Position numbers and translations under genes: made by a program | Part shown: positions 1 to 64,000 of the stretch, in pieces | Numbering within the stretch: position 1 is the first letter of the stretch | Layout of the letters: each line of letters opens with the position of its first letter | Notes under the pieces: generated by a model | The model's input: only the letters and a program-made list of their open reading frames with translations | Told to the model about the DNA's origin: nothing | The model's database searches: none | NCBI RefSeq assembly: GCF_032444005.1 | Contig: NC_091291.1 | Location: 139,686,001 to 139,750,000 of the forward strand | Origin: Ranitomeya imitator | Taxonomy: Eukaryota | Direction of reading: 5' to 3' | DNA: 64,000 nt

Positions 1-75
1 GTGAAATCCACAAGTAACACGCGGATTCATGACCAATTCCGCAACGGAAATCTCCCGCTACGTGCGGAGGAGGCC
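1..75. mobile_element. Right end of a Harbinger-type MITE cut by the window edge
   Basis: ...ACGTGCGGAGGAGGCC|TTA terminus resembling the other MITE ends. Confidence 0.45.
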
Positions 76-389
76 TTATCTCATGGAATAATAATAAAAT
101 CAATCATTCGTCATTTCTGCCATGTGATTATAGAGGGGCTGATGGGTCCGGAGCAGACATTGTCGCCGCCGCCATCATCTCTGAGTATTCCAGGCTCATC
201 CTCCAGGGCTGCGGCCCATCATCTGCAGACAGGTTATGTAAGCCCGAGCCGCACACAGGCCGGGGCGGGGGGTTATATAATCACAGGGACACAATGTGCC
301 GGAGACACATCCAGACCACCACGCTTCCTTCCCCTGAGGCTCGGACAGGTCGGCACAGGATGGCACTGCTGGGCAGGTTACATAATACC

Positions 390-679
390 GCAGTCTGGCA
401 TCATCATATGCAGCCTGTGAGTGCAGCACCTTCACAGCAAGCTGGGACTTGTAGTTCTGCAAAAGATGGCACCAGACCAGGACAGCAAACAGTAAAGGAT
501 GCCACATAAAGGGTGCAGAGGATGCCATCACAATGATGCACCACATCAGTCACATCTGCATCAAGGAGCCCCCCACTCTCCTGTACCAGGGTCCGGGGCT
601 ATTTATTGCCTCTACACAGCTGGAATACCCCATCCCCGGCCAGCGAGGGGAGAGACAGCAGCACAAAAGCTTCCCAAAG
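390..679 (+). repeat. Dispersed repeat of about 290 bp, second copy at 62961-63266
   Basis: Direct, high-identity match GCAGTCTGGCATCATCATATGCA...CAAAAGCTT. Confidence 0.85.
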
Positions 680-1077
680 AGGAAAACGGATTGGTCAGAC
701 TGGATTTTACTGGCTGTTTAAAGGGGTGGTACAGGATTACAAAAATACAGCAGCCCCCCCCCCCCCCCCCCCCTCCAAAAACAGCACCATCCCTGCAGTA
801 GTTCCCTAAACTAACACTTTTAATAACACATACAACCTGTGGACTGGGGTGGCACTGTTTTAGGACAAAAAAACAAAATATAAAAATATTAAAAAAATAA
901 ATAAATAAAAAATTAATTGAAACTTGCAGGATAGTCAGAGGGGGCATGCAAACTTCAGTCGTAATCAGCTTTGGCCAAATTCAACCAATGATGCCATCAT
1001 GGAGGTGCGAGCTGTACGGCCATCACCCCTGCATGGGCCACACATCCCCACATCCCACCAGGGCTACACAGTAGGCA

Positions 1078-1646
1078 GATCCAAGGCCACCCATGATACA
1101 GATGAGCCAATACACTCTGATAAAGGTTTACACAGGAGGCAGATCCAAGGCCACCCATGGATACAGATGAGACAATTTACTCTGATAAAGGTTTACACAG
1201 GAGGCAGATCCAAGGCCACCCATGGATACAGATGAGACAATTTACTCTGATAAAGGTTTACACAGGAGGCAGATCCAAGGCCACCCATGGATACAGATGA
1301 GACAATTTACTCTGATAAAGGTTTACACAGGAGGCAGATCCAAGGCCACCCATGGATACAGATGAGACAATTTACTCTGATAAAGGTTTACACAGGAGGC
1401 AGATCCAAGGTCACCCATGGATACAGATGAGACAATTTACTCTGATAAAGGTTTACACAGGAGGCAGATCCAAGGTCACCCATGGATACAGATGAGACAA
1501 TTTACTCTGATAAAGGTTTACACAGGAGGCAGATCCAAGGTCACCCATGGATACAGATGAGACAATTTACTCTGATAAAGGTTTACACAGGAGGCAGATC
1601 CAAGGTCACCCATCCATACAGATGAGACAATTTACTCTGATAAAGG
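1078..1646 (+). repeat. 65-bp minisatellite, about 9 copies
   Basis: Unit GATCCAAGGCCACCCATGGATACAGATGAGACAATTTACTCTGATAAAGGTTTACACAGGAGGCA. Confidence 0.95.
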
Positions 1647-2653
1647 AGCAGATAATGTCAGACCCATTTCCAGGATAGGAAGCAGAGCAAAGACCAGATA
1701 GCAGGGCAATAACTGAGCAGTGTGGCACACAAAGGGTCACCAGGTGCAGCAAAGCCGGAAATTATACCGGAGTCACTGGAAAGTAAAACAAATGGGAAAA
1801 AGAAAAGCAACAAAAGTCACAGATGACAGAACCCCATGGGCACATGATCCCCAACTTGTGGCTGCAAAACTACAAATCCCAGCATGCAATATTTAAAACA
1901 CAGCTCGATAATTGACTTCAATACTTTGAAGAAAAAAAAAAAATCATTGCGCTCCCCGGATTGTGCTGCTCTTTTCTGCTTTGTGCTGCGTCGTTCCTTT
2001 GCAGAGATATTCACGTTTGTTGTGTTTTAGGCGCAGTATGTGAAATCTCTGCTTGTAGTTCAACAGGGTGTTTCTTCAGAGTCTTCCCTGAGGGGCATGC
2101 ACCAGCGAAAACCTCCCCCCCGTGCCGCTCAGTACCATGGTCACAGGATGCACGTCAAGGATTACAGGGGTCCTACAGCAGCTCCTGACTCTCCATACTT
2201 GTGGCCCCCAACTTGTGGCTCTGAGGAAGTTCCAGAACTCCAGGTGTCACCACAGATGTGCTGGGAGCTTTGGCTGTGACGACACCAGAGGGCCACAAAT
2301 ATGGAGAGCTGGAACCAGCTGTAGGACCCCTATGGTCTTAGTACGAGCACGGTAATAAGTGGCTGTGCTTAACCCTTCACTGGCCATTGACTTCCATGCA
2401 GCAAACCCATAATAACCAGAGAACAAACCGGTAACAAGATCCACACAGCACGCCCACGGAGGACACAGAGTAACAGAATATCAGCAGTGTCATACCCCAT
2501 GTTACACCCCACCAGGCCTTACTATGGCGGACCCCTCCCCCGGCCACGTGCCTCTAATCTGCGTGTGACCTCGTCAGGATCCAGCTTCCTTCCTGTCACC
2601 CTGGGACTGTCCTGATGGTAAAGAAGTGTGGAGGGGACAGCACCGAAGGGTTA

Positions 2654-2952
2654 GGGTATGTGCACACGTAGAGAGCTCCTCTGCGGATTTTTACTGCGGA
2701 TTTATCGCGTTTCCTATTGCGGATTTACCGCGGTTTTACATCTGCAGTTTTCTATTGGAGCAGGTGTAAAAACGCTGTGGATTCCGCACAAAGAATTGAC
2801 ATGCTGTGAAAAATAAAACGCTGCATTTCCGTGTGTTTATTTCGGCAGCATGTGCACAGCGTTTTTAGTTTCCCATAGGTTTACATTGTACTGTAAAGTC
2901 ATGGGAAACTGCTGCGGATCCGCAGCAAAATCCGCAACGTGTGCACAGAGCC
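2654..2952. mobile_element. PIF/Harbinger-type MITE
   Basis: GGGTATGTGCACACGT...ACGTGTGCACAGAGCC, TTA/TTA TSD. Confidence 0.82.
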
Positions 2953-3409
2953 TTAAACTCTAGAGCACATGAAGTGGGGGTACAGAGAAAACAGCAGCCG
3001 GCCCAATACGGCCATGTGGGGGCGCTATACCAGGAACTATTACATGGGAGTGCGCCGGCCAGAATACAGCAGACTCCTGTCACTATATTATATAATTACA
3101 CCCCAGATTATATCTACCGACACTGTATATACAGCACACACTGTATACAGATATCAGACACGGCCTGATATTACAGACCTCAGGAAATCACACTACAGAG
3201 CATTGTATCAGACGGCTCACACTTTATAACGATACATCACTTTATATTACACTATACAGCATATTATACAGATTTATAGACCACAAATTATTATATCATC
3301 TACCCAACACTATACAGGACATCATCCACTAATATATAGATTCCCCCCCCCCCCCCCCCCCCACATCACCTTATATTATACACACGATATCCGCTATGGA
3401 TTATTATAT

Positions 3410-3767
3410 AATAATAATATAATAATAATAATAATTTTATTTATATAGCGCCAACATATTCCGCAGCGCTTTACAAATTATAGAGGGGACTTGTACAGAC
3501 AATAAACATTACAGCATAACAGAAATACAGTTCAAAACAGATACCAGGAGGAGTGAGGGCCCTGCTCGCAAGCTTACAAACTATGGGGAAAAGGGGAGAC
3601 ACGAGAGGTGGATGGTAACAATTGCTTTAGTTATTCGGACCAGCTATAGTGTAAGGCTCAGGTGTTCATGTAAAGCTGCATGAACCAGTTACCTGCCTAA
3701 GTATGTAGCAGTACAGACACAGAGGGCTTAATACTGCATAAAGTGTATGAGAACATGATGCGAGGAA

Positions 3768-3802
<35 letters not shown>

Positions 3803-4797
3803 TATAAATAGGCCACACAGGGATCGTTAGGTTAATGCATTGAGGCGGTAGGCCAGTCTGAACAAATGAGTTTTTAGGGCACGCTTAAAACTGTGGGGAT
3901 TGGGGATTAATCGTATTAACCTAGGTAGTGCATTCCAAAGAATCGGCGCAGCACGTGTAAAGTCTTGGAGACGGGAGTGGGAGGTTCTGATTATTGAGGA
4001 TGCTAACCTGAGGTCATTAGCGGAGCGGAGGGCACGGGTAGGGTGGTAGACTGATACCAGGGAGGAGATGTAGGGTGGTGCTGAGCCATGGAGTGCTTTG
4101 TGGATGAGGGTAGTAGTTTTGTACTGGATTCTGGAGTGGATGGGTAGCCAGTGTAATGACTGGCACAGGGTAGAGGCATCGGTGTAACGGTTGGTGAGGA
4201 ATATGATCCTGGCTGCAGCATTCAGGACAGATTGGAGCGGGGAGAGTTTTGCAAGAGGGAGACCGATTAGTAGAGAGTTACAATAGTCCAGACGAGAATG
4301 AATAAGTGAAACAGTAAGAGTTTTTGCAGAGTCGAAATTAAGAAAAGGGCGAATTCTAGAAATGTTTTTGAGATGCAGGTAAGAAGAGCGAGCCAGTGAT
4401 CGGATGTAGGGGGTGAATGAAAGCTCGGAATCAAGGATGACCCCAAGGCAGCGGGCATGTTGCTTTGGAGTAATGGTGGAACCGCACACGGAGATGGCAA
4501 TGTCAGGCAAAGGTAGGTTAGTAGAGGGAGAGAACACGAGGAGTTCAGTTTTTGACAGGTTTAGTTTCAGATAGAGGGAGGACATGATGTTAGAGACAGC
4601 GGTAAGACAATCACTGGTGTTTTCTAAAAAGGTCGGTGTGATATCGGGAGCAGAAGTGTATAATTGGGTGTCGTCAGCATAGAGATGGTACTGGAAACCA
4701 AATCTACTGATTGTTTGTCCAATAGGGGCAGTATACAACGAGAAGAGTAGGGGGCCTAGGACTGATCCTTGAGGAACCCCAACAGTAAGGGGAAGGT
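3410..4797 (-). mobile_element. 5'-truncated L2/CR1-clade LINE (RT C-terminal part plus 3' UTR)
   Basis: Open frame with [10 protein letters not shown] and [11 protein letters not shown] motifs to the stop at 3827, internal poly(A), (TTA)n tail at about 3410-3435. Confidence 0.92.
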
Positions 4798-5127
4798 GAT
4801 ATATATACTATATATCACTGTATACAGTGCTATATACCGTACATACACAGTACATTAGGACATCACCCAATATATGTTATACACACAGTGCGTCAGGTTA
4901 TATATAGGAGCTTCTCATAAAACTCGAAGATCATCAAAAAGTGGATTTATTTCAGTTGTTCAGTAAAACTCATTCTATAGAGTCATTACACACAGTGATC
5001 TATTCCACGTGTTCATTCCTGTTGATGATTACAGCCAATGAAAACCCAAAAGTCATTGTCTCAGTAAATTAGAATAATTAACAAAAAACACCTACAAAGG
5101 CTCCTAAGCGTTGATAAAGGTCCCTTA

Positions 5128-5466
5128 GGGTGTGTGTCCACGGGCCGTTTTACATCCGGACTAGCTGTGGATTGAACGCTGTGTCCAGATGTTACAGCAC
5201 AGTGGAGGATTTCATGAAATCCTGTGTCCACTATGCGTGGGAACACGCATCCGGCGGCCCTGCGATTCCGGACATGCGGTGCGTCTTTTTAGATCGCAGC
5301 ATGTCTGTTTACCTTGTGGCGACACTTTGCTGCTGCAAGGTAAAACACAGGGCCCTACGTGTGGGGTGCTATGAACACATCCGGCATCAACCCGTCTCCA
5401 GAAGGGGCGGAGCGAGTTTTCCGCTCCGTCCAAAGCGCCGGCCATCCTGAACGTGGACACGTATCC
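5128..5466. mobile_element. PIF/Harbinger-type MITE nested in Tc1
   Basis: GGGTGTGTGTCCAC...GTGGACACGTATCC termini, TTA/TTA target duplication. Confidence 0.8.
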
Positions 5467-5552
5467 TTAGTCTGTTTCAGTAGCTCCACAATCATGGGGA
5501 AGACTGACTGACAGAAGGTGTCACTGACACTCCACAAGGAAAATACATTTTA

Positions 5553-6019
5553 GGCCGGCGTCACACTAGCGTATTGCATCCGATGCGAGAGCGTCGGATG
5601 CAATATGCTAATGACACTCGGCTCCTGCTCGCAGCAGAACAGGAGCTGAGTGTCATGCGTCTGTGCTCCGATTCTCTCGCACAGGGAGGATCGGAGCACA
5701 GCTGCGGAGGAGGCGGAGAAATGAATTTCTCCATCTCCTCCATTGCTGGGGTCCGCTTATAGCGCACATCACTCGGATGATATCCGAGTGATGTGCGCTG
5801 TCTCACTCGCACCCATAGGCTTATATGGGTGCGAGTGAGCCGAGAGTTTTCCTCGGTCCGAGACAATCGCAGCATGCTGCGATTGTCTCGGACCGAGGAA
5901 AACGGCCAACAAAAAGTTGGCTGCTGGGAGCGGCCCCATATGTTAACATTGGTCCGAGTGCAATGCGATTTTTTATCGCATTGCACTTGGCCGTTTTAAA
6001 CACCAGTGTGACGCCGGCC
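5553..6019. mobile_element. PIF/Harbinger-type MITE nested in Tc1
   Basis: Perfect TIR GGCCGGCGTCACACT, TTA/TTA TSD, same family as 24287-24725. Confidence 0.88.
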
Positions 6020-6789
6020 TTACATTTCACTTGGAAATCACAGTCCCAGAGTCTGGAGGAAGAGTGGAGGCCACAATCCGAGCTGCTGGAGGTCTGGTGT
6101 GAAGTCTCCACAATCAGTGATGGTTTGGGGGCCATGTCATCTGCTGGTGTAGGTCCACTGTGTGTTATCAAGACCAAAGTCAGCGCAGCCATCTACCAGG
6201 ACATTGTAGAGCACTTCATGCTTCCCTCTGCCGACAAGCTTTTTGGAGATGGAAATGTCATTCTCCAGCAGGACTTGGCCCCTGTCCACACGGCCAAAAG
6301 TACCAATACCTGGTTTACATACAACAGTATCACTGTGCGTGATTGGCAGCAAACTCGCCTGACCTTAACCCCATAGAGAATCTATGGAGTATTGTCAAGA
6401 GGAAGATGAGACACCAGACCCAACAATGCAGACGAGCTGAAGGCTGCTATCAAAGCAACCTGGGCTTCCATAACCCCTCAGCAGCGCCACAGGCTGATCG
6501 CCTCCATGTCACGCCGCATTGATGCAGTAATTGAGGCAAAAGGGGCCGAGACCAAGTATTGAGCACATTTACTGAACATACATTTCAGTAGGGAACATTT
6601 TGGATTTTACAATAATTTTTCAAGCTGGTGTTATAAAGTATTCTAATTTACTGAGATAATGACTTTTGGGTTTCCATTGGCTGTAAGCCATAATCATCAA
6701 CATAAACACGCGATATACATCACTCTGTGTAATGACTCTATAATATAGGAGGTTCTGATTTAGTGACATGCACCTGTATATAATATTAC

Positions 6790-7300
6790 AGAGCAGTGAC
6801 GTCACTGTGGAGTATTACATCATTATTACATCACATCCCCCCGCGGTCCGCGCACGGTCTCGGGGTCGCCTCCTCCTTATCTCACTCCCTCCCGCACGTT
6901 ATGCGCCTGTGCCCTGCTGTGGAACTACTAGTCCCAGGAGACACCGGCCCTGCTGGGAGTTGTAGTCCCCGTGAAGTCACGTCCCGTCCTCTTACCCCCC
7001 GGCCAGGAGGTGCAGAGCCGTGTCCTTGCTCTGAGCCATGTCCCCGGTCGCTGCACGGTTGGGGGCGGCAGTGTCCGCTCAGCCGCTCATCCCCCGCTCG
7101 CTCTCCGCTCTGTGTCCCGGATGGCCGCCGGTAAGAGCCGGTTTTCTCCTCACAGCCGGCTGCTGATATGACGTTGCCGTCTCGGGGGCGGGGCAGAGGT
7201 GTGCGGGCCGTGACGTAGCCTGGGGGCGTGTCCACTGGAATGCGGGAGACTCGGGGGGCGCGGCGGGGGCGTTGTCCGTGACGTCACGCAGAGGATTGCA
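6790..7300. promoter_or_regulatory. CpG-island promoter of an unidentified transcription unit
   Basis: CRE palindromes TGACGTCA at about 6797 and 7279, two inverted ZNF143/Staf-like motifs (6923-6937, 6951-6968), GC boxes, ATGGCCGCC followed by donor CG|GTAAGA at 7131. Confidence 0.7.
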
Positions 7301-7644
7301 GAAGTTTACACCATCCTGGAAGAGGGGAGATCACATGATGAGGAGATGGGGGCGGGGAGGACGGAGCTGCCTGCGGCCATGTGCCGGCACCTGTCTGCTC
7401 TGTCCGTCCATCCAGCCAGCGATCCATCTCATTCATTTTAATAGACTTTCCCTATGTTATGTGATATCTTATCACATCAGTATGACACCAGTATGACATC
7501 AGTGTCACACCAGTATGACACCAGTATGACATCAGTATCACATCAGTATCACATCAGTATCACATCAGTATCACATCAGCCCTGGAGGGTACACGGCCAC
7601 AGGTATCGGTGCAGCAGGCAGAAGTACGGGGGACCGGACATAGA

Positions 7645-8300
7645 CAGGAGACCACAGGGAACAGGTAGCAGAGGTCCTGGAAGACCGGAAACAGGTAGCA
7701 GAGGTCCTGGAAGACCGGAAACAGGTATCAGAGGTCCTGGAAGAATGGGAACAGGTAGCAGAGGTCCTGGAAGATGGGGAACAGGTAGCAGAGGTCCTGG
7801 AAGATGGGGAACAGGTAGCAGAGGTCCCTAGATGGGGAACAGGCACCAGGGGTCCTGAACAATGGGGAACAGGTAGCAGAGGTCCTGGAAGATGGGGAAC
7901 AGGTAGCAGAGGTCCTGATAGATGGGGAACAGGTATCAGAGGTCCTGGAAGATGGGGAACAGGTAGCAGAGGTCCTGGAAGATGGGGAACAGGTAGCAGA
8001 GGTCCCTAGATGGGGAACAGGCACCAGGGGTCCTGATAGATGGGGAACAGGTAGCAGAGGTCCTGGAAGATGGGGAACAGGTAGCAGAGGTCCTGATAGA
8101 TGGGGAACAGGTATCAGAGGTCCTGGAAGATGGGGAACAGGTAGCAGAGGTCCTGGAAGATGGGGAACAGGTAGCAGAGGTCCCTAGATGGGGAACAGGC
8201 ACCAGGGGTCCTGATAGATGGGGAACAGGTAGCAGAGGTCCTGGAAGATGGGGAACAGGTAGCAGAGGTCCTGGAAGACGAACAGATAGCAGAGGTCCTA
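7645..8300 (+). repeat. 30-bp minisatellite with a 178-bp higher-order period
   Basis: Unit GATGGGGAACAGGTAGCAGAGGTCCTGGAA. Confidence 0.95.
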
Positions 8301-9441
8301 ACCTTCTTTAGGACCCTTGTTAGTATTTTAGGGGGTAACACTGGTTGTCAATTTATTCACATAATTCCAGGGGGAATAACAGAGGGCGGCACACTGCGGC
8401 GTTGTTCCACAACTATGTGATGGTGAATGCTCGTACGAGTCATTTTCCTCAATTACACAACAGTCATTATGTTCCTGGAAATCAGCGTGAAGAGGAAGCA
8501 CATGTCACAAGATCCGTCTGTTCTCTGCTTTCCCCCTGAGGACTAAGGGCCCCTCATTCTCAGCATCAGTGGGGGCCACAGGGGTTGTAGCCCACCTAAC
8601 TTTTCCTACCTATAGTTATTGGGAAATCCCTGCTCTTGACCCGTTCACCCTTGTTTTTGCCTGGTTGCCCCATTTTGCCAGTCTGCTGTAAATCCTACAA
8701 TTATGACAAAGACCACCGCAACGAAAAGTTGTGACATGGATCAATACTTCTTGTGCAATCTGCACCCATCGTGATGTAGGGACTTCGGACAATGTGTTGC
8801 GCCAACTTCTAAAGTCAACTGCACAATGGCACCGCTCCCAAAAGAAAGCATTGATCAGCACGAGGCCAAGAAGAGTCACAAGGTGACAATGACCAGGATC
8901 CAGGAGACGATAAAAGCCCCCCAAATGGCGCCAGAATCGTAGGGCCAAGAAAAATGATGGCACAATGAATATCAGGTCCAGAGATAATCTGGAAAGCTCC
9001 AAAGTGGTAAGAGGTCCAGAAGCTGAGATTTAGGGTGCTGTATGCAGGGTCCTGGCACGGAATCCGTGATAAACCATTAAAGGGACATCCCACCCAAAAA
9101 CACAGATAGAAGAGAGGACCCCGTCTGCTCAGCCACTGCTATACTATATGCTGAAACCTAATCAGTCTGAATCTGCTCAATCTGAACGCCCTGAAGGCTG
9201 AAAATCTAAAATTAGAGACCTGTGACATGAAGCCGCCGCACCCTGCTGTCTGTATGGGGAAAACTGTAAACGGATATTCAAAGACAAAAACAGGTTCTAT
9301 AGGGCAAAAGACAAAATAATAACAAATAATACCACCCTGTCATACCGCTCCGAGTGCCGCTTCCCTGCTGGACGGTCAGATTTTCTGGATTATCGGATTA
9401 ATGTGTATTGTGATACATGGAGATCTGCGCATTGTCTATTA

Positions 9442-9652
9442 GGCCACGGTCACACTAGCAGTATTTGGTCAGTATTTTACATCAGTATTTGTAGCCCAAT
9501 CCAGGAGTGGGTAATAAATGCAGAAGTGGTGCATATTATTATTATTTATACATATGTTTCTATTATACTTTTCCTCTAATTGTTCCTCTCATGGTTTTGG
9601 CTACAAATACTGATGTAAAATACTGACCACATACTGATAGTGTGACCGGAGC
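9442..9652. mobile_element. PIF/Harbinger-type MITE
   Basis: TTA|GGCCACGGTCACACT...AGTGTGACCGGAGC, with internal inverted CAGTATTTTACATCAGT. Confidence 0.7.
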
Positions 9653-9994
9653 TTTATACGACATTTACGTTTTTCTTCCGTTTTCTCCTTTCTCCCTTGA
9701 GAGCCGATCTGTGGAGGAACACGACACACGGAGAAGACGAGGAATGTCAGCGTGAGTCCTATGGGGGTATATATAGAAGAAGCGTGTGAGACGCAGAGGG
9801 GCCACGTGTGTCGCTGATAGAGGCATGTGCACCGTCGCCAGCAATAAACCCACCCTGAGAAGCGGGAGAGAGGGACGCAAACTGCGCAAGATTCATTACA
9901 CGCTGAGCCACATCCCCTACACAGTCCTATACATGCCCCACACAGGAGGGGAGCCCAAAAGTGTTACCACAATGAGAACGGCTTCATGGCCCCA

Positions 9995-11740
9995 AAGTAT
10001 CATGCCTACAGCCCCCCACACACAGTATGATGCCCCTACAGCCCCCCACACACAGTATGATGCCCCTACAGCCCCCACACACAGTATGATGTCCCCTGAG
10101 CCCCCCACACACAGTATGATGCCCCTACAGCCCCACACACAGTATGATGCCCCTACAGCCCCCCACACACAGTATGATGCCCCTACAGCCCCCCCCACAC
10201 ACAGTATGATGTCCCCTGAGCCCCCCACACACAGTATGATGCCCCTACAGCCCCCCACACAGTATGATGTCCCTACAGCCCCCCACACACAGTATGATGT
10301 CCCTACAGCCCCCCACACACAGTATGATGTCCCTACAGCCCCCCCACACACAGTATGATGCTCCTACAGCCCCCCCCCCACAGTATGATGTCCCTACAGC
10401 CCCCCCACACACAGTATGATGTCCCTACAGCCCCCCCACACACAGTATGATGCCCCTACAGCCCCCCCCCCCACACAGTATGATGCCCCTACAGCCCCCC
10501 CCCCACAGTATGATGCCCCTACAGCCCCCCACACACAGTATGATGTCCCTACAGCCCCCCACACAGTACGATGTCCCTACAGCCCCCCCACACACAGTAT
10601 GATGCTCCTACAGCCCCCCCCCACAGTATGATGTCTCCACAGCCCCTCACACACAGTATGATGCCCCTACAGCCCCCCACACACAGTATGATGCCCCTAC
10701 AGCCTCCCACACACAGTATGATGCCGCTACAGCCCCCCACACACAGTATGATGCCCCTACAGCCCCCACACACAGTATGATGCCCCTACAGCCCCCACAC
10801 ACAGTATGATGCCCCTACAGCCCCCCACACACAGTATGATGCCACTACAGCCCCCCACACAAAGTATGATACCCCTACAGCCCCCACACACAGTATGATG
10901 CCCCTACAGCCCCCACACACAGTATGATACCCCTACAGCCCCCACACACAGTATGATGCCACTACAGCCCCCCACACAAAGTATGATACCCCTACAGCCC
11001 CCACACACAGTATGATGCCCCTACAGCCCCCCACACACAGTATGATGCCACTACAGCCCCCCACACAAAGTATGATACCCCTACAGCCCCCACACACAGT
11101 ATGATGCCCCTACAGCCCCCCACACACAGTATGATACCCCTACAGCCCCCACACACAGTATGATGCCACTACAGCCCCCCACACAAAGTATGATACCCCT
11201 ACAGCCCCCACACACAGTATGATTCCCCTACAGCCCCCCACACACAGTATGATGCCCCTACAGCCCCCACACACAGTATGATGCCCCTACAGCCCCTCAC
11301 ACACACAGTAGGATGCCCCTACAGCCCCCCACACACAGTATGATTCCCCTACAGCCCCCCACACACAGTATGATGCCCCTACAGCCCCCACACACAGTAT
11401 GATGCCCCTACAGCCCCCCACACACAGTATGATTCCCCTACAGCCCCCCACACACAGTATGATTCCCCTACAGCCCCCACACACAGTATGATGCCCCTAC
11501 AGCCCCCACACACAGTGTGATGCCCCTACAGCCCCCCCACACAGTATGATGCCCCTACAGCCTCCCACACAGTATGATGCCGCTACAGCCCCCCACACAA
11601 ACTATGATGCCCCTACAGCCCCCACACACAGTATGATGCCCCTACAGCCCCCACACACAGTATGATGCCCATACAGCACCCCACACACAGTATGATGTCC
11701 CCACAGCCCCCATACAGAGTATTATGCTCCCCACACACAG
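9995..11740 (+). repeat. Minisatellite of about 27-29 bp
   Basis: Unit CACACAGTATGATGCCCCTACAGCCCCC. Confidence 0.95.
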
Positions 11741-11880
11741 GAGTCCTGACATCATGAGTTTATGTAACTTTGTATTTTATTTCCTCATCTATTTGTAAGA
11801 TCTCTGCTTGATGTCAGTGAATACACTGTGATGGGATTGTCATTGATGCCTCCGTCGTCTCATTAGTGCCTGTGTCCCAG

Positions 11881-12306
11881 ATCTGGGCTCACTCCGTTAT
11901 TGATCCGTTGTCGGTTTTCTCACCGTCATCCGTCCATATCTGGACGCTGTTTACCTGCGGATCGGTGTTTTTTGACCCAATGTTCCCTCCGTCCTTGTGA
12001 GAGTGGCCGGGGACATCGTACACAAAGAGCAAAAACAGCTGAATATTGTGTCCCGACCCTGCAGCGCTACAAACAAGTCTGCCCCCGACCCGCCGCTCAC
12101 TATTGGCGGAGCCGCCGCACACCTCCGGCTATAACCCTGCAGAGGAGCGACGGAAACAACGGCCACCACCGCCCGCACCCCGTATCCAAGCTCTGCAGCG
12201 TCTGCCGTCCGGGGTGTAGACAGGAATCCACCATTAGGTTTGCATCGGTCACCCCATCCTCCGCCGCCAAAAACAAAGCGGGAAATAACCGGCAGATTCA
12301 GCTGTG
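11881..12306 (+). other. Candidate 426-nt internal exon of an unidentified transcript
   Basis: CpG-rich unique island bounded by tgtcccag| and TG|GTAAAT. One frame is open throughout. No recognisable homology. Confidence 0.5.
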
Positions 12307-12317
12307 GTAAATATGCA

Positions 12318-13763
12318 ATACTGCAGAACATCGCTCTTCACACTGCAGAGCATCGCTCCGTCACACTGCAGAACATCGCTCCGTCACACTGCAGAACATC
12401 GCTCCTCACACTGCAGAACATCGCTCCTCACACTGCAGAACATCGCTCCGCCACACTGCAGAACATCGCTCCGTCACACTGCAGAACATCGCTCCGTCAC
12501 ACTGCAGAACATCGCTCCGTCACACTGCAGAACATCGCTCCATCACACCGCAGAACATCGCTCCTCACACTGCAGAACATCGCTTCTCACAGTGCAGAAC
12601 ATCGCTCCTCACAACGCAGAACATCGCTCATCACACCGCAGAACATCGCTCCTCACACTGCAGAACATGCTCCGTCACACCGCAGATTCATCGCTCATCA
12701 CATTGCAGAACATCGCTCATCACACCGCAGAACATCGCTCCTTCACTGCAGAACATTGCTCCGTCACACCGCAGAACATCGCTCCTCACACCGCAGAACA
12801 TCGCTCCGTCACACCGCAGAACATTGCTCCTCACACTGCAGAACATCGCTCCTCACACCACAGAACATCACCCCATCACTGCAGAACATCACTCCTCACA
12901 CCGCAGAACATTGCTCCTTCACTGCAGAACATTGCTCCTCACAGTGCAGACCATCGCTCCGTCGCACCGCAGAACATCGCTCCATCACTGCAGAACATCG
13001 CGCCATCACTACAGAACATCGCTCCTCACAGTGCAGAACATTGCACCTCACACCGCAGAACATCGCTCATCACATTGCAGAACATCGTTCATCACACCGC
13101 AGAACATCACCCCATCACTGCAGAACATCGCTCCGTCACACCGCAGAACATCGCTCCATCACTGCAGAACATCGCTCCTCATACCGCAGAACATCGCTCA
13201 TCACATTGCAGAACATCGCTCATCACACCGCAGAACATTGCTCCGTCACACCGCAGAACATCGCTCATCACAGTGCAGAACATTGCTCCTCACACCGCAG
13301 AACATCGCTCCTCAGTGCAGAACATCGCTCCATCATACTACAGAACATCGCTCTGTCATACAGCAGAGTATCGTCCCATCACACTGCAGAACATCGCTCC
13401 GTCACACCGCAGAACATCGCTCCTTCACTGCAGAACATTGCTCCGTCACACCGCAGAACATCGCTCCTCACACCGCAGAACATCGCTCCTCACAGTGCAG
13501 AACATCGCTCCGTCACTGCAGAACATCGCTCCATCATACTACAGAACATCGCTCCATCATACAGCAGAGTATCGTCCCATCACACTGCAGAACATCGCTC
13601 CGTCACACCGCAGAACATTGCTCCATCATACTACAGAACATCGCTCTGTCATACAGCAGAGTATCGTCCCATCACACTGCAGAACATCGCTCCGTCACAC
13701 TGCAGAACATCGTCCCATCATACCGCGCAACATTGCTTTGCCACACTGCAGAACATCGCTCTG
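12318..13763 (+). repeat. 23-bp minisatellite (family A), left part
   Basis: Unit CACACTGCAGAACATCGCTCCGT, stop-free in all three + frames. Confidence 0.95.
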
Positions 13764-13904
13764 TGTAGAATCTGCTGAGTTTCGGGGTGCCAGTTAATAC
13801 TAATTAACAAGAACTACTGGATCTTAAAAAGGGGTTTATTACAAACAAGGTATTTACAATGACATACATAAGGGAAGTCTAACTAAGGGACAAGGGTACA
13901 ATGA

Positions 13905-16802
13905 GGCCGGCGTCGCACTAGCGATTTTAAAGGACGTATGAGAGGCGCAGAAAATACGGATTGCATACGGTACAATGATTCTCTATGCCCCTGCTCCTAT
14001 CTGCCGTATTTTACTGATCCGTATTATACGGTCTTCTACGGCCGTAGAAAATCGCAGCATGCTGCATTTGTTACCGTATTGCGCAAAAAAAAGCCAATGA
14101 AAGTCTTTGGGGGCGAGAAAAATACAGATTACACACGGACCAGCAGTGTGACTTGCGAGAAATACGCAGCGGTGTTAGAGAGAAAAGCCGGCAATTCAGT
14201 GCGGTGTACAGTAAAATCACACTGACAGGTTAGAATAGAATAGGTAGAATAAATATGAACTTGAAAATGGGAACTTTTCAGAATATTTTCCCACGCTCGA
14301 GTTTATATGAGGACATCCAGCAGAGGGCGCATCACCGCGACTCGAGGTAACTACAGTACATTCCCCTGCATTCCATTCATTCACCAAGTTTTACAGGCAG
14401 GGGCACAGCTGCATTAGCAGAGCTCCTGGGTGTAAAATGATTTAACCCCTTCAGATGGATTTACATCGTGGGACGTGACAGAACAACGGAAGGTATGGAA
14501 TATTGTTGTTTGTTTTTTTTACCTTTGTTTCAGGTGACAAGGGTCTTCAGGTGGATTAAGAGTCTAATAAAATATTAAAACACCATGTGTCTTTATTTCA
14601 TTAAAATACTTTGTAATAATGTGTGTGTGTTTTATTAACCATTTCATACTATTGGATTAATAATGGATAGGTGTCATAATTGACGCCTCTCTATTATTAA
14701 TCTGGCTTAATGTCACCTTACAATAGCAAGGTGACATTAACCCTTCATTACCCCATATCCCACCGCTACACGGGAGTGGGAAGAGAGTGGCCAAGTGCCA
14801 GAATAGGCGCATCTTCCAGATGTGCCTTTTCTGGGGTGGCTGGGGGCAGATGTTTTTAGCCAGAGGGGGCCCAATAACCATGGACCCTCTCCAGGCTATT
14901 AATATCTGCCCTCAGTCACTGGCTTTACTACTCTGGCGGAGAAAATTGTGCGGGAGCCCACGCCAGTTTTTTCCGCGATTTAACCCTTTATTTTAACAGC
15001 TAGACAGCCCAAAATTTGCATAGACACACTACTGACATTAGTAGTGTGGAATATGCAAAAAAAAAATGGGGATATGAGATAGCTTACTGTATGTAAACCA
15101 GGTCTCATATCATGTCGGGTTTAGGAAGGAGATAGCAAAAGCCGGCAATTGAATTACCGGCTTTTCTGCTATCTTGCGCTATATATATATATATATATAT
15201 ACAGTGGGGCAAAAAAGTATTTAGTCAGTCAGCAATAGTGCAAGTTCCACCACTTAAAAAGATGAGAGGCGTCTGTAATTTACATCATAGGTAGACCTCA
15301 ACTATGGGAGACAAACTGAGAAAAAAAAATCCAGAAAATCACATTGTCTGTTTTTTTATCATTTTATTTGCATATTATGGTGGAAAATAAGTATTTGGTC
15401 AGAAACAAAATTTCATCTCAATACTTTGTAATATATCCTTTGTTGGCAAAGACAGAGGTCAAACGTTTTCTGTAAGTCTTCACAAGGTTGCCACACACTG
15501 TTGTTGGTATGTTGGCCCATTCCTCCATGCAGATCTCCTCTAGAGCAGTGATGTTTTTGGCTTTTCGCTTGGCAACACGGACTTTCAACTCCCTCCAAAG
15601 GTTTTCTATAGGGTTGAGATCTGGAGACTGGCTAGGCCACTCCAGGACCTTGAAATGCTTCTTACGAAGCCACTCCTTTGTTGCCCTGGCGGTGTGCTTT
15701 GGATCATTGTCATGTTGAAAGACCCAGCCACGTTTCATCTTCAATGCCCTTGCTGATGGAAGGAGGTTTGCACTCAAAATCTCACGATACATGGCCCCAT
15801 TCATTCTTTCATGTACCCGGATCAGTCGTCCTGGCCCCTTTGCAGAGAAACAGCCCCAAAGCATGATGTTTCCACCACCATGCTTTACAGTAGGTATGGT
15901 GTTTGATGGATGCAACTCAGTATTCTTTTTCCTCCAAACACGACAAGTTGTGTTTCTACCAAACAGTTCCAGTTTGGTTTCATCAGAGCATAGGACATTC
16001 TCCCAAAACTCCTCTGGATCATCCAAATGCTCTCTAGCAAACTTCAGACGGGCCTGGACATGTACTGGCTTAAGCAGTGGGACACGTCTGGCACTGCAGG
16101 ATCTGAGTCCATGGTGGCGTAGTGTGTTACTTATGGTAGGCCTTGTTACATTGGTCCCAGCTCTGCAGTTCATTCACTAGGTCCCCCCGCGTGGTTCTGG
16201 GATTTTTGCTCACCGTTCTTGTGATCATTCTGACCCCACGGGGTGGGATTTTGCGTGGAGCCCCAGATCAAGGGAGATTATCAGTGGTCTTGTATGTCTT
16301 CCATTTTCTAATTATTGCTCCCACTGTTGATTTCTTCACTCCAAGCTGGTTGGCTATTGCAGATTCAGTCTTCCCAGCCTGGTGCAGGGCTACAATTTTG
16401 TTTCTGGTGTCCTTTGACAGCTCTTTGGTCTTCACGATAGTGGAGTTTGGAGTCAGACTGTTTGAGGGTGTGCACAGGTGTCTTTTTATACTGATAACAA
16501 GTTTAAACAGGTGCCATTACTACAGGTAATGAGTGGAGGAAAGAGGAGACTCTTAAAGAAGAAGTTACAGGTCTGTGAGAGCCAGAAATCTTGATTGTTT
16601 GTTTCTGACCAAATACTTATTTTCCACCATAATATGCAAATAAAATGATAAAAAACCAGACAATGTGATTTTCTGGATTTTTTTTTCTCAGTTTGTCTCC
16701 CATAGTTGAGGTCTACCTATGATGTAAATTACAGACGCCTCTCATCTTTTTAAGTGGTGGAACTTGCACTATTGCTGACTGACTAAATACTTTTTTGCCC
16801 CA

Positions 16803-16852
<50 letters not shown>

Positions 16853-17093
16853 TGTATATATGTTTTAACGAATATTTGAGCCCATGGATCCATTGTATGT
16901 CCGTTTTGCAAGCCGGCGAGAAAATCTCGCAGTAAGGATGCCATACGGATTACATACGGAGGATGCCATGCGCAAAATACACAGCCACACCCTGCCTACG
17001 GATGACATACGGATCACTATTTTGGGAACATTTCTGCGTATTACGGCCGTAAAAAACGGACCGTATTTTCATACGCCGAGTGTGTCGCTGGCC
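13905..17093. mobile_element. Large non-autonomous Harbinger-type element containing the Tc1 insertion
   Basis: Termini GGCCGGCGTCGCACT / AGTGTGTCGCTGGCC, flanks TGA/TTA. Confidence 0.68.
15202..16805 (-). mobile_element. Full-length Tc1 transposon (1604 bp) with an inactivated DD34E transposase
   Basis: About 200-bp near-perfect TIRs (CAGTGGGGCAAAAAAGTATTTAGTCAG), inserted in (TA)n. Transposase runs 16438 to 15418 with CSDETK, HDNDPKH and [11 protein letters not shown] (34 residues between D and E). Start codon ATC, in-frame TGA at 16268-16270, frameshift near 16170. Confidence 0.95.
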
Positions 17094-17605
17094 TTAAAGG
17101 GAAGAGGTAATAGGAGAGGACAGAGGAAACTGGGATGTGGGAAGGAGAAGATACAGAACTGATCCTTACATATATATTAAACCAATACACATCCACATAC
17201 AAGCCATGACTCCACCATTGCTTCCGGTATCTTCTGTGGCAAATGTCCAGTCGTCTTCTGGCAATGTGAACACTGTCATTGGCTGCAGTAATCATCACCT
17301 TCCTGCAGGTGGCATCCTCGTACTTGGGAAGAAAGTTCTTGTGTAGGACAGGATCAACTCCATTTGGGCTGGCCACTGGCTCCAACATGTCCATTCAAAG
17401 AACAATGGTTTGTCACCCAAACACCACAGGCATTGTTTATCCATATACATATCCATAGGCCGGAGACAGGATGTATATCTCAGGACCACTGGCTTATAAT
17501 GGAAACCCACAGGAGTTGTGTGCATATGTAGATAATGATAGGCCACAAACAGGATAGAGGCTATTGATTCAAGATTACCACAGTGCATACCTGTGTCCTC
17601 CATTA

Positions 17606-18325
17606 AGGTACCGTCACACTAAGCGACGCTGCAGCGATACCGACAACGATCCGGATCGTCGCTGTTTGGTCGCTGGAGAGCTGTCACACAGACAGCTCTC
17701 CAGCGACCAACGATCCCGAGGTCCCCGGTAACCAGGGTAAACATCGGGTAACTAAGCGCAGGGCCGCGCTTAGTAACCCGATGTTTACCCTGGTTACCAG
17801 CGTAAAAAAACAAACAGTACATACTTACATTCAGCTGTCTGTCCCTTGCCGTCTGGTTCCTGCACTGACTGCTGGCCGTAAAGTGAAAGTGAAAGCACAG
17901 CACAGCGGTGAGTCACACAGCGGTGACTCACCGCTGTGGCTGTGCTCTGCTTTCACTTTACGGCCAGCAGTCAGTGCAGGAACCAGACGGCAAGGGACAG
18001 ACAGCTGAATGTAAGTATGTACTGTTTGTTTTTTTACGCTGGTAACCAGGGTAAACATCGGGTTACTAAGCGCGGCCCTGCGCTTAGTTACCCGATGTTT
18101 ACCCTGGTTACCAGCAAAGACATCGCTGAATCGGTGTCACACACGCCGATTCAGCGATGTCTACGGGGAGTCCAGCGACGAAATAAAGTTCTGGACTTTC
18201 TTCCCCGACCAGCGATCTCCCAGCAGGGGCCTGATCGCTGCTGCCTGTCACACTGGACGATATCGCTAGCGAGGACGCTGCAACGTCACGGATCGCTAGC
18301 GATATCGTCTAGTGTGACAGTACCT
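17606..18325. mobile_element. Fold-back Harbinger-type MITE
   Basis: AGGTACCGTCACACT...AGTGTGACAGTACCT, TTA/TTA TSD, long internal palindromes. Confidence 0.88.
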
Positions 18326-18425
18326 TTAGGTTGGAGGGCCAATATTCATTTAGTATGTAGATGCACCTCTGCCTTATTGCTAAACAAAGGACATCGCACA
18401 AAAGGACACAGGCCTGACTGCCTAA

Positions 18426-19151
18426 AGGCCCCTTCACATTAAGCGACGCTGCAGCGATACCGACAACGATCCGGATCGCTGCAGCGTCGCTGTTTGGTCG
18501 CTGGAGAGCTGTCACACAGACCGCTCTCCAGCGACCAACGATGCCGGTAACCAGGGTAAACATCGGGTAACTAAGCGCAGGGCCGCGCTTAGTAACCCGA
18601 TGTTTACCCTGGTTACCATGCTAAAAGTAAAAAAAAACAAACACTAGATACTTACCTACAGCCGTCTGTCCTCCAGCGCTGCGCTCTGCTTCCCTGCTCT
18701 CCTCCTGTACTGTCTGGGAGCCGGAAAGCAGAGCGGTGACGTCACCGCTCTGCTTTCCGGCTCACAGCCAGTACAGGAGGAGAGCAGAGCACAGCGCTGG
18801 AGGACAGACAGCGGTAGGTAAGTATCTAGTGTTTGTTTTTTTTTACTTTTAGCATGGTAACCAGGGTAAACATCGGGTTACTAAGCGCGGCCCTGCGCTT
18901 AGTTACCCGATGTTTACCCTGGTTACCAGTGAAGACATCGCTGGATCGGTGTCACACACGCCGATCCAGCGATGTCTCCAGGGAGTCCAGCGACGAAATA
19001 AAGTTCTGGACTTTATTCAGCGACCAACGATCTCCCAGCAGGGGCCTGATCGTTGGTCGCTGTCACACATAACGATTTCATTAACGATATCGTTGCTACG
19101 TCACAAATAGCAACGATATCGTTAACAATATCGTTATGTGTGAAGGTACCT
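18426..19151. mobile_element. Fold-back Harbinger-type MITE related to 17606-18325
   Basis: Shared internal palindrome GGTAACCAGGGTAAACATCGGG, TAA/TAA TSD. Confidence 0.88.
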
Positions 19152-19154
19152 TAA

Positions 19155-19436
19155 GGCTACGTTCACATTTGCGTTGCGTCGGGCACAGGTTCGGCGACGC
19201 ATAGCGACATATGCGTCCCTATATTTAACATGGGGGCGCATGGACATGCGTTGTCTTGCGTTTTGTGACGCATGCGTCATTTTTGGCGCAAGCGTCAGGG
19301 CGCAGAGGACGCAGCAAGTTGCATTTTTTGCGTCCAAAATCAAGCCAAAAATGGACGCATGCGTCAAAAAACAATGCGTTTTTGCATGCGTTGTGTCGCC
19401 AACGCAACGCCCAACAACGCAAATGTGAACGTAGCC
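19155..19436. mobile_element. Harbinger-type MITE
   Basis: TIR GGCTACGTTCACATT, TAA/TAA TSD, same family as 50599-50913. Confidence 0.88.
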
Positions 19437-19562
19437 TAATAGGTTTACAGTCTTGTATCTGGTTTATCTCATCAACAGAGTCCTGGAAATATTCAGCACT
19501 CATAAATTCAATATATCTCAGTGATTTCTATGATACGTGCATTGTCCATGTTGTCTCCAACA

Positions 19563-20436
19563 CTCCGCCACACTGCAGAGTATATTCCCATCATACTGCA
19601 GAACATCGCTCCGCCACACTGCAGAGTATATTCCCATCATACTGCAGAACATCGCTCCGCCACACTGCAGAGTATATTCCCATCATACTGCAGAACATCG
19701 CTCCGCCACACTGCAGAGTATATTCCCATCATACTGCAGAACATCGCTCCGCCACACTGCAGAGTATATTCCCATCATACTGCAGAACATCGCTCCGCCA
19801 CACTGCAGAGTATATTCCCATCATACTGCAGAACATCGCTCCGCCACACTGCAGAGTATATTCCCATCATACTGCAGAACATCGCTCCGCCACACTGCAG
19901 AGTATATTCCCATCATACTGCAGAACATCGCTCCGCCACACTGCAGAGTATATTCCCATCATACTGCAGAACATCGCTCCGCCACACTGCAGAGTATATT
20001 CCCATTATACTGCAGAACATCGCTCAGTCACGATGAAGAGTATCACCCTGTCGTACCGCAGAATATCGCCTCATTACCCTGCAGAACATCGCTCCGCCAC
20101 ACTGCAGAGTATATTCCCATTATACTGCAGAACATCACTCCGCCACACTGCAGAGTATATTCCCATTATACTGCAGAACATCGCTCCGCCACACTGCAGA
20201 GTATATTCCCATTATACTGCAGAACATCGCTCCTTCACGATGAAGAGTATCACCCTGTTGTACCGCAGAATATCGCCTCATCACCCTGCAGAACATCGCT
20301 CCGTCTCACCACAGAATATCACTCCCTCACCCTGCAGAATATTGCCTCGTCACACTGCAGAGTATCGCCCCATCATGTTACGTAACATCACCCCATCATA
20401 CTGTAGAACATTTATCTATTCTGCAGCAGAGCATTG
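19563..20436 (+). repeat. Family A minisatellite, right part (46-bp dimer)
   Basis: Unit CGCCACACTGCAGAGTATATTCCCATCATACTGCAGAACATCGCTC, with a remnant continuing at 21243-21283. Confidence 0.95.
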
Positions 20437-21242
20437 TGTTATGACCTGGTGGTCAGGACAATAATGGACCTGGTGGTTAAGAGCGCACGGAATGACCTGA
20501 TAGTTACTGATAATAAAGGACGAGCTGTGGGACGTGGGAACTCTGCTGACCGCAATCCCTAATCCTATCAAACACACTAGAAATAGCCGTGGATTGCGCC
20601 TAACGCTCCCTATGCAACTCGGCACAGCCTAAGAAACTAGCTAGCCCTGAAGATAGAAAAATAAAGCCTACCTTGCCTCAGAGAAATTCCCCAAAGGAAA
20701 AGGCAGCCCCCCACATATAATGACTGTGAGTAAAGATGAAAATACAAACATAGAGATGAAACAGATTTAGCAAAGTGAGGCCCGACTTACTGAACAGACC
20801 GAGGATAGGAAAGGTTACTTTGCGATCAGCACAAAAACCTACAAAAAGACCACGCAGAGGGCGCAAAAAGACCCTCCGCACCGACTCACGGTGCGGAGGC
20901 GCTCCCTCTGCGTCCCAGAGCTTCCAGCAAGCAAGACAACAATAAAAATTGCAAGCTGGACAGAAAAATAGCAAACCAAAGAAATACAAGCTGGAATTTA
21001 GCTTCTGTTGGGAAGACAGATCACAAGAACGATCCAGGAGTGAACTAAACCAATACTGGAACATTGACAGGTGGCCTGGAGCAAAGATCTAAGTGGAGTT
21101 AAATAGAGCAGCAGCTAACGAATTAACCTCGTCACCTGTGGAAGGAAACTCAGACACACCCACCAGAGGAAGTCCATGGACAGAACCAGCAGAAGTACCA
21201 TTCATGACCACAGGAGGGAGCCCGACAACAGAATTCACAACA
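20437..21242. mobile_element. Solo LTR (about 806 bp), probably Gypsy-type
   Basis: TGTTATG...ACAACA ends with direct flank GCATTG on both sides (or GCAT if the start is 20435). Interrupts the 23/46-bp array. Confidence 0.75.
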
Positions 21243-21295
21243 GCATTGCTCCGCTCTACTGCAGAAAATCGCTCCGTCACACATCTCTGCCCTAG

Positions 21296-21665
21296 GACTG
21301 TCCACATGATTGAGGGGATTCATCAGATCGGGCGCCTGGTTCCATCGCTCCATGGTCCAGTTCTGATGGTCCTGCCCCCATTGGACAGGGAGAGACTTCA
21401 CAGCTCCATAAACAATAAGCTGCGATGCTCTGCGTGATCTGATACAAGACCTGCCGTATACTGTGAACACCCTCAGAAAACCAGTAGTTTTTAGACAGAT
21501 CTCTTGAATATGATGGGGCTGGTGTACTTACTGTTATAATCCATGTCAGAAGAGCTGTATAGCGCTAATATCAAAATCTGCAGTCTAGCTAGAGCCGGAC
21601 TCAGAAATGCCCATTGTCTAATCAGGCGTAAAATGTTAATAAAAGATCATTCAGCCATCGTAATT
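21296..21665 (+). other. Candidate terminal exon of the same unidentified transcript
   Basis: Acceptor ctctgccctag| right after the end of the 23-bp repeat remnant, AATAAA at 21638-21643. Confidence 0.35.
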
Positions 21666-23714
21666 TGCAAAGTAAGTACACCAGCCTCATCAGGTAACTA
21701 TTTAACAACATATACATCTTGTATGGTGAAAACTGGTGGCAAATCCACTTTAATTCTGCATCTAATCAAAAGTGCGTACAAATGCTGGCGATCTTCCATC
21801 ACTTTCTGGGGGGCTGTGGAGGAACCCCCCTATTACTGCAGTATACACAGTGCAGCGAGGATGATATCCGTGCGTGGCCTCACAATGGGCAGGATCACAG
21901 GTATAATACTCACTGTGCGCGGCCGGGTGCATTCACCGGAGCTAATGATTACCTGTGCTGGAGGATACACAGGAGCGGAGAATAAATCATCACAACTCAA
22001 TATGTGACACTTGTCAGCAAGATTTCTCTATGAAACTAGTAATATGGCTGAATACAACGAGTAATTAGTGCGCGGGGACTCAAACATATTATTTGAGCAC
22101 GCCGAATTCACTCGGTTAGCACATGAGCATGCTCAAATAACACCTTATCCCAGCACATTCGCTCATCACCAGTAGTAATCTGATTAATGTACCAGTGCTG
22201 AGAAATCAACCTTTGAAGCCGAATGCAAATCAGCCTGGAAGTGCATTGGGGGCGTGTCACTACAATTTAAGTGCACATACACGCCCTAATTGCACTTCCA
22301 GCGTAAATTGTGGCTTCTGAGCTTGATTTCTCAGCACTTTTCAAAAACCTGACCGGCACATCCAAACATAGATTCAGTGTGAACAGGTGCTGAACCCAGA
22401 GTCGCCAACTCGTATATAGTTAAGTAAATAAGGCAGCACACTGCAGCGCTGACACATTGGATTAGTATCAGACCCCACCATGAAACAATACTAATCAGGG
22501 GCTCTTACATATCAAATATGTCTACAAGTTTAGTTTCCCTTTAAATAGTGGGATCAGTGATAAGGGCCCATATCTGGCAGCCATCGGCCGGAGTACTGGT
22601 TCTGTCCGCTACGCTCCAGTGCAGACTGGTTTAAAGACGCCGCTCCTTTATGTAGGAAGCACTTGAATCTGGATTTACTGGAAGCATTCACATAAAAAGT
22701 CACCCGATACCTGCGACACAGTAACCGGGGTGTGAGCGACGCTCCTGGGCTCCCATCCAAAATCTGGACCATGCAAAGCTTAGGGGCCCCTGGGACTCGT
22801 GTACAGATGCAGCGTCTGCCTCCCCCCATAGATAGACCCTGGGGGGCGACGGCTGCATTCTGCAGAGCAGTACGGACTGTCGTGTGAACGCGCCCTAAAC
22901 TCTCATTCACCTGGTGTTTTTTTCTTTGCATTTTTTTTTACCTGTGATGGTTTTTTAAATGCCAATTTTTACAGCTTTTTTTTTACCGCAGTTTTTACCC
23001 CACTGAGATCAAAATGGTTTAGCACCAAAACGCGTTTAATTTCCGCTGTGGTTTTCTGGACGCAGCCTTGGGGGGCTTTAAACCAAAAAAAATGCATCGA
23101 AAAGCCACAGTGAAGCCAGCGGCTGAAAAATTCATTATGAGACGCATACAGGCCCATGATTTCGCTCTTCTTTCTCCAACATAGGACAAAACAGACCCTA
23201 AATGATCGGATTCTAAAGAAAACACCAAAAAAAAAGGTAAGAAATGTGGGGGGAAAAAATTCAGAAAAAACAAAACAAAAAAAGTGTGTGTGAATGTAGC
23301 CCTAATGTCAGCCGCTATAGACATCAGCCAGGACACTGGACAGATTCGCAGTCATCAAGAACGGCGCCATTCACAGCAGCAAGCAGAGATGTCGCCAGCG
23401 GTGAGGAGCTGACACACAACTTATATTGGAAAGTTGCAGAACTTTTCATGCTGCAATGAAAACATGAAGTAAGTGGCCCCTCATATCTGCTGATCACAGG
23501 GGGCCCATCAGGCCGTACAGCAGAGGGGCAACATGGCGCCAACTTTGTGTAACACCCAGAAACAGCCTATAACGGTAAACGGATGTTATACAGGGGCTTC
23601 ACCCATCCTGGGGGGCTCGGGGAGCTGTACTTGGCGATCTCTGTCAGCTCCATAGAGAATGAATGGAGCCGAGATTTGCATGCTTGACCTGCGATCCATT
23701 CAGAAGGACCTGTT

Positions 23715-24150
23715 CTCAAGATCCCTGGTGGTCCCAGTCCTCAGACCCCTGGTGGTCCAAGTCCTCAGGCCCCTGGTGGTCCAAGTCCTCAGGCCCCTGG
23801 TGGTCCAAGTCCTCAGGCCCCCGGTGGTCCAAGTCCTCAGGCCCCTGGTGGTCCAAGTCCTCAGGCCCCTGGTGGTCCCAGTCCTCAGGCCCCTGGTGGT
23901 CCAAGTCCTCAGGCCCCTGGTGGTCCAAGTCCTCAGGCCCCTGGTGGTCCCAGTCCACAGACCCCTGGTGGTCCCAGTCCTCAGGCCCCTGGTGGACCAA
24001 GTCCTCAGGCCCCTGGTGGTCCCAGTCCTCAGACCCCTGGTGGTCCCAGTCCTCAGGCCCCTGGTGGTCCCAGTCCTCAGGCCCCTGGTGGTCCCAGTCC
24101 TCAGGCCCCTGGTGGTCCCAGTCCTCAGGCCCCTGGTGGTCCCAGTCCTC
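23715..24150 (+). repeat. 24-bp minisatellite, about 18 copies
   Basis: Unit CCCTGGTGGTCCCAGTCCTCAGGC. Confidence 0.95.
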
Positions 24151-24286
24151 AGCCTCCTGCATGTAATATCTCCTGTTATATGTATAGGCATAAGTTCATG
24201 TCAGCTCCTAGTTAGCACAGAGGGACCTCTTGTGGTCGGACTCAGGTACTGCATGTTCCCATACAGATAAAATGGTAAAACAATAA

Positions 24287-24725
24287 GGCCGGCGTCACAC
24301 TGGCGTTTAAAACGGCCGAGTGCAATGCGATAAAAAATCGCATTGCACTCGGACCAATGTTACCATATGGGGCAGCTCCCAGCAGCTGACTTTTTGTCGG
24401 CCGTTTTCCTCGGTCAGCATGCTGCGATTGTCTCGGACCGAGGAAAACTCTCGGCTCACTCGCACCCATATAAGCCTATGGGCTTAAGCCTATGGGACAG
24501 CGCACACCACTTGGATATCATCCGAGTGATGTGCGCTATAAGCGGACCCCAGCAATGGAGGAGATGGAGAAATTAATTTATCCGCCGCTGTGCTCCGATC
24601 CTCCCTGTGTGAGAGAATCGGAGCACAGACGCATGACACTCAGCTCCCGCTCTGCTTCGAGTGTCATTAGCATATCGCATCCTATGATCTCGCATCGGAT
24701 GCAATACGCCAGTGTGACGCCGGCC
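24287..24725. mobile_element. Harbinger-type MITE
   Basis: Perfect TIR GGCCGGCGTCACACT, TAA/TAA TSD, inverted homolog of 5553-6019. Confidence 0.88.
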
Positions 24726-25260
24726 TAAGTCGTATAATGTCAGTGACTGATCATCATCCCGTGTGCATCATATATATATCACACATGTATTATTGACTAT
24801 ATCACTGACTACATATCACACATGTATTACTGGCTCATAGTCTGTATCACAATCTGTCTTGTACCTCAACTATCAATCAGCAAAGACCCCGACCAGTAGG
24901 GGGCACTATGCACCTACCATAGGCAGCACTAGCAGCCATTTTTTCCAGAACTTGATGCACCCTTATCAATCTATATTAATATGTTTCACCTGCACTGACA
25001 CATTGTAGCAAACTATGACAACAGGGAGCAGCACCCGATTCCTCCAGCGGGAGGTGACTATTGCAAAACAATGGGGAGACAAAGCGCAGGACAGGGTCTT
25101 ATCCTCCTTACACCACATGTGCTCACCTGGTTAGGATGAGATTAGACAGATAGCGGCTGCTGCAGATCCACAGAAAATAACGTCTTCAAAGGGAGATTTG
25201 TAGTTACAGTTCTGCGCTGCCGCTAAGATGAATTTCAGGAGAGTAAAGTTGATTCACAGT

Positions 25261-25313
25261 GGTTTTATTCTACGCGTTTCAGGGGTCTCATGCCCCCTTC
25301 ATCAGGAAATACC
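25261..25313 (-). ncRNA. Minimal type I hammerhead ribozyme, Penelope-like-element type
   Basis: Minus strand reads GGUAUUUC-CUGAUGA-AGGGGGC AUGA GACCCCU-GAAA-CGCG-UA|GAAUAAAACC: complete core, helix II, palindromic helix III (ACGCGU), GUA cleavage triplet and imperfect helix I. Confidence 0.8.
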
Positions 25314-25344
25314 ACACAGAACATTCAGGCATCACAGGTATAAA

Positions 25345-25915
25345 TAGTTTCGCTAGGTTACAAAAAAAGGCACCATCAGGTCAGAAGACTCTGTGTCAAA
25401 GTTCAATGATAACAAACAATTAACAATTCAAACGATTAGAGAGGTATAAAATGAAAATACAATGACTTCTTATATATTTCTAGACAATAGTTGCAAATTT
25501 GCAACATTTAGGAGGTTGGGAGCTTGTTGGAGAAAATCAGACATGTATCTCTCATGTTGGGCTTGTTCTATTGGAATACACCGACCATCCTCCTCCTGCC
25601 GATCCTGTACTAGACCTACAAGGGTCAGTCGGATTCAGAATATCTCCCCACAGTCTCCGGACCTTGGACACTGTTTCCCTCAGGCTCCCCCACCCCCCAC
25701 TTCTCCCCCCCCCCACTTGCCCCCCCCCCCCTTCCCCTATCTCCCCCCCCACTTCCCCCATCTCCCACTTTTGTTAGTTCGCATGATTGCGTCTTAGCTA
25801 TTTACATGCATTACTGTACGGATTACATTTAAAGCTTTATTTTGATAGTTTTCTTATTATCTTATATATATAAATCGAAAATTTTCAATAAAAATTTATT
25901 GAGTAAAAAAAAAAA
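25345..25915 (+). mobile_element. Possible decayed 3' end of an L1-type LINE
   Basis: Ends in AATAAA (25887) followed by poly(A) at 25905-25915 after a C-rich tract. No clear ORF remains. Confidence 0.4.
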
Positions 25916-26149
25916 TCGCAGCAATGTCGCATCCTCCGCCTTTGTGACCTGGGGACTCTCCCGATTGTCACATGGCTTCTCCACATTTCTACACCCATCC
26001 TGGCTTACACGTATCCGGCAGAGCTAAAACAGCGAGGCTAGAACTTGCCCCACAGGCGACTCCTTAGCGGCCATTTTCCTGGAGTCTCTTCCCGCTTTGT
26101 TCTATGGACTGTCTTCACTAGAAGGAGACCGGAGGGCAGACTGTCTCTA

Positions 26150-26352
26150 TCGCTCTAGTGTTCGGCTGATTAGCATAGTGACGTCTCCCAGCCAATCAGG
26201 TGCAGGGGAGGGCGGGGTCTGCCGGTTTTGGGCGGGGCTGTGCTGGCGGCCGCTTCCTGTCCTTCACAGGCCGCTCAGGTGTCACAGACCGGGGATGGGC
26301 GCGGCGGCGGCGGCTGTGTGTCCGGGCACCGTGTGAGGCGAGAGCACCCGAG
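26150..26352 (+). promoter_or_regulatory. MFN2: MFN2 CpG-rich promoter and probable non-coding exon 1
   Basis: TGACGT at 26179, CCAAT 26192-26196, GC box GGGCGGGG 26210-26217, candidate donor AG|GTACTG at 26353. The TSS is not determinable from sequence. Confidence 0.7.
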
Positions 26353-27950
26353 GTACTGACACGTGATATATCGGGGGAGCTGTGATGTCACGATATCAGA
26401 CACAGACATGAGACTGAGTGCGGTTTCTGTGCGATAATATTGGACACTCCTTTACTCCGGCATCACCTGCTCCCAGTCCGGAGTATCGGGCGGGTCTAGG
26501 ACGATGCGCCGTTAATTTGTTTTTACTGTGAAATTGACCAAACCTTAGAAATGTCCCCGGGACAGATGACATTCTGCCGTAAATAAACGTCCTCTGACGG
26601 TGCCGGGTGTCGGGGTCACTGAGGGCTGTCGGTCCTGGTGGAGGGGCGCACGGTGCAGAGATCTGGGTCAGTGCGACCCTGTAAATGGGGGAGAGGGTCG
26701 CGAATGTCCCTCCCCCAGTACCAGAGACGCCACCAAGAATCCCCCCGTAATCCGGCATCTGATAGAGCAGAGCCCCGGCCTCCCACCACATTCCGTGCCC
26801 CCCATATACGGTGACGGCTGCGGCCACTGATCGGGGACCCTGGTGTCAGAACCGGACCCCACAGATCAGGGAGGACGTAATGCCCCCATATAACCCTGAG
26901 GGTCACCGTGCGGCCATAACTCCAGCCTGGGACCCTCCGTCTGTTGCGATCTCCAGCTCTGCAGGCTGGCTGGGCCTGCTGGGAGTTGTAGTTCCCCAGC
27001 AGCTGTAATAGATGTGCATCGGGCTCAGGGTTCATCACGATTTATGACCATGAAGGAGACGTCTCCTGGTGACGGGCGAGACACAGACCCCGCTGTGCCT
27101 ACGTATAGGCGCCCCCTCACACAGATACCCGGCCGGCGAGGTCTGTGAGCCGCTGAGGGGTCCGCTGGACCTATGGCTCCCTGCCAATACAATCATCGGG
27201 GGTCTGCAGCAGAAGTGACAGGACATGCTGAGAGTTGTGGTGCCACAGCAGCATGCTGCCTCTTCTGGTCTCCATGAGCGTGAACGTTGTTCATATAGGG
27301 GGGATAAAGGGGTCCCCCGTTGTAACAAACCTTCTGTATCTAGCACTTTCCAGCACATTTATTACGGACCCTCATTGTTTAAAGGGGCGATCTAGTGCCA
27401 TATCTTCTTTTCTGACAGACCCCCTGTATGTACATAAAATGAAAACACTATTTGTCTGCCGCCCCCCTCTGTACCTCTGCGGGGGTCTACGTGGATCTCC
27501 GAGCTTTCCCCTCCTGTGACCTTGTGTCCAATGCTGCAGCCAGTGATTAGCTGCAGTGGTCACAAGTACATACAGTGGGAATCAGTAGCTGGTGGGTTAT
27601 CGGATGACGCCACGGTCAGACACGCGGAGCTTTATTACCCCTGTAAGGAGCCGCGTGTGATCACTGCATGACCAAAGCCGGTGGAAGGTTCCTACTGAAT
27701 GACAGCAAGCAGAGATCCTGAAAGTCCTGATAGATTTATATCAAGTGTAACATTTACAGAGAATAACTTTAGTTTCTGGACTCTGAGCCCCATGGATACA
27801 TTGTGTTATAGTCAGAGACCCGGGAGGTCGCCCCCTGGTGGCAGGATCGCCATCATTTCCCATTAGAACTACCTGTCCCTCCTGTCGCTCCTCTTGTCCG
27901 CTGTTCTGTTTCCTGATACATTGTTTCACTCCGTCTACTTCTGCTGATAG

Positions 27951-28006
27951 GGGTTAACGGTTCGGCTGTGTTGGCTCGGCGTGGCGTCCGCGCGGTGTGA
28001 CGGCTG
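27951..28006 (+). other. MFN2: Candidate non-coding MFN2 exon 2
   Basis: Pyrimidine tract plus AG ending 27950, donor CTG|GTCAGT at 28007, leaving a 78-nt intron before coding exon 1. Human MFN2 also has two non-coding 5' exons. Confidence 0.45.
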
Positions 28007-28088
28007 GTCAGTATACGTGTGCCGTGTGCAGAAATCTTCACCACATTGTCTGCAAATCGTAATCGTCGTGTTTCCCTTCTGCAGCGAG

Positions 28089-37639
<9,551 letters not shown>

Positions 37640-39025
37640 TGGGGCCACGATACTGTAGCGCCAGCGAATGGGAATTTCTATAACCACTTTCTCCGTAGAG
37701 TCACGTGTCGCGACCTCTCCTCCACCACTACATGCTCAGACGTGACCTACCTTCTAATGCGCATAGTTTACATGAACTGTCCGGGACTTCTGTACTCTCT
37801 GATCACTGCCATCTCTGGGCTCACAAATCGTACGCAGCTTCTCATCACGCTATACTGCTGCAAAGGATGCTGGGATAGTAACGAAGACCCCAAAGATGCC
37901 AGAAAATGCAACTGTGCCCAAAATGTCATGAGACACCGGACAGCTGACATGAAGGACTTGAGTATTCGGTTGTCCCGTTTCCCTGCTGCTTCTGACCTGA
38001 CGTTTCACCAATTTTAGAGATTCTGGTTCAAGAAGGAAGAAGTAATTAGTGTTTGTTCTGTGGATTATTAATATTGATCCGGATCACAGGCTGAACCTAC
38101 ATTTAAGAGGTCTCCATTAGTATAAAGGAAACGATTATGTAATTAAACACATTTTTTTTTTTTCCCAAGATCTCTGCTTACTTATAGTGACTGGAAACAT
38201 TTATATGAACTTGCAACTGATAAACTCATCCTGACCAAAAGCGCATCTCACCGTTGTGAGTTTGCTACAATTGTGTCCTGAATTTTAGGTCAGGACATGT
38301 ACTCAGTCCCTTTTGCTGCCAGCAAGCAGAGATGTTGCCAATTGTGAGGAATTTTAAATGCTAAGTTTATTAGAAAGTTGCAAAACTTTTCATTATAGAA
38401 TCATTCAGATTAATTTCCATAAAACCTGCAAGAATCAGAAAGTTCCCCACGTCCATAAAATTATTCATCCAGTTTGGACAACCCCAGATCAGTGGCCTCG
38501 TCCCCCCCAGCAGCTCGATGCCTTTCGGGGGTCCTGCTGCTTCTCGGGTCACTGAATATTTCCGCTGCAGTCTGATGGAGTGGGGTCGTCCTTTGCAGGG
38601 CTCTGGTCTGGCGGCCATGGACTATGGAATATGAGGCTGGATATAACCCTTTGTCCTCTCCACACTGAGTTTCGGTCGCCCTGTGTGTATTGGACCCAGT
38701 CTTATTTTTCGGTAGACCAAGAATAGGAAGAGTTTGACTCGTACGTGCAAGTGTAGGAATAATAGCGATCCTGCATGTTATATGAAAGGAATCTAGATTA
38801 TAGGTGATGCTGAGATTAGCGGAAACTCGTGCACTGATCCCCCCCCCCCCCCCCCCCCCGTCCTCGTGATCCCCACTCATATCCCTGTGTGATGTCAGAT
38901 TATTTATGTCTTGTCTGTGGCATTAGAGCCAATCTGTAAATATATAAAATGAGAATGTTTTGAGTTAATGCACATTGGTGCGGCTGGGTTTACTTTTTAC
39001 CTTTTTCAGATGCGCCTTTTGCAAA

Positions 39026-39031
39026 AATAAA
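39026..39031 (+). terminator. Candidate proximal MFN2 polyadenylation signal
   Basis: AATAAA about 1.4 kb after the stop codon. Confidence 0.4.
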
Positions 39032-39404
39032 AATCCCAACAGGCTCTGACGGCGTGCAGACTGGCTGGAGATCACTGGTATTCATTATCCTATCTAACGA
39101 GATGTGGCTTGATTATTATTGCCCCAGTGTTATGTCGTTTTCCAGCTTAATAATAAAAAGAGCGAGCGGATTCAGAATTTGTCCATTTACTAGACACATT
39201 TCCCTTATTCTAAAGCCCCTTCCTCCTATATTAATCATAACTGTAATACTGTCATTGTCCACCTGGGGGCGAGGCTGAGATTATTCCCAGCAGCAGTAAA
39301 AATACATCATATATCGGTCATCTCGGGTGTGAGACCCCTGTAAGCACGTTCTGATTGGTGGTTTATGCCGTGTCTAATAACACTGAGATGAATTCTGGGC
39401 ACCG

Positions 39405-41695
39405 CCCCCCTCACTGATTCCCCCCTTCTCACTGATCCCCCCCCCTCTCTACTCACTGATCCCCTCTCCTCACTGATTCCCCCCCTCTCCTCACTGATCC
39501 CCCCCCCTCCTCACTGATTCCCCCCCTCTCCTCACTGATCCACCCCCTCTCCTCACTGATCCCCCCCCCTCCTCACTGATCCACCCCCTCCTCACTGATC
39601 CACCCCCTCTCCTCACTGATCCACCCCCTCTCCTCACTGATCCACCCCCTCTCCTCACTGATCCACCCCCTCTGCTCACTGATCCCCCCCCCTCCTCACT
39701 GATCCACCCCCTCCTCACTGATCCACCCCCTCTCCTCACTCATCCACCCCCCCTCCTCACTGATTCCCCCCTTCTCACTGATTCCACCCCCTCTCCTCAG
39801 TGATCCACCCCCCTCTCCTCACTCATCCACCCCCTCTCCTCACTCATCCACCCCCCTCTCCTCACTCATCCACCCCCCTCTCCTCACTCATCCACCCCCC
39901 TCTCCTCACTCATCCACCCCCCTCTCCTCACTCATCCACCCTCCTCACTGATCCACCCCCCTCTCCTCACTGATCCACCCCCCTCTCCTCACTGATCCAC
40001 CCCCTCTCCTCACTGATCCACCCCCTCTCCTCACTGATCCACCCCCTCTCCTCACTCATCCACCCCCCTCTCCTCACTCATCCACCCCCCTCTCCTCACT
40101 CATCCACCCCCCTCTCCTCACTCATCCACCCCCCTCTCCTCACTCATCCACCCCCCTCTCCTCACTCATCCACCCTCCTCACTGATCCACCCCCCTCTCC
40201 TCACTGATCCACCCTCCTCACTGATCCACCCCCTCTCCTCACTGATCCACCCCCCTCTCCTCACTCATCCACCCCCTCTCCTCACTCATCCACCCCCCTC
40301 TCCTCACTCATCCACCCCCCTCTCCTCACTGATCCCCCCCTCTCCTCACTGATCCCCCCTCTCCTCACTGATCCCCCCCTCTCCTCACTGATCCCCCCCT
40401 CTCCTCACTCATCCACCCCCCTCTCCTCACTGATCCCCCCCTCTCCTCACTCATCCACCCCCTCTCCTCACTGATCCCCCCCCTCTCCTCACTCATCCAC
40501 CCCCTCTCCTCACTCATCCACCCCCCTCTCCTCACTCATCCACCCCCCTCTCCTCACTGATCCCCCCCCCTCTCCTCACTGATCCCCCCCCCTCTCCTCA
40601 CTCATCCACACCCCTCTCCTCACTGATCCCCCCCTCTCCTCACTGATCCACCCCCTCTCCTCACTGATCCACCCCCTCTCCTCACTGATCCACCCCCTCT
40701 CCTCACTGATCCACCCCCTCTGCTCACTGATCCCCCCCCTCCTCACTGATCCACCCCCTCTCCTCACTCATCCACCCCCCCTCCTCACTGATTCCCCCCT
40801 TCTCACTGATTCCCCCCTTCTCACTGATTCCACCCCCCTCTCCTCACTCATCCACCCCCCTCTCCTCACTCATCCACCCCCTCTCCTCACTCATCCACCC
40901 CCCTCTCCTCACTCATCCACCCCCCTCTCCTCACTCATCCACCCCCCTCTCCTCACTCATCCACCCCCCTCTCCTCACTCATCCACCCTCCTCACTGATC
41001 CACCCCCCTCTCCTCACTGATCCACCCCCCTCTCCTCACTGATCCACCCCCTCTCCTCACTGATCCACCCCCTCTCCTCACTGATCCACCCCCCTCTCCT
41101 CACTCATCCACCCCCTCTCCTCACTCATCCACCCCCCTCTCCTCACTCATCCACCCCCCTCTCCTCACTGATCCCCCCCTCTCCTCACTGATCCCCCCCT
41201 CTCCTCACTCATCCACCCCTCTCCTCACTCATCCACCCCCCTCTCCTCACTGATCCCCCCCCTCTCCTCACTCATCCACCCCCTCTCCTCACTGATCCCC
41301 CCCCTCTCCTCACTCATCCACCCCCCTCTCCTCACTGATTCCCCCCCTCTCACTGATCCCCCCCCCTCTCCTCACTGATCCACCCCCCTCTCCTCACTGA
41401 TCCACCCCCCTCTCCTCATTGATCCACCCCCTCTCCTCACTGATCCACCCCCTCTCCTCACTCATCCACCCCCCTCTCCTCACTCATCCACATCCCTCTC
41501 CTCACTCATCCACCTCCCTCTCCTCACTCATCCACCCCCCTCTCCTCACTCATCCACCCCCCTCTCCTCACTGATCCCCCCCCCTCTCCTCACTCATCCA
41601 CCCCCCTCTCCTCACTGATTCCCCCCCTCTCACTGATCCACCCCCCCCTCTCCTCAATGATCCCCCCCCTTACTGATCCCCCCCCCTCTCCTCCC
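39405..41695 (+). repeat. C-rich minisatellite of about 20-22 bp (2.3 kb)
   Basis: Unit CCCCCTCTCCTCACT(G/C)ATCCA. Confidence 0.95.
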
Positions 41696-41861
41696 CATCT
41701 TCTTTGTTGCCAAATATGATTTGACTTGAATCGAGAAGCTGCTGATAGAAGACGCCGCGAGCTGAGAAGCACTTTATGTTCTGCTCTTGTGATGATGGCT
41801 GATCTACAATGTATTTAATAATGTCACAAGCATGAAAGGCTGTAACCTCCTACATCCCAGA

Positions 41862-41867
41862 AATAAA
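41862..41867 (+). terminator. Candidate distal MFN2 polyadenylation signal
   Basis: AATAAA in a short unique AT-rich island between two arrays, followed by GT-rich tctgtggtatt. Confidence 0.45.
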
Positions 41868-41904
41868 ACCTTTCCCAAATCCTCGTCTGTGGTATTATAT
41901 GGGA

Positions 41905-44900
41905 TATACACCAGAATACTGAGTGCAGCTCTGGGGTATAATACAGGATATAACTCACGATCAGTAATGTAATGTATGTACACAGTGACTGCACCAGCAG
42001 AATAGTGAGTGCAGCTCTGGAGTATAATACAGGATATAACTCAAGATCAGTAATGTAATGTATGTACACAGTGACTGCACCAGCAGAATAGTGAGTGCAG
42101 CTCTGGGGTATAATACAGGATATAACTCAAGATCAGTAATGTAATGTATGTACACAGTGACTGCACCAGCAGAATAGTGAGTGCAGCTCTAGGGTATAAT
42201 ACAGGATGTAACTCAGGATCAGTAATGTATGTACACAGTGACTGCACCAGCAGAATAGTGAGTGCAGCTCTAGGGTATAATACAGGATGTAACTCAGGAT
42301 CAGTAATGTAATGTATGTACACAGTGACTGCACCAGCAGAATAGTGAGTGTAGCTCTGGAGTATAATACAGGATGTAACTCGGGATCAGTAATGCAATGT
42401 ATGTACACAGTGACTGCACCAGCAGAATAGTGAGTGCAGCTCTGGGGTATAATACAGGATGTAACTCAGGATCAGTAATGTAATGTATGTACACAGTGAC
42501 TGCACCAGCAGAATAGTGAGTGTAGCTCTGGAGTATAATACAGGATGTAACTCGGGATCAGTAATGCAATGTATGTACACAGTGACTGCACCAGCAGAAT
42601 AGTGAGTGCAGCTCTGGAGTATAATACAGGATGTAACTCAGGATCAGAAATGTAATATATGTACACAGTGACTGTACCAGCAGAATAGTGAGTGCAGCTC
42701 TGGGGTATAATACAGGATGTAACTCAGGATCAGTAATGTATGTACACAGTGACTGCACCAGCTGAATAGTGAGTGCAGCTCTGGGGTATAATACAGGATG
42801 TAACTCAGGATCAGTAATGTATGTACACAGTAACTGCACCAGCAGAATAGTGAGTGCGGCTCTGGGGTATAATACAGGAGGTAACTCAGGATCAGTAATG
42901 TAATGTATGTACACAGTGACTGCTCCAGCAGAATAGTGAGTGCAGCTCTGGGGTATAATACAGGATGTAACTCAGGATCAGTAATGTAATGTATGTACAC
43001 AGTGACTGCACCAGCAGAATAGTGAGTGCAGCTCTGGAGTATAATACAGGATGTAACTCAGGATCAGTAATGTAATGTATGTACACAGTGACTGCACCAG
43101 CAGAATAGTGAGTGCAGCTCTGGGGTATAATACAGGATGTAACTCAGGATCAGTAATGTAATGTATGTACACAGTGACTGCACCAGCAGAATAGTGAGTG
43201 CAGCTCTGGAGTATAATACAGGATGTAACTCAGGATCAGAAATGTAATGTATGTACACAGTGACTGCACCAGCTGAATAGTGAGTGCAGCTCTGGGGTAT
43301 AATGCAGGATGTAACTCAGGATCAGTAATGTAATGTATGTACACAGTGACTGCACCAGCTGAATAGTGAGTGCAGCTCTGGAGTATAATACAGGATGTAA
43401 CTCAGGATCAGAAATGTAATGTATGTACACAGTGACTGCACCAGCTGAATAGTGAGTGCAGCTCTGGGGTATAATACAGGATGTAACTCAGGATCAGTAA
43501 TGTAATGTATGTACACAGTGACTGCACCAGCTGAATAGTGAGTGCAGCTCTGGGGTATAATACAGGATGTAACTCAGGATCAGTAATGGAATGTATGTAC
43601 ACAGTGACTGCACCAGCAGAATAGTGAGTGCAGCTCTGGGGTATAATACAGGATGTAACTCAGGATCAGTAATGTATGTACACAGTGACTGCACCAGCAG
43701 AATAGTGATTGCAGCTCTGGGGTATAATACAGGATGTAACTCAGGATCAGTAATGTATGTACACAGTAACTGCACCAGCAGAATAGTGAGTGCGGCTCTG
43801 GGGTATAATACAGGAGGTAACTCAGGATCAGTAATGTAATGTATGTACACAGTGACTGCTCCAGCAGAATAGTGAGTGCAGCTCTGGGGTATAATACAGG
43901 ATGTAACTCAGGATCAGTAATGTAATGTATGTACACAGTGACTGCACCAGCAGAATAGTGAGTGCAGCTCTGGAGTATAATACAGGATGTAACTCAGGAT
44001 CAGTAATGTAATGTATGTACACAGTGACTGCACCAACAGAATAGTGAGTGCAGCTCTGGGGTATAATACAGGAGGTAACTCAGGATCAGTAATGTAATGT
44101 ATGTACACAGTGACTGCACCAGCAGAATAGTGAATACAGCTCTGGAGTATAATACAGGATGTAACTCAGGATCAGTAATGTATGTACACAGTGACTGCAC
44201 CAGCAGAATAGTGAGTGCAGCTCTGGGGTATAATACAGGATGTAACTCAGGATCAGTAATGTAATGTATGTACACAGTGACTGCTCCAGCAGAATAGTGA
44301 GTGCAGCTCTGGGGTATAATACAGGATGTAACTCAGGATCAGTAATGTAATGTATGTACACAGTGACTGCACCAGCAGAATAGTGAGTGCAGCTCTGGAG
44401 TATAATACAGGATGTAACTCAGGATCAGTAATGTATGTACACAGTGACTGCACCAGCAGAATAGTGAGTGCAGCTCTGGAGTATAATACAGGATGTAACT
44501 CCGGATCAGTAATGTAATGTATGTACACAGTGACTGCTCCAGCAGAATAGTGAGTGCAGCTCTGGGGTATAATACAGGATGTAACTCAGGATCAGTAATG
44601 TAATGTATGTACACAGTGACTGCACCAGCAGAATAGTGAGTGCAGCTCTGGAGTATAATACAGGATGTAACTCAGGATCAGTAATGTAATGTATGTACAC
44701 AGTGACTGCTCCAGCAGAATAGTGAGTGCAGCTCTGGGGTATAATACAGGATGTAACTCAGGATCAGTAATGTAATGTATGTACACAGTGACTGCACCAG
44801 CAGAATAGTGAGTGCAGCTCTGGGGTATAATACAGGATGTAACTCAGGATCAGTAATGTAATGTATGTACACAGTGACTGCACCAGCAGAATAGTGAGTG

Positions 44901-45689
44901 CAGCTCTGGAGTATAATACAGGATGTAACTCAGGATCAGTAATGTAATGTATGTACACAGTGACTGCACCAGCAGAATAGTGAGTGCAGCTCTGGGGTAT
45001 AATACAGGATGTAACTCAGGATCAGTAATGTAATGTATGTACACAGTGACTGCACCAGCAGAATAGTGAGTGCAGCTCTGGGGTATAATACAGGATGTAA
45101 CTCAGGATCAGTAATGTAATGTATGTACACAGTGACTGCACCAGCAGAATAGTGAGTGCAGCTCTGGGGTATAATACAGGATGTAACTCAGGATCAGTAA
45201 TGTAATGTATGTACACAGTGACTGCACCAGCAGAATAGTGAGTGCCGCTCTGGAGTATAATACAGGATGTAACTCAGGATCAGTAATGTAATGTATGTAC
45301 ACAGTGACTGCACCAGCAGAATAGTGAGTGCCGCTCTGGAGTATAATACAGGATGTAACTCAGGATCAGTAATGTAATGTATGTACACAGTGACTGCACC
45401 AGCAGAATAGTGAGTGCCGCTCTGGAGTATAATACAGGATGTAACTCAGGATCAGTAATGTAATGTATGTACACAGTGACTGCACCAGCAGAATAGTGAG
45501 TGCAGCTCTGGGGTATAATACAGGATGTAACTCAGGATCAGTAATGTAATGTATGTACACAGTGACTGCACCAGCAGAATAGTGAGTGCCGCTCTGGAGT
45601 ATAATACAGGATGTAACTCAGGATCAGTAATGTATGTACACAGTGACTGCACCAGCAGAATAGTGAGTGCCGCTCTGGAGTATAATACA
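41905..45689 (-). repeat. 86-bp satellite (family B), inverted, 3.8 kb
   Basis: Reverse complement of the 31300-32820 unit, with 86- and 81-bp variants. Confidence 0.97.
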
Positions 45690-45839
45690 TGCCGTCACTA
45701 TTATTGGATTGCAGGCAGTGATGGCGGAGGCTCACTGTCACTGTCACTGCTGCGGTCGGTCTTTCCCTTCCCACACTGTCGCGTTCTATACTTACAGCGT
45801 TCAGTGATTGACAGCTGAGTCGGTTTCCATGGTCACTGA

Positions 45840-46127
45840 TGTTAGTCTTCACGTAACGCGGGAACAGAAGCGGTTTTAATTTCACCAATCAGCGGTTTCT
45901 CCACCGGTCACGTGAGAGTGGTCGAGTTTCTTTTAAAGTGGCAATTCCTCCACAGCGCGCTCAGACTGAACAGACCCAGAAAGAAACTGTCGTCACTTTA
46001 AGAATCGCTGTATTACGTTGCATAACCAGCAGGGGGCACTGGGTGACTGCGAGGAGCGGAGGCTGATCACTGATCACCGGATATCGAGGAGTTCCCCTGG
46101 GATTGTGCGGCGGCAGCTGGAGGACGG
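45840..46127 (+). promoter_or_regulatory. MIIP: MIIP promoter and non-coding exon 1
   Basis: CpG-rich island with CCAAT 45885-45889, E-box GTCACGTGA 45907-45915 and donor CGG|GTGAGG at 46128. The next acceptor (tttacag) ends at 46473. Confidence 0.72.
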
Positions 46128-46500
46128 GTGAGGTCCCGGGACACAGGTCCGTCTGTGTCTCATGTACTGAGCTCCAGGCCCGGTGCCTGCTGGGTACTAA
46201 TTAAAGGGATTATCCATCTGTGTTGTCCCAGGATCCTCTGCAGCCAGTTCTTAGTTATGTTACTGGGAAAGTCCGGTTCTCTCCAGTATGGCGGTGCCCC
46301 AGCTCCCTCCTGTGTATCTGCTCCCAGACCAAGAGCCTGGACGTCAGGGGAAGCTGATGGCATCTTCACTGGTGAACTACAACTCCCAGCATAGCTCTCA
46401 ATGTCACGGCTGGTGGTTTTCTTCAGCTGACTGATATTAGTGATGGTGATGTGATGCGTCCTGTGGTTTACAGATGGAGACGTCCAGATACTGATCAGAA

Positions 46501-46623
46501 ATGTCGTCCTCCGAGCGCCTGGACGAGCTGCGGAGTCTGAACAAGTGTCTACTGGAGAAGCTGAATGTCAACCGGGAGGAGCTGAAGAAGCAGCAGAAGC
46601 TATTCACTGCCCGCAACGTCACG
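46501..46623 (+). CDS. MIIP: MIIP coding exon 1
   Basis: [21 protein letters not shown]..., donor ACG|GTGAGC. Confidence 0.88.
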
Positions 46624-49600
46624 GTGAGCGTTATACCTCCTATATCGCCAGCATTACATCACATACTCCAGAGCTGCACTCACTATTCTGCTGGTGAAGT
46701 CACTGTGTACATACATTCCATTACTGATCCTGAGTTACCTCCTGTATTATACTCCAGAGCTGCACTCACTATTCTGCTGGTGCAGTCACTGTGTACATAC
46801 ATTCCATTACTGATCCTGAGTTACCTCCTGTATTATACTCCAGAGCTGCACTCACTATTCTGCTGGTGCAGTCATTGTGTACATACATTCCATTACTGAT
46901 CCTGAGTTACATCCTGTATTATACTACATAGCTGCACTCACTATTCTGCTGGTGCAGTCACTGTGTACATACATTACATTACTGATCCTGAGTTACATCC
47001 TGTATTATACTCCAGAGCTGCACTCACTATTCTGCTGGTGCAGTCACTGTGTACATACATTACATTACTGATCCTGAGTTACATCCTGTATTATACTCCA
47101 GAGCTGCACTCACTATTCTGCTGGTGCAGTCACTGTGTACATACATTACATTACTGATCCTGAGTTACATCCTGTATTATCCTCCAGAGCTGCACTCACT
47201 ATTCTGCTGGTGCAGTCACTGTGTACATACATTACATTACTGATCCTTAGTTACCTCCTGTATTATATCCCAGAGCTGCACTCACTATTCTGCTGGTGCA
47301 GTCACTGTGTACACACATTACATTACTGATCCTGAGTTACCTCCTGTATTATACCCCAGAGCTGCACTCACTATTCTGCTGGTGCAGTCACTGTGTGCAT
47401 ACATTACATTACTGATCCTGAGTTACATCCTGTATTATACTCCAGAGCTGCACTCACTATTCTGCTGGTGCAGTCACTGTGTACATACATTACATTACTG
47501 ATCCTGAGTTACATCCTGTATTATCCTCCAGAGCTGCACTCACTATTCTGCTGGTGCAGTCACTGTGTACATACATTCCATTACTGATCCTTAGTTACCT
47601 CCTGTATTATATCCCAGAGCTGCACTCACTATTCTGCTGGTGCAGTCACTGTGTACATGCATTGCATTACTGATCCTGAGTTACATCCTGTACTATACCC
47701 CAGAGCTGCACTCACTATTCTACTGGTGCAGTCACTGTGTACATACAGTACATTACAGATCCTGAGTTACATCCTGTATTATACCCCAGAGCTGCACTCA
47801 TTCTGCTGGTGCAGTCACTGTGTGCATACATTACATTACTGATCCTGAGTTACATCCTGTATTATACTCCAGAACTGCACTCACTATTCTGCTGGTGCAA
47901 TCACTGTGTACATACATTACAGATCCTGAGTTACATCCTGTATTATACCCCAGAGCTGCAGTCACTATTCTGCTGGTGCAGTCACTGTGTACATACATTA
48001 CATTACTGATCCTGAGTTACATCCTGTATTATACCCCAGAGCTGCAGTCACTATTCTGCTGGTGCAGTCACTGTGTACATACATTACTGATCCTGAGTTA
48101 CATCCTGTATTATACCCCAGAGCTGCACTCACTATTCTGCTGGTGCAGTCACTGTGTACATACATTACATTACTGATCCTGAGTTACATCCTGTATTATA
48201 CCCCAGAGCTGCACTCACTATTCTGCTGGTGCAGTCACTGTGTACATACATTACATTACTGATCCTGAGTTACATCCTGTATTATACCCCAGAGCTGCAC
48301 TCACTATTCTGCTGGTGCAGTCACTGTGTACATACATTACATTACTGATCCTGAGTTACATCCTGTATTATACCCCAGAGCTGCACTCGCTATTCTGCTG
48401 GTGCAGTCACTGTGTACATACATTACTGATCCTGAGTTACATCCTGTATTATACCCCAGAGCTGCACTCACTATTCTGCTGGTGCAGTCACTGTGTGCTT
48501 AGGAGATGCTTTTTCTGTGCTCCTCCTGCCTTCGTTATTATTTATGGTGTGAGAATGCAGTGAGTGGGTACCTGCTGGGGTTTCTGCATCCAGTAATGGT
48601 GTTTCCATGTGACATTAGATCTAATAGCAACTGTCAGAATGGTGAATGCTGCTCTGAAGGTGTATTATAGACAGATAATAGCTGCTTACAATATTGCCCG
48701 TTGCATGGGCTGACACCAGAGAACAGCAGCTGCACTGTAGATGCCAATACTCCAGCTTTAGGATTCTCAGTGTGTTATCGCTCTGTTGTGTCTTGGATTC
48801 TTTTATTTCTTGCATCTTTCTTCATGTAGAGCTGTGAACCTATAACGGCAGTGGCCGGATCTTGGAGCGGTCGGGATCCAGCTCTGCAGACCTCGCGAGG
48901 TTCATCCTCCGCTGCCAGGAAAGCGTTGTGTACCCCCAAGACCTCCTATCCTAGAGGGCCTCCTCCACACGGGGGGTCCGGACTCGGGGGGCGCGCTGCT
49001 CTGGACGTTATTAGGGTGAATTCTCCAGTAAAACGCGTCCGTATCCTGAACTCCACAATGATTGACCCCAAATCTGACTGTTCGGGGGTCACAAGCGATT
49101 TCCCTGCTCAGTATATCGACAGGTTAGAGGATGACGGAAACCTGCGGAGCAAAGAACCGAGGACCCCAAAATCTATTCTGTGCACACCCACCCGGAGTTC
49201 CAAGGTAATGACTGCGCTTCCCACAAATGGACGGACCCCGGTCTGCTGATACAGGGGGCCAGACTGTAGGAATATATGATGTTACTCATGGGACCCCCAA
49301 TAATCCTGCCTGACAACCAATATGGCAGGTGAAATGACGTTTGTCACCCAACTTTCCCGGGATCCAGATCCTGCAGTGATAAAGGTGAACACTGCCTGAC
49401 ACCTCTGGGACCTGTCCTGGTGCCTGCAGTAGTTGTCAGACGACCCGTAACTCGCCGGCTTCTTGCTGATTGGGTGAAACTCCCTTTAAAAGCCGCCGAC
49501 TGCTGTCTGATTTCAGCTCTGGGAGCGTTTCCTGTTAACGAGGCAATGTCACGGTTTCAGGCTTATGAAGGCGATTAGTCTGTTAACCCTTTCTTTCCCC

Positions 49601-52600
49601 ACAGAGGTGAGCAGGTAACAGGAGCTGGTTTGGCGGAGCGCCCCTTTAATCCCTCCTGCAGCCCTGGTAAATCTGTCCCCGTGCCTTTAAATGCCAGAGC
49701 CATCCTGCACGTGTCTCTGTTGCCGCACTGCAGCTTTAAGGCCGGGTTATCCGCACTTGCATTGAGTGACTTGCAGGCAGTAGGGGGCCAACGTGACTCA
49801 TTCTGGGGTCTCGCACTCATTCTGCAAACTGACTGACTAAGATTTTCCTTCTGAGAAATGACGGGTACCGGACCCCGAGCGCCCGCTCTGCCGATCCCCC
49901 CTGACAATATGAGAAGGTCACCGTCGCTTCTTCTTGCAGAGAGATGCGGGGCGCGTCACCTTCCTGTGCGACGGCGAATCCCCTCCCCTGGAGCCGCGGT
50001 GGTCGGCTCGTCCGCTGCTGGGATACGACTGGATAGCGGGTGAGTATGTGTGGACAGAGCCATCGCCTCCAGGTGGCGCCACCTCCTGTGGATGGGCAGA
50101 CAGATCCTGTTATAGGGGAGCTGTGGGAAAAATAAAGAGCGCCACTCCTGCTTGCAGGTTGTTTCTGGTATTGCACCCTGTCTCCATTCACTGCAGTGGT
50201 GCAGAGCTGCAGTACCAGACACATCCTATGGGCAGCCGTGGCGCCTATGGTCCGCTATGACAAAGAAAAACTAAAATTGTCCACGGCGGGAAGTGGTTAA
50301 TGCTGTCCAACCTAGCCCTACCATTAACCCTCTCTTCTCCAGGACTTTTGGAAGTGAAGTCTCCCATCACCAATAAATCTGACCAGTTTTTCGCAGAGAT
50401 CAGTGAATTCCGACGCATCAACCGCGATGAGTGCGCGCACGACTGTTTTACTGAGTGAGTCAATGTTGGTGAATTGGGAATTTACAGATGGGGGCGCTGT
50501 TGCATTGCGGTCTATGGAAAGTATGTCCTGCAGTAATGGTAAGAAGCGGTACTGCAGGTAAGACATGAAATGCAGTATATTCTGCAATTGCCTTGTAAGG
50601 CTACGTTCACACTAGCGTTCGGCTAGTGTGCGTCGCGCTAGCGTCGGGCGACGCACGCGTCATGCGCCCCTATGTTTAACATGGGGGACACATGCGTTTT
50701 TGCTTGTTGCGTTTTCCGACACGTGCGTCTTTTTTGACGCTAGCGTCGGACCAAGAAAACGCAACAAGTTGCATTTTTCTTGCGTCCGATTTTCGTCAAA
50801 CGACGCACGCGTCGAAAAACGCAGCATTTTTGCGTGCGTTTGCACGCGTTTTTCGGTGCGTTGTGCGTCGCGTCGCCGACGCAGCGGCGCACAACGCTAG
50901 TGTGAACGTAGCCTAAGCAGTTTCCTTGTGTATATACTCGTCTTTCTTACTTGGGGGGAGCACACCCATTATCACCACTGTCTGGCTTTTGCCTCCTGTT
51001 ATCCAATCACTCCCACTTGTAAAATAAATCGCTCAGGTGATAAACTTTCTATGTTGGGGAATTACATTTTAAGCAATTCTCTACTATGTTTAAGCAACCT
51101 GTTGTGTGTGTCTTCAGATCAGGGGCCCAGGACTCATCGGTGGAACATCTGGACCTCTCGCTGGACACTCATCAGTGTAAGGAGACTTTTCTGCAGCTAT
51201 TAGGTTGCTGGACTTGGAGGCTGCTCTGATCACAGCTGCCTTTCTGTTTCTGTGTTTCAGGTGTGTACTGTTACCGAGTGAACCAGCGATTATTTACCTC
51301 CCCGGTGGGTGCAGAACCTGCGTGTCCTGTATGTAAGAAGCGCAGGGGCAGACGCCTCGTCTCCGCAGAGGAGCCCGCGTACGTCCGGTAGGTGAACGCG
51401 CCACTCGCCCAACTCAAGAAGCTATGGGACGGCTGCAGATTCAGGGGAATGAAGACTTTTACAACATTTTTTATTTTTTTTTCATTGCCTTTTAAATACA
51501 AAATGAAGCAATTGAGTAAAAAACAATCTCTTGCCGTTCTGTGGTTACAGGTCCTGTACACACTTATGTGTTGCCGTGGCTACTTGCGACATGATCCATA
51601 CTTTCATTTTTATTTGTATTGGTGAGAAATATTGGACAGATAAAGGGACTGGCAGCCAGGCTTGTTATTAGTCTGTAATTATGGGGCCACGTCGTTCTGC
51701 GTAGGAGCTGTATACACAAAACGGTAAAGGATTTTTAATAAAGATTGTTTTAATTTTAAATGCGCGGAAGCAATACGAAAATTCAATGGAATGTAATGTC
51801 CGTCCTTATTATAATAGAATGATGTGGTGTCCCAGTAGATAACCTGGTTTATCGGTGTATCTACCGCCCCTTTAAATGACTGTGCAGGCGCCATACTGCT
51901 CATGTTCTGTTCCCAATACTGAGGTTGTGTTTTAGGGTGAGCATCCCCCGCAGCACGCTGCTCCCACCTTACAAGTACCGAGCCCACAGGAGAAAAAGCT
52001 TCGACCCCACGGACAGCCTCGCCCTGCCGTCAGTAAGTCCAGCCTGTATCCTGTGCACTCCATACTTTCCAGATGCAGCCATTTCTTTGGGGTGCATGCT
52101 ATTATTGTTCGAGGCCTCTATTTGCTGTCAGTGAATGGAAACTTTCAGCTGTAAAACCAGAGGATCCGGAGCCAGTCTGCTGATACATGTTCTGACCGGC
52201 GGGGTCCCCGTGTGATCCGGAGACGGGGGAGACCTCTGGATTTATACGAGGTTCCATTCATTGCATGCAAGCAGTGATCTTACAGATCTAATCCTCACTT
52301 TTTGTCCCCATTCGCTTCTGCCTGTTTACCGCACCTGTAACTCTGCACTTGTGTACACATTACCTATGGGACAACATCTCCCAGTATCCGCTGTCAGGCT
52401 CTTGCTGGGAGTTGTAGTGCTGCAGCAGCTTGTGATCCTGCCCGGTGCCTTTTACACTATTTGTTTTCTCTCTTTTAGCATTGTTTAGCTGGATGGGAGA
52501 ACGCCGCACCGTCCTGCAACCTGAAAATCACCAGTCTGGACCTGAGGACCTCAACGGAGCCAAAAACGGAGACTGCACCCGCCACTGCGAGCGCGGTAAG

Positions 52601-52762
52601 AGAATGCGCCACTGATATCTCCGCACACTAGGGGGCGCAAGTCATGTGATTTCTCTTCTATCCCTCAATCTCCAGGACGCAGCTTCTTATTTCGCTGCAC
52701 GGGCGACGTCTGACAATCTGCTGAACTTGTCCCGATCCATCGCTTTCCATCACAAGAAGTAA
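46501..52762 (+). CDS. MIIP: Migration and invasion inhibitory protein, full CDS (9 coding exons, 1197 nt, 398 aa)
   Basis: join(46501-46623,48830-49204,49940-50039,50343-50454,51118-51176,51261-51387,51936-52032,52479-52595,52676-52762). GT-AG throughout, phases consistent. Motifs [63 protein letters not shown]|HCLAGW match MIIP as recalled. Lies directly downstream of MFN2 as in human. Confidence 0.95.
46661..48496 (+). repeat. 86-bp satellite (family B) in an MIIP intron
   Basis: Same unit in + orientation, starting about 40 nt after the donor at 46624. Confidence 0.97.
48830..49204 (+). CDS. MIIP: MIIP coding exon 2
   Basis: 375-nt open phase-0 exon ending [17 protein letters not shown] (cf. 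human QTPRSIL), donor AAG|GTAATG. Confidence 0.85.
49940..50039 (+). CDS. MIIP: MIIP coding exon 3
   Basis: RDAGRVTF...[10 protein letters not shown](G). Confidence 0.93.
50343..50454 (+). CDS. MIIP: MIIP coding exon 4
   Basis: [36 protein letters not shown]. Confidence 0.92.
50599..50913. mobile_element. Harbinger-type MITE in an MIIP intron
   Basis: TIR GGCTACGTTCACACTAGCG, TAA/TAA TSD. Confidence 0.9.
51118..51176 (+). CDS. MIIP: MIIP coding exon 5
   Basis: 59 nt, phases fit both neighbours, [19 protein letters not shown]. Confidence 0.85.
51261..51387 (+). CDS. MIIP: MIIP coding exon 6
   Basis: [25 protein letters not shown]...EPAYVR. Confidence 0.94.
51936..52032 (+). CDS. MIIP: MIIP coding exon 7
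   Basis: [32 protein letters not shown]. Confidence 0.94.
52479..52595 (+). CDS. MIIP: MIIP coding exon 8
   Basis: [25 protein letters not shown]... Confidence 0.9.
52676..52762 (+). CDS. MIIP: MIIP coding exon 9 (last)
   Basis: Acceptor tccag, [28 protein letters not shown], stop TAA. Confidence 0.75.
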   Translation, partial: DAASYFAARATSDNLLNLSRSIAFHHKK

Positions 52763-52942
52763 AACTGAAGAGGGCAGAAACTTCAGGACCCGGTAAACGT
52801 GGCCGTGGACCCCCCAGTGTCTCGGATATCGACCAGTTCACAACATTATATTCCCAGAAGCCCTCATTATTCTTTATACAAAGTTCTTAAACTTTCTAAT
52901 ATACATACATGAAGAAAGGTCCAATGAGGCACCCGCCCCTTT

Positions 52943-52948
52943 AATAAA
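52943..52948 (+). terminator. Candidate MIIP polyadenylation signal
   Basis: First AATAAA about 180 nt after the stop codon. Confidence 0.5.
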
Positions 52949-53777
52949 TTTGACTTCCTTTTTTTTTTTTTTTCAGGATCTCTGCTTGCTGTCAGTGATC
53001 ACACGAAGTCTCGTCTTGTGTTATATATTTTGGGAGCTATTTAATTTTTTAGAGGTAAAGTATGTCACCCAGACATCATAGCTGATCGCCTGCTATAGGT
53101 CTGTACATCGCAGCGGCACTGACACATTGTAACAAACTGACACTGCACAGGCTGGTGCTGCTGATCTACGTCACTCATAGAGAAATGTGTCTGCATACAA
53201 ATGGACCAGTGTCAGGTCTGCACAAGCGTCGGCAAGAACCTTTCTATTCACAGACTGCAAGCAGAGATCTTTCAAATGATGAAGCCTTAAATTGGGAAGT
53301 TGTTAATTGATTTGCGCCATTGTTTTTGTTAACCCTTAGTCTATACGATGTTACACTGATGATGGTCATGTTTGATGATTTCTCATCTCGGCCCCGCGCA
53401 ATAACAGGACCTGAAGGTTAATCTCACCGCGGTCTCTCACAGTGGACGACATCTTCCAAAGGAAAGTCTGGAGCATGACCAAAAACAAACAGCTCCCCCC
53501 CAGTCAGCAGGCTGTGTCTGGTACTGCGGCGTCACTAGGGGCTACATAATATGTGACTGTTAATCTACATCTCTGTGTTTTCTACACTTCGTGCTGAATG
53601 TTATATTTTGATATTTGATTGTGAGAATTTCTATATTTTTACATTTGAAATTAAGAATAATGTACAAAAGTTCTGGCGATTTTTCAAAAATATCAGAAAT
53701 GTCAAGTGAAACGAGCTGATTTGTTTCCCTGTGGACGGGCGCGTGTCCGAGTCACTCTGCTGTGGGTGCTCAGCACG

Positions 53778-55065
53778 GCGCGTGACCGCCGGCGTCTCTT
53801 ACCCTGAGTGTGACCGCAGGCGTCTCTTACCCTGAGTGTGACCGCAGGCGTCTCTTACCCGGTGCGTGACCGCTGGTGTCTCTTACCCTGAGTGACCGCA
53901 GGCGTCTCTTACCCGGCGCGTGACCGGCGACGTCTCTTACCCGGTGTGTGACCACCGGCGTCTCTTACCCTGCGTGTGACTGCAGGCGTCTCTTACCCTG
54001 AGTGACCGCAGGCGTCTCTTACCCTGCGTGTGATCGGAGGCGTCTGTTACCCTGAGTGTGACTGCAGGCGTCTGTTACCCGGCGTGTGATTGCCGGCGTC
54101 TCTTACCCGGCGTGTGATCGGCAACATCTCTTACCCGGCGTGTGATCGCCGGCGTCTCTTACCCTGAGTGTGATCGGAGGCGTCTCTTACCCGGCGTGTG
54201 ACCGCCGGCTTCTCTTACCCGGCGTGTGATCGGCGACGTCTCTTACCCGGCGTGTGACCGCAGGCGTCTTACCCGGCTTGTGATCGCCGGCGTCTCTTAC
54301 CCTGCGTGTGATTGGCGGCGTCTCTTACCCGGCTTGTGACCGCCGGCGTCTCTTACCCTGCGTGTGATTGGCGGCGTCTCTTACCCGGCTTGTGACCGCA
54401 GGCGTCTCTTACCCGGCTTGTGACCGCCGGCGTCTCTTACTCGGCGCGTGACCGGTGACGTCTCTTAACCGGCGTGTGACTGCAGGCGTCTCTCACCCGG
54501 CTTGTGACCGCAGGCGTCTCTCACCCGGCTTGTGACCGCCGGCTTCTCTTACCTGGCTTGTGATTGCAGGCGTCTCTTACCCGGCTTGTGACCGCAGGCG
54601 TCTCTTACCCGGCGTGTGACCGCCGGCGTCTCTTACCCTGTGTGTGACCGCCGGCGTCTTTTACACGGCGCGTGACCGCCGGCGTCGCTTACCCTGTGTG
54701 TGACCGCAGGCGTCTCTTACCCGGCGCGTGACCGCTGGCGTCTCTTACCCGGCGCGTGACCGCTGGCGTCTCTTACCCGGCGCGTGACTGCTGGCGTCTC
54801 TTACCCGGCGCGTGACCGCTGGCGTCTCTTACCCGGCTTGTGACCGCAGGCGTCTCTTACCTGGCGTGTGACCGCCGGCGTCTCTTACCCTGCGTGTGAC
54901 CGCCGGCGTCTTTTACCCGGCGCGTGACCGCCGGCATCGCTTACCCTGTGTGTGACCGCCGGCGTCTCTTACCCGGCGCGTGACCGCTGGCGTCTCTTAC
55001 CCGGCGCGTGACCGCTGGCGTCTCTTACCCGGTGTGTGACCGCAGGCGTTTCTTACCTGGCTTGT
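53778..55065 (+). repeat. 28-bp CpG-rich minisatellite, about 46 copies
   Basis: Unit GCGTCTCTTACCCGGCGTGTGACCGCCG. Confidence 0.95.
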
Positions 55066-55849
55066 GCTCCACATTGAAAGGGGTTAAAATCTACAGCAGG
55101 AATTGAGAGCGCTGCTCCTGGAAAGTTGGGTGACAACTGGTGTGCGCAGCATTAGAGCTTCCCGAGGGTTGTCACCCAGCTTTCCCAGACTCCTGGACAA
55201 GTCCTGGTGCTATCAGTTGGAGGGGATTTATTGCAGCTCTTGACAGATGTATCATTCAGGACCCTGGGAAAGCTGGGTGACACACCTTGTGGGAGCGATG
55301 TCAGCAGACTTTTATCAGTGTCTGTCGGTTGTCTGAACCCCGCAGCCTTATCGACATTAATAAGAGGGGGAGGGGTGAGAATAGTAATAACCACGAGGCT
55401 TTTTACAGGAAACGCAAATAGAAAAGTCATCGTTCCTAGTATTCGCCGGCCGCTTTCTGTTCTTCTTGCTCATTTGGTCGTTTTTACTTTTTGCATAATT
55501 CTAATATCATGCGGTAAGTTTAGGATGACTCCAGGTACCGTAACTGGTGCATCGGCCCGGGGTCTATTCATGTATTATGCTGGCGGCAAGTGATATATTA
55601 GGGAATTACATTGTGAGCAGGTTCCCGGGATCCTGTCGTCGGCTTGTAATCACTACAACCCCCATCAGATCCCTCTGCTGTCATTATGGAAAGGACACCA
55701 CTGATCTGTTCAGGGACAGTGGGAAATTGCTTGACATGCAATTCCTAAAACATTTTTCTATATGGGATGAAAAAGTGGAAAGCGCCTATTGAGGGGTTAT
55801 GATATCAGTCCATACTGTTTATCATGGACGGCGGAGAAGAGGGTCGGCG

Positions 55850-57113
55850 GGAGCTGACACATGAATGGCGCCCTGTATAAACCAGTGCTGTGGCGATAAC
55901 TACAACTCCCAGCATGCTGTGATTGGCCGCACACTGGTGATACCTGTGTACGTTATACGGAACGTTCGCTGTCCTCGCTGCGCCGGCGGCCGACACGTCC
56001 GTTTCTTTTCTCACTAGTTGTGGTTTTATTATTCCTGTTTGCTGCTCTGTTCTCGGGGCCGGAGCGCGTTCACATTGGCCTGGTATCATGGTGACTCCAC
56101 ATTGGCGCTGACTATACAATGTCTTATGTCAGGGCCTGCGCTCTATTCATATGTCACCCGAAACCTCATAATATGGCGCAAATTCTGATTTACTGGGAAA
56201 AAAGCTGTAAGAATCCAATAGTTCTGTGCCCGTGGCGAGGATTGGCCACGTGTTCCGCCGCAGCGGCTCATATCGCCATTTTGTTCCTAGTGACGTTGTG
56301 CAGATGGCGGCTCTCAGTGACTGATTTGGGTTTAATCTCCACCATTTTGGACCCTGCTTTATTTCTCTATGATGAGACTATTTAGGGTCTGTCTGCGGTG
56401 GGGACAAAAGGCCGAAAATATCTGCAGTGTAGCGATCCGGCCCCGTACTTGTGCACAATGGCTTATGGCTGCTCAGAAGGAACCCGAGGGTCTTGGAAAG
56501 TGTGTGGTGGGAGGCGCGATACGTCAGATGTCATTTTACTCTGAGGTGACAAGAATCGGTGTCGTCAGCGCTCGAGCTGAATCCACTTCATGTGCCGCCT
56601 CCACCCTCCGCCTACACGTGTGCCCTTTCCACGGCTCGTACTGAGCAGCGCAGGTGGCGTCCCCGACATCTCACCGACCTTTACAGGAGCGGCCGATCTG
56701 CTCCAGACGAAAACACGACCGACGTTCATCAGGGGCGAAGAACGGACCGGACGCGGAAAGTTCGCCCTCCGGAGATTTTACCTTCCTGCACCCCTCGTCT
56801 GCCTCTCCTGCCCGTGCTCCACATTGCTCATGGGTGAGGAGGCTCCGTCTGACCATTATCAATGTCGGCCATCTTGGCGCTCGTAGGAGGCATTACCTGT
56901 CACAGAGCGTCCTGTCCCTCCATAACACAGGTTCTCTGTCCGGGCGGAGACATGGCTGACTGCTGGCGGACAAAGCGTCCCGTATAGACTGTACACCCAT
57001 CAGCCATAACATTAATATCACCGGCAAACCGTGTTGATTCCCCTCTGGTCCATCAAGGCCCGGACTCCGCACTCCTCCTCAGACCCGACCGGTTTTTCCA
57101 GCATTTCCCACAG
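55850..57113. promoter_or_regulatory. Second CpG-rich promoter-like and exon-like island
   Basis: ZNF143-like AACTACAACTCCCAGCATG 55898-55916, YY1-like CAGATGGCGGC at about 56301 and CAAGATGGCCG (minus strand) at about 56870, donor CAG|GTGATT at 57114. No convincing ORF. Confidence 0.45.
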
Positions 57114-57239
57114 GTGATTGATTGACATGAGGAATTTGGTGACAAGTTGTCACCTCTGTCTCTGCCATGGTCCCCGGGCATAAGGGAAATCAGTGCAATG
57201 GGGGCTGGTATAGTGTTAGGTGGGTGGCACATATCACAG

Positions 57240-59060
57240 CCACATGATACCAGCAGAGCATCACCCCGTCACGCCCCAAAGCATCGCCCTGTCATACCGC
57301 AGAGCACGGCCCGTCATACCGCAGAGCATCGCCCCGTCACGCCCCAGAGCATTGCCCTGTCATACCGCAGAGCATGGCCCGTCACACCGTAGAACATCGC
57401 CCCTTTACGCCCCAGAGCATCACACCACAGAACATCGCCTCGTCATACCGCAGAGCATGGTCCGTCACACCATAGAACATCACCACTTCACACCCCAGAG
57501 CATCGCCCCGTCATGCCCCAGAGCATCGCCCTGTCACACCGCAGAGCACGGCCCATCACACCGTAGAACATCGCCCTGTCACACCCCAGAGCATTGCCCT
57601 GTCATACCGCAGAGCATGGCCCGTCACACCGTAGAACATCGCCCCGTTAAGGCCCAGAGCATCACACCACAGAACATCGCCTCGTCATACCGCAGAGCAT
57701 GGTCCGTCACACCATAGAGCATCGCCCCGTCACGCCCCAGAGCATCGCCCTGTCACACCGCAGAGCACGGCCCGTCACACCGTAGAACATCGCCCCATCA
57801 CACCCCAGGGCATCACTCCCTCACCGCAGAGCATCGCCCTGTCACACCAAAGAGGATCACCCCACCACGCCCCAGAGCATCACCCCGTCACCACAGAGCA
57901 TCACACTGCAAAGCATCCCCCATGTCACACCCCAGATCATCACCCCGTCACACCCCAGAGCATCACCCCGTCACGCCCCAGAGCATCTCCCTGGAGCATC
58001 GCCCCGTCATGCCCCAGAGCATCGCCCCGTCACACCACAGAGCATCGCCTCGTCACGCCCCAGAGCATTGACCTGTCACACTGCAGAGCATCGCCCTGTC
58101 ACGCCCCAGAGCATTGCCCTGTCACACCGCAGAACATCACCCGTTCACGCCCCAGAGCATCGCCCTGTCATGCCGCAGAGCAAGGCCCGTCACACCATAA
58201 AACATCGCCCCGTCACACCGCAGAACATTGACCCAGAGCATTGCCCCATCACGCCACAGAGCATCGCCCTGTCACACCGCAGGACCTCGCCCCATCACGC
58301 CCCAGAGTATCACACCACAGAGCATCGCCCCATCACACCCCAGGGCATCACTCCCTCACCGCAGAGCATCGCCCTGTCACACCAAAGAGGATCACCCTGT
58401 CACCGCAGAGCATCACACCACAAAGCATCCCCCATGTCGCACCCCAGAGCATCGCCCCGTCACGCCCCAGAGCATCGCCCCCTTCACGCCCCAGAGCATC
58501 GCCCCGTCACGCTCCAGAGCATCGCCCCGTCACGCTCCAGAGCATCGCCCCGTCACGCTCCAGAGCATCGCCCCGTCACGCTCCAGAACATCGCCCCGTC
58601 ACGCCCCAGAGCATAGCCCCGTCACGCCCCAGAGCATTGCCCCGTCACGCCACAGAGCATCGCCCTGTTACACCCCAGAACATTGCCCTGTTACGCCCCA
58701 GAGCATTGCCCTGTCACGCCCCAGGGAATTGCCCTGTCACACTGCAGAGCATCGACCCGTCACGCCCCAGAGCATTGCCCCATCACACTGCAGAGCATCG
58801 CCCTGTCACACTGCAGAACATCACCTCGTTGCACCGCAGAGCATCACGACACAACATCACCTCGTCACACCGCAGAGCATCACCCTGACACACAGCAGAG
58901 TATCACCTCATCACGCCGCAGAACATCGCCCCGTACACCACACAGCATCACTCTGCAGAACATCACCTTGTCACACCGCAGAGCAACGCCCCATTAGATT
59001 TCAGATATTGCAGTAGCACGCAGCAGGACATCACACTGCAGAGCATCGCACCATCACATT
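57240..59060 (+). repeat. Diverged family A (about 23-bp) minisatellite
   Basis: Unit resembles CAGAGCATCGCCCCGTCACGCCC / CAGAACATCGC. Confidence 0.9.
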
Positions 59061-59201
59061 GCGTCCATGGATTTGTCTTTTTTACCGTTTGACCAGACAG
59101 CTGGGACTCAACCAATCAAAAGAAGGTTTACCACCACCCACCGTGGCCTGGGGTTTTGTACCTTCCCGGAGTTTTCCTACAACAGTAGCCCTTCCCCTTA
59201 A

Positions 59202-59612
59202 AAGTTAAGCTGTCACCACGTTTTTTCCACCTAATTGAGAGTAGTATATTGTAGGGACAGAGAACCTGATTCCAGTGATGTGTCACTGAAATGCTTGCGG
59301 CAAAATCCCTGTTTTGTCTGCTACCGACCTAGCAGAACTTGAATGCTGAGCTCTGTATAACCCTGCCCACACCATTGATTTGCAGCTTTCTGTGGATGCT
59401 GTGCATAGGCAGAGAGCCACCAATTAGTAGTGTGGACAGAGTTATACAGAGCTCAGCATTTAGAGAACTGCTATATCTGCAGCGGATGAAATAGGGATAT
59501 TATCAAAACTGCAGTAATCAGCCCAGTGAGTGACACATCGCAGAAATCAGTGTCTGCCCCTAGACCATGGTGCTCTCAAATGAGGTAGCAAAAACCTGTT
59601 GTCAGATTCCTT
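59202..59612. mobile_element. Kolobok/T2-type MITE
   Basis: TTAA flanks, internal inverted repeat ATGCTGAGCTCTGTATAAC / GTTATACAGAGCTCAGCAT. Confidence 0.55.
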
Positions 59613-59834
59613 TTAATATCTGCACCCTGCTGGGAATTGGTGACTTAGGCGCACACTTATCCAGGCACACACTGTACGTACTGTACGAGAATCTGCGCCC
59701 ACTCGGTTTCCTTTTCCTAGACAGTGGTTGATGTCACCGCAGCAGCTGAACTCTCACTCATTTCCAACACAACAGAACCAAATGAGAGACTATAACTCCC
59801 AACATTTCCCGATAACTGCAGATACGCTGGGGAA

Positions 59835-60063
59835 GGCACGACACGGAGGGACAGCGATGGGGTCATGTTCTGTGCCACTCCATGCCATCTGGCGCCCCCT
59901 GTGTCCAGGGATGGCACGACACGGAGGGACAGCGATGGGGTCATGTTCTGTGCCACCCCAGGCAATCTGGTGCCCCCTGTGTCCAGGGATGGCACGACAC
60001 GGAGGGACAGCGATGGGGTCATGTTCTGTGCCACCCCATGCCATCTGGCGCCCCCTGTGTCCA
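59835..60063 (+). repeat. 78-bp tandem repeat, 3 copies
   Basis: GGCACGACACGGAGGG starts at 59835, 59913 and 59991. Confidence 0.92.
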
Positions 60064-61049
60064 CATCTTGTATCACTTAGAAGGCTCAGAACCTTTATGC
60101 ACCAGAGCCATAGTGTGCCCCGTATGCGGGATGCCATCCTCACCACGAGCAGCAGTACCTCATTATAGCAGCATACGGGGCCTTACAACTGTCCGGACGA
60201 CGTCTGCTACATCTCTGATCTCGCCATTTGGACTTAGTATCAGAAAGTTACAACTGGATTAATGGACACTTGTATGTACATTTCAAGAAGGCTCCACATT
60301 ATTGCTCCATCTGCATCTGTTCCTTTGTTTTCAAGACCTCTGCTTGCTGTCATTGAATAGGAACCTTCATTATTTACCTACATTGGCTATAAACCTGTCC
60401 TAGTAATGTGATGGGCACACATGGGGCACGGCCCGTTACCGGGTATGGGGCTGATGCACCTTGATGACCCGTGCACCTGTGTGCCCACCCATCACATGAC
60501 CAGGACAGATTTATATTTGCCTCATGAAAACAATAAAAGCTTCTATTGAATGACAGCAAGCAGAGATCTTGAAAACTAGAATAAGAACAGAAAGTATATT
60601 GAGATAAGACTCCCAATGGGGGAACAGATGAGTGCAAATGCCCAAATATTGGGCAGGGCAGGATAAGGATAAGACTGGAATAAGCTGAAAAACATGAGCA
60701 ACTGCACACCTTCTAATGCAGAATCTTCTGGATATTGTATAGAGGCAGCTGCATAAGGGCCGCCAGTGCGAGGGGGCGCACTGCCATAACATCAGCTTCC
60801 ATGAGATTACATGTAAGGGCCTGTGCTGATGACCTTCATGGCTCTCAGTTAATGCTGTAGTATGATGGGTGATCAGAGAGTAAGGGCCCCAGATGCGGTT
60901 CTTGCACAGGGGTCCTCAGTGTCTTCACACAGTCATGAATCAGAATTGAAGTATTGGGTTGAGTAGCTACAAGCGTGCGACAACCAATCTTTGCAGGGGG
61001 AGGACTTCAGTCACTTGTGGTCACGTTCTGAATGACTGTGACAAAATGA

Positions 61050-61187
61050 TAGAACGCAATGATCGGTGTGAAAAAGCGAAGCTGCTCTCTGACATGACAC
61101 CTGCAGTGTGAGCAGCACAGCACAAGGCTCCGCAGTGTAGACGTAGAGCAGCACAAGGCTCCGCAGCGTAGACCTGGACCGCACAGG
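61050..61187 (+). other. Candidate non-coding first exon of the downstream leader-exon gene (start approximate)
   Basis: Strong donor AGG|GTAAGT at 61188, about 800 nt upstream of the acceptor at 61993. Confidence 0.45.
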
Positions 61188-61812
61188 GTAAGTACAAAGC
61201 TTCTGCGCTCAGGCTTACTGACGTATACACAGGTGGAGCAGACTTTAGTGCCCAGGGCTTATTACAGACCTGGCATTAATCCCTAGGATGGGGTGACAAG
61301 TGCAGTTTTTGTGCATTTTTTGAGCCAAAGCCAGAAGTGGATCCAGCAGGAAATAAATGTACCCATTTTTCCTTTACACTTCCTCTTCCAGGATTTGGTT
61401 CCAAAAACTTCTAACGCTTTTCCAATCCAAGGCCGGGTGACACAGGGTTAATTATTCTTCCTTTTATTCTGTCCTAGTGTGACACAATATATCACTGGTA
61501 AATTATCAGTAGAGACAGCGGAGGGTTAAACTGCCTGGAATGTTCAGAGTTAGGATGTTGTGATTATGTGGATACTTTCTGACACTTTGATAAATAAATG
61601 TTGGTCAGAATATAATTAACCCCTTAGCTCATTCACAAGCGATGAGAAAGCGACATGACAGCGGCAGTGATACTGATCGGTGGACATCAATCATGGACGG
61701 CAGTTTTTACATATTTCCCCTTGTAATTAATGTTGCTAGTTTGGGGTGAGATGTAATTTGATGTAGCGGGGGCACCACCAGCAGGGTACACCAGAGGTGC
61801 CCGGAGCACGGG

Positions 61813-61815
<3 letters not shown>

Positions 61816-61859
<44 letters not shown>
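61816..61859. repeat. (TA)n microsatellite
   Basis: Pure AT dinucleotide run. Confidence 0.95.
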
Positions 61860-61862
<3 letters not shown>

Positions 61863-62000
61863 TGTACATATTATAATAGTATATATACTGTGTACTTTAT
61901 GGCCACGGATGAGCTGTATATGGCCGCCTGCATGCCATGGTCACATTTATCTTTTCTTATACTCATTTTCCTCTTTCTTCTGCTCTTCTGTAGGGACACC

Positions 62001-62054
62001 ATGTTCTTCGCTCAAGAAATTTCCGTCCTCATCCTGATCACAGGGATCTGTCAG
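62001..62054 (+). CDS. Signal-peptide exon of a downstream gene, probably a TNF receptor superfamily member (TNFRSF8/TNFRSF1B-like)
   Basis: About 45-nt pyrimidine tract plus TAG ending 61993, Kozak ACC-ATG, MFFAQEISVLILITGICQ, phase-0 donor CAG|GTAAAG. Family identity is inferred only from human synteny (MIIP-TNFRSF8-TNFRSF1B) and leader-exon architecture. Confidence 0.55.
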
Positions 62055-62867
62055 GTAAAGCTTTATTATATTCACAAGTCTTCTCTGGGGCTGGGGGTGT
62101 ATTTTTCACTTTTTATTAGAGGGGGTTGAAGACTCGTCATGAACAGACTTTCCACTTGATGTACGATAAGCGTGGAGGCGTCCTACTTTATAATGGTGCA
62201 GGAAAAATAGAACAGTTCATATAGATAGATAGATATACACAGTCTATCTATCTACAATATATATTTATATATATATATATATATACACGTAGTTCACCTC
62301 CACCTATTTTACCTTTCTATATGGGAATTATAAATCTTACTTGATATTCTTCAGTGTTATATCATGCGCCTCATCATCGTGCTGTAAGGGCATGCTGGTA
62401 GTTGTAGTTGTTCTTATCTTTCGTGCCCATGTGGCAAGTATTATTCTAAAATTGCATCATTTTTGTCCTTGGAAAACAGTTATACTTCTGAATATTAGGA
62501 GCCATCATATATATGTATTTGTTTTCGTAACATTGACTCACATGTGATATTTCCATGGGGACGTGTCACTCGTGTTCTCTGCATCTTTGACTTCTATTAA
62601 GGATATAATCATGATTGTATGGTCTATGATGGAGCGTATGGACCCTGCACCAGTCGGATCCATGTAAAGGAGTTTTAATATCAATGGCCGATCATTAGGC
62701 GGGATCATCAGTATCAGATCATTCACTTGTCTCAGACAGAACTGCAGTACCACTCATGGCCACGACACAGTAATCGGCGCTGTGCAATTTCCAGTGTCCC
62801 TAGACTCTCCTATAATGAAGCCCAGGGGACGTATTTATAAGGGATCATTTCACTGTAATTATTGGAG

Positions 62868-64000
62868 GCAGTAGCAGAGCTACCAGGGGGGCAGAGGGTG
62901 CGTGCCCGGAGCTCAGAGGGGACCACCCGGAGCTATGCTACTGTAACTGTATCGGCGTGCGCAGTCTGGCATCATCATATGCAACCTGTGAGTGCTGCAC
63001 CTTCAGAGCAAGCTGGGACTTGTAGTTCTGCAAAAGATGGTACCAGACCAGGACAGCAAACAGTAAAGGCTGCACAGTAAAGGGTGCAGAGGATGCCATC
63101 ACAATGATGCACCATAGCAATCACTGGCACCGATGCCACATCTGCATCCCGGAGCCCCCCACTCTCCTGTCCCAGGGTCCGGTGCTATTAATATCCTCTT
63201 GCACAGCTGGAATACCCATCCCTGACTAACGAGGGGCGAGACCAGCAGAACAAAAGCTTACCAAAGCAGTAGCGTAGCTACTGGGGGGCAGAGGGTGCGG
63301 GAGCTCAGAGGGGGCCCACCCGGAGCTACCCTACTGTAACTGTATCGGTGTGCGCAGCACGCCGATACAGTTACATTCTGTGGCAGAGCAGGGAGAATCG
63401 GTCTCCCTGCTCTGCTGCCCGGCCGCTGTGGGGCCCCTGAGCAGGCGGGGGAGCCCGGTGCCAGCAGTGGGCCCCCACCCATCACTGCAAGGTCAGCTCT
63501 ATCAGCATTTAGCCGATACAGCTGACAGCATTGATGAGGGAAGGAGCGAGCAGCACTCCTTCTCCCATCACCCCCCTGTCAGTGTCTGACATTACTGATG
63601 CTGACAGTGGGCGCGATGATGTCACCACCCGGCGCCCGCTGTCAGAAAATGAGCAGGAGCTCGGAGCACCGCTGGAAGGAGGAAGAGAGGTGAGTATTTA
63701 TTTATTGTTTTTTTTATGGGGCCTGCCTTATACTACAGGGTCTGCCTATGGGGTACTGTCTTATACTACAGGGTCTGCCTATCGGGTGCTGCCTTATACT
63801 ACAGGGTCTGCCTATGGGGGTACTGTCTTATACTACAGGGTCTGCCTATGGGGGTGCTGCCTTATACTACAGGGTCTGTCTATCGGGTGCTGCCTTATAC
63901 TACAGGGTCTACCTATGGGGATGCTGTCTTGTACAACACGGTCTGCCTATAGGGGTACTGTCTTATACTACAGGGTCTGCCTATGGGGTGCTGCCTTATA
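62868..64000 (+). mobile_element. Composite non-autonomous element with a duplicated head of about 95 bp and a terminal 33-34-bp tandem array (63716-64000)
   Basis: Head CAGTAGC(A/GT)AGCTAC..GGGGGCAGAGGG at about 62868 and 63267 flanks the dispersed 290-bp repeat. Array unit CAGGGTCTGCCTATGGGGGTGCTGCCTTATACTA. Confidence 0.5.

What the first reader, a model, noticed from the sequence alone, without database searches (positions are those of the whole stretch)
25261..25313. Intact hammerhead ribozyme core on the antisense strand just upstream of the MFN2 promoter
Seen: the minus strand reads 5'-GGUAUUUC CUGAUGA AGGGGGC-AUGA-GACCCCU GAAA CGCG UA|GAAUAAAACC-3'. All conserved hammerhead core nucleotides are present. 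Helix II has 6 of 7 pairs with an R-Y closing pair, the cleavage triplet is GUA (cut between 25271 and 25270) and helix I is imperfect. Helix III is too short to fold alone but is a perfect palindrome (ACGCGU). Established: minimal type I hammerheads with palindromic helix III are typical of Penelope-like retroelement terminal repeats and can act as dimers. Inference: this is a solo Penelope-type terminal-repeat remnant, and no RT or GIY-YIG ORF is in the window. It sits in the path of a divergent transcript from the MFN2 promoter about 0.9 kb away, and the cut site is 1 nt before an AAUAAA. It could therefore end or process upstream-antisense RNA, with a partner copy supplied in trans.
Basis: partly seen in the sequence, partly recalled or inferred. 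Interest (0 to 1): 0.75.

Follow-up and report, generated by a model that had tools for sequence, protein, structure and literature searches.

The report
Solo frog retroelement hammerhead copy
The self-cutting "hammerhead" RNA motif is really there, but it is one lone copy of a very abundant frog mobile element that happens to sit 0.9 kb upstream of the mitofusin-2 gene; nothing shows it does anything for that gene, so it is ordinary.

Summary
All hammerhead core bases are present. The cut site is 25271|25270, helix III is the palindrome ACGCGU, and an AAUAAA starts 1 nt after the cut.

The motif is not a chance match. My full descriptor hits 0.005 times per shuffled window, and never with a palindromic helix III. 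Public DNA contigs of this frog and of a relative pile up about 3,000-fold over single-copy depth on 25172-25333. So the motif lies in the core of a dispersed repeat about 0.5 kb long. No second copy, tandem unit or adjacent coding remnant exists. An RT fragment does exist 20 kb away.

The architecture is the published amphibian "canonical type I" hammerhead of retrozymes, which are relatives of Penelope terminal repeats. It is not the "minimal" Penelope type. No Rfam hammerhead model matches it.

The proposed role in ending MFN2 upstream-antisense RNA has no support. There is no partner copy, and two AAUAAA signals lie nearer the promoter. No RNA contig covers the unique flanks.

The scan has already noted many such hammerheads in this genome, solo copies included. 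Interest is low.

The parts
25258..25316 (-). Complete type I hammerhead motif. Helix I is GUGGU-AU-UUC / GAA-UAAA-ACCAC. Core is CUGAUGA. Helix II is AGGGG(GCAUGAGA)CCCCU. Then GAA, and helix III A(CGCG)U followed by A17.
   Evidence: Sequence read; descriptor hit; folds.
25270..25271 (-). Predicted cleavage site, between A17 (25271) and G1.1 (25270).
   Evidence: Index arithmetic. Cleavage itself was not tested.
25272..25277 (-). Palindrome ACGCGU. It forms a 1-bp helix III with a tetraloop in the monomer and a 6-bp intermolecular helix III in a homodimer.
   Evidence: cofold gives -29.5 kcal/mol against 2 x -10.3 for two monomers, with the 6-bp helix formed between the two strands.
25172..25333 (-). 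Most highly repeated core of the dispersed repeat, containing the hammerhead.
   Evidence: summed contig depth is 27,805 and 34,224 in X1 (31,272 and 24,270 in the relative X11), against about 9 on single-copy sequence. Several paralogous contigs end at 25313.
24929..25576 (-). Full extent of the pile-up at 80% likeness, the outer limits of the repeat copy. The shoulder at 24929-25100 may belong to a neighbouring repeat.
   Evidence: depth table. A unique X1 contig, 24702-25084, has 0 differences. The 23-nt string at 24992-25014 recurs at 53116.
25109..25586 (-). Candidate insert of 478 bp, non-coding, 39.7% G+C, if the flanking 8-mers are a target-site duplication.
   Evidence: No minus-strand ORF of 25 aa or more inside it. 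The boundary is only a candidate.
25101..25108 (.). Left copy of the 8-mer ATCCTCCT (possible target-site duplication).
   Evidence: the only direct repeat of 8 nt or more between the two edges. About 0.9 are expected by chance, so it is not significant.
25587..25594 (.). Right copy of the 8-mer ATCCTCCT. It coincides with the fall to single-copy depth.
   Evidence: bin 25577-25657 has depth 8.3.
26190..26352 (+). Context only, not part of the element: CCAAT box, GC boxes and a CpG-rich block ending at a GT donor. This is the putative MFN2 promoter and non-coding first exon. The start codon (MSLLF...) is at 28089.

Best explanation
This is a genuine hammerhead ribozyme motif of the amphibian type I kind. 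It has a single-pair helix III capped by a palindromic tetraloop, so it is competent only when two copies pair. It lies in the conserved core of an abundant, non-coding, dispersed retroelement family of this poison frog and a relative. That family belongs to the lineage of Penelope-like terminal repeats and the non-LTR retrozymes derived from them.

The copy in the window is a lone, roughly single-unit insertion of about 0.5 kb. It landed 0.9 kb upstream of the mitofusin-2 promoter, in antisense orientation.

In the element's own life cycle the ribozyme cuts multimeric or read-through transcripts to unit length. Neighbouring copies pair through ACGCGU to build an extended helix III. This mechanism is inferred from the literature, not shown here.

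At this locus there is no neighbouring copy. The motif is most likely inert and has no role in MFN2 expression. Whether the copy came from a 5'-truncated Penelope element or from a retrozyme monomer is left open.
For: The sequence and complete core are shown. Chance is excluded at window level (0.005 loose hits per shuffled window; 0 of 400 shuffles with a palindromic helix III). In one search the motif lies at the peak of a pile-up: depth 34,224 against about 9 single-copy in X1, with the same pattern in the relative X11. A known TIR element in the same stretch serves as the positive control. No listed position inside 25261-25313 differs from the family majority, whereas flanking positions do (25171, 25181, 25207, 25246, 25325, 25392, 25415). 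In one search the homodimer forms a 6-bp ACGCGU helix III. [quoted passage not shown] Monomer copies of such elements are dispersed evenly along Xenopus chromosomes, and most Penelope insertions are 5'-truncated with a single terminal repeat (bioRxiv 10.64898/2026.07.22.740005). The same ACGCGU/GUA|GAA arrangement recurs in unrelated animal hammerheads from metagenome contigs, with different but paired helices I and II. The copy is non-coding and has low G+C (39.7%). There is no second copy in the window.
Against: No Rfam hammerhead covariance model reports the motif, even on 101 nt at E<=10. The pair closing helix II is A-U rather than the usual G-C. From my own knowledge this may weaken catalysis, and it may explain the model miss. 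No direct sequence homology to a named Penelope element or retrozyme consensus could be tested, because no frog genome or repeat library is available here. The 478-nt candidate unit folds no better than shuffles (z = +0.69), unlike the compact circRNAs described for retrozymes. Only 1 of 9 Xenopus dimer constructs cleaved in vitro, so activity cannot be assumed. All read evidence comes from contigs, not raw reads, so strand, RNA ends and expression level could not be seen.
Confidence: 0.8

Rival explanations
1. The solo hammerhead, paired in trans with transcripts of other family copies, cleaves MFN2 upstream-antisense RNA at 25271|25270. Together with the adjacent AAUAAA, it helps terminate or process that RNA.
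For: The motif is intact and matches the family majority. It is on the strand an upstream-antisense transcript would carry, 0.9 kb from a CpG-island promoter. Family members appear in contigs of putative RNA runs, so trans partners could exist (X7 record 30 and X14 record 24).
Against: No partner copy lies within 64 kb. Trans dimerisation through 6 bp at cellular RNA concentrations is unlikely (inference). Two minus-strand AATAAA hexamers, at 25900 and 25841, are met first by any antisense transcript. The AAUAAA beside the cut is part of the ribozyme's own helix I and internal loop, and no listed difference separates it from the family majority. No putative RNA contig lies on the unique flanks 25577-25657 or 25982-26300. 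Amphibian hammerheads of this kind cleave poorly as monomers.
Confidence: 0.04
2. The repeat is real, but the hammerhead-like string in it is a coincidental look-alike that never cleaves. It would be a motif match, not a ribozyme.
For: No Rfam hammerhead model matches. The 10.1-11.1 pair is A-U. The monomer fold energy is unremarkable (z = -1.14). Eight of nine predicted Xenopus retrozyme dimers did not cleave in vitro.
Against: My analytic extrapolation gives about 0.0004 descriptor hits with a palindromic helix III per 64-kb window. The motif reproduces feature by feature the published amphibian architecture. It sits in the best-conserved, most repeated part of the element. Hammerhead-bearing repeats are reported in all seven amphibian genomes sampled.
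Confidence: 0.08
3. This locus is itself a live source element. It would be transcribed from its own promoter, producing unit-length linear or circular RNA that is retrotransposed.
For: The copy is close to the family majority, with about 4 listed differences in the 162-nt core, and both CpGs of helix III are intact.
Against: A single unit has only one cleavage site and no dimer partner, so it cannot release a unit-length RNA. The paralogous contigs in the putative RNA runs differ from this copy or run on into unlike sequence. There is a 5-nt deletion relative to the majority at 25146/7.
Confidence: 0.04

Closest known systems
Amphibian canonical type I hammerhead of non-LTR retrozymes / newt satellite-2 (HHR_Amex1 of axolotl; Cervera & de la Pena 2020, PMC7229834)
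   Same: Type I topology with a full conserved core. [quoted passage not shown] Helix I has an internal loop opposite loop 2. The host element is non-coding, low in G+C, a few hundred bp long and present in very high copy number.
   Different: This is a lone copy, not a tandem array. The base of helix II is A-U instead of G-C. Direct sequence similarity to the axolotl or Xenopus families was not tested. The candidate unit shows no excess secondary structure. No Rfam model matches.
Minimal hammerheads (min-HHR) in the terminal repeats (pLTR) of Penelope-like elements (Cervera & de la Pena 2014, PMC4209133)
   Same: A type I hammerhead carried by a retroelement, thought to work as a dimer. Most genomic copies are single motifs from truncated elements. 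Some Penelope variants in flies, rotifers, shrimps and mosquitoes also have a small palindromic helix III.
   Different: The min-HHR as defined has no helix III or loop 3, a 7-8 bp helix II with a bulged 5' base, and a 4-5 bp helix I. This motif has a 1-bp helix III with a tetraloop, a 5-bp helix II and a 3+5 bp helix I. No RT/GIY-YIG ORF and no second terminal repeat lie nearby.
Dispersed monomer derivatives of vertebrate non-LTR retrozymes (Li, Clavereau & Pollet 2026, bioRxiv 10.64898/2026.07.22.740005)
   Same: Single-unit copies scattered through the genome, mostly intergenic, related to Penelope pLTRs. They are regarded as dead-end offspring of active arrays.
   Different: That work covered Xenopus and other sampled vertebrates. 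I could not check whether a dendrobatid frog or this family was included.
Conserved intronic hammerheads of amniotes (Rfam HH9/HH10), proposed to act in mRNA biogenesis
   Different: Those are single-copy, deeply conserved, monomer-competent motifs that match their Rfam models. This one is a member of a high-copy repeat, depends on a dimer, and matches no model.

Membership tests
Hammerhead ribozyme, type I | Conserved core nucleotides C3 U4 G5 A6 N7 G8 A9, G12 A13 A14, A15.1-U16.1, and H17 at the cleavage site | tested here: met
   sequence; descriptor. H17 is A at 25271.
Hammerhead ribozyme, type I | Helix II stem-loop between A9 and G12 | tested here: met
   5 bp AGGGG/CCCCU with an 8-nt loop. 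The closing pair is A-U, not the usual G-C.
Hammerhead ribozyme, type I | Open-ended helix I formed by the sequences flanking the core and the cleavage site | tested here: met
   3 bp, an internal loop, then 5 bp over 25316-25306 / 25270-25258. Present in the MFE and centroid folds.
Hammerhead ribozyme, type I | Helix III closing the core | tested here: inconclusive
   The monomer has only A15.1-U16.1 over a tetraloop, which is energetically unfavourable (-2.6 against -8.0 kcal/mol without it). A homodimer forms 6 bp. This is adequate only in the dimeric format.
Hammerhead ribozyme, type I | Match to a curated covariance model (Rfam hammerhead families) | tested here: not met
   No hammerhead family listed at gathering score or at E<=10 on 601 nt and 101 nt.
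Hammerhead ribozyme, type I | Site-specific self-cleavage | not testable with these tools
   Needs in vitro transcription of monomer and dimer constructs.
Amphibian non-LTR retrozyme (satellite-2 type) | Hammerhead with single-pair helix III capped by a palindromic tetraloop | tested here: met
   A(CGCG)U. Definition taken from PMC7229834.
Amphibian non-LTR retrozyme (satellite-2 type) | Head-to-tail tandem units, each with a hammerhead | tested here: not met
   No second motif and no direct repeat of the flanks in the window. At best this is a monomer derivative.
Amphibian non-LTR retrozyme (satellite-2 type) | High-copy, non-coding unit of a few hundred bp with low G+C | tested here: met
   Pile-up. 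No ORF. G+C is 39.7% over 478 bp.
Amphibian non-LTR retrozyme (satellite-2 type) | Expression as linear and circular unit-length RNA | not testable with these tools
   Only contigs of runs guessed to be RNA were available. They cannot show circles, ends or strand.
Penelope-like element terminal repeat (pLTR) | Adjacent ORF with RT and GIY-YIG endonuclease, or remnants of it | tested here: not met
   No ORF of 25 aa or more on the minus strand inside the copy. The only RVT_1 hit is 20 kb away, at 3830-4807.
Penelope-like element terminal repeat (pLTR) | Second direct terminal repeat carrying the same hammerhead | tested here: not met
   A single repeat is expected for 5'-truncated insertions, so this does not exclude Penelope origin.
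Penelope-like element terminal repeat (pLTR) | Min-HHR architecture (no helix III or loop 3, helix II 7-8 bp, helix I 4-5 bp) | tested here: not met
   Compared with the definition in PMC4209133. This motif has the canonical architecture instead.
Penelope-like element terminal repeat (pLTR) | Sequence homology to a named Penelope consensus (Neptune, Poseidon and others) | not testable with these tools
   No repeat library or frog genome is searchable here.

The most novel reading that the evidence does not exclude
A lone dimer-dependent hammerhead, left by a retroelement 0.9 kb upstream of a housekeeping promoter, has been co-opted. It would pair in trans with abundant family transcripts and cleave MFN2 upstream-antisense RNA, one nucleotide before a poly(A) signal. 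That would be a ribozyme-based route to ending promoter-upstream transcripts.
Probability: 0.03. Interest if true: 0.6.

Novelty: new member of a known kind. Interest (0 to 1): 0.13.

Why it matters
It matters little beyond annotation. The finding shows that an intact-looking hammerhead near a promoter in a frog genome is most simply a stray copy of a hammerhead-bearing retroelement, of which this genome holds thousands. It also gives a useful caution for the scan. These amphibian motifs escape Rfam's hammerhead models, so a descriptor search plus a repeat-depth check identifies them better than Infernal with Rfam does. If the small-probability co-option reading were true, it would be a new way of terminating promoter-upstream transcripts.

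Tried and rejected
1. Rfam scans at three scales gave no hammerhead hit. I read this as insensitivity of the models to a one-pair helix III and an A-U 10.1-11.1 pair, not as evidence against the motif. I could not see the sub-threshold scores.

2. A look-up of earlier findings by sequence was blank.

3. A specific metagenome pattern scan found nothing. A looser one gave 46 loci. Ten of 31 distinct matches are good hammerheads sharing ACGCGU, with different helices I and II.

4. I then tested whether those loci carry Penelope ORFs. They hold only a few long ORFs on the hammerhead strand, and none has RT or GIY-YIG. This first-hand test of the Penelope link was uninformative.

5. Target-site duplication: the only candidate is an 8-mer at chance expectation.

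6. Fold of the 478-nt candidate unit: no excess structure (z = +0.69), so a viroid-like retrozyme RNA gets no support from folding.

7. The RT fragment at 3830-4807 has no relative among solved structures.

I mapped the exons by reading open segments by reference and by one PDB comparison. A first PDB query with the exon at 34381-34515 found nothing.

10. Sequencing runs were available only as contigs.

Full report
**Observation**

Counting along it puts A17 at 25271 and G1.1 at 25270, so the stated cut site is right. AAUAAA occupies 25269-25264, one base after the cut.

Every conserved hammerhead core base is present: CUGAUGA, GAA, A15.1/U16.1 and H17 = A.
- Helix II is AGGGG/CCCCU with an 8-nt loop. 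Its closing pair is A-U.
- Helix III is a single A-U pair over a CGCG tetraloop, which makes the palindrome ACGCGU.
With three more bases on each side it forms UUC/GAA, an internal loop (AU opposite UAAA) and GUGGU/ACCAC, spanning 25316-25258. It appears in both the minimum-energy and centroid folds.

**Is it more than chance?**

This site is the only match of a full type-I descriptor written for this check, on either strand of the window. The descriptor requires helix I of at least 3 bp, CUGANGA, helix II of at least 4 bp, GAAA, a short helix III closed by A15.1-U16.1, and H17. In 400 dinucleotide-preserving shuffles it hit 0.005 times per window, and never with a palindromic helix III.

No Rfam 15 hammerhead family reports the site. 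That holds at gathering score on the whole window and at E<=10 on 601 nt or on 101 nt. I take this as a limit of those models for a one-pair helix III and an A-U 10.1-11.1 pair. It still stands as a membership test that was not met.

**What it belongs to**

No second copy of the motif or its flanks exists in the window. I laid public contigs on 24200-26600 at 80% likeness. The runs were two DNA runs (the species, and a relative labelled as another organism) and two runs guessed to be RNA.

| Stretch | Summed contig depth, species run X1 |
|---|---|
| Single-copy sequence | about 9 |
| TIR-flanked element 24286-24726 (positive control) | 35,000-168,000 |
| 24929-25009 | 173 |
| 25010-25090 | 1,092 |
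| 25091-25171 | 2,674 |
| 25172-25252 | 27,805 |
| 25253-25333 (holds the hammerhead) | 34,224 |
| 25334-25414 | 3,466 |
| 25415-25495 | 1,378 |
| 25496-25576 | 193 |
| from 25577 | single-copy again |

The relative shows the same profile. The hammerhead therefore sits in the most repeated, best-conserved part of an abundant dispersed repeat shared by both frogs.

This copy departs from the family majority at 25171, 25181, 25207, 25246, 25325, 25392 and 25415, and by a 5-nt deletion at 25146/7. None of the listed differences falls inside the motif, although 75 rows of that table were not shown.

The copy is non-coding. No minus-strand ORF of 25 aa or more lies inside it, and its G+C is 39.7%. 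The only terminal direct repeat is an 8-mer, ATCCTCCT, at 25101 and 25587. That is what chance predicts. Its right copy coincides with the return to single-copy depth, so 25109-25586 (478 bp) is a candidate insert. The shoulder below 25100 may belong to a neighbouring repeat whose 23-nt end recurs at 53116.

**Comparison with what is known**

- Cervera and de la Pena 2014 (PMC4209133) describe the "canonical" metazoan type I hammerhead as having a 1-2 bp helix III capped by a 2-4 nt palindromic loop. Such a ribozyme cleaves only when two copies pair. They define the Penelope "min-HHR" differently: no helix III or loop 3, a helix II of 7-8 bp and a helix I of 4-5 bp.
- Their 2020 paper (PMC7229834) places the canonical type in non-LTR retrozymes. 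[quoted passage not shown] That is the arrangement seen here.
- The cofold of two copies forms the 6-bp ACGCGU helix, at -29.5 kcal/mol against 2 x -10.3 for two monomers.
- A 2026 preprint (bioRxiv 10.64898/2026.07.22.740005) reports several relevant points. Vertebrate retrozymes are related to Penelope terminal repeats. Monomer copies are scattered evenly along Xenopus chromosomes. Most Penelope insertions are 5'-truncated with a single terminal repeat. Only one of nine Xenopus dimer constructs cleaved in vitro.

The motif, however, is the canonical amphibian kind rather than the minimal Penelope kind. Penelope identity was not shown here, and activity cannot be assumed.

As independent material, a pattern scan of metagenome contigs returned 46 loci. 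Ten of 31 distinct matches are good hammerheads with the same ACGCGU/GUA|GAA segment, but with different, paired helices I and II. None sits next to an RT or GIY-YIG ORF, so they neither support nor refute the Penelope link.

**Gene context**

Reading plus-strand open segments by reference shows the following mitofusin exons:
- the start-codon exon (MSLLF...) from 28089;
- an exon ending ...KVAFFGR near 29502;
- an exon holding [14 protein letters not shown]... near 29700;
- further exons near 30.5, 30.9, 31.1 and 34.2-34.5 kb.

The exon near 29.7 kb matches human mitofusin-2 best among solved structures (101.6 bits, against 94.2 for mitofusin-1). A CCAAT box, GC boxes and a CpG-rich block lie at 26190-26352 and end at a GT donor.

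An RVT_1 fragment lies at 3830-4807 on the minus strand. At 20 kb away it is unrelated to this copy.

**The proposed local function**

Nothing supports a role in ending or processing upstream-antisense RNA.
- The ribozyme needs a partner, and none lies within 64 kb.
- Two minus-strand AATAAA hexamers, at 25900 and 25841, are nearer the promoter than the one beside the cut site.
- That AAUAAA is part of the ribozyme's own helix I and internal loop. No listed difference separates it from the family majority, so it looks inherited with the element rather than evolved here.
- In the two putative RNA runs, the contigs touching the motif are paralogues. One runs on into unlike sequence beyond 25313, and the other has 6 differences and 22 gaps. 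None lies on the unique flanks 25577-25657 or 25982-26300.

Because only contigs were available, strand, RNA ends and expression level could not be examined. This is absence of evidence, not proof of silence.

**Other checks**

The 478-nt candidate unit folds no better than shuffled sequence (z = +0.69), so folding gives no support for a compact retrozyme-like RNA.

**Earlier notes of this scan**

These were used as leads only. They report hundreds of hammerhead-bearing Penelope-like and retrozyme repeats in this same poison-frog genome, including solo single-unit copies judged ordinary. This agrees with my independent reading.

**Verdict**

The motif is real and not a chance match. It is a lone copy of a known kind of frog mobile element, most likely inert where it sits. 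Confidence is 0.8.

Noticed in passing
window 24286-24726: A 441-bp element with 21-nt perfect terminal inverted repeats (AGGCCGGCGTCACACTGGCGT). It is extremely abundant in DNA contigs of both frogs (depth up to about 168,000) and is present in contigs of the putative RNA runs. It is MITE-like.
   Followed up: partly
window 23627-24250: A 24-bp minisatellite of about 18 or more units (CCCCTGGTGGTCC[A/C]AGTCCTCAGG), just upstream of the TIR element.
   Followed up: no
window 28247-28998: A 46-bp tandem array of at least 11 units, starting right after the MFN2 start-codon exon.
   Followed up: no
window 3830-4807 (-): An open frame of 326 aa with the C-terminal half of an RVT_1 reverse-transcriptase domain (E = 1.5e-13). 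It has no relative among solved structures and was not typed as LINE or Penelope.
   Followed up: partly
window 15421-16173 (-): A Tc1/mariner-type transposase fragment (DDE_3 and HTH_Tnp_Tc3_2 domains).
   Followed up: no
window 25671-25774: A C-rich low-complexity tract whose contig pile-up is about 40 times higher in the species run (22,002) than in the relative (530).
   Followed up: no
window 25206-25318: One contig of the relative species, at single-copy-like depth (19.6), joins 25206 to 25318 with one A between. It skips the 111 nt that hold the whole hammerhead. It could be an orthologue without that segment or a paralogue. This is unexplained.
   Followed up: no
window 29502 / about 29700: An intron splits the MFN2 GTPase P-loop codons: one exon ends ...KVAFFGR and the next open segment holds RTSNGKST. 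This is why a simple P-loop motif search found nothing.
   Followed up: yes
window 24992-25014 and 53116-53138: A 23-nt string recurs with one mismatch (none expected by chance). It is probably the end of another dispersed repeat that abuts the hammerhead element.
   Followed up: partly
L034 (motifs at 2225, 2469, 9769, 11384); L018 (19, 643, 5239): Metagenome contigs, apparently animal DNA, carry several hammerhead-like motifs on one strand. They share the same ACGCGU helix III but have other helices I and II. No RT/GIY-YIG ORF was found beside them.
   Followed up: partly
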